DNA from: Mobula hypostoma
Lineage: Eukaryota
Direction: 5' to 3'
Assembly (NCBI RefSeq): GCF_963921235.1
Contig: NC_086108.1
Span: forward strand, 66,218,001 to 66,282,000
Length of the DNA: 64,000 nt
A program made the translations under genes and the position numbers. Below the pieces are notes generated by a model, which was not told the origin of the DNA, did not search any database, and saw only the letters and a program-made list of their open reading frames with translations. Positions 1 through 64,000 of the stretch are shown piece by piece (the first letter of the stretch is position 1; each line of letters starts with the position of its first letter).

Positions 1-66
1 CCCCTCCCTCACCTTCGTTCATGCCCCAATATAGTCCTTCCAGATGAGACAGCACTTCACCTGCGA

Positions 67-162
67 GCAACACACACAAAATGCTGGTGGAAAGCAGCAG
101 GCCAGGCAGCATCCATAGGAAGAAGCACAGTCAACGTTTCAGGCTGAGACTCTTCATCAGGA
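67..162 (-). mobile_element. ~96-bp pLTR-only mini-element inserted antisense into the PLE
   Basis: Flanked by direct repeat cacctgcga (58-66 and 163-171). Removing it restores the PLE sequence cacttcacctgcgaatctgctgggg. Confidence 0.85.
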
Positions 163-163
163 C
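129..163 (-). ncRNA. Minimal type I hammerhead ribozyme motif
   Basis: Minus strand reads gtc-CTGATGA-agagtctcagcct-GAAA-cg-TT-gact. Core intact, stem II weakened, cleavage triplet GUU. Confidence 0.7.
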
Positions 164-2542
164 ACCTGCGAATCTGCTGGGGTTGTCTATTGCGTCTGGT
201 GCTCTCAATGTGCCTCCCTCTACATTGGTGAGACCCGACATAAATTGGGGGCCACTTCGTTGAGCACCTCTTCTCCATCCGCCCGAAGCAGAACTTCCTA
301 GTGGCCAAACATTTTAATTCCAATTCCTATTCCTGTTCTGACATGTTGGTGTATGGTCTCCAATTGTGTCACAATGGGGCCACCCTTAGGGTGGAGGACC
401 AATGCCTTATATTCCGTTTGGGTAGTCTCCAACCTGATGACATGAATATCGATTTCTTCTTTTATTAAAAAAATTCTCTCCTCCTCCCCTCTATTTTCCA
501 CTCTGGCCTCTTATCTCTTCTCACCTGCCTAGCTACCTCCTCCTTCCCTTTCTCCTCTGGTCCACTCTCCTCTCCTATTAGATTGGTTCCTTTCCTACCC
601 ACCTGGCTTTGCCTATCACCTTCTAGCTATCCTCCATCCTCTCCCCCAACTTTTTATTCTGGCATCTTCCCCCTTTGTTTCCAGTCCTAAAGAAATGTCT
701 TGGCCTAATCAGCCACTGTTTATTCCCCTCCATAGATATTGCTTGACCTGTTGAGTTGCTCCAGCATTTTGCGTATGGGCTGCTTTGGATTTTCAGCATC
801 TGCAGTATTTCTCATGTATGCCTTCTCTGCTTCTTTTGCTAATCACCTAAATTTGCATTCACCATATACTGACCTCCCTGCCATGGAAACAGCTTCCTCT
901 TGGTTACTCCATCAAAACCCGACTCTTGATTTCAAATATCCCTGCAAGGTATTCCTTAAGCATTCTCTATGGAGAATGAAAGCTATCCACTATCTCCACA
1001 AACTGCTGTCTCATTTCCTAGGAACCTGTCTTTAAAGAAAGGTCCTGACATCATTCACAAATTCCAGGAAGAAGCACAATTCTCCACATGAGCATAACCA
1101 GTTATTTATAAAGATGCTCGGCTTCTGTAGACAATTTACTATTGCATGCATATTTTAAGTCTTCTCAAGCTGTTCAACAACTTTTAAGTATTTGTATTCA
1201 CCCACCCCAACCGTTCTCTGCTTTGGCATTTTATATCTTTTCTTCATCTGGGCTGACTCTCAGGATGATGTGTATTGGGTCATATGCTGAAAACTGACAC
1301 CAGTGGTTCTGAATGGAAACACCGGTGTTTAACGTATTCAATGGCAGTGCATCCGGAAGTCAGCTATACGCTGTCCTGTCAATCATGGACATCCCCAGAT
1401 GTGCAGCGCTAAACCTCCAGGTGCCTGGGATGCTCCAGCATCTGCCCTGAGGTTTCTGCCTCTCAGATACTGAGCCAGTTTAGACTTGGAGCAGGACCCG
1501 AGACACCATTGATTTTGGAGAGGATTATAGTCAGACTGTGGATTAGGAGGCAAAGGAAGAGTAATTTACTGTTTTCCAAGTTATTTAGCTTAATGACTTT
1601 AATTTTCCATAAATGGTTTCAGGTGTTTGTCATTTTTCTTATTATTCATATATTAAAATATTAGCCTCAATAGTAATTGATTTTAAGTGCTCCAGAATGT
1701 CAGAAACATGTAAGAGCTACCGGGAAGTGTGATCGCTGTGCTCCTATACCCATTCTGATAATAGGTTCCTGGAAGGTTTGGAAGATTGAAATGGGTTCTC
1801 TGGACTTAGCCCAGTACGCATTCACAAGTGTATCTGGGGGTAAACCCAGGGCAGCCATATCCTGCTCATTTCCTTTCACAAAATTTATTCTATTTATACA
1901 CAAATATGTTTTAGGGAATATCAAAGCTTTTGCTGCATCCTGAAATGTGCACATATATTTATTTTCTGTCTCAATTCAAGAATTAAGCACCAGGAGTTGA
2001 AAGGTTTCTTCTATTGATAGATTCTTGAACCAAACTTTAGCCAGACCATGAACCACTAATTTTGATTTCAGATTTAAAATGGGCCATTTTTATTTTTATT
2101 GCCAAATTCAGCAATTTTCGAAGAATATTTTTTTAAATTCTTTGAGCATTTTAGTGCCAGTGGTAATAAGCCCCAAGAAAAATGCCTTGACTTTTTTGGC
2201 AATGGGCCTAATGTATGTTTGGAAAGGAATAAAAAAGGGTAGAATGATAAACAAAGAAACTTCAAACTTTATATATATAACCTGCAAAATTTTAATATTC
2301 TTTCTCAACATCTATTGAAAAGATATCGCTTGAACAATTCCTGTAGCAGATATTCCTCACCTCAGAACAATTGTATCCAGTAGCTAATAATCTCTAACCT
2401 GAAATTAATTCTCCTGTGCTGTACCATGCAATTGCTGTGAACCAAGTTCTAACAGATCAATTTTATTCTGTTAATTTATGGCATTAGGAAGAGTGTGCCT
2501 ATTCTTTTCTTCAGTCTAAGATTACACTGTTTTATCCCACAG

Positions 2543-2614
2543 CTGCCAATTGACATTGGTTGTGAATCTGATGCACAAGCAGTGCTAGTGTTATATACAA
2601 TGACAGGAGCTCAG
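2543..2614 (+). other. Candidate 72-nt exon (LPIDIGCESDAQAVLVLYTMTGAQ), gene unknown
   Basis: Acceptor ctgttttatcccacag, donor cag|gtaaca, one open frame, non-repeat context. Peptide not recognised. Confidence 0.25.
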
Positions 2615-3873
2615 GTAACAATGGTTTCCTTCCTCTTGACAGAAAAATTGGCTTGGAAAATGAAGTAGGAAACTCAGAGCAACATAACCTGCTACAAATT
2701 TTGAATTCATTTTCCAGTGGGGAAGAAACATTTGGTGCATACATTTGACTGATAACTTAATATTATCCTCCCCAAGAGCAGAACCAGGCCAGGCTTCAGT
2801 ATATTCCCAGAGAGAGTTCTTTTAGTTCAGACCACGATGATCCAAATGAAATGCAAACCCAAAAGAAATATGATGTAAACTCAGCATTATAGCACTTTAA
2901 GGGATTGTATCCTTCTTTTCCAACCGATTGGAATTTGGGTTCAATTTGACTCCGGTTCTCTGGTGCTAAATTTGAAGGTGATTAAGTTAAACATTACAAT
3001 AACAATGGAAATTTATGGATGGTATTATATATATATTTAAATCTTTCTGGATTAATCTCAAATCATAAGACACGGAAAAAAAAGATTTATCACAGTATCA
3101 CTCTGCACAAGGCATAGCAAAGAAGAAAGTGCATAAAAATATTTTGGTCAACAGTAAAATAAACATCTCTTTAACTGTTAATTAAGGTGTTATTCAGTTC
3201 ACTTATATGGTGCATTTAATGCAGCAAAATGCCCCAAAGCATTTCACAGGATCTTTATTTTATCAGTCATCATTGTTGAAACATAATAAACTAAGCTTGA
3301 ATCTGAAGTGAAGCTTGCTAATATTTAAGAGTATAAACAGAACTTTAAATGACATTCAATAATATTATGGTGAGTTTTGTGAGTTAACATTTTTTTATTG
3401 AACTTTCTACATACAAATATGAAAGTGCTCTTGCCTGTAACTGTAATGTTTGTTTTGGATGGCAGACCAAAGTTAAACAAAGAAATACAGTCTTCCCAGG
3501 AACTCTAAGCAGCCCCAGAAAGGAACTTTGAAAAGAACTTTTGCTTTCTCTGTTTTCTCTGGTGTAAAATCTCCACTTGCAAACATTACTCACCAGCAGT
3601 GTTGTACATATAGGTAAGTTATGCATTGTTGGACCGTTAGTCACTCAAAGTTCTTACTTAGTTCATGGTATCAAGACTCAACTACAGTTAGAGATTTATG
3701 ATAAATAACTACTTCCAGCAGATATAAAGCATTTAGTGATAATAAACTAGGAAACTTGAAGTAGTTCACTGTTTCTTAAAAGTCTAGATACCTATTTTTA
3801 ACATGTTCCTCTTGCACTACTTAGTTTTATGCAGAGCCACACAGTCTCAGAGAAATCCAACCTCGATTAACTC

Positions 3874-4092
3874 ATAAAGACAAGAGATTTTGCAGATGCT
3901 GGAAATCCAGAGTAACACACAAAATATGCTGGAGGAACTCAGCAGGTCAGACAGCATTAATCGAGAGGAATAAACAGTCAATGTTTCCGGCCTAGTCCTG
4001 ATGAAGTGTCTTGGCCTGAAATGTCGATTGTTTATTTCTCTCCATAGATGGTACCAGGCTTGCTGACTTCCTCCAGCGTTTTGTGTGCGCTG
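3874..4092. mobile_element. Head-to-head inverted pair of PLE pLTR segments with a hammerhead motif (3994-4029, +)
   Basis: Minus copy ~3874-3992 and plus copy ~3993-4092. Flanked by acctcgattaactc (3860-3873) and acctcgattagctc (4093-4106). Motif agtc-CTGATGA...GAAA-tg-TC-gatt. Confidence 0.85.
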
Positions 4093-5654
4093 ACCTCGAT
4101 TAGCTCCTGTCATTTAAGGTATGGAAGTATTATTTCAGTTGGCCAAGTGAACGTAAATCTGGGCAAAAGATCTGTTTGGATTTCATTCAAGATAGTTATA
4201 CACAAATCCTTACTGGAAGATAGACAAGCACATGCTGGGTGAAAGCAATAAGTAGTTGAGTTATTATGCCTCTGATAATGGCTATGCTTGCTAGTATTCA
4301 CTGTCTATGCTGATGCATTTGAATGTGTAGTGATCTGAGTGAAAAAGCTATTAATGCTTTGATAGCCTCAGTCAAATATTAGTCGCTACTTTTATCATGG
4401 GAACGTAGGAAATATTGGATATAAAAATAACCAGAAAAATAAAATCGTTCTCTTTGCATGACTAGAGTATCTCTTTTATGTAAAAAAAACTGGAAATTCT
4501 CCTCTTGAGTCTACACCAGCGTAAACAGTCTCAGGTAGCTGCAAATACTCCTTGTAACTGTTGTTCTTCATCCACATATGATACTGCTGAATTGACACTG
4601 CTTATTTTTAGTGATTTTCATGTCTTTTTCTATAAAGACCTACCTGAAATTATAGATAGTACTTTGGAATAATCATTGCCATCAAAGCTGACACAATTTT
4701 TTACACTTGTACTCTTACGGCCTCTTCGCAAAAACCACAATAACTTCCATGTGTTGAGAAAATCTATAGATTTAAAATAACAATTATTAGTTATGACTAA
4801 CTCAGTTAAAGTAGGAGACAAAAGAATTCCATAAAAACATGTTAACATTTACATCAGTCTGGTTTCATGGCAAAGACTACTATAATCTGATTCAGACTCT
4901 TTTATTTGCATGTGTTTATTCTTAAATGAGCAAACTTTAAATGAGGTTACATAACCTCATTTTCTTTTATGCAGGTATAGATGAATATTATTTTTTATAT
5001 TTGCATAATAATACACTTCATTCCCTTTGATATGTAGTATTCCATTCCATTTGTAGTGATTGCTGCCAATAGCTTTGCTCAAATAGTAGCAGAACTAATA
5101 TTTGTCTCAAAAGCAAAGTGTCATTTTCCTGTTAGTTTGCTCTATTTTTCTCCATTCTTGTCACAAAGTCCATGACTGCTGTATGGATTTAGAGAGCTGG
5201 TTGAAAACAAATTAGCTATATGGGGTAATACAGATAAGCTCCACCTTCTCCTTGTTTGATTTTCACAGAAATAGGATTTGAGCAGCTTTCTATTCTTGTT
5301 GAATCATTTCTATTGTGCTAAAAGTTTAAACAAGGAGTCTTCTCCAAAATATTGCAGGGTTATTTGATCGGCCATTATGTACTGAAAAGTTCTGACTGCT
5401 GGAGTGCTTACCAATGAAATTGCAACTCTTACCTGCCATTGATATTCTTGGTGTTTCAGGCTATAAACACAGAGCATCAGACAGTTCAGAAAGTGAGTTA
5501 AATTGCTTGGAGAATGGTGTAGCTGCTCTTTGTAGACCAAATTACAAAATTTGCATCACTGAACTATTCTTCCTGACCACAATGGGAAGCCAATTATCGT
5601 CTTCCTATCAGTGGTTAACTGATCAATTACCTCAGCACAGGGATTTATTTTTAT

Positions 5655-5920
5655 TTTTATTTATTTAGAGATACTGCATTGAACAGGCTTTTCTGGCCCA
5701 ATGACCACACCACTCAGGACAACTCACAATGAGTAATTAACGTACTAACTGGTGCATCTTTAGACTGTGGGAGAAAACCAGAGCACCTGGAGGAAACCCA
5801 CTCAGTTCACGGGGAGAACATACAAACTCCTTAAGGACGGCGCTGGAATTGAACTCATAACTCTGGAATGCCTGAGCAGAAATAACGCTGTGTTAACTGG
5901 TACACTACTGTGGCGCCCCA
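5655..5920 (-). mobile_element. tRNA-derived V-SINE (HE1-like)
   Basis: V-core tgtgggagaaaaccagagcacctggaggaaacccac...ggggagaacatacaaactcc, B-box complement ggaattgaactc, CR1-like tail aacaggctttctggccca. Confidence 0.8.
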
Positions 5921-6849
5921 AATTTAAAACATGACAATTGCTAAGGGAGCTTCTGTGCAACATCATTAGTTACTTTTCACTACATTGAGAATTGTGTATA
6001 GTAGTCACTTGAAAACAGATTGGTGCATTATAAAATTTCAGAAATAAATAAGAATTCCAAAGAATTTTAAATATTGGGTTGCTTTAATAATTGCATCACT
6101 GTAGTTTATATACTAGAGAATCACTGGAGTAATATTCATTGTTTTTCATGGTAATTATCAAATCAATAACATCAGTTTGAAAGAATAATCTAAACTATTC
6201 ATATTCTATTAATTTTCTGCTAAGAAAACAAGAGATTAGGTTGTGTACATTAGAACTTGGAGAGGTCTGAGTATTTATTTTGGAAGGGAAAATCTTGCTT
6301 AACCACAACAGGAATGCTCATGAGAAAGCAAATATCCCCCAAAGCAACTCCAGCAGCAGTTCTCTCTCCAATTCACTGGATAAATGTCAAAACAAACCTA
6401 CCCTTGGCCATTTCTAAAGATGCAAAGGTTTTTTTTGGAGAATGACAATCTTAGATCGATTCTGTACATTCAGTATCTGTTTACTAATATCTAGAGGTGC
6501 CAGGTTAAAAGCAGAATTTAATCCCAGGTGTGTATTGGTTTGGCTACAAAATGTAGTAATGGAGTGAAAAATTCCCTTCTCTGCCAAATTTTGGGAAACG
6601 GATCCACTTTAGCATTGGTCAATTGCAAATAAAAAGATCTCTCTATAATTTTACCCAGCTACTAATCTCAATTTAAGACACACCTGGAATGATCACTCTG
6701 GGAAATTGCAAAGTACTCAGACTGATAGACAGATAGACAGACTGATAGATTCATGGTTGATAGACATGGAAAGAGTACTCCAGTCTCTGGCACTTACCTC
6801 TGAATTGTTTCAGATTAATAAGCTCAAAAAAGAAAAAAAAGCCGAATGA

Positions 6850-7770
6850 AATAGAGTCATAGAATAGAGCCATAGGACAGTACAGCACAAAAACTGGCCC
6901 TTTGGCCCATCTAGTCCATACTAAACAATTACTTTGCCTAGTCTCATCGATCTGCATCTGGACCATATCCAAACTTCTCTTAAATTTTGTAGTCAAACCC
7001 GAATACACCACTTTAGCTGGCAACTCATTCCACATTTTCACAACCCTCTGAGTGAGAAAATTTTGCCTCAGGTTCCCTCTAAATATTTCACCTTTCACCT
7101 TTAACCTATGCTTTCTAGTTCTAGTTCCACCCAACTTCCGTAGAAAATGCCTGCTTGATTTACCCAATCTATACCCCTCATAATCTTACTTTTGGACATC
7201 CCAAATCTAGAGGAAAAGACAGTTGCCACCCACTATGCCTCCTATTTTTTTAAACATTTCTGTAAAGCTTCACACTCTTCTTCATTGTTCCAAGAAAGAA
7301 AGATCTAGCCTGGCCAGCCTCTTCCGATAATTCAGGGTCTCTAGTCCTGGCAACATCCTTGCAAATGTTTTCTGTAATTTTATACTTCATACTTTATTGT
7401 CACCAAACAATTGATACTAGAACGTACAATCATCATGGCGATATTTGATTCTGCGCTACCCGCTCTCTGGATTACAAATCGATAGTAAATATTAAAAATT
7501 AAAATTATAAATCATAAATAGAAAAATAGAAAAATGGAAAGTAAGGTTGTGCAAAAAAAACCGAGATGCAGGTCCGGATATTTGGAGGGTACGGCCCAGA
7601 TCCGGGTCAGGATCCGTTCAGCAGTCTTATCACAGTTGGAAAGAAGCTGTTCCCAAATCTGGCCAAATTTTTTCAGTTTAATCAACTTTTGTATAACAAG
7701 GTGATGAAAACGTTACACAGCACTCCACGAGCAGCCTCACCAATGACTAATACAACTGCAACAGCCAATA
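6850..7770 (-). mobile_element. CR1 LINE 3' fragment, interrupted at 7379-7663
   Basis: ORF 6751-7167 contains TRKHRLKVKG...NFLTQRVVKMWNELP, the CR1 ORF2 C-terminus. The catagaatagagccatagg tail is present. Confidence 0.9.
7379..7663 (-). mobile_element. Rex1/Babar-like LINE 3' end inserted in CR1
   Basis: Minus strand contains aacagcttctttccaactgtgataagactgctgaac (NSFFPTVIRLLN) followed by an aataaag tail. Confidence 0.75.
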
Positions 7771-8041
7771 AAAATGGCCAAATGCAGTTCCATAACTGTT
7801 CTGATATCCTTTATCTTTGAGCTCATACCACTTTCAAATGCACACTGACAATTTTTCTGACTCCCTTCTCTCTCATTGATAACATCATGGCTGCGTTATA
7901 TGGTGACTTTTTCCTGCTTACTATCACCAATTTAGAGGCCACACTGTTAAGAGTCCAACTTGAAGCTCTGTGTCCTATTGTTTGGTTCTATGTCTCCCTT
8001 CCCAAAAGGTCAGTAAAGCTGAAACCAATAATAGTTAACTC

Positions 8042-8245
8042 TGGAGACACAAGAGACTGCAGATGTTGGGAAGAATATTTTCTGGCGTGAAAAAAAACAA
8101 AGTTGGAGGAATTCAGCAGGTCAAGCAGCATTTGTGAAGACAAAATGTTCTGATGCGGGATCTGACATCAAACATCAACTATCTCTTTTTGTCCTCACAG
8201 ATGCTTGACCCACAGCATTCTTCCCGCAGTTTGTTTCTGCTCCAG
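8042..8245. mobile_element. Degenerate inverted PLE pLTR pair
   Basis: Minus arm gacacaagagactgcagatg...cagcaggtcaagcagcat, then plus arm ctgatgc...cacagatgcttgaccc...ctccag. Confidence 0.6.
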
Positions 8246-8319
8246 AATATGTAATGTTGTCATTTCTAAATCTTATCCATTGTAAGACCTGCCCACTTCT
8301 AATATTGTAACATTAAAAC

Positions 8320-8925
8320 CAGAATCAGGTTTATTATCACTGGCATATATTTTGGAACTTATTGTTTTGTGTCATTGTACAGTGCAGGACAGAGTGTTTA
8401 CAATAAGTTACAATGAATAAACAAACAAACAAATAAATAAATTGTGCATAGGAAGAATAGTGAGGAAGTATTCAAGGGTTCTTGGACCATTCAGAAAACT
8501 GCTGGCAGAGGGGAATATGCTGTTTCTAACATGTTGAGTGTGTATCTTCGAACCCTGTACTCCCCTTCATGATGATAGTAATGAGAAGAGGGCATATCCC
8601 AGATGGTGAGGGTCCTTAATGATGAACACAGCCTTGTTGAAGACACCGTTTTTTGAAGATGTCCTTGATGGTGGAGAGAGTTGTGCCAGTGATGTAGCTG
8701 GTTGGTCTATAGCCACTTTCAATTCTGTGCATGGGAGCCTCCATATCAGGCAGTGAAGCAACCAGTCAGAATGCATGGTATATCTGTAAAAATTTGCTAC
8801 AATCTTTAGTGATATACCAAATTTCATCAAAGTCCTAATGAAGATTAGCTGCCGGCATGCCTTCTTCATGATTGCATCAATGTGTTGGGCCCAGGATAGA
8901 TCCTCTGAGATGCTGCCACCCCGAA
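8320..8925 (-). mobile_element. Rex1/Babar-like LINE 3' fragment
   Basis: ORF 8567-8869 KKACRQLIFIRTLMKFG...ANFYR...IIKDPHHLGYALFSLL. Tail aataaacctgattctg. Confidence 0.85.
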
Positions 8926-9348
8926 AATCACTGGATTCAAGTGAAACCTTTCTCTATGCCTCAAAGCATGTCTGGACATGTTGTCTTCTCATAAGCCTCC
9001 TGAACTCTGTCCTAAGTAATCTCCAGTCTACATATTGATTTACTGGCTACATCCTAACCTGAACTAGGTTTTCACATCAATCTCCTGTTTGCTAACTTAC
9101 ACTAATTCTGAATACCCATGAATCTTAAGGGTTGTTTGTCGTGTCTAACAATGACAGGAAACCTGTGTGGGAGACGTTTTAACTTCTGGTTAAGATTCTG
9201 CTACCAAATGCATGTGACAACTCACTAGCAGTTAAAAAGGCAAGAAATTTGACTAAAAACATCACTAAAAGCAACTTTTCTGAGGTAAATTGTGTTAAAC
9301 TATAGCCACAAACAGTGAGGGGGGGGGCGAGCGATGGTGAGGTGAGGT

Positions 9349-9909
9349 TAGGGTTGACAACTTTCTCACTCCCAAATAAGGGACAAAAGTAGCAGTCAAA
9401 TACGGAACACTTGTGTTTACCCCGAGAAAGACTACGATGACCATGAAGCCTTGTGGGGGCATGTGTGTGCGCGCATGCGTGTCGTTTGCATACGTGACGG
9501 GCGCATGCGTGTACGTGCCGATTTTTTTCTACATATCGGTTTTGGCTGAATCTTCCCATTTCTGTTAAGTGAAACTACACTGTACATACATTATTTCTAC
9601 TTTATATAGTCTGTGTATTTATCATATCATTCCTGCTTTTACTATATGTTAGTGTTATTTTAGGTTTTATGTGTTATTTGGTATGATTTGGTAGGTTATT
9701 TTTTGGGTCTGGGAACGCTCAAAAAGTTTTCCCATGTAAATTAATGGTAATTGCTTCTTCGCTTTACGTCATTTCAGCTTTGAACAGTTTCATAGGAACG
9801 CTCTACCTTAGCGGGGGAAATACGGGACAAGTGTGGTCCCATATGGAACAAACCAATTTAGCCCAAAATACGGGATGCCTCGGCTAATATGGGACAGTTG
9901 GCAACCCTA
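9349..9909. mobile_element. hAT-type MITE (561 bp)
   Basis: TIRs tagggttgacaact / agttggcaacccta. Exact 8-bp TSD ggtgaggt at 9341-9348 and 9910-9917. No transposase ORF. Confidence 0.92.
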
Positions 9910-9917
9910 GGTGAGGT

Positions 9918-10755
9918 CGAGGGATATGCCAAGATGGTGCATTGCAGAATCGATGCAGATAGAGTGATCCATTCAGAGAGGAGAAGTTGCTGTAGAGTTC
10001 TGATGCCTGTTCAACAGGCCCGGGTGCGAAGCTGAATCACTCTGGGTACCAAGCTGACTTGAAGAGCTTGAGAGTGGCTTCTTGTTGGGCAGTGCGGTCT
10101 AGGCCCAAAGCCCTTTGCAGTAGCCAAGTCCTAGAGTGAGGAAAAATCCGCTGTGCTGGCTCAGATCAGAGGCGAGAGCAAATTTCACTCACTTTCCACG
10201 ATGTTTATTCCTCTCCCCAGTGTGCTGAAACCTTTCGCTGTTCCGTTGCTTGGTCAATTTAAATCCTGAGCTAGATAGACTGAAAAGACAGGGTGTGGGG
10301 ATCTGAGGCAAGAGCTGATTTTGCCCGCTCTCTGTGATGTTCAGTCCTCTCTTCATGGTGCTGAGACTATGAAGACTGCCCTGGCTGCTATGCTCCGTGC
10401 CCACTAATATGGTGAACTGATGTGAGGCTTTGGGCCTACTCCAGGTGGCTCTGGGGTTCGGATCTGAGGACTCAATTGGCGGCCTGGCCTGCTGCGTTCA
10501 CCAGCAATTTTTATGTGTGTTGCTTGAAATTCCAGCATCTGCAGATTTCCTTGTGTTTGGTTCGGAATGTTGTTGTTTGCTTCAATTGTTTGCATGATTT
10601 GTGTTTTTTTCATTTCTCTTGCGCATCGGGTGTTGGTCTTTCAATTTTTTTGGGGGGTTCTTTTGGGTTCCTTGTTTTGTGGCTACCAGTAAGCAAACAA
10701 ATTTCATGGTTGTATAATTTATACATTCTTTGGTAATAAATGTACTTTGAATGAT
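9918..10755 (+). mobile_element. Non-autonomous retroposon with a Rex/Babar-like 3' tail; carries a PLE pLTR tail insert at ~10481-10558
   Basis: GC-rich body ending gttttgtggctacc...ggttgtataatttatacattctttggtaataaatgtactttgaa. Insert ggcctgctgcgttcaccagc matches ~53060-53080. Confidence 0.6.
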
Positions 10756-10859
10756 TAATTCTTTTAATCTTTGAAAGTGGAAAAGCTGTTACATTGGGGT
10801 AGTTTCACTGTCTTGATCTCAGAAGTCTGCTTCCAATGATACAATAAGTTACATAAACT

Positions 10860-11175
10860 AGGGTCTTGCATGGTTGCAGTGGATGACCATGATGTCTTCT
10901 GTACCTTGTCATGCCTTTCACTCTCCACAGAGCGTTGCAGTTTCACCTTTCTGGCTGTTGAATCTCACTGTAGATCTCATCCACCCAGACCGCCAGAGCT
11001 GACTCCACATGCTGGGACAGGCGCGTCCCTAACTCACCAGGTATGAGGCCACTGGCTACTCTCAGCTGGTTTAGCCCGTCTGTTAAAGCAGTGTACTGGG
11101 GTGTGGCTACTATAGCATGCAAACAGCTACTTGGAGGCACACGTGAGAGCCCTCCCTGAACACCCCATACACCTC
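10860..11175 (-). mobile_element. 5' part of a second copy of the non-coding retroposon at 37142-37845, including the HDV-like fold (~11060-11175)
   Basis: Shared blocks gcagtggatgacca, catgcaaacagctac, ggggtgtggc and acaccccatacac. Confidence 0.8.
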
Positions 11176-11349
11176 TGAATACAGCCAAATGAAACAGCAT
11201 TCCTCTGGGGCCAAGATGCAAAACACTGTACCAACAGTCATACACAGCGCAAGGCACATGTAGCTCATATAGGATAGCAGTAAACATACAGACACACACA
11301 AAAAAATTATAAGCCAAGTCCTTGAGCGCCATGTTCTGTAAATTCTTGC

Positions 11350-12078
11350 TTTTCAAATCTTTTTATTGTTATATTATACAGAAAAAAATAACACGAGTAT
11401 ATTGAAGTAACAACGCTTACAATGTCTCAAAAAAGATATTATCTTAAAGGTTGCAAAAAATTTTGTGATGACAAAAAAACCCTACTAAGCAGAAAAGTGA
11501 GAAAAAAAAGAACCCATTAGGTGTACAACCCCAGAGTCATGCGTCATACAAAAAGTTTCTAAAAATAAACATCAAACCGCCAGCAAGAAAAGAAAATATT
11601 CCAATATAGAACAAGACCAAAACATATATGTCAGTGTAGCTATCTCAGTTTTATGTCTATCACAATGACTATCAACATTAGAAAAGATTTTAGAAAGTCT
11701 CTCCTTCATCAAATGATGATGATGTACAATTTTAAATTGAATCAATGAATGGCTAGCACAAATTGAAGAAGAGTTAACCAACTTCAAAATTCGCATCCAA
11801 TCCTCCGTCATAAAAGTCAAATTAAGTTCCTTTTCCCAATCCTGTTTAATCTTCGATAAAGAACGCTTATCCCATTGTAATAATAAATTATTAATTCTTC
11901 CAATAGAACCCTTGATCGAAGGAGTCATACTCAAAATAGTATCTAACAGGTCAGCCTGTTAGATACTATTATGAGTTAGATAATATGTAAGAAAAGTTAC
12001 TTAACTATTTTCGTAAAAAATGTCTAAATTGAAGGTATTGCAGAAAGTGTGAGTATGAAAGAGAATATTTATCAATTA
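11350..12078 (-). mobile_element. L1-clade LINE 3' fragment
   Basis: ORF 11572-11934 WEKEL...LIQFKIVH...CDRHKTEIATLTYMFWSC resembles the C-terminal CCHC (zf-RVT) region of L1 ORF2. AATAAA and A-rich end near 11355-11370. Confidence 0.85.
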
Positions 12079-13779
12079 ATTGTTCTGTAAATTGATGGTG
12101 CATGGGTGTTGCCAGCAAGGACAAACAGTTTTCAGTAATCTACAGACGAACATATGCACACACGCGATGCACGCGTGTACACAATCCAGCTTGTCTTCCA
12201 CCGAGGGAACACTGGAGGCAGCACTGATGGAAGGGGCCAGGCCCCAATCCAGTATGGATGCTGCACCACACCACCTCCTGGACTGATGCAACAGGCAAGT
12301 CCATGGCTTTAGGCCTAGTCCTCACTACAGCCCAGGACAAGCAGTTTTCATGCCGTCAGTCTCGCCAATAAACCAGTGAACTGGACTTGCAGTATTTTAC
12401 ATTACCAATGTCCAACAGGACCTTGCAATCACAAGAAAAGTGTCCAAGATAATCACTCACTGCTAGACTGTACACAGACTTCGTGCACTGATTCCCACAG
12501 CTTTCTGTAGCAGGTCGTAATGTAGTTTGCATCGTCCAGCTCTTCCAGTTCCTCTGTCAATGGGCAACTTGCTGATAGGGTAGATCTGCAGTCCTTGAAG
12601 TTCTTAATGTCCAGCATTGAATTGCAATTGTAAAAAAGACAAAAACACCTTTGGTTGGTCCTAGAGAGGGCGCTATGTCTGAGCACACCGGCCATCTTAC
12701 CGGAAATCTGACCCAACCTATTCTGCTTGCTCAGCAATATGTTCAAGTTCCTTTCTCCTACATCCTTGTCCATTTTTCCATTTATGGCACAGTCTTCAAT
12801 GTGGCATCCTGCATCTTTTCCCTAACCTAATTACTCATTTACATCTTTTCAGTGTTAACATGCCTACCTTAAAGCCTATCTCTGCAAAATCCTGTTCGGT
12901 TCTGCACGGTTTCTCAGTATCTGTGCATATTATCTTCCATTAATGCCAAGTAGTGTCAAATACATGTTTCAATTTCACACTGTAATGCCAGAAATATCTC
13001 AGACTAATACATTGTCACTTAGATCATCCTGTAGCAAGTTTACTTGGCAAGGAATAACTGTGTATTTTGGATTACTTTGTTCTTTTGTACTTAAAACAAT
13101 TGTAACTATTGATGAAAGACAAGTGAATAAGATTGGCTCATACTTTAAACAGCTGTGTTACAGATGATTTCTATCTGGTATGCAAGAGAGCATACAAATG
13201 GAATCCTTTCATGCCAACTCGAACAAAGGCAATGAGAAGCAAGAAACAGAATGTATTTATACCACACTGGAATAATTCAATGATATATAAATTACATGCA
13301 AAGTATATTGTTGTACAGTCAAATGTGGCAATAAATTTGCTCATGGCCAGGTTCTCCAGGACCAATAAACTGAGTTACCTGTTAAGTAGTTTTTTTTGTG
13401 TGTTATTATTAAAGGAGTAATGTTGGCTGGAACAAAGCAACAGGGGTTGAATTACAAGTGACCCGAAAAGGTAGATCAAGTCCAAAATTTTATTTTATTG
13501 TCTCACAAGAAGTATAATAATAAAATGGGATTTGAAATAATTAAGTGCTCCTGAAGGATAGTAAAGATGGTCAATTGGTAGCACTACTATATTTTGAGTA
13601 TTTAGTTCAAATTCTTAGGTTATTGCTGCAATTTCCACATTGGAAACAAAAGACCAATTTTAGTTAATTCAGTGCAATTCTAAGGGTTAGCTGCATAGTT
13701 GAATTTGTCTTTAGGACAAAGCACCAAACCAGGTCCTCAGTATGTTTTCTGGTGGATGTAAGATATTCTGAAACACTTC

Positions 13780-14810
13780 AGAGAAGGGCAGAGGGTTTAT
13801 ATAGTGGACTGAAAAATGCAATTTATCCAAGCTTGTAAAGGAAATTGATAAAGTTCCTCATATGAGGATGTTAATTAAATCTGAAGTTAAAGGTATAGAT
13901 TTCAGTTTATTGACCTGGCTGGGATATGGGCTGAGCAGAAGGAGATAGAGAGAGTTGGGATATTGGGCAGTTGCTTAAATCAGTAGGAGATAATGAATGG
14001 TATGATATAAAGACACGTATTGGGGCTACAGCTATTTCCATATTCATAAAATTCTTAGATTATGAGATAAAAAGCCACATTTCTATGTTTGCTAATGGCA
14101 TGAATGTGGTACTTGAAATTTAAAAATACAAAGGCATTTTAACAGACTAAATAGATCAAAAAGCATAAAATTCTTTTCAGTAAAGGCAAATTTGAAATCA
14201 TACACATTGGATATAAAAAGGAAAGAAAAGCAATTATTTCTAAATGTTGAAAAGTAGAAGCAATGAATTCCCAAATCACTGTAAAGTGATTTAAAAGGGC
14301 TATGTCGTGCAGAAATGTTTTAAAAAGGCTAATGGAAAGCAAGAGGAAGACAAAGACAAATGATGATGGAAACAGCAACCAGAGAACTGGAAATGAATAC
14401 CAATGAATTGATCCACTTGACCCAAAACAGGAGTGTGTGGGCCATGGCAGTCAAAGCTCAAACTGGGCACGGCACCTGATGATGATGATGAATGGAAAGC
14501 TGCAGTTTAGAGCCGTAGAACCAGATTACATACAGGCGGAAGGTATGCTACCACTACACAAAACCTAGTTTATATGGTATCTGAAATAACTCAAGCAGTC
14601 TCTGGACATCAATCCTCAGGAAAGTGTGATGCCAATATATCCCCAACATATTTTTCCTGGTAGCACAGAATGGGCTTCTGTAAATAGTAAAACGAGTATT
14701 CCCTGGAACAGAGAATATCATGGGTAATTTTCTTTTTGATTGAAATTTTTGAAAGTTTTTTTTCATAGTGCAGGTAAGAAGAAACTGTTTCCAATCATAA
14801 AATATAGTGA
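13780..14810 (+). mobile_element. Ancient, heavily decayed CR1 RT fragment
   Basis: gataaagttcctcatatgagg (DKVPHMR); tattggggctacagctattt; atgtttgctaatggca (FAD-like). Confidence 0.6.
14341..14490 (+). mobile_element. 5'-truncated RTE-like LINE 3' end
   Basis: Ends gggcacggcacc(tga)n. Exact 10-bp TSD aatggaaagc at 14331-14340 and 14491-14500. Confidence 0.8.
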
Positions 14811-17159
14811 ATGATGGAGTAAAGACAGAGAATGTTGACAGTACTCAGCAGGTTAGGCAGCGTTGGCAGAGAGAGAAACAACATTAATAATTCAAGTTAA
14901 CAAATTATTTCTGCTAGTTGAAGGAACCCTTCTTTGCATAGATAGAAAATTATAACTCTCTTCCCCAACTGGTAACTGATGTTAGATTGATAGTTAATTT
15001 TATTTGTGAGGCTGATGGATTTTTATAACTCATTGGATTAAATTATATTGGAAATTGGCAGGTGTACTGTATAGAATTGTCACTAATTGGCCATGAATCC
15101 GGTTTGAAGTTATTTCTATGTTCCCTATGCTTTTGTCTTCCTATGGAGTGGGTCATGCTGAACCCAACACACACTGCACTTCTATGGCTGTTGCTGCCAC
15201 TGCAGTTATTCCATGAGATAGGTTTGGTGCATTTTAAGGCCCTGCTTATAAGCCAAAACGGTCACCTTTGGCAGGGTTTTTGGTCAAAGCACTCTTCACT
15301 ATTTTGAAATGTGTCTGATGATGTCCAGAAGGCGTTGAATACTTTACATAAAAAATAAAGAAAATATACATTTGCAAAACCACATTTAATGAGCATAAAT
15401 AAATTATAGGTGCTAAAAATAATTAAATTAAAATAAAAATGTATTTTTATTAATGAAGTAAAGAGCAGTATGCCCACTGAAGTGAACGGAGCTGATGTAA
15501 GTGACCGATATAAAGATAAGGGGCCAGATGTAAGGTGAATCCTGCCTCCCACCCCCAGCCACATCCCCAGCACGGTACATTAATGAACTCCGTAGCAATC
15601 GCAAAGATGGAGCAAAAGATCAGATATACTTTGTATTGGTGTTATTTGGCTCTAAATTTCTCTCTAAAATTCATTCCTCATTTGGTGTTAATGAAAGAGA
15701 TTAAGTTTTTGGGAACTTTCATTTTTTAAATTTTTCCCTGCCTATCCATTGCTATAACATTACAATAGACCATTTAATTGATTATAGTCTGTTGGGATAT
15801 CCCATGGTAGAGAAGGGTACTGTCACAATTCAACTTCTTCACTGCACTAAAATGTTGTTTGTATTATGAGGCCAGTTTCCATGAGCGGGGTTTGAATTCA
15901 CAATCGTCAGATCTCCACTGACCACCACTAGACTCTAATTTCTCAACATTGTCCATTGATGGACACTCCCTCTCCAGAAATGAAACCCCTCAGTGATCAG
16001 AAATTCTACAATTTTAATTTCTACCTGTGGTAATGTTCCTTATTTCCTTCTGCCAGGATTTGCTTGTGACTGCAGCAGTCCACACAGAATCCTTTCTCCT
16101 TGGGTGGGAGGGACGTGGGGATCTTCCCTCCTATCATTGCGCCCCTCTATAAATCATGATCTGACCATTTTGGTCCCAGTGTGGCAATGTGGTTTCATGG
16201 AGGCTGATTGATGCTATATTATGGGAGCAAATTCAGCCACCCGATGTCTGCAGTTTCATTGGGTCTCCATTTCCCTTTTTTTTACACCAAATAGCTGTGC
16301 AAAAAGGATTTGCTTTCCACTATTTCTTGAATTCCCCTAGTTAAGTTCTTATCCAATTGTGATTCTACTGTATAGAGAATAAAATGTTTTCTTGTAGAAC
16401 TTCTGGTTCTATTGCTAATCATATTAAATCCATCTGTATTCTTTCCATTGAACTTCCCTTTAATCTTGGCTATACTGAGAAGAATAATCCTCAAGAAGTA
16501 ATTTAACAAATGATTGTTTTTATAATTTATTTGATACTGTTTCTTAAGCCAATATTGCAAAAAGCTCCAGTTTTAGTAAAGATTGTTGAGCATCTCCCAT
16601 CACTATTAAATATTTTTGTTCACTCTCTTCCAATCCTTCTTGATCCTGGACTCCTTTAAAATTGTATCACTTTGATAATTTTGCCACTCTTCATTGATCC
16701 TACCAAAATACATTGCTTTATTATTTTTAGTTGAATTTTAAATGACAAATGTCTGTCATATATACTGTAATCTGCCAAATTTTCATATTGACTTTGAGCC
16801 TATTTTAGAGTGTTTTTTAACTGATTCTACCTCTTCCTTGTTTCCTCTATATCTCTATAACCCTTAATTTTACCCTTGTGCACAAGCCTCTGCTAAATTT
16901 GCTGAAAACTAACTTCATTTGAGGTGCTACATGCCTCATTGAACAGTCCCTTATTTCATTTGTGATAAAAAAAATATACAAAGGAAGAAAAAATGCAAAT
17001 GCATTTATATTCATGATTGATGCATTCAGTAGTGTAAACTTGAAAGAATGACAAAAAAAACACTGCATCATTGCCTTTCATGCGGCTCCCTGAGGAGAGT
17101 TTTGAGTTCTATTTATTTTTCATTTGGAATTGGAAATGGAATTTGTGTATCAGAAGCAA

Positions 17160-17352
17160 AATCAGAATCAGGTTTATTATCATTGTCATATGTCATAAAA
17201 TTTGCTGTTTTGTGGCAACTGTACAGTGCAAGACATAAAAATCACTATCAGTTACAATAAGTAAATAAATAAATAATGCAAAAGAGCAATATTGAGGCAG
17301 TGCTCATGGGTTCATGGACTATTCAGAAATATGATGGCAAAGGAGAAGAAAC
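17160..17352 (-). mobile_element. Rex1/Babar-like 3' tail
   Basis: aatcagaatcaggtttattatc...gggttcatggactattcagaaat, same as 8320-8500 and 56100-56270. Confidence 0.8.
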
Positions 17353-17354
17353 TA

Positions 17355-18162
17355 TAAGATTATAAGACCTTGAAACGTTAGCAGCATAATTAGGCCATTT
17401 GGTCCCTCAAGTCTGCTCTGCCAATCCATCATGACTGATTTATTATCCCTCTCAACCCTGTTTTCCTGCCTTCTCCTTGCAACCTTTGATGCCTTGACTA
17501 ATCAAGAACCTACCAAGCTCCACTTTAAATATACTCAATGACTTTTCCTCCACAACCATCTGTGGCAATGAATTCCACAGATTCACTACACTCTGTCTAA
17601 AGAAATTCCACCTCTTCTCTGTTCTAAATGGATGTCCCTCTATAGTAGAGGTTCACAGACCCCCTTGCTTAATGGTACTGGTCCATGGCATAAAAAAAAC
17701 TTGGGAACCGCTGCTCTATAGTGAGGCTGTGCCCTCTAGTCCTAGACTCTCCCACTATAGGCAATATACTCTCCACATCTACTCTTTCTAAGCCTTTCAA
17801 TATTCGATAGATTTCAATCAGCTTCACCCTCATTCTTTTAAACCCTAGCAAGTACAAGCCCAGAGCCATCAAATACTCTTCATACATTAACCCTTTTATT
17901 CCTGGAATCACTTTTGTGAACCTCCTGTGGACACTCTTCAATGCCAGCACACCTTTTCTTAGATAAGGGGCCAAAACGACTCACAATACTGCAAATGCAG
18001 TCTGAAGAATCTCTTATAAAGCCTCAGCACTACTTTCTTATTTTTATATTGTCGGCATCTGGAAATGAATGCTAACATTGCATTTGCCTTCGTCACCACA
18101 GACACAACCTGCAAGTTGACCTTTAGGGAGTACTGCACGAGGACTCCCAAGTGCCTTTGTAT
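17355..18162 (-). mobile_element. CR1 LINE 3' part; the 5' part continues at 23791-24835
   Basis: ORFs 17959-18186 (QRHLGVLVQYSLKV...LQYCESFW) and 17669-17974 (RRFTKVIPG...SRTRGHSL). Confidence 0.92.
17646..17713. mobile_element. 68-bp hAT/Charlie-type mini-MITE
   Basis: 8-bp TSD ctctatag (17638-17645, 17714-17721). Terminus ttgggaaccgctg. Confidence 0.8.
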
Positions 18163-19277
18163 TGTAGCAGTTTGTGAATAAAACATGTAAGATTGGTTTT
18201 ATGGGCTTAACAAAAGTTTCAGCCCTTTACTTCCATTACAAACAAACCAAAAGCAGTTGCCTTACACTGATGTCATTATGTTAGATAACATCTCTTAGAG
18301 TCAACACAACAACTCAATGATGGTGTTTGTGAATTATGTAGAAGAGTTTGTATTATGAACAATATGTGTCATCTGTCATCTATTACATTACCCTGCACAG
18401 CCCCCCCCCCCCGCCCCCAGAATTGACTAAATCTGACATTGTAAGTCTGGCTGAAACTCGTACCAGCTGCTGGCTCGGGTTCTATGAGCCTCGGTCGGAG
18501 TAACTGCATGTGCCTCTGGTTCGTCCAAGGCGGTGCTGGCATGCATATGGTCATGTCGTGATGCAGGGGTTATGGTAGTGGAACTATCCAGGTCCTGGTG
18601 GGCCAGTTTAAGGCGACCTGAAGAAATATATTCAGGATTCCCTTCCTGTCTACGATAAAAGTCTTTTGCCCCATTGCAAGACACGGAATGGGCCATCGTA
18701 AGGGGGCTGAAGAGGGTATTGATGTGCATCATGGCAGAGCACTGTATGTCATGGTGGGAGGAAGGGATGGGTGTAAAGGAGCTGTGTTTACTGAGGAGAA
18801 CGGAACGCTGCTGAGACACCGACCAGACAGTCGTGGCATCAGGAATTAAATCACCCAGCCCCTGAAGTGGTTGCCTGTATACCAACTCAACTGTGCAGGG
18901 CAGATTGGAACCGTTCCTAGCCCCAGCAGGATCCATGAGTGACGATCGATTCAAGACTTGCCCATTGGGGAAGCCCACAGAGCAGCCTTTGAGGAGCAGT
19001 GAAACCCTTCGCAGAGGTCATGGGACTGCAGGAAATAAGCTGTGGTGTGATGCAACTTAACACCAAGGTTCTAGGCCATTGGAGACCGTCGTCAGAAGAA
19101 ATATGAGATGGGGTGCTGAATCGAGTGACCCAGGGGTTGATGAATGCCCAAGCCACATCCTTAGCTGTTGTCGAAGCTAGAGGGACAACCTTTGGCCAGC
19201 TGGTGGTCCAGTCCACCATGGTAAGGAGATGAGTAAAACTGTGATTGGGAGGAGAGAACCAACCAGGCTCACATTGA
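18163..19277 (-). mobile_element. Gypsy LTR retrotransposon relic: integrase core and C-terminus, polypurine tract, 3' LTR (~18163-18399)
   Basis: LTMVDWTTSWPKVVPL...WVTRFSTPSHISSD is rve integrase, followed by ISSGRLKLAH. A G-rich PPT directly precedes a TG...CA-bounded ~237-bp segment. Confidence 0.88.
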
Positions 19278-22200
19278 AATAAACATAGAATACCTTCAGC
19301 ACATTACAGGCCCTTCAGCTCGCAATGTTGTGCCGACAATGTAATTTACTCTCGAAGCTGCCTAGAATTTCCTTACCGCATAGCCCCCTATTTTCCTAAG
19401 CTACATGTACCTATCTAAGAGTCTCTTAAAAGACCCCATTGTATCTGCCTCTACCAGCTTCGCTGGCAGTGCATTCCACGCACCCACTGCTCTCTGTGTG
19501 AAAAACCTACCTCTCCCTTGTGTTTACTTCCAAGCACCTTAAAACTATGGCCCCTTGTGTTAGCCATTTCGGCCCTGGGCAAAGCCTCTGGCTACCCACA
19601 CAATCAATATTTCTCATCAACTTGTTCACCTCTATCTGGTCACCTCTCTTCCTCCGTCGCTCCAAGGAGAAAACGGCAAGTTCACTCAACCTATTCTCAT
19701 AAGGCATGCTCCCCAGTCCAGGCAACGTCCTTGTAAATCTCCTCTTCACTCTTTCTAGAATATCCACATTCTTCCTGTAACGAGGTGACCAGAACTGAAC
19801 GCAGTACTCCAGGTGGGGTATAACTAAGGTCTTATACAGCTGTAACATTACCTCACGGCTCTTGAACTCAGTCCCACAGTTGATGAAGGCCAACATGTCA
19901 TATGCCTTCTTAACAACACTGTCAACCTGCACAGCAGCTTTGAGTGTCCTATGGACATGAACCCCAAGGTCTCGCTGATCCTCCACACTGCCAAGAGTCT
20001 TACCATTATTATTATTATATTCTGTCTTCAAATTTGACCTACTGAAATGAATCACTTCACACTTATCTGGGTTGCACTCCATCTGCCACTTCTCAGCCCA
20101 GTTCTGCATCCTACCAATATCCCACTGTAACCTCTGACAACCCTCCAGATTATCCACAACACCCCCAATTTTTGTATCACCTGCAAACTTACTCACCCAC
20201 CTTTCTACTTTCTCATCCAGGTCATTTATAAAAATCACAAAGAGGAGGGGTGCCAGAACAGATCCTGTGGAACAACACTGGTCACGAACCATGCAGAATA
20301 CGAACCATCTACAACCACCCTTTGCCTTCTGTGGGCAAGCCAATTCTGGATCCACAATGCAATGCCTCCTTGGATCCCATGCCTTATTACTTTATGAGTG
20401 AGACTTTCATGGGGAAGCTTATCAAATACCTTACTAAAATCCATATACACTACATCCACTGTTCTACCTTCATCAATGTGTTTTGTTATATCCTCAAAGA
20501 ATTCAATCAGGTTCATAAGGCACAATCTGCCTTTGGCAAAGCCATGCTGACTATCCCAAATCAGATTATGTCTCTCCAAATGCTCATAAATCCTGCCTCT
20601 CAGGATCTTCTCCAACACCTTGCCCACCACTGAATTAAGACTCACTAGTCTATAAATTCCTGGGTTATCTCTACGTCATTTCTTGAAGAAGGAAACGACG
20701 TTTGCAACCTCCAATCCTCTGGTACTTCTCCCATCCCTATTGATGATGCAAAGATCATCACAAGAGGCTCAACAATCTCCTCCCTCACTTCCCAGTGACT
20801 TATCTAACTTAGTACCTTCCAAAAGCTCCAGCACATCCTCTTTCTTAATGTCTATACACTCAAGTGTTTCAGACCCCTTTAAGTCATCCCCATAATTGCC
20901 AAGGTCCTTTCACTAGTGAGAAGCAAAGTATTCATTACGTACCTCCGTTTCCTCCTCCAGCTCCATGCACATGTTTCCAATCTCACTCCTGATTGGTCCT
21001 ATTTTCATATGGCTCATCCTCTTGCTCTTCACATATTTGTAGAATGCCTTGGGGGTTTTCCCTAATCCTGCTCATCAAGGCTTTTTTATGGCCCCTTCTA
21101 GCTCTCCTAATTTCATTCTTGAGCTCTTTCCTGGCACCCTTGTAATTTTCTAGAGCTCTAACAATACCTAGTTTCTTAAACCTTTCGTAAGATTTTCTTT
21201 TCTTCTTAACTAGATTTTCTCCATTTTTTGTACACCAAGGTTACTTTACCCTACCATCCTTCGTCTGCCTTAATGGAACATACCTATGCCGAACTCCACA
21301 CAAATGTTCTCCGAACATTTGCCACATTTCTTCCGTGCATTTCCCTGAGAATATCTGCTCCCAATTTATGTTCCCAAGTTCCTGCCTAATAGCATCACAT
21401 TTCCCCCTACCCCAATTAAATGTTTTACCAAATTTTCTGCTTCTATCCCTCTCCAGCATTATGGTAAAAGAAATAGAGTTGTCATCACTACCTCCAAAAT
21501 GCTTTCCCACTGAATGATCTGACACCTGACCAGGTTCATTTCCCAATGCCAGATCAAATACCTCTCCTCTAGCTGGCTTATCTACACATCATGTCAGGAA
21601 ACCTTTCCGAGCACACCTACCAAACTCCACCCTATCTAAGCTCATCGCTCTAAGGAGATGTCAGTCAGTATTAGAAAAGTTAAAAAAACACCCATCAGAA
21701 CAACCCTATTATTATTACACTGTTCCAGAATGTGCCTCCCTAACTGCTGTTGCTATTGTGGTGTCTATAAAAAACACCCAGTAGAGTTATTGCTCCTTTC
21801 CTGTTTCTGACTTCCACCCACAATGACTCAGTAGACAATACCTCCATGACTTCCTCCTTTTCTGCAGCTGTGATATTATCCTTGCTTAGCAGTGACACTC
21901 CCCTACCTCTTTTGCCTCTCTCCCTGTCCTTTTTGAAACATCTGAAGCCTGGCACACTCAGCAGCTATTCCTGCCCCTGAGTCATCCAAGTCTCTGTAAT
22001 GGTCACAATATCATAGTTCCATGTATTGATCCGGGCTCTAAGTTCATCCGTTTTCCTCATGATACTCCTTGCATTAAAATAGACACATCTCACACCATTT
22101 GGCTGTTTCTTTGCTCTATCATCTGCCTGTCTTTCCTCATAAACTCCCTACAAACTGTCACTACTCGTGTGCCAACCACCCCATCCTCTGCCTCTTCACT

Positions 22201-23465
22201 TCGGTTCCCACCCCCGCTGCAAATCTTGTTTAAACCCTCCCTAACAGCATTAGCAAACCTCGCTCCCAGGATATTGGTTCCCCTCCCGTTCAGGTGCAAC
22301 TTGTCCCATTTGTACAGGTCATCCTTTCCCCAGAAAAGGTTCCAGTGATCAAAGAACTTGAAACCCTGCCTCCTGCACCATCTCCTCAGTTACTCATTCA
22401 TCTGCACTATCTTCCTGTCTGAACTTCACTAGCTCATGGCAGTGAGAGTAATCCGAAGATGACCATCTTGGCGGTCCTGCTCTTCTGCCTCCTTCCTATC
22501 TCCCTAAACTTGCCGCACAGGACTCTACCCCTCCCCTGCCTATGTCACTGGTACCAACATGTACCTCGACCTCCGGCTCCTCACCCTCCCCTTTAAGAAT
22601 ATTCTGCAATTGCTCAGAGACATCCTGGACCCTAGAACCCGGGAGGCAACACATTATCTTGGTGCCTCCTTTGCTGCTGCAGAATCTCCTATTTGTCCCC
22701 CTAACTATCAAGTCCCCTATGACTATTGTTCTGTCTGACTTCACCCTACTCTTCTGAGGCTCAGAGCCGACCAAAGTGCTATTGGTCTGGCTGCTGCTGC
22801 CTTGCCCAGATAGGTCATCCCACACAGCAGAATCCAAAGGGGTCTACCTGTTGCTGAGGGGAATGGCCACAGGGGGAACCTGCACTGACTTCCTTCTCCC
22901 TTTACCTCTCTCAGTGCTCACTTATCTACTCCCTGAAGTCTGCACTCTGTCATATCCATCAACTGCTCTGTCTCCCGGATGATTCTATGTTCATCCATCT
23001 CCAGCTCTAGCTCCTTAATGTGGTCTTTCATGAGCTGGGGTTGGCTGCACTTCCTGCAGGTGTAGTTATCAGGGAGACTATCAGGTTCCATGAATTTCCA
23101 CATCCTATAGGAGGAGCATTCCCCTGCCATATCTGCCATCCTGCATGCACTGCACAATGGGCAACCAAGACCAAATCCTCTGACCTGCTTCTTTGACCTC
23201 AGCCGGTTGTCGTCGAAGCCTCTTGATACAAAGCCTTACACTCCTACTCTCAGCACTGGCCTACTCCCAACAATAGCCGCCCTGACAGTGGCACCTCACC
23301 TGCCCCTTCTGTACTTCTATTTAATTCGCAGTGCTCTGCTCCCAGTGTTGATTGGACATTCTGGAATGTCCGAACGCCCGCAAAGCTCTACTTTAATACT
23401 GGCTTCACTGACCTGTGAGTAAACTTTTCAAAGTGCTCTGCTCCCAGTGATGATTGGACCTCTGG
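19278..23465 (-). mobile_element. Near full-length decayed CR1 LINE (ORF1 zinc finger + SGNH esterase; ORF2 APE + RT)
   Basis: ORF1: YTCRKCSQ...ELELEMDEHRIIRE, IVIGDLIVRG, CCLPGSRVQD, HVGTSD, HLNGRG. ORF2: SLWVEVRN, QHGFAKG, YMDFSK, GSVLAPLLFVIFINDL, FAGDTKI, HLEYCVQFWSP. Multiple frameshifts and stops. Confidence 0.96.
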
Positions 23466-23790
23466 ACATGCCCAGACTGTTGCTCAGGGACCTCGAAAGA
23501 TGCCAATGGTACCCAAATATGATGGTTAATTTTCACCTGCTGATACACAACACAGACTGCACTCCAGGTTTGCATACCCTTCCTAAAGCTGTGACAAACA
23601 ATCTTTAAAGCAACAACCAGTTTCTGTGAAGCCTTCCCTCGTGGATTTGAGAGGTCATGAATGGAGTTATAAACGTTATGGTTCCAGATTCCCTGCACTA
23701 TGAGGCGAGGGTGACTGCTTGAGACATCACACAGGAGGGAAACTCCTGCATCCCTGAACGTGACTTCAGCCAACCACAGGGTCATGACTG
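23466..23790 (-). mobile_element. Gypsy integrase N-terminal (H2C2) fragment, continuous with 18163-19277
   Basis: LLCDVSSSHPRLIV...IHDLSNPRGKASQKLV...WSAVCVVYQQVKI...FEVPEQ. Confidence 0.85.
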
Positions 23791-24835
23791 CTGGTACCTT
23801 GTCAAAGGCCTTCTGAAAACCCAAGTAAACACCAACTACTGACACTCCTTTGTCTATCCTGCCTGTTATTTCCTCAAAAAATTTCAACAAATTTGTCAAG
23901 CTGGATTTCCCCTTGGGGAAACCCTGCTGACATTGGCCTATTTTATCATGTGTCTCCAAGTACCCAGAAGCCTCATCCTTAATAATGGACTCCAAAATCT
24001 TCCCAAACACTGAATTCAGACTAACTGGCCTATAATTCCCTTTCTTCAGCCTCGTTCCTTTCTTAAAAGTAAAGTGATATTTACAATTTTCCAGCTCCTC
24101 CCTCAGTACCATTTCAGAATCTAGTGATTTTTGAATCATCATTACTAATGCCTCCACAATCTCTTCAGCTAACTCTTTCAGCACCCTGGTGGGTAGTCCA
24201 TCTGTTCCAGGTGACTTATCTACCTTCAGACCTTTCAGCTTTTCAAGCACCTTCTCTTTGCTGATAGCAACTGCACTCGCTTATGCTTATTATAAAATAC
24301 TTATTATATTCATCCAGCATTTCTTCGTCCCTTGTTATTATTGCTCCTGCATCATTTTCCAGTAGTTTGATATCTACTCCCCCCTATCTTTTACTCTTTA
24401 TGCAGTATATCTGAAAAACTTTAGCATCTTTTTTTATATAATTGGCTATCTTACCCGAATATTTCAGATTTTCTCTCTTTATGGCTTTTTAGTTGCCTTC
24501 TGTCAGTTATTAAAAGTTTCCCTATCCTCTAACTTCCCACTATTTTCTGCTATATTATGCACACTATCTTTTGCTTTGGTACTACCTTTAATTTCCCTTG
24601 TAAGCCACAGCTGCATCATCCTCCCTTTAAAATACTTCTTCATCTTTAGGCTGTATCTATCCTGTGGCATGCAAGCTGCCCCCAGAAACTCCAGTCATTG
24701 CTGTTCTGCGGTCATCCCTGATAGTGTTTCTACCTAATTAACTTTGGCCAGCTCTTTTCTCATGTCTCTGTAATTATTTTTACTCCACTGTAATATTGAT
24801 ACGTTTAACTTTAGCTTCTCCTACTCAAACTATAG
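23791..24835 (-). mobile_element. CR1 ORF2 middle fragment
   Basis: LKVDKSPGTDG...NYRPVSL...QQGFPKGKS...FQKAFDKVP. Confidence 0.92.
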
Positions 24836-27800
24836 GTATGGGCTCATTTCCTTGTGAGTATTTTGTACTGAAGTAGATTTGACTGAAGTTTGTCATTGCA
24901 CTTAATTCTTCATCAGTGACATTTTTACTGAAAGTACATCAATAATAAAACACAATTTCTTTGTTTAACCATAAAATATTTTCCGGGAACATAAATGGAA
25001 AGGCGATTCAATAGGTGGAGAGTTTATAGCTCATCTAGAAAGAAACAAAGCCCTGAGAGAATATTACAGTGTGCAGGTCAAAGTCAAGGGCATTACAATG
25101 TTTATACTGTTTGGGACAGGGTATTCATTGCACTTTAAATGGAACAGTAAGTTGACTTAACATACAATTCAAAGACTGGGAAAAAAGTTTTTCAAGGGCA
25201 GATAGTGTTATGGTTTATTTGTATAGAGGCAACAAGATGTTGTTATGGTCCTGATGCCTTTCAATGAAAAGGATTCAGTCTAAATAGAAACATACCTTTT
25301 TTCTTTGATCTTTTTTAGGAGAGTGTGACCTAATTTAACGGAATAGTCATTAAAACTTGACCTTCAGTGTTTTCTTCTTAAATTATGCCTCTTGGAGAAG
25401 AATGTGTACTGTGAAATGACAGAGATTGAAGCCTAATCTTATTTTATGTTTTCTTTTCCTTTCCATAGAGTCTGCCATCTTTTTAATCTTTGTAATTTGA
25501 ATAATAACTTACATCAAGACAGCTTGAAGCTGGAGGCCCTTCAACTTACTTTGTATGTGTTGATGTGTTGAATAGATCCCTGATTTGTAGCTAGCTGCAA
25601 TGTGTCTCCACATGGAAAATATGTTTCAATTAAGGTAGCATCAAGCCAAAATACCTTGGCTATTTCTGTGTTAGAAAATATCTTGATGTCTAATGGGAAC
25701 ACTGCAGCAAGCTATTCAGATAACCCTTGAGTCGGCACTTTATGTGGTGAGAAAGATCAAAGTGTTAGCATTGAAGCTCATGTTGATAAGGTACAAATGA
25801 AAAGGTGAAAACCAGGAAAACAAGTGAATTTGCATCAAGGGATATCAGGTTCTTTTTGCTTACACAAAATGCGATAAAAACCTTGCTCCTCTTCGCAAAA
25901 AAAAATGTTTTAAATTAAATCTGTGCTCGGGCAAGATCAGCCAGGTAGAGATATTTGGATCAAAAAAATAAATGAGCTCCTGTAGCCCTCAATACCAATT
26001 CAAATTAAATGCCAGCAGAATTTGTATGTGAATTGCCGGAGATTCTAAGTGAATTCTGAAGGTCATAAAACAAACCAAAGTTTATGGATTGGTTAATCAG
26101 TGTGAGTAAAGCATTTGTGGGAAGCGGTGATGAGGTCATTTGTGCTACCTGTGGACTGATGAAAGGTACTGGCAGAGTAAAAGTCAGCAGCACAGCATGG
26201 TGAAGAGAAAGCCTGTAATGGACAAGTGGAGGTAACGTGGATGTGGGGGATGGGAGTGTAGAGAAGGAAAAGCAGAAATGAAAGGAATGGAAAAGATGAA
26301 AAGAAAATCTAAACCATAAAAAGAAACACTTTAACTATCAGCTGTATAAATCCTAATCCAACCACATTGTTTTTCACAGCAGCTTGCTAATGGGACCCTC
26401 CCTCCCACCCCTTGACAATAAATAGCTTCCTCTGCAACTTTTTCTCCCTTCAATTGCACCCATACTGAAGGAGCAACAGGGTTTTATGGTTATCATGCTA
26501 TCAGAATTGCCACCCCTTAACTGCAGGCAGAACTCTTGACGGGACATACTGCAGCCAGCCTGCTGGGTGAAAAAATTAACAGCCACAATGCAAGATTGGC
26601 AGTAAAACATTTTGTCAGAGGACACAAGTTAATGTTTAATTTCAAAATGTCACACCACTCAGGCTCCTGACTATTAGTGAATCTGGCTTGTTAAAAAAAT
26701 GTTGAACATTTAATGCCTTGCCAGTGTTATCACTTTACACAGTCTTAGTGCTGTAATTTGTTAATAAACATCATTAGGGGCATTAAAAGGTCCCCTGGTG
26801 GGAGCTATAGAAGTTAGTTCATTCAGCCTTTTTGCTTTAGTTTGCCAAGATGTACATTGATTATGCCTAACCCTTTGACTGTTGTCTGTCTTCTGTCATT
26901 AAACCTTGAAAAATGCACAGTACGATTAGCTCAACAATTTCAACTGTATTTAACTTGCTCACATTGTCAATGAATGCACAATGGATTGCATTAATGTAAT
27001 CCATGCAAAGCGAGCAACAAATTTCTTTAATGAAAAGTTCATTAGTAAATAAGTAAAATCCATTCTTCAACTATTCTATAGTCAGCTCTATGGCAAGGCA
27101 TGCCTGGGGCTGGTAAATCCTCCTTCAAGTCAAATATGCATTTTCCTGAACAATAAGGAATTGTGGAAGGAAAGGAACCTCTCGGTGTCTTTATTGTAAG
27201 CTTTGTGAAAACATATAATATGCAATCCTTTGTTTGATTTGGTGGAATTTAAATTGACACTCCTATGTGCTGGGCCACTGCACGTATTGCAATTGAAAAC
27301 AGACTGGCAGATTTTCTCAAACCCACCCCAAGTGTCAAAATAAATTAAACATCAATATGGTGTTCAGTTACAATATTGTTTTTTAGATTCACAGCAAATA
27401 CCAAGAGGGTTAGGTAAAAGAATTACAGGCAGATGGGCAGTTTTGATGCACATAGAGACCTGGTCTTTCTTGCTTTTCATGGATGACCTTCTCACAATGC
27501 TTACTCTCTGCTAATTACACTCACATGTAAAGTCTGATTTTGTGGGTCAGCATTTATATCACTAACAATTTGGATACAATCAATCGAAAGCAATAAAGAC
27601 GCTGCAGAGTTTAGGCATATGAATATATGAATTCATTGCTCTGTTAAATATCTCTGTCAGCCCACCCAGTGCACTTTCTACACTGGACTGGAATGGGCAT
27701 TGGTTGAGCTGAGAAACTTCAGTAGGAATAAACTGCCGACCTTTTCACCATTCTGCACATGTTGGCGATATTCTCAGTTGTGTAAAGAGCCAATAAGAAA

Positions 27801-28192
27801 TTCAGTTGTTTTCTTAGTTAATATGCAGTATAAGCCTAGCAGCATGATTCTTGTACATTTTAAAAAATAAATTGACAATTAAATTTTCACAGGACCAATG
27901 AGCATTCTGAAAGCAGAAAACCACCACTGAAAAAAGGTAACTGTTAGCAATTATTCTGCTTATAGAAGTTTTCTGTTATCGAGCCTGCTGAAAATTCCAT
28001 TGCCCAGCAGCAAAAGCTACCTTCTCATGTAGTGTTTTGGTTGCAGACATATGAAAAAGTAGCAAGAGTAGGCCAATCAGTCCCTCAAACTTTCTCCTCC
28101 ATTTGACTATAATTTCAACTCAGCGTTCCTGCCTATCCCTAATAATCTTTCATTGCCTTATTAAGAATCTCTCTCCAGCTCTGCTTTAAAAA

Positions 28193-28620
28193 ATACAATG
28201 AATTCCAGTTAATTGGGACACATCAGGAACAGTACATTTGGCCCAATTAAGCGGCTGCCCCAATTAGCTGAAGTTTCATAGAAATAGTTAAAAAGGTTTA
28301 CATAGAAAACATAGAAAATAGGTGCAGGAGTAGGCCATTCGGCCCTTCGAGCCTGCACTGCCATTCAGTATGATCATGGCTGATCATCCAACTCAGAACC
28401 CCGTGCCAGCCTTCCCCCCATACCCCCGATCCCTTTAGCCACAAGGGCCATATCTAACTCCCTCTTAAATATAGCCAATGAACTGGCCTCAACTGTTTCC
28501 TGTGGCAGAGAATTTCACAGATTCACCACTCTCTGTGTGAAGAGAGTGTTTAAAAAAATACAAGCCACTATTTAACTGAGTAACAAATTATGTATTTAAA
28601 TGAAATATAAAAAAAATTCG
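28193..28620. mobile_element. Tigger/pogo-like DNA transposon end, split by a CR1 tail
   Basis: Terminus tacaatgaattccagttaattgggacac with internal cccaattaa repeats. Only one end seen. Confidence 0.5.
28300..28542 (-). mobile_element. Young 5'-truncated CR1 3' end
   Basis: acatagaaaacatagaaa tail, ggccattcggcccttcgagcc with CpGs retained, cagattcaccactctctgtgtgaag (FTQRVVNL). Confidence 0.9.
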
Positions 28621-28629
28621 AACAGCTGT

Positions 28630-30438
28630 AGCTTCAAACACTCTGTGTTAAGGAGTTGGAACTGGATGAATTCTGGATCATTTGGGAGGCTGAAGGGTTG
28701 ATAGACAGGACATATGGAGAGGCAGTTACACCCAGGAAACTGGGTAACAGTCAGGAAGGGTTATACGCCAGCTGAGAGTACCCCTGTGGCCATCCCCCTC
28801 AACAAAGGTAGACCACTTTGGATCTTGTTGGAGGCAGCAGGGTTGATGACCTAGCTGAGGAATATCACAGCAGTCAGGTCTCTGGCACTGAATCTGGCTC
28901 TGTGACTTAGAAGGGATGTTGGTAGAAGAGGGGAGCTCTGGCGATAAGGAATTCATTTGTTAGTGGAACAGAAAGGAGTTTCTGTGGATGAGAACGAGAT
29001 TCCAAGATAGTATATTGCTTCTGGGGTGCCAGGGTCCAGGACATCTTGGACTGAGTCCTCAGCTTTCTTAAATGGGTGGGTGAGCTGCCAGAGTTCGTGG
29101 TCTATGCACTGTAAGTACCAAAGGCATAGGTAGGAAGAGTAACGAGGTTCTGCAAAGTGAGTTCAAGGAGTTAGTTGAGAAGTTATAAGGCAGGACCTCC
29201 AGGTTTGTAATCTTGGGATTGCGACCCATACCACATGCTAGTGAGACCAGAGATAGGAAGATTATACAGTTTAACACATGGCTAAGGAGTTGGTGTAGGA
29301 GGGAGGGTGTCAGATTTTTGGATCATTAGGCTCTCTTCCAGGGAAGGTGGAAACTGTACAGAAGAGACGGTTTTCACCTGAACTGAAGGGTCTACTGAGA
29401 GGCAAGGTTTGCCAGTGCAGCTCAGCAGGGGTGGGGGGGGGGGGGAGGAGTGGGTAGGTGCTGGTTGAAACTAGAGTTGCAGAGGGATGGGAAACAAAGT
29501 GTCAGAATGGATAATGGAGAGGTTATGGAGGCAGATGCTGTTAAGAGCTCTGACAAAGTCAGGAATCAAAAGGCTGACCACACTGTGACTAATGTCCTGA
29601 GCTGCGTATATTTCAATGCAAGAAATATCATAGAAAAAGCAGGTGAGCTCAGGGCATGGGTAAATATATGGAGTCATGATATTGTAGCCATTAGTTGTAG
29701 AAGGGTCAGGACTGGCATCTCAATATTTCGGGGTTCTACTGTTTTAGATGTGACAGAGCGGGAGGGATTAGAGGAGGAGAAGTGCATTACTAGTCAGGGA
29801 AGATGTCATGGCAGTGCTCAGTCAGGACTGACTCAAGAACTCATCTAGTGAGGCATTATGGGTGGAACTGAGGAATAAGAAAGATATGACCATATTGATG
29901 GGGCTATGTTAGAGAGCACCCAACAATCTGCGGGATTTAGATAAACAGATTTGTAGAGAGATCGCAGACTGTCGCAAGAAAGATGATGTTGTTATAGTAG
30001 GTGTTTTTAACTTTCCACATATTGACAGGGACTTCCATACTGTAAAAGGACTAGATGGGATAGAGCTTGTCAAATGTGTTCAGGAAAGTATCCGTAATAG
30101 GTATGTATAAGTTCCAAAGTGAGAACATGTGATACTTGATCTGCTATTCGGGAATGAGACAGGGTAGGTGACAGTAGTTTGTGTAATGGAACACTTTACA
30201 TCTAGTGATCATAAAGACATTAGATTCAAAGTAAATATAGAAAAAGAGGTAAAATTCTAAACTGGAGAATGGCCAATTTTGATGTTATCAGAAAGGATCT
30301 GGCAAGTGTGGTTTGGGACAGACAGTTTTCTGACAAAGATGTACTTGGTAAGCGGGAGTCCTTCAAAAATGAAATTTTGAGAGTACAAAGCTTGTACGTG
30401 TCTATCATAATAAAAGGTGAAGATAACAGGTTTAGTGA
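28630..30438 (+). mobile_element. CR1 LINE: ORF1 and endonuclease portion, 3'-truncated
   Basis: gagttggaactggatgaa (ELELDE); LSCVYFNARNI; gtggaactgaggaataag; ANFDVIRKDLA. Confidence 0.92.
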
Positions 30439-30449
30439 ATGTAAGTTGA

Positions 30450-30944
30450 TGCTCCTCTACTGTTGCAATGAGGCCATACTCAAGTTGGAGGAGCAACAAC
30501 TTATATTCCATCTGGGTAGCCTGCAACCTCATGGCATGAACATCGATTTCTTGAACTTCTGGTAGCGCCCTCTCCCTCCTTCTCTATTCCCCATCCCCTT
30601 TTCCCTCTCTCACCTAATCTCCTTGCCTGCCCATTGCCTCCCTCTGATGCTCCTCCCCCTTCTTTCTTCCATGGCCTTCTGTCCTCTCCTATTAGATTCC
30701 CCCTTTTCCAGCCCTGTATCTTTTTCACCAATCAACTTCCCAGCTCTTTACTTCACCTCTCCCCACCAATTTCACTTCTCACCTTGTGTTTCTTCCTCCC
30801 CTCACCCCATCTTCTAATTTTGACTCCTCATCTTTTTTTCCCAGTCCTGCTGAAGAGTCTTGGGATGAAACATTGACTGTACTTTTTTCCATAGATACTG
30901 CCTGGCCTGCTGAGTTCCTCCAGCAGTTTATGTGTGTTGCTTGG
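30450..30944 (+). mobile_element. PLE 3' fragment with mutated hammerhead (ctgctga...gaaacatt, ~30843-30878)
   Basis: LKLEEQQLIFHLGSLQPHGMNIDF, CT-rich tract, pLTR tail. Confidence 0.9.
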
Positions 30945-31269
30945 AAAGATACCATTGCAGCTCTTTCTCCAAGCTTCAACTCCTCTCTTGATGTAATTAA
31001 GTATTGAGTATTACTCCAATATTCACAAATGAACTTCCTTCAACAATATTTCATGACTTTTCTGTCAAGTGGGCAATAATTTGAGGAGATGTGTGAGGTC
31101 ATTCATTTCTATCTGAGGGGAAAAAATAATATTTTCTTAATAGTGAATATCCAGCAACCATGGAAAAGAGAAGGAATTCAAGTGAATTTGGCGCGGAAGT
31201 ACAATAAGAAGGAAGGAAGGAACATTGGAACTTACATCAAGAATCCTAGTATAAAAATAAAATTGGCCT

Positions 31270-31675
31270 TATTTGTCATATGTACATTGAAATAGTGAAA
31301 TCATTGCTTGCGTCAATGACCAACTCGGTGTGAAAAATGTGCTGGATTGCTATGCTTCTGGCACCAACAAATCTGTCCAGAACTTACTAACTCTTACTAA
31401 TCCATATGGCTTTGGAATGTGGGAGGAAACTGAAGCACCCAGAGGAACCCTCGCCCCCATCCCCGCGGTCACGGGAGAACGTACAAGATCCTTACATAGC
31501 TTGCCACAACTTACTAACCTTTGTTAATCTTTGGAATGTGGGAGGAAGGCAAGCATGAGGAGGAAATCCACACTGTCACAGGGAGAACAAACTCCTTACA
31601 GACAGCAGTGTGAACTGAACAGCGATCGCTGGTACTGTAAAGTGTTACACTAACTGTTGTGTCACCAGATCACCC
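31270..31675 (-). mobile_element. V-SINE with a tandemly duplicated core
   Basis: Two copies of ctttggaatgtgggaggaa...gtcacgggagaac...ccttaca (~31410-31500 and ~31530-31600). Confidence 0.75.
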
Positions 31676-31699
31676 CTATAATATATTAATGGAAGGAAT

Positions 31700-32245
31700 C
31701 CTACTTGTTATACTGAGATTTATTCAGATGCCAAATAGAGAACTGTGTCCTACTTTGAGCTCTGTGCTTCAGAAGGGAGCTTGGTAGCCTGACAACACAA
31801 CTTCAGTACAATAATACCAGCCTCTAAGAAGCTGAATTGTGAGGCCAAGTTACTTAAATCTTGACTTCTATTCCCTCACCTTTTAGAACGTTGAGGATTG
31901 CTGTGATTGAGGCAAAGAGATTTGGTCAGATAAATAAGAAGTTCCTTGGCTGGGAGAATCCAAAACAAAGAGGCAAAACTTTCAAATTAAAGAGAAGTCA
32001 TTTGGGAATGTAGTTGGAAGGCAGTTTCATCGGAGAAAGGATATTGGAAAGTTGAAAACAACTTCTCATAAATGCAATACATGTCAGGCCAACTGAAATT
32101 TAACAGCAAGAGTTTAATAGATTGTTGTCAGATAAGGACATCAAGGGTAAATTGTTAAATAGTATTATGGGGTAGGTTAGTTATGATCAGTCAGAACTGT
32201 GTTGCAGGCTTGTGGGCTGAACATCCTATTTTTGCTCCAATGTTC
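31700..32245 (+). mobile_element. Ancient CR1 3' fragment
   Basis: gggagaatccaaaacaaagaggcaaaac (GESKTRG) and a decayed 3' UTR ggctgaacatcctatttttgctcc. Confidence 0.55.
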
Positions 32246-32739
32246 CAGTCTAATTCTTCCATTTCCTGAGACACAATAGAGCTATTAAATACCCACATCT
32301 GTTAATTCTTATAGCAAATTCACACAGAATGCCAAAGGCAAAAATAGATAACAGCAAATAATTAAGCTAAGCATTCGGACTGATTTGAACCAGCTCTGAG
32401 GGACAGGGGATAATTTTAACCTTTAGTAACAGTATAAAAAAGGGCAATACCACAGGTGTAATGGGTAGCTGAAGTGGTATCAATCATTTTACACCATCGT
32501 AGGTTAACATTGTACTCGTATTATGCTAAGTTGTGAATCTGTGAAGGCCTGAGCAGAATTAATGCAGTAGTGCCCACTGTAAAGACTTCTGAAAGTATTA
32601 TGACTAGAGCCACAATTACACGATGGTTGATCACACACCTGGCACAGTTATAAAGCTGCTGTCAGTGATGTAACTCTGCAGAGCTCAGTGACAAAGGAAT
32701 TTTACATGTTCAGTTTCTGAGGTATATGAACAGCCTTTA

Positions 32740-35700
32740 GAGTCATAGAATCACAGAACACTACAGCACAGAAACAGGCCCTCTGAACCATCTAGCCTAT
32801 GCCAAACTATTAATCTGCCTAGTCCAATTAACCTGAACTCAGTCCACAGTCCTTCATATACTCTCATCCACGTACCAAATATCTCTTAAATATTGAAAAT
32901 GAACTTGCATCTGCCACTTCTGCTGGCAGCTTGTTCACACGCACATCATCCTCTGAGTGCCATGATCTCTAGTTTTAGTCTCACCCAACCCTAGTGGAAA
33001 ATGCCTGCTTGTATTTACCCTATCTATACCCCTCATAATTTTGTATATCTCTGTTAAATCTCTGCTTATTTTCTTACAATCAAGTGAATAAAGTCCTAAG
33101 TTGTTCAACCTTTCCCTGTAAATCAGGACCTCAAGTCCTGACAACATCCTTGCAAATTTTCTCTGCACCCTTTCAATCCTATTAACATCTTTCCTGTAGG
33201 TAGGTGACCAAAACTGGACACAATACTCTAAATGAGGCCTCACAAACATCTTAAAACAACTTCAACATAACATCTCAACTGCTGCATTTAATATTTTCAT
33301 TTATGAAGATCAATATGCCAAGAGTTTTCCTTACAATTCTATCTACCTGTGACACCATTTTCAAGGAATTATGGGTCTGTATTCCCAGATCTCTTCATTC
33401 TATCACACTCCTTAGTGCCCTACTGTTTATCATGTAAGTACTACCTTGGTTTGTCCTTCCAAAGTCCAGCACCTCACTCTTGTCTGCATTACATTCCATC
33501 TGCCATATTTCAGTCCATTTTTCCAGCTGGTCCAGATCCCACTGTAAGTATTGGCAGCCTTTCTTGATGCCCACAATCTTGGCATCATCCACTAATTTGC
33601 TTATCCAGTTTACTACATTATCATCCAGATTGTTGACAAGTTGACATAGATGACAAACAACAATAGACCCAGCACTGATCGCAGTGGCACACCACTAATC
33701 ATAGGACTCCAGTCAGAGAGGCAACCATCCACTACTACTCTTTGGCTTTTCCCATGAAGTCAATGACTAATCCAATTTACTACCTCATCTTGACTGCCAA
33801 ATGTCTGACCTTCTTGAAAAACCTCCTATGTGGGTTCTTTTTAAGGGCCTTGCTGAGGTCCATATAGACAACATCTAATGCCTTGCTTGAATCCCTGCAC
33901 TTTCTTTACTAGCCTCCCACAGGGTCTGAGAGAATACCATGTCAGGCCCTAGGGATTGTTCCACCTTTATTTGCCTCAAGACAGCAAACACCTTGCCCTC
34001 TGTAATCTGAATAGGGTCCATGACCTCACTGCTGCTTTGTCTCACCTCTATCTGTGTCCATCTCCTAAGTATGTACAGATGCAAAGAATCCTTGAAAGAT
34101 TTCTCCTTTCCCTTTCAGCTCCATGCATAGATGATGATTCTGATCTTTCTGAGGACCATTTTGGTCACCTACCATCTTTTTGTTCTTAATATATCTGTGG
34201 AAGCCCTTGGGATTCTCTTTCTCCTTGTCTGTCAGAGCAATCCTTAGCCTTCTTTCAGTACCTCCTGATTTCCTTCTTGAGTGTCTTCTTGCATTTCTTA
34301 TACTCAAGTACCTCATTTGCTCCATCTTGCCTTTTCCTGCTATGTACCCCCTACTTCTTCTTAACCAGGGCCTCAATGTCTTTTGTAAACCAAGCTTCTC
34401 TGAGCTTGTTATTCTTACTTTTTTATTCTGAAAGGAATATACAAACTCTGTACTCCCAAAATTTCACTTTTGAAGGACTGCCAATTACCAAGTACATCTT
34501 CACATTTGCCATATCTTTCCCACAATCCTGATAGATAAGTTACAGAGCCTGACCTCTGTACCTTCCACTGTAATTGGTTCCTCAACTTCCTAACCGAAAG
34601 ACTGCAATCTGTGCGAATTGGTGATAACATTAGCTCCTAGCTGGCACACCACAGGGATGTGTGCTTAGCCCACTGCTCTGCTTTCTCTATGCCCATGACT
34701 GTGTGGTTAGGTACAGCTCAAATGGCATCAGTAAGTTTGCTGATGACACAACCATTGTTGGTAGATCCTCGGATAGAGATGGGAAGGCATACAGGAGTGA
34801 GATATACCAGCTAGTTGAGTGCTGTTGCAGCAGCAACCTTGTACTCAATGTCAGTAAGACCAAAGAGCTGACTGTAAACTTCAGGAAGGGTGAGATGAGG
34901 GAAAATGAACCAATCCTCATAGAGGGATCAGAAGTGGAGGGAGTGAACCATGTCAAGTTCCTGGGTGTCAGGATTTCTGAGGATCTAACCTGGTCCCAAC
35001 ATATCGATGCAGCTATAAAGAAGGCTATATTTCATAAGGATTTTGAAGAGATTGATTAAGGAAACTTTCCTGAAAGTGTTATACAAACTCTATTAAATCT
35101 AGCCCTTTTATAGTATGGGAGAAGCAGTCAATATTTGGAAAGCTTAAATCATCTGTTATCACAACCTTAAGTTTCTTGCAACAGTCTGCAATATTTCTAG
35201 AAATTTGCTCCTTTAAATCCTGCTGACTGTTTGGTGGTCTATAATATAATCCCATTAACATGGTCATTCCTTTCTCATTCCTCAGTTCCACTCATATAGC
35301 AAGCTCTGCAGTCTCTCCTTTCTGAGCAGTGCAGTGACGTTTTCCCTGACTAGAAATGCCACCCCACGCCTTTAATCCTTCTCGCTCAATCACATCTAAT
35401 ATAACAGAAGCCTGGAACACTGACCTACCAGTCCTGCACCTCCCGCAGCCAAGTCTCACAAATGGCTACAATGTCATAATTCCACATGCTGATCCATGCC
35501 CTAGGCTCACCTGCCTTTCTTACAATATTCGACGCATTGAAATATACACAACTCAGAATATTAATCCCACCATGCTCTACCTTTCAATTCCTGACTTTGT
35601 ATGTAGACTTACAAAATCTTTCCACACAACTACTCCAGGGTGTGCAGCACTAGCAAACATTCCCACAAGGATATTAGTCCCCCCTCCAGTTCAGGTGCAA

Positions 35701-36430
35701 ACCATCCCATCTGTACAGTTTCCACCTTCCTTGGAAGAAAGCACAATGATCCAAAAAATCTAAATCCCTCCTTCCTGAATCATCCCCTTAGCTACATGAT
35801 AAACTGTATCATTTTTCTATTTCTGACCTCACTAGCACATGGTAAAGGTAACAATCCTGAGATCACAACCCTGGAGGTACTATCCCTGAACTTAGCACCC
35901 AACTCCCTGAACTCACCATGCAGGGTCTCATCACCCCTCTTAGCCCTGTCATTGGTACCAACATGGACCATGACTTCTGGCTGTTCACACTCCCATTAAG
36001 AATGCTATGGACTCAATCAAAGATGTCCCTGATCTGGGAGGCAACATAACATACTGGAATCTCATTCTCATCCACAAAACCTCCTGCCTCCTCCCCTAAC
36101 CAATTAATCCCCTATCACTACAGCTTGCTTCTTCTCCCCCCTTTCCTTTTGACCAGAGAGCCAGACTTAGCACCACAGACCTGACCACTGTGGCTTCCCT
36201 CTGCTTGGTCATCCCCACAACAGTCCCCAAAGCGATACATGTTATTGAGGGGAACAGCCACAGTGGTTCTCTGCACCGCCTGCCTATTCCATTTCCACTT
36301 TCTGATGATCACTCATTTCCCTGTGTTCTGCACCTTGGGTGTAACTGCCTTCCTACATTTCCTGTCGATCAACCCTTCTGCTTCCCGAATGATCTGGAGT
36401 TTATCTAGATCCAGCTTTAATTCTTTAATA
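32740..36430 (-). mobile_element. Long decayed CR1 LINE with internal deletion and a Rex/Babar insertion
   Basis: VRPHLEYCVQFWSP, DDAKI, KENPKGFHRYIK, MGLYYRPPNS, ORF1 ELKLDLDKLQIIRE. Tail near 32740. Confidence 0.93.
34525..35055 (+). mobile_element. Rex1/Babar-like RT fragment inserted antisense in CR1
   Basis: PQGCVLSPLL...YAHDC...KFADDTTIVG...LNVSKTKEL...FLGVRISEDLTWS. Confidence 0.92.
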
Positions 36431-37186
36431 TGGCGTCTTTTTAGGAAACACCTCATAGGAACTGTAGCATTTTCTAACATTAAAATGGATGGCAACTCGC
36501 ATTGTAAATGTTGAAGGCGGTCTAATGAACTGCATAAAGCAATAAATAAATGTCATTTTGCCCTGACATCAAGAGCAATCTCAAACTAGAGTGAGGCATC
36601 TCCTGAAGGAAATCCCAATCCTTGCGAATTTAGTATTTTCAGGTCAGATTTGAATCTGACTTCTGAGATAAGGCCTTCATTAATGCACAATGAATTTAAA
36701 TCCATTCAAGGACGTGATTAGCAATATTCTGGAAGAGCTCAACGGGCCATGCAGTTTCTGTGGGAGGAAAGGATCTGTTGATCTTGCAGGTTGAAACCGT
36801 GCATCAGAACTGAGGGTGGAGGGGGGAGATTACCAGCACAAAGAGGAGGACAGCAGTGAAAAAAAGTGAAGTGATAAGTGGACTGAGGAGGTGTGTAAGA
36901 TGACAGGCAGGTAGTGGTAGGTAAGGGTGATGCATGAGGTGGATTTGGAAGACTGTGGCAGGTGAATGATGGACAGAGCCAGACAAGAAGGGAGAGGATA
37001 AAGAATAAAAACACATGGAGCAACGTGGAGGGAAGGAATTGTGAAGATAGGAGGCAGCTGCTGGAGGTAGATTAGGAGGAACACAAAGCTTACCAGGGCT
37101 GGCTTCCAGAGAAGTAAAGAAGGTGAGGGTGGGAACCATTAGGTTTGTCCATCATCATCGATGAAGACCTTGACACCATTAGTGCT

Positions 37187-37325
37187 TTTTTACGAGGTTG
37201 AGTTGCTAGCTCAACACTCAACCCAGCATGGATGGAAAGTGTGCCCGGGAGCGGTCCGACTAGATTCAAACTTGGGAATCTTCGCTCCAGAGTCTGGTGC
37301 AGATGTCACTGCACCACCAGCAGGC
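37187..37325 (-). mobile_element. Nested tRNA-derived SINE head, same family as 40907-41160
   Basis: Minus strand gcctgctggtggtgcagtgacatc (A box) and aagtttgaatc (B box), then catccatgctgggtt. Confidence 0.75.
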
Positions 37326-37652
37326 TTGATGGTGTCGAGACTAGTGCTTGATTTGGATTTAAGTGAGGGAGAGTTGCGCAGCATCAGCCTTACACTCTCT
37401 TCCCAATTCCCATCTGGATCCAGTGGCAAGACAAGAGTCGAGACGGCTGGAGATAGGACTAGGTGCAGTGGATGACCAGGACGTTTTCCGTGTCTTGTCG
37501 TGCTCTACACATTCCACGACGCTTGCAGAGACTGTCTTCTTGACCGTTAGACCTTCCATTGGTCTCGTCCGCTCAATCCACCGGAGTCTGTCTTCACATG
37601 CTGAGATAGACAACTCCCTATCTCACTGAGGGTTTGAGACCCATCGGCTCCC

Positions 37653-37844
37653 CTCACCTGGTTTAGTCGGCTTGTTGAAGCTGTTGCCCGGGGTGTGGCC
37701 GCTGTCACATGCAAACAGCTACAAGGAGCCACAGGTGAGAGCTGAGTACCAGGTGGGGACCAAAGGTGGACTAACTGCCCTGAAAAGGACGCAATATGTT
37801 CCCCCACCAGAGGTGCTACCCCTCCCTGACACCCCATACACTCC
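37653..37844 (-). ncRNA. Candidate HDV-like self-cleaving ribozyme at the element 5' end
   Basis: Manual fold: P1 GGGGTGT/ACACCCC, P2 CTCACCTG/CAGGTGAG, P3 GGC/GCC, L3 starting TCCTTG, GG after P1, P4 GCTT/AAGC, J4/2 aCtaa. Confidence 0.6.
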
Positions 37845-38464
37845 AGGGAACCATTAAGGAAGAGATTGAATGGCAGTTGGATTCAGATGGGGGATGGGTG
37901 GGAGGTTAAAAACTGTGTGCAGGAAGTGTGGTGTGAAGAGAGCCGATAGAGCCAATAGAGGGAAGGGGACAAAGGTAAGTGAAAGAGGGCTGAGAGAGCT
38001 TGAGGAAGGGGATACAAATGAGAGCACCAAAAGGTCAAAAAGCTTGGTGGAGGGCTGGAGGGAAAGGCAAAAAAAGCAAGGTGGGGGCTATCTAAAATCG
38101 GAAAACTCAATATTCATGGCATTGGGCTGTAGACTACCCAGGTGGAATATAAGCTGTTGCTCCTTCAGTTTGAGCGGGACTTCTCCTGTCCATGGATAGA
38201 CAGGTCAGTGTGGGAATGGGGAAAGGATTCAAAATGGTCTGCAACTGGCAGCTCGGGATGGCCGATGCAGACAGAATGTAGGTGTTCTATGTGTGATCTC
38301 TGACTCTGATGTAGCGGAGGCTATGTCAGGAGTACACAATGCTGTAGATGAGGTTGGAGGAGATCTATGTGAACCTTTGCCTCACCTGGAAGAAACATTT
38401 AGGTCTGTGAGAGGTGGTGAGGGAAAAAGTGTAAGAACAAGTGTTATAACAACCACAATATATC

Positions 38465-38905
38465 ATGGAAGCTAGTCTTCTTTTTATGGACATTTCTACA
38501 ACTTTTGCTGCCTCTGTATCTGTAAAGCAGCCAACATAATCAAACACCCTTCCCATCCAAAGCATTCTCTCTTCTCCCTTTCCTTTTGTGCAGAAGATAT
38601 AAAAGCCTGAAGGCATGGACCACCATGCTCAAGGACAGCTTCAATCCTGCTGTTACAAGACTATGGACAGTTCCCTAGTATGATAAGATGAACTCTTGAC
38701 CTTACAATCTACTTCGTTAGCGCTTTGCACCTTATTGTCTACTGTGCTGCAATTTCTCTGTAACTGCAACTCTTTATTTTGTACTCTGCTAGTTTTTTTT
38801 TTACCTTGTGCTACCTCAATGATTTGATCTGTGTGAACGGTATGCAAGACAAGTTTTTCCACTGTAACTCAGTACATGTGACAATAATAAACCAATTTAC
38901 CAATT
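38465..38905 (+). mobile_element. Rex1/Babar-like LINE 3' fragment
   Basis: gcagccaacataatcaa, ctcaaggacagcttcaatcctgctgttacaagact (LKDSF), tail gacaataataaaccaatttaccaat. Confidence 0.8.
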
Positions 38906-40906
38906 TAGTGAAAGGACTCCCACAATGCTGTTGGTAGTATTCCCATCTGCCTGCTGCTCTTGACCTTTTTGATATTAGAGCCTGCAGGTTTGGAAAATTC
39001 TGTCAGAATTGCCAGGGCAAGAGGCCCAGTGAATATTTTAAATGAAAAACATTAAGGACATTAAATTAGTGCAGGTTTTGAATAATCAGGCTGGTGAATC
39101 GGGGTTCCAATCAAGCGATCTACTTTGTCCTGGGTGGTGTTGAGTTTCTTCAGTGTTTTTGGAGTTACATTCATCTAGGCGAATGGGAAATATTCCATTA
39201 CAGTCACAGCCTGTGCCTGTTGAATGGTGGGTAGTGTTTGAGGTGAATGACTTGCCACAGATACCCAACAACTGACTTGCTTTTGTAGCCACAGTGTTAA
39301 ATCCAATCAAATAAATAATTAATGTCTGCTCAGCGGCTTGATGCTTTGATTACCACTCGCGATCACGTAAGAGTGAATGCCTAGTAAAATGAAATGTTAA
39401 TACCTATCAATTACTCACATCTGAAACATCAATTTAATTCTTCCTTATATCATTCTCCATTAAGTGCCTCAATTATTTTCCTTGGCAGTCTAATCACATA
39501 GTCACCCCAAATTTGCTAATTTCTGCAGACTCAAAGATTCATTTCCATCCATTCCATTCCAAGGGTGATTCTGTAGTCAATGATTCTAGAACTTGCAGCA
39601 ATCTGAAGCATACTACCAAAGATCCTTTTGTAAAAAGCTTGCAGGTGTGTATAATACTTGATCGGAGCTTCTTGCCTTTCAGAATAAGTGAGTCCAATGT
39701 CTTCAACCTCCAAGGAGAGTTGCAATTATTTAAGCTTGGTGCAGGTTTGATAGGCTTTTTCTGGTCTGATTTGAACAATTAATCAATTCTTAGCATTATA
39801 TATCTTGAGCAGACTGTGTATGTATGCATGTATATGGTGTATATTTGTGCACAGACAACAATTCAACAGTTTTTATACCTTTTAAGCACATCCTACTGGT
39901 TACCAAAGATGTAACATATGTAGACTCAATCAGATTTAATACAATCTTTGAGACGGTTTTGGTCAAACAGTTCAAAGTTGAACTGCAAAGTTACACTCCA
40001 TCTGTTTTGTGCCACAGGTGAACCCTAATGTGGCTAAAACTACTATCTATCAGAAAGTAAAATAGGAAACAGATGTGTGATGATTACTCATTTACTGTTG
40101 ATGACAAGACCACACTGACGTGACATGTGTAAACATTGGCATTGGTTCTGTTGTAGTATTAATAATGAGTACAAAGCAGACTCCACGATATTAATTTTAA
40201 ATCTAAAAGCGAGGTATCTCTGCAACCCAAGATTGTTTCCCAAGTAGACAAACGAGATCACATCAGTTATTAGCTATTCTATTACATAAACTTAAAATGA
40301 TATGTTTTATTTTAAAAGATTGAGGACCACCCAAGTGTTAAAAATATGATCCAAACCTAATGATTGGATTACAGCCTTAAAATCACAATGGGATTTCAAT
40401 ATTAGTAAAGTATATTATGAAATTTAAGAATAGGATTTATTCAGTTTGTGATTTTTTTATTATTGTTTTATAGACACTGTTGTTGGGACTATTGAAATCA
40501 CATTCAGCAAGAAGCTGTACTTATATTTGATTATCAGAAAAAATGCTTATACTGTTAACCACAACAAAGTATCGGCAATGATAAAAATAAACTTTATTAA
40601 TAAAATGCTTTTAATCTAGGTGGTATTTTGTTCAACAAATCAGAACAGAAGTGTAACCAAGACAAGGTTAGATAGTTCAGAGAAATCAGCCAAGATAATG
40701 CATTTGTCATTTCAGAAGACCCAATAATCACGCCTGACCCCTGACCATAAACAGTCATATACTTTACCAGTAGAGAAAACAAGGCAGCAAACAGAAAAGA
40801 GAACATTGGTGAACATACCATTTCTTAATGCAGAAATGCTAATGTTGATGGTAATTTCTTCCATTCTCTGTATACTGTATTTATTGTAGTTAATTAAGAA
40901 AACTTT

Positions 40907-41160
40907 GAAAAGTATGTCGCATCCGGAATTTTCCAGTTAGCGGGCGATTTCCTTCCACGCTGTTCTGACGTATTGGGAAATCGTGTATGAGGCAAATTAC
41001 AGCAGTGGTTTGCCATTGCCTTCTGCTGGGTGAGTTTTTTTAAGAGATCACCAGCTCCTAACCCAGCACAGATGGAGAGCATGCAAGGGTGCTGGCTGGA
41101 ATCGAACTCGGGATCTTTCGCCCTGAAGTCCAGCGCTGATGCCACTACGCCACCAGCCGG
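40907..41160 (-). mobile_element. Complete tRNA-head / RTE-tail SINE
   Basis: A box TGGCGTAGTGG, B box GAGTTCGATTCC, RTE-type motif gcaatggcaaaccac. TSD ttaagaaaacttt (40894-40906) / ttaagagcacttt (41161-41173). Confidence 0.85.
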
Positions 41161-42915
41161 TTAAGAGCACTTTAGTGTTCTTAAATGTTAATGATCTTCT
41201 AACTTTTCAATTTTTAACACAAAAAAAACTTTTTAAATCAATTTCATATGACCTAAACTCCTTTCAGAACAGAGGTCTTGAAGTCAATCACAGCTCTGTG
41301 GCCCCAAAAGGTTAACGCAGCCACTGGGCAAGAACAGGATAAGCATGTATGGTCAGTGACAGTGAGTATGATTAAGGCCAGTAAAAAATCATGATATCCA
41401 GAGAAATACTGCCAACAATTATGAACAAATATAAACTGCAAGGGAGGAATCAAGCACAATGATTAGGCCTCCTATACAGCTGCCATTTTAAATCTACGTT
41501 GAATATCTGAAATGCCATTTGGGATTCTCCACAGTGTTTCATTACCGTACATTTCTGGAGCCTTAATAGAATCATTAAAGGAATGCCACAGTAGTTCAGT
41601 GGTCAGTACTATTGTCTTAAGACTTCAGGGTTGTGGGTTGATCATGATCTCCAGAGTTTACATATTTCCCCAGACTCTCTAATTTCTTCCCACATGTGCA
41701 AAACAGCCAGGTCTGTGAGCTTTCTTGGTTGCTGTAAATTACCCCTTTTTAGGTGGGTAAAAGGAAGGTAGACTGAAGCTGATGGGAATGCATACGGGAA
41801 GACATATTGATGGGTGGAAAGGCCTGTCTCCATGATCTGTGACACTATTTGAGATATGAGCATGACTCAGTTGTTTCCTGTGTATCTGTTGTCGATATAT
41901 AGCCTCATGAGATGAAACATTTTCACATTCAACACACTATTGCACTTGTTGTATTTGTAGTTTATTTGATATTTTCTTTTTATTTTCTTAAGCCGATATA
42001 TGAGTGCTATTATTGTAATGGTTGTTTTCCATCTACCTTTGGAGATAATTGTATGGGACAATTTGCAATAAGAATCGCTGTGAATGGAATGATGGGTGAT
42101 ACCCTCGTCCAATCACATTATAGACCTGTATTTTAAAATCCAGTTATACCGTAGCAACCGGAACATTGTACTGCTGAACATGTTATTTTTCTAATTCATA
42201 CCACATCACACATCTTGATCACCATGAATCACCTGTGAACGTGGGATATGAGCTTTCCAGTAATTGCCTTTTATATTCCTCACCAATGTAGTAGAGAATT
42301 TTCACAAAATAATAATGCTGATCTTTTATCGCTGATGCCAGCTATAAAATAAAGAAGAATAATGAATGTTTAAACTTGTAATGAAGAACTTTTTTTCAAC
42401 TAATTCCATTACTTACAATTTTACTGAGTGTTTAAGTGGGTTGTGAATGCCATGGGGGGGGGGGTGAGAAGAAATCTAGCTGCTAGTGTTTCAGTGTTGG
42501 CGTACTTTGTACAAAGTAAAATGATATACTTGACGTACACTTATGGATCCATGAATGAACATTGAATTCCACATGTGTTTTTCATAATGGTGCCCTCATT
42601 TTCCCTGTGCAGTCCAACCTATCAAGCAGTATGAAATTTCACAGTTGAAGCATGCAACAATTACAAACTATATTAAATGTTGTGACCTCCATAAAAGATT
42701 AAAAGAGATACGGCTTGAGGACTACCTGGATCTAAAAGTTATTCCAAAATACACCAGTTTTCTAGCCTCAGAAATAACATTTTTGAAATCTTGCTTGCTC
42801 AAAAGTATTTTTCCTCAAACTATTCGTTCTCTTTCCCCCGTTGAAAAGCATTGTTATTGTAACCAAAGTAAACATCAATCCAAATGTAAATAATTTGGAA
42901 AATGTGTAGCTCGGT

Positions 42916-43096
42916 GGTTGATGGTTGGGTTAAGTTGTTCTTTCATCTTGCCAATTTACTTGCAAAAGTCTCATCACTATCCGTGGAGACATCAACAGTT
43001 AATTTTCAGCACACTGATGATGTCTCCTCGCATGGTAACGAAATGTTTGCAAGTAAATTGTCAAGAATGGAAAACAACTCAGCCCTACCATCAACC
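42916..43096. repeat. 83-bp inverted repeat made of two hammerhead-bearing pLTR-like arms of a second family
   Basis: Arms 42916-42998 and 43014-43096 with a 15-nt spacer. Plus arm reads CTGATGA-tgtctcctcgcatggtaac-GAAA-tg-TT-tgca. Confidence 0.75.
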
Positions 43097-43724
43097 CAAA
43101 TTTTTGTTGAGTGTTGATGAGAAGAACAATACTTGTTAAAATTTCACATGTTATTAACTAATGTTTCTGTCAGCAAGTTAGTTTTATGAGAGGGAAATTT
43201 GGGCTCCATCCTTCCCTTATAACCTTTGCAGTAACTGCCTGTTTACCTGAAGAAAGCATGACTCTACGTCAGAGATGGGAGGGAAATCATGACTAAATGC
43301 AATATAGTAATGCAGTGAGTTGAGATGCTGCCTCACAGCTCTATTCATCCATATGTTCTGATTTCCTCCAACATCCCAAGGGAATGCAGGTTTTTAGGTT
43401 AATTTTGCACAGTAAATTGCTTCTTTTGTGTGGGATGTGTGGAAAATAGGTTACGGGATCATTTGGTAGGGAAATGGGCTTACTCTGAGCCAGCATGGTG
43501 TTGATGGGCTAAAATATCTTACTTCTAGGTCAAATGAAAATATAGAAGTTCTCATAGATTACATGGTGTGAGGGTCAAAATGCAAAGCCCCCTATGCAAC
43601 AGGAAATGGAAGGAAGAATTTAAAATTTGTTCCTCAGATTAGCAAAGGATTGGAAGTAGTGCACCATAAAGATTGGCACTGAAGTCCGAGTTGTTCACTA
43701 TTTACACAAATGAAAAATATTATG

Positions 43725-43852
43725 AGTCCTGATGATGGGTTTTGACTCAAGATATTGGCAATTGTTTTCCTTCATGGGATGCTACTCAATCCACTAATTT
43801 CCTCCAGGAGATTGTTGTTCCAGAATCCAGCATCTCTAATCTTGTGTCTCCA
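43725..43852 (+). mobile_element. Decayed solo PLE pLTR
   Basis: agtcctgatgatggg...gggatgctactcaatcc...ttcctccagg...tccagcatct...tcttgtgtctcca. Confidence 0.6.
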
Positions 43853-45629
43853 GAAAACTAGTACAAGATCTTGAAGTCTATATTGGCCTTGAGTTAGTGG
43901 ATATAATGCTGATGAGAATGCAAGTGATTGTCTTTATACACTCTGAAAATGAGAGCATGGTCTACACAGTTAAAAGTGGTATACTAGAAATTGCTACCAA
44001 ATTGCTGTAAAAGCTATTAAAAGTGACACAAATTGCTAAATAGGTTTAATAGTTTTTAGTGACTTGCTGCTGTAATTATCAATGGAATTCAACATGGTTC
44101 TGTAAAACTAACTTAATATATGTACACTTCATTTTCTGAGAATAATTATTTCAAAATACTTTGGATTTTAAAATAATATACTGTAAGTAATACTAGAAGA
44201 CATTTATGCTTTGACCTTAATGTATCTGAATGCATAATTTTGATTTTGATCAGTATAAGGTGAGAATAATTAAAGCTTTTAACCTCTGTTTTGTTGTCAG
44301 ATCTTTTAGACTGATTGTTTGGTCAATCAACTCAATGATTTCACAGCTGTTGGATGCCAGATTTGGCAAAGCAACTTACTCTAGAAAATTGAATCTCCAT
44401 ACAAATCCTCCCCAGGTTACCAATGTACACACAATTGAGCATTTAGGAACTGGTGGGAAGCATTTGCCAACTGTGCAGGACTGCAGGCCCCTTCTGATGT
44501 CTGCAAAGCTTCCAAGTTGCGAACTGTTCAGGTTGCGAAGAGTTCCTTTTGTACCCAGCATAATCTTAGCAGCAACTGTACTGCAGAGGCTATTGAAGAC
44601 TTATGCATAGATTTCTTTGAAGCCAACGATGGGTACTGACCCTTCACAAATGAGTGTGATTTTGAGTTAATATTAAAATAATACTGAAATAATAGAGAAG
44701 GAACAAAACATTTATTAGAGGTTACTGCCTATTTCCATCATAATAATTTTCACCTTTGCCTATCATTAATTATGGTGAAATACTATTACATTCCATTTGT
44801 AGCAATAGAAATGTCCAGAGTCAATGGAGAGTAAGACTGTGCAGGCTATAAAATGGATTTCTATTCAATCACACACATATCTTCCCCAACTGGTTGGACT
44901 AAAATGACCACAGACTACCTTAGAGTTATAGGACACTACTTTAGAGGATCTAACTCTCCAAAGGCAGTTCCCAAAAGTATGATGAACAGCTTTGGGATAT
45001 ATTCCTTATACAATAATACAGAAAAGTACTTTGAAAATATTAACAATATTTTCTTCTTTAATTAATGTTAGATGGTCCAAAACATACCTTCTAGCCCAAC
45101 AATAATAAACTAAATTAATTTTACGGGGCATTTAAAGTTTAGTTCAGATAATTGGTTTCATTTTATGCTTAAACTAATTATGGAATTTATTATTTCCTAA
45201 TAATGGATAATTCTTTGTACATTGCCGCTCATTTAGCTAATTGGGTGGTCTTAAATAGGTTTTGTGGAGAGCTGAAGGCAAAACTGCTTTGTTGTCTTTA
45301 GCTAGATTTAACTTAGTCCAATAAAGTATATATTTTAATTCTTCAGTAGACATTTTATTACCTAATTGGTGTATGTGGTCAGTCAGTAATAAACTTCAGC
45401 TGTGTTTTTAATTTCCATACTTCATATGAAGCATGGATTTCACTGTGAACTCTTTGAAATGAAATAATATGATACTCATGTTGATAAGGAAATACTAATC
45501 AGTCCCAGATCCATCACAAGTGGGATCAGGTATAATTTATTTACATGGCTATTTTTGATTTAGTAAGAAATGCAGCAATATGTATGCAGTTTTTAAGAAG
45601 CGACTGGGTCCTAACTGCAAAACTACTCA

Positions 45630-46144
45630 CAGTGGCCTCTTTATTAGGTACCTCCTGTACTCTTGCTGCTGTGACCCATCCACTTCGAGGTCTGACGTGT
45701 TGTGCATTCAGATATTCTCTTTTGTACACCACTGTTGTAATGCATGGCTATTTGAGTTACTGTCACCTTCTAGTCAGTTTAAACCAGCCTGTCCATTCTC
45801 ATCTGACCTGTTGCGTTAACAAGATGATTCCTGCCCACAAAACTGCTGCTGAGTGGATGTTTTCTGGCTTTTTTTGCACCATTCTTTGCAAACACTAGAG
45901 ACGGCTGTGCATGAAAATCCCTAGAGGTCAATAGATTTTGTGATACTCAAACCACCCCATCTGGCACCAACAATCGATCCATGGTTGAAATCAGTTAGAT
46001 CACATTGTTCCCCAGCTCTGATGGTTGCTCTGAACATCAGATTGCTGCCACATGATTCACAACACGCTGGAGGAACTCAGCCACATGATTGGCTGATTAG
46101 ATACTTGAATTAATGAGCAAGTATATCAAATAAAGTGACCACTG
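45630..46144. mobile_element. Tc1/mariner-like non-autonomous element
   Basis: TIR-like ends cagtggcctctttatt / aataaagtgaccactg. Internal catgattggctgattagata and gaaaatccc...gatactcaaaccac blocks typical of fish Tc1 relics. Confidence 0.7.
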
Positions 46145-46369
46145 TAACCATGCGTACTTCAACAGTAAAATTAAAACCTGGTATTCACTGGGATTGCATT
46201 CTTTAGTGCTTGTTTCACTTAGCATATGGTCTTATAGATGTATTATTTCAAGAGTTTTGAAAGCTATGAGAGAAAGACAGACAACAGCTGAGTAATGAAG
46301 CTGGTATATTTTGTTTTGTAGCTACTTATAAAATAGACTGTTAGGAAAATTCAAAGGTTGTTATCTCCT

Positions 46370-47062
46370 TCTCTCAATTCTTCCGTCTCCGCCTCTCAGG
46401 ATGAGGCTTTTCATTCCAGGACAAAGGAAATGTCTTCCTTTTTTAAAGAAAGGGGCTTCCCTTCCTCCAGCATGAACTCTGCCCTCAAACGCATCTCTCC
46501 CATTTCACGCACATCTGCTCTCACCCCATCCTCCTGCCACCCCATTAGGGATAGGGTTCCCCTTGTCCTCACCTACCACCTCACTAGCCTCCGTGTCCAA
46601 CATATAGTTCTCCGTAACTTCTGCCACCTCCAACGAGATCCCACCACCAAGCACATCTTTCCCTCCCCCCCACTTTCTGCTTTCCGCAGCGATCGCTCCC
46701 TACATGACTCCCTTGTCCATTCCCACCAATTTCCCTCCTGGCACTTATCCTTGTAAGCAGGTGCTACACCTGCCCTTACACTTCCTCCCTCACCACCATT
46801 CAAGGCCCCAGATAGTCCCTCCAGGTGAGACGACACTTTACCTGTGAGGCTGCTGGTGTGATATAGTGTGTCCGGTGTGGCCTTCTATATATTGGTGAGA
46901 CCCGACACAGACTGGGGGACCATTTCACTGAACACCTATGCTCTGTCCGCCAGAGGAAGCAGGATCTCCCAGTGGCCACACATTTTAATTCCAGATCCCA
47001 TTCCCATTCCGATATGTCAGTCCATGGCCTCCTCTACTGTCGAGATGAAGCCACACTGAGGT
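46370..47062 (+). mobile_element. PLE fragment (late ORF and GIY-YIG), 3' end replaced by CR1
   Basis: SFFKERGFPSS...RDRVPLVLTYH...HLQRDPTTKHIF; tatattggtgagacc (YIGET); ATHFNS. Confidence 0.92.
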
Positions 47063-47792
47063 TGGTCCAGATCATTTTGCAAATTTTGATAACCTTCCTC
47101 ACTGCCCACCACAGCCCCAATCTTTGTGTCATCAAAAATTTGCTAAACCCGTTTACCACATCATCCAAATCATTAACATACAAACGTAGATGACGAGCAA
47201 AACAGACCCTGCAACAATCCTTGTGATACATCACTAGTCACAGGCCTCCAGCCAGAGAGACAACCATCTACTAGCATTCACTGGCTTCTCCCACTAATCC
47301 AATGTTGAGTCCAATTTATTACTTCATTCTGAACGACTGAACCTTCTGGACCAGCATCCCAAGCAGAACATTGTTAAAGGCCTTGCTAATAAAGTCCATG
47401 TAGACATTTTGACCACCATTTCTACATCAACCTCCCCTCATAACCTCCTTAAAAAAGTCTATAAAATTAACTAGATGAGAACTGTCATGCACAAAGCCAT
47501 GCTAATTATCCCTAGATGGGCTCTCTCTATCCAAATACCTATTTATACCATCCCTCAGAATTCCTTCAAATAATTTATGCATGATTGACGTCAGACTTAC
47601 CAGCATATAATTTCCAGCTTATTCTTTGAGCCTTTCTTAAATAACAGAACAACATGAACTATTCTCCATTCTTCCAACACTTCACTTTAAGTGTCTGTGC
47701 CATGACCCCTGAAGTTTCTGCAGTAGCCCCCCACAATGCCCAAGCAGACAGCTTGTCAGGTCCTGAGGATTTATCCACCGTCATTTACCTCA

Positions 47793-48128
47793 AGACATGG
47801 TAAAAAAGTTCAAAGTCTCTCGAAAGTCCCACATCTCACGCAGACGGGAGAAGGAAGAAAACTCTCCCTGCCATTCCCGACCACAGTCCGACTCTGAGTC
47901 GTCTGAAAACTTCAAGCTCTGACCAGCCCTCCGACACTGAGCACCGAGCACCAGAAATTCTTGATCGCACAGTTGCAGTGGCAGCGAACTGGGCATTTCA
48001 GAAGTTACTCCAAATGTTCCTTCGTGCTCTCACGGCTGTCTCCATTAAATCAGATTTGTGTACGGCCTCTATTTCACAAATGCGATATCATTTCACCGGA
48101 GAGGCTACACGCACTGCGTCGCGCCACC
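47793..48128 (-). mobile_element. GC-rich non-autonomous retroposon, same family as 63348-63985
   Basis: Shares aaagtctctcgaaa, gaaaactctccctgcca, cacagtccgactc and ccgacactgagcaccgagcacc with the reverse complement of 63400-63790. Confidence 0.8.
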
Positions 48129-48939
48129 ATCTTCTCCTCCCTCCTATTTTTCCCCGCTCTCTTTTTGATCTTAATACTGCTATAGAAGCCCTTGTGATTC
48201 TCTTTCACCTTGTTTGCCAGAGCAATTCCATATCCTCTCTTAATCCTCCTGATTTCACTCTTAAGTGTTCTCTTGCATATCTTATAACCCTCAAGATGCC
48301 TCATTTGAAGCTAACTGCCTATACCTGATATGCGCCTCCTTTTTCTTTACCAGGACATCAATATCCCTCAATAGGCAAGTTCCTGTAAACCTGTTAACCT
48401 TGCCTTTTATTCTAATAGCAACATATAGATTCTGTACTCCTAATAGTTCCCTTTTGATGACCTCCCACTTACCAATCATCTCTGACAGAAAACAACCCAT
48501 TCCAATTTATGCCTGCCTGATTATTTCTGAAGCTGTGAAAGTTGGCCTTCCTGCAGATTAGAATATCAACTCAAAGACCAGTCCTATCCTTTTCCATAAT
48601 TATCCTGAAACTAGTGGCATTATGATCACTAGATCCAAAGTGGTCCCCTGCACTGACTTCTGTCATGTGAACTGTTTTATTACCAGAGAGGAGATCCAGT
48701 ATTGTGCTCTCTCTAATTGGGACCTCTACATATTGATTAAAGAAACTTTCCTGAACACAGTTGGTAAACTCTGTCCCATCCAGTTCTTTTACAGTATGGG
48801 ACTCCAGTCAATACATGGAAAATTAGAATCCCCTATTATTACAACCTTATATTTCTGGCAACTGTCTGCTATCATTCTTCAAATTTGCTCCTCTAAACCT
48901 TGCTGAGCATTGGGAAGTCCACATAGCCCATTAATATTT

Positions 48940-49220
48940 ATCATTCATTCATTCATTATATGCTATGTCATATGACGTGGATGATCATGTTTTTGACCAG
49001 GATTGTTCTTGGCAAATTTTTCTACAGAAGTGGTTTGACATTGCCTTTTTCTGGGCACCATCTTTACAGCCATTCACCACCTGCTCTCGTGGCTTTATGT
49101 GACCCTGATCGAGGGGCTAAGCAGGTTCTACACCTTGCTCAAGGATGACCTGCAGGCTAATGAAGGGAGTAAGCGCCTCATACCTCCTTTGGTAAAGGCC
49201 TATCTCCACCCTGCTACCCA
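48940..49220 (-). mobile_element. RTE-related short retroposon
   Basis: (aatg)n tail and motif gcaatgtcaaaccacttctg. Flanked by attaatat / attaatgt. Confidence 0.7.
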
Positions 49221-52154
49221 ATTAATGTCATCATCCCTTTTTTATTCCACAGTTCTATGAAAGTTGCCTTGGCAGGTACGCCGTCCACAATATTCTCTCT
49301 GAGCACTGTCCGTCAGGTGTGTCATCTGTCTGTCATCTTCCCTGGTGAGCAATGCTGCCCCTCCCCCAGCTATCATGTCTAAAACAATGGAACCCCAGAA
49401 CAGTGAGCTGTCAGTCCTGCCCCTCTTACAACCTATGATTACAGTATCTTAATTCCATGTGCATTTAATTCTGGAAGTTCATCTGCTTTACCTACAATAT
49501 TCCTTGCAGTGAAATAGATGTAGCTCAGAATATTAGTCCCAACCAACTCAACCTTTTGGTTCCCATCTTTGCTTATAGTCTTAACATCTACTTTTTTTGT
49601 AGCCACTCCACTTGCTGTCCAGGCATTCTGGTTCCCACCCTCTAACTCTAATTTAAACCCTCTCCCCACCCCGAGCAGCACTAGCAAAACCTTCCTGCAA
49701 GATATTGATCCCCTTCCATTTTGTGCACACTGTCCTGTTTGTACAGATCCACCTACTCTAGAAGAGAACCTAATGATCCAAATAACCAAAGCCCACTCCT
49801 TGTAGAGGCATTATTGATACTATCTCTCCAATCCTCCAAGGTGTCTGTTATAGATTGTCCATATCTCAGAAAAAGAGAAGAGAGCAGGGATCACTGTTAC
49901 CTTTGACCAGTTTTCAACCCTAGAGTCCAAACATTGTCCTCCTCATTAGTCAAAGCCTATGAGCTATGGGAAGTTGTTCATATTTTCCAAAACCTTCATT
50001 ATTGGATGTCAGGGATGTACAGCTAAAACAAGTTAGTAGGAGACCTTTGTTTTGTAGATGTTTAGTGAAAGGGCCACTTGTACACTTTAGTGAGTGTATC
50101 ACGACCTGGAAATAAGTCCAGGAAGTTACTTCTTGGATGACTTGAGATTGGAGTAACCTTGTTTCTGAAATGGAGGTGGCAATGGTAGTTGGTTTTCCAT
50201 TCATCCTGTACGAAATTGCTGCGGTTAATAGTTGTATTGTGGAGCGAAAGATGGAGAGGAGACTGGGGCAAATATGTACCCTGCTTGACTCAAGTCTCCA
50301 TTGGGGTTGAATCTGTGGTGGAAATAATGGTTACAATCATAACTTGCAGGTTTTATTGCAACTGATGAAGAATGCAGAATTTCTTATGGTGGGCAAACTT
50401 GAGGAGGTTTCTTTACATTGTTTCTAGATTGGTAGTGTCACAGGCTATTGTAAGGACAAGTAAGGCCGTATAAGCAGACAATAGTGCTCATTGCACTTTT
50501 ATTCAAGTTTTCATCGGATGAAATCACATCCATTATGCCTCCAGAAGAACAGAATATGCACTGCGATTTAGGGAGCAGTCGCACTCACTGGGAGGGAAGG
50601 TTGTGGAGGGCCTTTCCAATTACTATAAATCCAGCTAAGTGTAGTTGATTTGCCAATTTAATATCAAAATTCAGGGGATTGGTGGAAAAATTCCAAACAG
50701 GACTGCAACTGCTACAGTTACACCAAACCGAATGCACGCAGGTTCGTTCCAATAGTTTATAATTTATCATTGAATGTTAGGTATAATTATTCAAGGTTAT
50801 TACTGTGGTGAATGAAAATCACTTAAAATCAAATGATTTTAAAATCAAGTTTTCTAAATCAATATATAGAGGTACCTATGAGAGAGGATGCAATACTTGA
50901 TCTCCTATTAGGGAACCAGACAGGTCAGGTGACACAAGTATGTGTAGACGAACATTTTGGGTCCAGTAACCATAATGTCATTAGTTTCAAGTTAATTATG
51001 GATAAGGATAGGTCTGGTCCTCGAGTTGAGGTTCTAAATTGGAGAAGGGCCTATTTTGTGGAACTGAGAAACGATCTAGGAGAAGTGGATTGGGATAAGT
51101 TGTTTTCTGTAAGTGTTCTTGTACTTGTGTTCAGTAAGTGGAAGGCCTTCAATGGCAAAATTTTGAGAGTGCAGTGTTTGCATGTTCCTGCCAGGATTAA
51201 AGGCAAAGTTAACAGGCATAGGGAACCTTGGTTTTCAAGGGATATTGGTGGTCTGGTTAAGAAAAGGAGAGAGGTGTATAGCAGGTATAGGCAACAAGGA
51301 ACAAATGAGGTACTTGAAAAGTATAGAAAATGTGAAAAAATACTAAAGAAGGAAATCAGGAAGGCAAAAAGAAGACATGAGGTTGCTTTGGCAGATAATA
51401 TGAAGGTAAACCCAAAGTGCTTCTACAAGTATATTAAGAGTAAAAGGATAGTAAGGGACAAAATTTGTCCCCTAGAAGATCAGAGTGGTCGTCTATGTGT
51501 GGAGCCTCATGAGATGGGGGAGATCATAAACAGAGTTTTTTTGCATCAGTATTTACTCAGGAAACTGGCATAGTGTATATGGAAGGAAGGGAAACAAGCA
51601 GTAGTGTCATGGAACATATAGAGATTAAAGAGGAAGAGGTGCTTGCTACCTTACAGCGAATAAAGGTAGATAAATCCCCTGGGCCTACAATGATACTTCC
51701 TCGGACCTTGAGAAAGACTAGTGTAGAAACTGCAGGAGCCCTGGCAGAAATATTTAAAACATCCTTAGCCACGGGTATGGTGCCAGATGATTGGAGGGTA
51801 GTTCATGTTGTTCCGTTGTTTAAAAAGGCTCCAACAGTAATCCAGGTAATTACAAGCCAGTGAGCCTGACATCAGTAGTAGGTAAATTATTGGAAGGTGT
51901 TGTGAGAAATTGGATATACAAGTATTTGGACAGCCAAGGGCTGATTAAGGATAGTCAGCATGGCTTTGTGCATGCTAGATCATGTTTAACGTAGAGCTTT
52001 TTGAGGGGGTTACCAAGAATGCAGACGAAGGAAAGGCTGTGGATGTTGTCTACATTGACTTTAGTAAGGCCTTTAATAATTCCCTGAAAGTGGCGTCACA
52101 GGTAGACAGGATTGTAAAGAAGGCTTTTAGCATCTTGGCATTCATAAATCAAAG

Positions 52155-53095
52155 CCACCTCCAACGGGATCCCACCACTAAGCACATCTTTCCCTCCCCC
52201 CCCCTCTCTGCATTCCGCAGGGATTGCTCCCTACACAACTCCCTTGTCCATTCGTCCCCCCCATCCCTCCCCACTGATCTCCCTCCTGGCACTTATCCAT
52301 GTAAGCGGAACAAGTGCTACACATGCCCTTACACTTCCTCCCTTACCACCATTCAGGGCCCCAAACAGTCCTTCCAGGTGAGGCATCACTTCACCTGTGA
52401 GTCGACTGGGGTGATATACTGCATCCGGTGCTCCCGATGTGGCCTTTTATATATTGGTGAGACCAGACGCAGACTGGGAGACCGCTTTGCTGAACATCTA
52501 CGCTCTGTCCGCCAGAGAAAGCAGGATCTCCCAGTGGCCACACATTTTAATTCCACATCCCATTCCCATTCTGACATGTCTATCCACGGCCTCCTCTACT
52601 GTAAAGATGAAGCCACACTCAGGTTGGAGGAACAACACCTTATATTCCGTCTGGGTAGCCTCCAACCTGATGGCATGAACATTGACTTCTCTAACTTCCG
52701 CTAGGCCCCACCTCCCCCTCGTACCCCAGCTGTTACTCATTTTTATGCACACATTCTTTCTCTCACTCTCCTTTTTCTCCCTCTGTCCCTCTGAATATAC
52801 CTCTTGCCCATCCTCTGGGTCACCCCCCCCCCCGTCTTTCTCCCTAGGCCTCCTGTCCCATGATCCTCTCGTATCCCCTTTTGCCTATCACCTGTCCAGC
52901 TCTCGGCTCTATCCCTCCCCCTCCTGTCTTCTCCTATCATTTTGCATCTCCCCCTCCCCCTCCAGCTTTCAAATCCCTTACTCACTCTTCCTTCAGTTAG
53001 TCCTGACGAAGGGTCTCGGCCTGAAACGTCGACTGTGCCTCTTCCTATAGATGCTGCTTGGCCTGCTGCGTTCACCAGCAACTTTGATGTATGTT
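52155..53095 (+). mobile_element. Young 5'-truncated Penelope-like element with an open GIY-YIG endonuclease frame (to 52704) and pLTR
   Basis: CKRNKCYTC...FTCESTGVIYCIRCSRCGLLYIGETRRRLGDRFAEH...HFN...LGSLQPDGMN. Inserted cleanly between CR1 codons FINQS and IEY with no obvious TSD. Confidence 0.96.
52999..53034 (+). ncRNA. Intact minimal type I hammerhead ribozyme
   Basis: AGTC-CTGACGA-AGG-gtctcgg-CCT-GAAA-CG-TC-GACT: stem I AGTC/GACT, stem II AGG/CCT, palindromic ACGT in place of stem III, predicted cleavage after C53030. Confidence 0.85.
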
Positions 53096-53535
53096 TATTG
53101 AGTATAGTAGTTGGGATGTTATGGGTTTGTTGTATAAGACATTGGTGAGGCCAAATTTGGAGTATTGTGTACAGTTCTGGTCTCCTAACTATAGGAAGGA
53201 TATCAGTAAGATTGAAAGAGTGCAGAGAAGATTTATTAGAATGTTGCCAGGTCATCAGGAGTTGAATTACAGGGAAAGATTGAACTGGTTAGGACTTTAT
53301 TCCTTGGAGCGTAGAAGAATGAGGGGGGATTTGATAGAGGTTTACAAAATTATGAGGGATATAGACAGAGTAAATGAGAGTAGGCTTTTTCCACTTAGAT
53401 TAGGAGAGATAAATACGAGAGGACGTGGCTTTAGGGTGAAAGGGGAAAAGTTTAGGGGTAACATTAGGGGGAACTTCTTCACTCAGAGAGTGGTGGCAGT
53501 GTGGAACGAGCTGCCATCTGACGTGGTAAATGCTA

Positions 53536-53628
53536 CCTCACAGATGCTACCTGACCTGTTGAGTTTCTCCAGCATTTTTTGTGAGTTGCTCAATATTTCC
53601 AGCATCTTCAGAATCTCTTGTTTGTCCA
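53536..53628 (+). mobile_element. PLE pLTR tail fragment
   Basis: cacagatgctacctgacctgttgagtttctccagcatt...ttccagcatcttcagaatctcttgt. Confidence 0.75.
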
Positions 53629-54124
53629 ACTGAGGAAGTTTATTTATGCTTTTAATTATTATGCATGTTTGCATCACAAGGCCTCTTGATCATCTGCTTC
53701 AAGGAGAAAATGCTATAGATTCTTCTCTTGAATGCAGGGATTAGGTTTGGGATTGCAATGCTTCTCTCTTGGCCGAGAGATCAAAAAAGAATGCAATACA
53801 CAAACTTTTGGTTTCTGATTTGGACAATATAAAACATTGATTTCCTTTTATGGCACTTTTAAGCTCATGAAACATTTCAAGCTGCTTCATAACAGTGAAG
53901 TCAGATAAATATTGACAACGAGCCAAGGAAGAAGGCATTAGAATTCATGACCAAATGCTTCGTAAAAGAGAAATTTTTGAAGGATTATCATAAAGCACAG
54001 AAGTTCTGATGGCGAAGTAAGAAAGTTTAACAAAAGAATTCCAACGGCTGGGATGCCCCTGGCCAATGAAGAGACATAGGAATTCAGAGACCCACAGGAG
54101 GACTATGATAATGGAGATAGTGAG

Positions 54125-54240
54125 ATGGCATGGTGGCCTAGCAGTTAGCATAATGCTACTACAGCGCCAGAGACAAAGGTTCAATTTTGCCGCTGTCTGT
54201 AAGTTCTCCGCATGATTACGTGGGTTTGCTCCGTGGATAT
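54125..54240 (+). mobile_element. tRNA-derived V-SINE head
   Basis: ggcatggtggcctagcagttagc (A box), ggttcaatt (B box), gttctccgcatgattacgtgggttt. Confidence 0.7.
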
Positions 54241-55299
54241 TTCCTTAAGGAATTTCCAGAGAAATGGGTGAATCCACAAGAGCTTATTTCTGCAATATTG
54301 TTGACTCAGGGTACATATTAATCATTGTGCATACTGCGTAGAGGGTACCCAGGCTTTGAATATAGTTAAGAGAGTTCTGAGAACATTGGAATAGTTCAGG
54401 TGAAGGAAGCAAAAATATAAATGAGGTTGCAATTATAATAAAGTGAGGCAGTTTGGTTTACAAATGTAAAGTTTTGTCCCAGAGTGCACACAATTATACA
54501 CAAATCTGAATTACATGAAGAAATCAGGCCCGATTTCACTTGAGACATCTGTCAGCTGATAATTTTGTTTTTCATTTTTCCAAATGTGTTGGATCCTGAA
54601 TAGAAATCTGTATCAGATAATATGAATTGGCAAATGAATAATCAAAACAGTTCCAATTGCCAAGTATATTTTCTGCTTGATATTAAAGCCATATAAATAC
54701 AACTAATCAGTTAAAAATCAGACCCAATACTACTCATTTAGAAATAGTCACATTTTTCTTGCATGAGCAATTTTCAATGTATTATATATAGTACTATTTA
54801 CTTGTCCAGTATTTTAAATGTTCCAACAATTTTGAGGAATTTATCCAATGTGGAATAGTAATTGTGTGAAAGAGATCATACCCAAAGCTGGGTTAAAAAT
54901 GCAACTATTTTTTCATGTTTATTACACTATTTTTCCATTAACTATCAGATTTTCCCCATAGTTTGAATGGTTGATAGATCCAAAAAAAGAAACTGTCGTA
55001 TCTGTGGTATTAAAAATAAAACTGAGCTCATTATTCTGCTCTCTTTTTGCACTATTTATTTTTATAGATTTCTTATTGCAACTTATATTTTATATATTAC
55101 ACCGTACTGCTGCCACAAAAAAATCAAATTTCATGAACTATCTAAATAATAGTAGACCTGATTCTGATTCCTAAATTGGAAACCATCAGACCTCTATTGA
55201 CTATCAGAATTGAGGCCTATCGAATTCTTTAGGAACATGAATGATTTCCACAAGCTAAACCAAAATAATAACTTTCAGTTTGATAGCCATTTTACCTTC

Positions 55300-55960
55300 A
55301 TCCAGACAGTCCTCAGTAGCCATATTCCAGACTTCTTGATTGGGAAACCAAAGGCAAATTGGCTGATCACATTGCTGAGAATACAAGACTGAGTATGATG
55401 CAGTACTACAAAGACAGAGAACTGGAAGCTTAACAACTCATCTGTTCTCTCTGCAAGTATGATGGCTAGCTTCCAGTCCTCTGTCTTTTTGTAATTCTCT
55501 ATCCCACTCACTCTTCGTCTTGTCCGCCCTCACCTTCTGACACCATTCTAAATGAATAAAATGGACTCTGAAGGATTGGATGTTCTACGACCTTGGACTC
55601 ACTGCTGAGTTCAATAATTTAAGATCATCATCATTATTTCTGACATGATTTATTTAGCAGGTACTGGTAATAATGATGCTGTTGCCCGAAGACCCATCTT
55701 TTAATCTTTACTTGTGCCATTACTACTACTCCTCCTTACATCATTATCTTTTCCAACATTTAGTCAGTCCTATTATTACCATGTTAAGTAAAATATCCCT
55801 CTTTTATTCTTTCTCCAGAAGTTAATCTATCTTTATTCTTGTTTCAAACATGGCAGGGTTTTTCAATTCTAATTAAAAGTTAAGTTGGTTTTTCTCTCTC
55901 TCCAGTGATTTGCCTGAAATGAATATTTCTACATTTCAACTTCTAAATCAGATTTCCAGT
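55300..55960 (+). mobile_element. Very old PLE relic
   Basis: attgg-gaaaccaaaggcaaattggctgatcacattgctgag (ETKGKLADHIAE) and a decayed pLTR-like tail near 55890-55960. Confidence 0.45.
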
Positions 55961-56099
55961 GCATACGTTGTTGTTTTTGGAATAGCTTATTCATTTAGGT
56001 CCCTTCAAAATGGAAAATCGGTGCAATTACTGTTTTTAAAATAGACATCAATCCTTATCAAATATTCAACTCTATTCACACTGAAAATATTTGTGATAC

Positions 56100-56445
56100 A
56101 ATCAGAATCTGGTTTATTATCACTGTCATATTTGACGTGAAATGTGATGTTTTGCAGCAAAAATACAGTGCAAGGACATAAAATTACTATAAGTTACAAA
56201 ATAAATAGAGCAAAATAGAAATAATAAGATAGATTTCACGGGTTCATGGACAATTCAGAAATATGATGGTGGAAGGGAAGTTGTTCTTGATTCATCGAGT
56301 GTGGGCCTTCAGGCTCCTGTACTTCTTCCTCGATGGTAGTAATGAGAAGAAAACATGTCCCGGACAGTGAGGGTCCCTAATGGTAGATGCTGCCTTCTTG
56401 AAGATGTCCTAGATGGTGGGGAGGATTGTTCCATGATGGAGTTAG
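56100..56445 (-). mobile_element. Rex1/Babar-like 3' fragment
   Basis: Matches 8320-8690 (gtgggccttcaggctcctgtac...gatggtagtaatgagaag). Confidence 0.82.
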
Positions 56446-56479
56446 GATTTTAATAATAAAATGTATCCATTAATCCCAG

Positions 56480-57068
56480 ATAATTGTGGGGCCCATCATC
56501 AATAATGATGAAACAGCCTAAAGAGAGTAGGTGGAAAAGCTTGAGGCCTGGTGCCAGGCAAATAAGCACTTCCTCAGTGTCAACAAGACAAAGGGAATGG
56601 TTGTCATCTTCAGGAGAATTTGAACCACTCATTCCTCTTTTTTACAGCAGCGACACAGCAATAGAAACTGTGAACAATTTCAATATCCTGGGAGTACACA
56701 TCTCACACAATCTCTCATGATCCCAGAACACATTCTACAGAATGCGGAAAGCTCACCAATGCTTCTACATTTTGAGGAGGCTGGAGAGAGCTGGGCTATG
56801 CATACCTATACAAATGTCATTCTACAGAGAACATCCTAACAAGCTACATCACCGTATGGCATGGAAACTGCACTACAGTGGACAGATAGACTCTACAGTG
56901 GGTACTCAACACTGTCCAATGCATCACTGGTACCAGCCTGCCCACTATCAAGGACATATATACATATCTTATTGTGCTTTTTTTTAGTGCTGCATCGGAT
57001 CTGGAGAAACAATTATTTTGTTCTCCTTTACACTTGTGTACTGGAAATTACATACAATTAATCTTGAA
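56480..57068 (+). mobile_element. Rex1/Babar-like RT and 3' fragment
   Basis: IETVNNFNILGVHISHNLS; RKAHQCFYILRRLERAG. Confidence 0.82.
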
Positions 57069-58560
57069 TGTTTATTTACTGCAAGCCTATATTTTCACAC
57101 ATTGTAAGGAAAGGCCCACATAAATCAATATTTTTGCTTTGCATATTGATTCCTCATTACCCTGTTAAATGCTAACTATGACAGAAAAACTGTGATTTAT
57201 GAAAACCAGAAGAACCTAGGGATATGGCAAAACCTAGAGAAGTGGTACAGAAACAGGTGATCAGGGAGATGGCTAATAACATCTGCATCGAAAAGCTCTA
57301 TGGAATGACTATCTCCAACAAAAGATAAATCTAGTTGCCTACCATTTGACATTCAGTGACGTTACCACCACTGAAGTTCCCCAACATCAAATTCTGGGGA
57401 TCACCAATGACCAGTAGCCGAACTACACCGGCCACATTAATAATATGATTGTAAGAGGATCTCCGGGGCTGGATATCTCAGTAGTGTGCCTCACCTTTTC
57501 ATACCTCAAAGCCTTTCTACTGCATACAAAGTGCAATTCAGGAGTGTGATGCGTGGATGACTGCAGCTCCAGAAAAACTCTGGAAACTTGACACTATCGA
57601 ATAAAGAATGCCACTTGATAGATAGCCCGATCTACCCCTCTTAAATAGTTATTCCCTCTACCAGCAGCACACTGACTTCAACGTGTATCATCTACAATTT
57701 CTACGTAATTACTCCACTAGGTTCCTAAACCCACCTAAACACACAACCTCTACCCTCAATTAGGACAGAGGTAGCTGAGAAAAAGAACACCAACTGCAAG
57801 TTCTCTTCTGAGTCACACGCTGTTTTGACTTGCAGAGCTATCAATATTCTTTCACAGTTATTAGATCTAGATCTCACTATTCAACAACATTATGGGGATA
57901 AAAAGTGAAAAACAAAAAAAACTGGAGATATTATAAATCTGAAGAAATGAAAATGCAGGAAAAACTCAGCAGGTCAAGCACCAGCTATGGAAAGAGAAAG
58001 AGTCACCATGTTGGGTCTGCAGATGCTTTCATCAGAAAGGCAGCAGTGATTCAAGAAGATAGTTCACCACCACCTTCTGTCTGCATTTTTGTTGGCTAAT
58101 TAATGCACTTACCGTCTACACCAGCCACATCCTGAGAAATGAATAGATACAAGGTCACCCAGCGAAATTGTAATGCCAGTGTACATAATATTAAGGTTCT
58201 GTGTCAAAACTTATTTGCAAGTTTATCATTCATGGCTGACATAGCCATTCTCAGGAAGTGAGGAAAACCCCCTACTGTACATACTGAATATATCATACTA
58301 TCTTGGTACACAGCCAAGCAAGACACTTAAACTTTAGTATTTGTCAATGTACATCATACATAACATCAAACTTAAATACTATACTAACCAGTATAGCTTT
58401 CAACACATTACTTTTTCCTGTTATGTATTATCTATTATTATTAAAATGGCACAACGGGAAATATGTGAGAATGCTATCGATATTTGAATCTGGACAATTG
58501 GAAGCAAAATCTAACTTAGTTGACTGGAAAACATTCTCGAAGAAAACAGCTCCTAAACAA

Positions 58561-58658
58561 TGATGAAGGGTCTCGGCCCAAAATGTTGACTGTTTATTCA
58601 TTTCCATAGATGCTGCCTGACCTGCTGAGTTCCTCCAGCATTTTGTGTGTGTTGCTCT
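58561..58658 (+). mobile_element. ~98-bp pLTR-only mini-element with an inactivated hammerhead
   Basis: TSD taaacaa (58554-58560, 58659-58665). tgatgaagggtctcggcccaaaatgttgact has GAAA mutated. Confidence 0.85.
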
Positions 58659-61600
58659 TAAACAAATTGTTATCTTGAAAACAAATGGAAATAGTTAACA
58701 AAAGTGAAATCATTCATAAACTCTCCTTCTAAATCAAGATAAAATCTAATAAGGTTAGAAAAGCACATTCCATTATAACTGAAGAATACTTTTATTTGAG
58801 CATTGTTATAATATCATACTCCCTCAGCAAGAAAATGAATGACATGTAATAACAAAACCCAGACTACTGGAATGTTTTAACAATCTTGAAGCATTTATTT
58901 AAAAGTTGTATTTCCCTGAAGAGTGGTCTATGGTCAGATCTGAAGGCAGATCAAAAACAAACAAACACTATCTTTACCAGTCCCTCAGAGTGGTATGAAC
59001 CATCAGGCCTGTCAGCCTCTGTTTTCTTGGCACCTTGACAGCATTCAGGCCCTGGGGCAAAGAACTGGACTGCAAAGTGTTTACAACTTTTGAGAATTGT
59101 AGGCAAAACAGGAAAAGAAGGAAAATGTCAAAAAAATCACAATAAAACAAAGTCATTTGGTGTTTGAAGGAAATGGAATCCATAAACGACCAATTTATGT
59201 GAATGTGGCCTCGAGTTTCGTAATATAATTATCACTCTTACTTGTCTCACAGAGTGCAGTCTTCACTCTCTGCAATACTCTAAAAACATTTTTACCTTAA
59301 AAACCTTATTTTCAAAATATATTAATAAAAAGATGTTTCCTAATAATTCTAGTTGATTGGGAAGAAGTATACCTTAATCACATAGGATATTGTCAACATC
59401 AATAAATCTAAATTACTGCATTAGTCATGTGCAGATCAGTTGCATTATAGAGAGAACTGTTCTGGAAATGAAAAATTTGACAAGCAAATATACCGACAAT
59501 TCACCTCTATCATTTAATCTCAAGGCTCTTATCTTTCAACAATATATCTGATACAAAATAAATCATTTTTGTGGTGTTTGGGCATATGTTTGCTCAGTAT
59601 ATTAATGAGTGCGCATTAGTTATGTTTTGAAGGAATGCTCCAGTCTTATGTTTATCATGAACTGCAACAATAGGTCACTGACAATTGACCTATAATAGTT
59701 TTATTTTATTACAAACTAATCAACAAAGACACAACATAATTATGCATTTCAAAATAAGTAACACTTTATTACCTCAAACTACTTCATTCAAAAATGGCCG
59801 ATTTATATTCTTGATCAATATAAAAAAAACTGTTGGAAATTTTAGAACAACTTGGTGTTTCATGTCTCATATTACTAATACCAGCTCTTAAACTCCACAT
59901 TTATTTAAGAGGCAAAATTTAAATTCCACAGCTTTCATAATGGAATTTGAACCTGCATCTTCAATTCATTATCCTAGGCTCCGGATTACCAGTCCAGGAC
60001 CATGCAGTTCTGCAATTTGGTACCATTCCCTGCTGAGTTAGCATCATTCACACCTACTGAACACAAATAGTCTGTCCATTCTACTCTGGTGTTTAAAGCC
60101 TGTTCCTATTCATATCTGGATTAATCTAAAGCTTATTGGTAGGCTTTCCAGGTAGTAATTCAAAACAATGATTCTATATCTGCTGAGAAGAAATGTATGC
60201 TTTTTATCACCTGAAACAACTCTGAATCATCTCCTCCCATTTAAGATCTTACCCATTAAGAACTTACAAAATATTCTACCTCTTATCAGAACAGGATTAT
60301 AAGTTTTTTTATTAATTCTGCAAGTAAGATAACAACAACATTTTTCTGTGGAACCAAGGAAATACATTGCTATCACTACTTAGGGAATATTGTCCTGGAT
60401 AACGGTCGGCCAACTCATCCATCATTCAGTCTTTTCCTCTACTTCTTACTGGCACCTTCTTCACAATTTTCCTTCCCGCAGCTCATCTCCTCTCAGTTTT
60501 GCTCTTTCTCATATATTATAATATACTTCCTCATATATTATAATATGACATATTATAATGTTTATGGGATTGTGCTTCTCTTGTTTCATACATTCTGGAA
60601 TCCACTTTCAATAAGGAGGAGATGCATTTTATTGTGCCAAGATCTAATGAGTCACACCAAAGGTAATCTCCTTCATGCTTTCTCAAACAACAAACCAAAT
60701 ACAGTGAGAAGGCTTATGTTCTTGACTTTAAATCATTTCAGATCCAGGAATTCTTTCTTTGAGTATCATTCACTTGGCAAATTATTAAAATCTTCCAGTT
60801 GTCAATAAAGCTTAAATTTGATATTTAGAATTGCAATGAAGGTTTAAGGGTCTTCAGGTCTTCCAATGGGTGAATGAATTGAGCCTTATGAGAGATCATA
60901 CAGCAGATGTTTTTCTATGATAACTAAATAGGAGACGATCCTTCTTCTGTTCCATCTGACATTTGATTGTCCATTGTTCATGATTCTTGTGAGTTGTACT
61001 TTCTAACACTTCACAATCCATTGGTCTTTTTAATTTCTAATAGGCAGTGAAGTAAAAGCTTTTCATCTTAAAGGTACAGTACATAAATTTGGTGTATTCT
61101 CTCTGGCCTTTGTCAAAGTCTCCAATTGCAGTAATTTACCAAAAGGATTCACATGTGTTTTCTTAAAATGTGTGCTTTGCCTGCTGGGCATTCACACTAG
61201 CAGCTGGTGATAGGACAAAGCAAGGCTGGAGTTTATCAAATAGTTAACCTACAGACTCATCTGGATGGAACCTGTAAATCAGAAAATGTTATTGTGGGGA
61301 ATGATAGGGATGTGTAGAAATGTGGCACTAGCACTGGCCACCAGCTGCATTTCCTGAAGGAACAGTGCCATGAAAATTTTAAAAGTTCACCAAATATTCT
61401 CTGTGGTCCCATGGGTATATACTATTGATTTCTTCATATAATGTACATTGCAATTCAGTGAATTCCATAACTTCTTGAATCAGAATCAACGTTTCTTTCT
61501 TAGGCCAGCCAAACATGTTGTCTGTCACAACTCCAGCTCAAAATGCTTTTGGATTGATCTCGCCTTTTCCATTCTTTGATACGTGAACAACTTGACTTCA

Positions 61601-62914
61601 TCTCAAATTCCATCCACAGCCCCAACAGCAGCAATGCATAGATCTTCAGGAGAACTTGTCATGACAATGATCAAAATAGCCAGATTGGAAACCAGGGGAC
61701 CCTGAAGGTAAGGAACCTTATGCTGCTCTATTTTTTCCTGACTGGAATGAATGAGGTGGGAAAAGTGCTGTTAATCACAGCAACTCTCATACTGCCAGTG
61801 TGAAGATCAACAACACAGCAGGAGCCATGCCCTCATAATTTGGCTTGCCTAATTTTTAAAGTTGAAAAGGCAAAGGTAATTGTATAAAATATTTATTTAC
61901 AATTATGTCTGCTGGGGAAATGAGAGGAAAAATATTTCTTAGATTAGAAAAAAACATGCTTGATAATTATTTCAGTAAATGCTAATAAGTATAGTTAGTG
62001 TATTAAGAGGTAAACTTGAACCAATTAACACATCTTGTTTTAATAATGAGTAGAAAGTCTCTCTCTCTCTCTCATGACACTGGAGAATACAGTCTTTCCC
62101 ACAGCCACTTTGAGTCTGGGACACATTACAGGACATGTTCCAAGTGGAAGTGATGATTTTTGACCTCGGCCCGGAGCTAGGGAAACACTTCCTGGAGGTT
62201 CATTGGAAACATCACCAGTAAGCAAACCACTTCTCAGGCGAAGAAAGAAGGCTAGCTCAGAAAGATAAATATCCCATCAACAGTAACTTGCCTAAAGCCA
62301 AGTAAACAAGTGACCATTAGTAAAACTGTTCTCTTCCCCCTCTTCTGTTCAGCCTTCACATTGCACAAACTCAGACAATCCGTAGCTTTAGATTGTTGCT
62401 ACTCTCTATGTTCCCTATGCATTGCCACACAGAGCAATCTAAGACAAACTTAATATTTTTCATGTACCAAGGAAATAAAGCTACATAGGTTTCCATTTAT
62501 GGTCACTATGCAATTTCAACTTTGCAATAAGAATGAAAGTGCAGGTGGTAAAGTTAGGTGCAATGTGCAAATTTCAAAACTCATTCCTCTTAGTGTAATT
62601 CATGTTTAGGGGAAACAGTGTGTGATTAACATCAAAAGGAGCACAAACATCATTGTGTGCTTTGGTCTGCATAAATAGCTCTACTTATTATGCAGAAAGG
62701 AATGCTGGAATAAATGAAGAGAATATTTTTTTTGAATCTTCTAACATTTTGGGATGTAAAGTAGTTTCTGAAAGGATGCTGGCTCAAAAGAAACTGGAAT
62801 GAAAACATTTCCTGCAAAACAAATCAATCGTTCCCTTTTCAGACTGTTCGCAGCTTGCTACATTATGTGAAAATTTGGTCAAGGAGATATGAGTAATCCC
62901 TCCAAACAATTTCT

Positions 62915-63345
62915 CGGAGTCACAGAGTCATATGGAAGCAGGCTCTTTGGCTCAGTTGGTCATTGCTGAAAAAGATGCCCACCGAAGCTAGTACCTTCAG
63001 CCTGTGTCTGGCCTACATCCTTCCAATCCATTCTTATCCATGTACTGCTCCATTTATTTTTAGATGTAGTGTCTTAGTCACTTCCTCTGAAAGTTCATCC
63101 CATATACAAACCACCCTTTAGGTGAAAAAATGTCCCTCAGATTGCTACTAAACCTTTGCCCTTTCACCTTAAATCTGCCCGCTGGTTCTTAATTCCCCAA
63201 CCCTGCCAAAAAGAATAAGTACATTAACCCTATCAATGCTCCTCATGATTTTATGCACCTCTATATGGTCATTCATTCTCTTACACTCCTGTCCTGCTCA
63301 ACCTCTCTCTCTAGCTCAGACCCTTGAATCCTGGCAACATCCTCA
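62915..63345 (-). mobile_element. CR1 3' fragment
   Basis: ctttcaccttaaatc, ccctatcaatgctcctcatgattttat, cctggcaacatcctc. Confidence 0.85.
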
Positions 63346-63347
63346 TT

Positions 63348-63985
63348 AGGAGAGTGCGCGGCCTCTCCGGAGATTGATTTGTAAGTAGGATGCCGTGCAC
63401 AATTCTGATTTGATGGAGACAGACGTGGAAGCACGGAGGAACATCTGGAGAAACTTCTGAAATGCCCGGTTCGCTGCCACTGTGCGATCGAGAATCTCTG
63501 GAGGGGAAGGCCCCAAATCCTCGGCTTTGCCTGTTGCTGGCGGCCGGGGCTGGGGTCGAAGCACTCGGCAGAGATGGTGCTCGGTGCTCGGTGTCAGAGG
63601 GCTGGTCGGAGGTTCGAAGTTTTCGGATGGACTGAGAGTCGGACTGTGGTTGGGTGCTTCCAGGATGCTGCATCAGCAAGTTTGCGGCTCTGGAAGCTCA
63701 TGGCAGGGAGAGTTTTCTTCCTTCTACTGTCTGAGTGAGATGATGGGATTTTCGAGAGACTTTGAGATTTTTTTTTACTGTGCCCATGGTCTGTTCTTCA
63801 TCAAATTATGGTATTGCTTGCACTATTGTAACTATATGTTATAATTATGTGGTTTTTGTCAGTCTTGGTCTGTCTTGTGTTTCTGTGATATCACACTGGA
63901 AGAACATTGTATCATTTCTTAACACATGTATTACTAAATGACAATAAAAAGAGGAATGTATCTCCTCATAATCTAATCTAATAAC
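63348..63985 (+). mobile_element. GC/CpG-rich non-autonomous retroposon with an (aatct)n tail
   Basis: Second copy at 47793-48128. Ends gacaataaaaagagga...ataatctaatctaat. Confidence 0.78.
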
Positions 63986-64000
63986 CTAATTCATCTTCAC

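Follow-up and report, generated by a model that had tools for sequence, protein, structure and literature searches.

HDV-like ribozymes head R1, R2, R4, RTE, Ingi/L1Tc and LOA non-LTR retrotransposons (PMC5786205, PMC6765202), and HDV-type ribozymes are similarly placed in R2, RTE, L1Tc and other LINEs (PMC6765202, PMC4035085). Non-autonomous bipartite elements, including WALLSI3, RTESINE2, Bov-A, NARTc, RIME and the R2 SIDEs, hold only the 5' and 3' ends of a LINE, have no ORF, and carry target site duplications (TSDs) and a microsatellite tail (PMC5786205). Ribozyme-headed LINEs and their two-ended derivatives are already known. For HDV-type ribozymes, the residues and contacts named as essential are G1-Y, U20-G25, P1.1 and C75 (PMC6326823, PMC13635239). 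In the RNArobo descriptors, L3 is fixed at 7-8 nt (TYYHCG N0-1 Y) and J1/2 at 51 nt or less (PMC4870747 and its supplement). In drz-Agam-2-1, a structured J1/2 together with an extended P2 speeds cleavage (PMC4908430).

We analyzed a 64,000-nt stretch of the Mobula hypostoma genome (the window), on the minus strand of which a sequence-only reading had placed all HDV elements in canonical order at the 5' end of a non-coding retroposon. Upon checking the sequence, we found all of the named segments in place (Table 1), together with a T separating P2 from P3, an AC separating J4/2 from P2' and a G separating the hairpin from P3', which were absent from that reading. The proposed HDV-like fold agrees with the presence of all core residues and with the predicted ability of every helix to form in the nested double pseudoknot order P1-P2-P3-P1.1-P4; by folding, P2 is extendable to 10-11 bp in this copy, and the long self-pairing J1/2 is a 96-nt domain closed by a 10-bp helix. 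Using a custom-made, relaxed HDV descriptor that allows an L3 of up to 46 nt on both strands, we obtained 1 match in the real window and 0 in 200 dinucleotide-shuffled windows; since this descriptor was drafted with the motif already known, the result shows only that the arrangement is uncommon by chance. The overall folding energy was ordinary (z of -0.80 for the window copy and -0.92 for a consensus-like copy), as expected because the pseudoknot cannot be scored. Descriptors with a short L3 had been anticipated to miss this motif, and our results agree with this: Rfam gave 0 matches at gathering scores in the window and, elsewhere in 37100-37950, a chance match with an E value of 5.4, and the motif would escape the published descriptor twice over, because its L3 is 26-28 nt instead of 7-8 nt and its J1/2 is 96 nt instead of at most 51 nt.

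Table 1. Coordinates of the candidate ribozyme and of the element that carries it (window numbering)
Feature	Position	Strand	Basis or remark
Putative HDV-like ribozyme fold (P1, J1/2 domain, P2, P3, L3 with hairpin, P1.1, P4, J4/2)	37651..37844	-	worn copy
Outer heptamer, P1 5' strand; predicted G1 at 37844	37838..37844	-	copy 5' ends and compensatory P1 pairs
Inner heptamer; predicted partner 37753-37744 inside J1/2	37829..37835	-	folding; no two-sided change with P1'
J1/2 domain, 96 nt, closed by 10-bp helix P1.2	37742..37837	-	folding
P2 5' strand (10 bp, 37741-37732) and single T ahead of P3	37731..37741	-	
P3 5' strand (37730-37728) and L3 core (start, 37727-37720)	37720..37730	-	
Equivalents of U20, C21, C22 and G25	37727, 37726, 37725, 37722	-	L3 core
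L3 insert: 5-6-bp hairpin (37719-37701) with CAYG-containing loop, and one linker purine	37700..37719	-	
P3'; P1'; GG of P1.1; J1.1/4 GCAA	37699-37697; 37696-37690; 37689-37688; 37687-37684	-	
P4	37668..37683	-	folding; two pairs with two-sided change
J4/2 C-T-A-A, C75 equivalent at 37666	37663..37666	-	
AC (two bases), then P2' strand (37660-37651)	37651..37662	-	
5' TSD copy, 11 bp	37846..37856	-	one extra T before 37844
3' TSD copy, 11 bp	37131..37141	-	
Remainder of LINE-derived 5' UTR	37326..37650	-	family A nt 1-522 vs L276, 91%
tRNA-like, SINE-like insert at junction, ~144 bp, subfamily-defining	37182..37325	-	
LINE-derived 3' UTR, stop codon to GGAC.AAC end	37143..37181	-	family A nt 519-564 vs L276 3' end, 87%

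The motif resembles the genomic HDV and CPEB3 ribozymes in the order of P1, P2, P3, P1.1 and P4 and in U20-G25 and C75, and genomic HDV also in the J1.1/4 stretch, whereas L3 is 7-8 nt and J1/2 is short in those ribozymes (PMC6326823, PMC13635239). With drz-Agam-2-1, it shares a large base-paired J1/2 (P1.2) on short linkers and an extended P2 of 12 bp there and 10-12 bp here (PMC4908430), but it differs in having an L3 of 26-28 nt with a hairpin and a duplicated P1 5' strand of which the inner copy is predicted to close P1.2. Like the HDV-like ribozymes that head LINEs, it lies at the exact LINE 5' end and is predicted to release the element from host read-through transcripts.

The candidate ribozyme heads a 702-bp non-coding element on the minus strand that is bounded by an 11-bp TSD; the heptamer GGAGTGT was rightly recognized as lying near the TSD-defined 5' end, from which one extra T separates it. 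First-look motif candidates numbered 3,667 in the 3.5-Gb genome, and most close copies of the family to which the window copy belongs (family A) are 559 bp long, with TSDs and a tail of the (AAC)n type. Of the 64 matches from a pattern scan of metagenomes, 4 homologues (L158, L161, L185 and L212) were retained by BLAST similarity and the other 60 were dropped as chance matches. Two of the four, L158 and L185, are complete LINEs, each with a single ~1,100-aa frame containing APE and RT domains, and their proteins led to the full-length elements of the host, such as L276, which has a 1109-aa open frame with APE and RT domains that is 62% identical to that of L158. Family A corresponds to the first 522 nt of L276 (91% identity) joined to its last 46 nt (87%), and it also has the other traits of bipartite LINEs, namely TSDs, a short-repeat 3' tail and 5'-truncated copies (8 of 28 without the 5' region). 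Family A is, therefore, a bipartite non-autonomous LINE that arose by internal deletion and has no ORF, and its full-length form carries the same predicted ribozyme fold. Thus, the location at the 5' end of a non-coding element was correctly assigned, while the description of this element as merely a retroposon was not. Three further host families (B, C and D) carry the same predicted fold, and we note that 10775-11182 of the window (minus strand) holds an older, internally deleted family B copy with the same core and L3 hairpin.

The subfamily in the window departs from the known bipartite LINEs in that a tRNA-like insert lies between the two parts instead of forming a 5' head. This insert is common to at least 40 copies, as all 40 scored matches span 244-251 of the 251 query bases. 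We take it to resemble the A and B boxes of tRNA genes; ARAGORN found no tRNA in it. By eye, its 3' part resembles the 5' UTR of a DUF6451-bearing LINE family; LINE families of that kind were considered as the partner and rejected.

We take the partner LINE to be of the RTE type, going by protein motifs and 3' ends as we know them from that clade. Pfam identified a single ORF with APE and RT and no RNase H in L158, L185 and L276, as in the RTE clade; because Vingi has the same ORF layout (PMC13708176), this layout cannot separate RTE from Vingi. The relatives carried no clade names. Pattern scans of viral contigs gave 10 matches and 1 match with no homologue among them, and protein scans for further loci gave none in viral contigs and one, without a 5' end, in genome contigs. 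The 30 copies obtained in a search by 3' end included no coding ones. Among the related LINEs of this genome, the commonest (L216-L245, e.g., L220 and L294) is ~75% identical to nt 233-506 of family A and has the same 3' end, and it is without the ribozyme. Its 5' ends are of at least two kinds and are GC rich (67-74%) and CpG rich (observed/expected ratio of 0.67-0.94), and it is possible that the ribozyme was swapped for a promoter in this LINE.

In family A, the two LINE-derived parts meet in the loop of a hairpin, in which 37339-37329 of the window pairs with 37181-37170. In full-length elements, the same two segments lie 3.5 kb apart and are complementary with differing sequences. In L276 (nt 505) and L158 (nt 501), this pairing consists of 10 perfect pairs and is the longest match in each element; L294 has only 7 pairs, and L185 has no match that reaches 7. 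In a free-energy scan, the 5'-3' UTR helix ranked first in none of the four full-length elements.

Identity between the four host families is 98-100% in the 44-nt ribozyme core, compared with 67-76% in the next 200 nt downstream and 71-88% in J1/2. G1, U20, C21, C22, G25, G38, G39, C75, A77 and A78 are in the majority sequence of all four families, while positions 23, 24 and 76 are variable. The first six L3 bases fit TYYHCG in families A and C and in L161, L185 and L212, and do not fit it in families B and D (both of which depart at position 24), L158 and the window copy. J4/2 conforms to CNRA, being CTAA in families A, B and C and the four outside sequences and CCAA in family D. In an alignment of 13 copies, 92.6% of the cells were paired and 6 of 39 pairs displayed two-sided change; none of 500 shuffles scored as high and slid controls reached 38-48% paired, with the reservation that related sequences can exceed a shuffle control without structure. 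P1.1 (C21-G39 and C22-G38) was 96% paired in this alignment, and the majority sequence of every family has the predicted U20-G25 partners. When drawn with the outer heptamer, P1 starts with G1-C37 and has 7 bp in families A, B and D and 6 bp in family C; pair 7 was unpaired in 4 of the 13 rows. The covariation on which the sequence-only reading had staked its fold was seen for P1, P1.2, P4 and one pair of the L3 hairpin, and in these places only; in P1, it stems from three single outside sequences, one of which is 5' truncated. Among the 13 aligned copies, P2 and P3 had no two-sided change, and for the four outside homologues, the search pattern had fixed part of P2 and P3 as well as G25, A31 and the GG.

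The element begins with two heptamers 9 nt apart, which are identical to each other in families A, B, C and D and L185. The R2 ribozymes similarly have two tandem P1 candidates with one preferred (PMC3774820), but the R2 duplication derives from 28S target DNA, while here, a 9-nt repeat lies inside the element and its inner copy has a fixed partner in J1/2. The sequence-only reading had assigned the P1 5' strand to the inner heptamer at 37835-37829. To locate the start of family A, we used 28 distinct copies picked by 3' end only. Besides the eight copies without the 5' region, 13 had the whole outer heptamer, 5 were missing its first 1-4 bases and 2 were missing all of it; beyond the heptamer, these 20 copies had nothing in common upstream apart from a T at -1 and a single partial additional repeat. 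The 5' ends of the copies thus cluster, as had been anticipated, but at the outer G1 and not at the inner one. Moreover, one P1' base is changed in L158 and a matching change is present in the outer heptamer only (-9.5 kcal/mol for the outer and -3.1 for the inner heptamer), and in L161 and L212, another P1 pair is changed on both sides, such that two-sided change affects 2 of 7 P1 pairs with the outer heptamer (pairs 2 and 5) and 0 of 7 with the inner. In each of the 8 sequences folded, the inner heptamer belonged to the closing helix of J1/2, with pairing probabilities of 0.90-0.99 for 6 of its 7 bases, and the outer register was favored by ~12 kcal/mol in the family A majority sequence, the gap being 8.6 in family C and 8.1 in family D. 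Based on the copy 5' ends, the compensatory P1 pairs and folding, we place G1 at 37844, and the predicted cut is likely just before it, 9 bases upstream of the earlier placement.

The base at -1 was a G in 8 of 101 full-length copies. Such a G is expected from the copying of a cap. By contrast, T was at -1 in 70 of the 101 copies and in all families, at a flank T frequency of 0.30-0.42; this T is mostly the last TSD base and sometimes an extra one, and its excess could mean that the template starts one base earlier. For genomic HDV, cleavage is fastest with U at -1 (PMC1874588). The thymine signature described for RTE concerns the first base of the TSD (PMC6007223), and we rejected it as the cause of the T at -1. 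In family C (L357-L385), the 5' end holds the 9-nt repeat once, twice or three times in tandem depending on the copy; this points to slippage of the 5' junction or to cuts at either of the repeats.

The copy in the window is worn: over 200 nt, it departs from the family majority at 12 positions, and 11 of these changes are C>T or G>A. The private change G3A causes an A-C mismatch at P1 pair 3, P4 with a G>A mismatch has -1.9 kcal/mol compared to -8.2 in the family majority, and the copy also carries C24T. Judged by these changes, the window copy is probably the relic of a weak or dead ribozyme.

The hairpin that had been described as inserted in L3 follows G25-U/A26-A27, and with its linker, it comprises 18, 19 or 20 nt, giving a total L3 of 26-28 nt. 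A 5-6-bp stem formed in all 8 sequences folded, across every length change. The hairpin is kept in the four host families and in all four outside homologues, although the scan pattern allowed 1-31 nt at this place. Exact core matches in the genome comprised 2,260 with a long L3 and 3 with a short L3, while reversed controls gave 0. The outer 4 bp of the stem are nearly invariant with no two-sided change; covariation is confined to the pair that closes CAUG and to a single row of the 13. In the available text of the literature on HDV-like ribozymes (including PMC10879173, PMC9901934, PMC1874588, PMC13708176 and PMC6007223), we found no L3 hairpin, nor any mention of one for the ribozymes heading LINEs; Webb 2009, Webb and Luptak 2011 and Weinberg 2015 could already show one, as could the predicted RTE structures of Ruminski 2011. 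The L3 helix is apparently undescribed, and its novelty is provisional. L3 holds the U20-G25 pair and half of P1.1, and a natural conserved helix at this position would widen the known fold. With 2,260 or more exact core matches in this genome, it would also imply that thousands of self-cleaving motifs in vertebrate genomes have gone uncounted, and a widely used ribozyme would gain a new position open to engineering. RTE-type elements are under development as gene-insertion tools (PMC13708176), for which 5' end processing matters.

Altogether, we consider it likely that the 5' end of this two-ended non-coding LINE derivative folds as an HDV-type ribozyme that would cut before G1 (37844), with the extra L3 hairpin likely outside the active site. 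According to this model, a host transcript would read through a copy of the element, and the J1/2 domain would hold the inner heptamer in P1.2, leaving the outer heptamer free for P1, and set P1 beside the extended P2, as in drz-Agam-2. With C75 acting as the general acid, the cut would free a unit-length RNA with a 5'-OH. The APE- and RT-containing protein of the partner would then bind the shared 3' UTR, and the copy would be inserted by target-primed reverse transcription. The hairpin would project from the end of L3, past the U20-G25 pair, and is most likely conserved as a peripheral helix with a part in folding or in docking of the LINE protein. More tentatively, and with considerable doubt, the motif may represent a widespread sub-class of HDV-like ribozymes with a fifth helix in L3. 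This sub-class would stand at the head of a large LINE lineage of animals (1,493 related proteins at E <= 1e-200 among 7,980 scored) and would go unseen by Rfam and by the published descriptors; the helix would enable or gate cleavage (e.g., via the element protein), and where a lineage has lost the ribozyme, a CpG-rich, promoter-like 5' end would take its place.

The position and the occurrence of the cut can each be read differently. That an active ribozyme cuts at the inner heptamer (37835), the outer one being a later duplication, would fit the identity of the heptamers in families A, B, C and D and L185, the 15 of 28 family C copies that begin at about the inner repeat, and the model for R2 in which P1 strands are duplicated and either site is usable (PMC3774820). 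Helix strength was rejected as the reason for the inner starts in family C, as the gap between registers is no smaller there than in the mostly outer-starting family D (a family whose query was biased toward full 5' ends). Also, the two registers are nearly equal on paper in the window copy (sums of -43.4 and -42.6 kcal/mol), and this is because of its private G3A. Against the inner cut, 18 of 20 family A copies keep the outer heptamer wholly or in part, which an RNA cut at the inner heptamer could not template, and the changed P1' of L158 is matched by its outer heptamer alone; we therefore regard cutting at the inner site as very improbable. A fold derived from a ribozyme that cuts poorly or not at all seems unlikely to us, if less remote. 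Here, the L3 hairpin or a 5-bp P3 would block the active site, an internal Pol II promoter would set the 5' ends, and the structure would be kept for protein binding, stability or translation. A precedent is the dual Pr77/L1TcRz, in which the first 77 nt of L1Tc are both promoter and ribozyme (PMC3383444), and such an extended P3, which borrows P1 and P2 bases, was the minimum-energy fold in 2 of the 8 sequences (family B and L185); the T excess at -1 points the same way. However, variation at positions 23, 24 and 76 contrasts with conservation of the catalytic and P1.1 residues, P1' covaries with the first 7 nt across a distance of 150 nt, and G at -1 is rare, all of which argue against this reading.

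With regard to the hairpin, the main rival to a helix with a function is a ribozyme active at G1 whose hairpin has come down from one ancestor as a neutral passenger, which would alter the proposed mechanism in this last step only. The little covariation in the hairpin, the variation in insert length between 18 and 20 nt, and the origin of all sequences examined from one lineage are in agreement with a passenger. Conversely, the insert is 80-100% identical between the host families compared with 67-76% for the downstream UTR, the stem survives every length change, and the three short-L3 copies represent three different deletions in old family B copies and not a spreading subfamily; we conclude that a passenger is possible and the less favored of the two readings. 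The loop could instead be a self-complementary kissing loop that dimerizes the RNA, similar to L3 in crystals of the CPEB3 ribozyme (10.1101/2022.09.22.508989). Its hexamer is palindromic in families A, B and C and in L158, L161, L185 and L212, with both ends changed in L158, but it is not palindromic in the family D majority sequence, and the change in L158 is also accounted for by an intramolecular pair that closes a CAYG tetraloop. We have mostly rejected dimerization on these grounds and give it little credence.

Two other features were noted. A separate LINE family (L131 1757-4925, minus strand, as well as L133, L134 and L149) has an intact 1018-aa frame with APE, RT and DUF6451; its four copies share about the same start and a structured-looking 5' end that does not fit the HDV descriptor and is perhaps another ribozyme class. 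Finally, 42916-43096 of the window is an 84-bp inverted repeat that is 79% complementary and has a 13-nt spacer.
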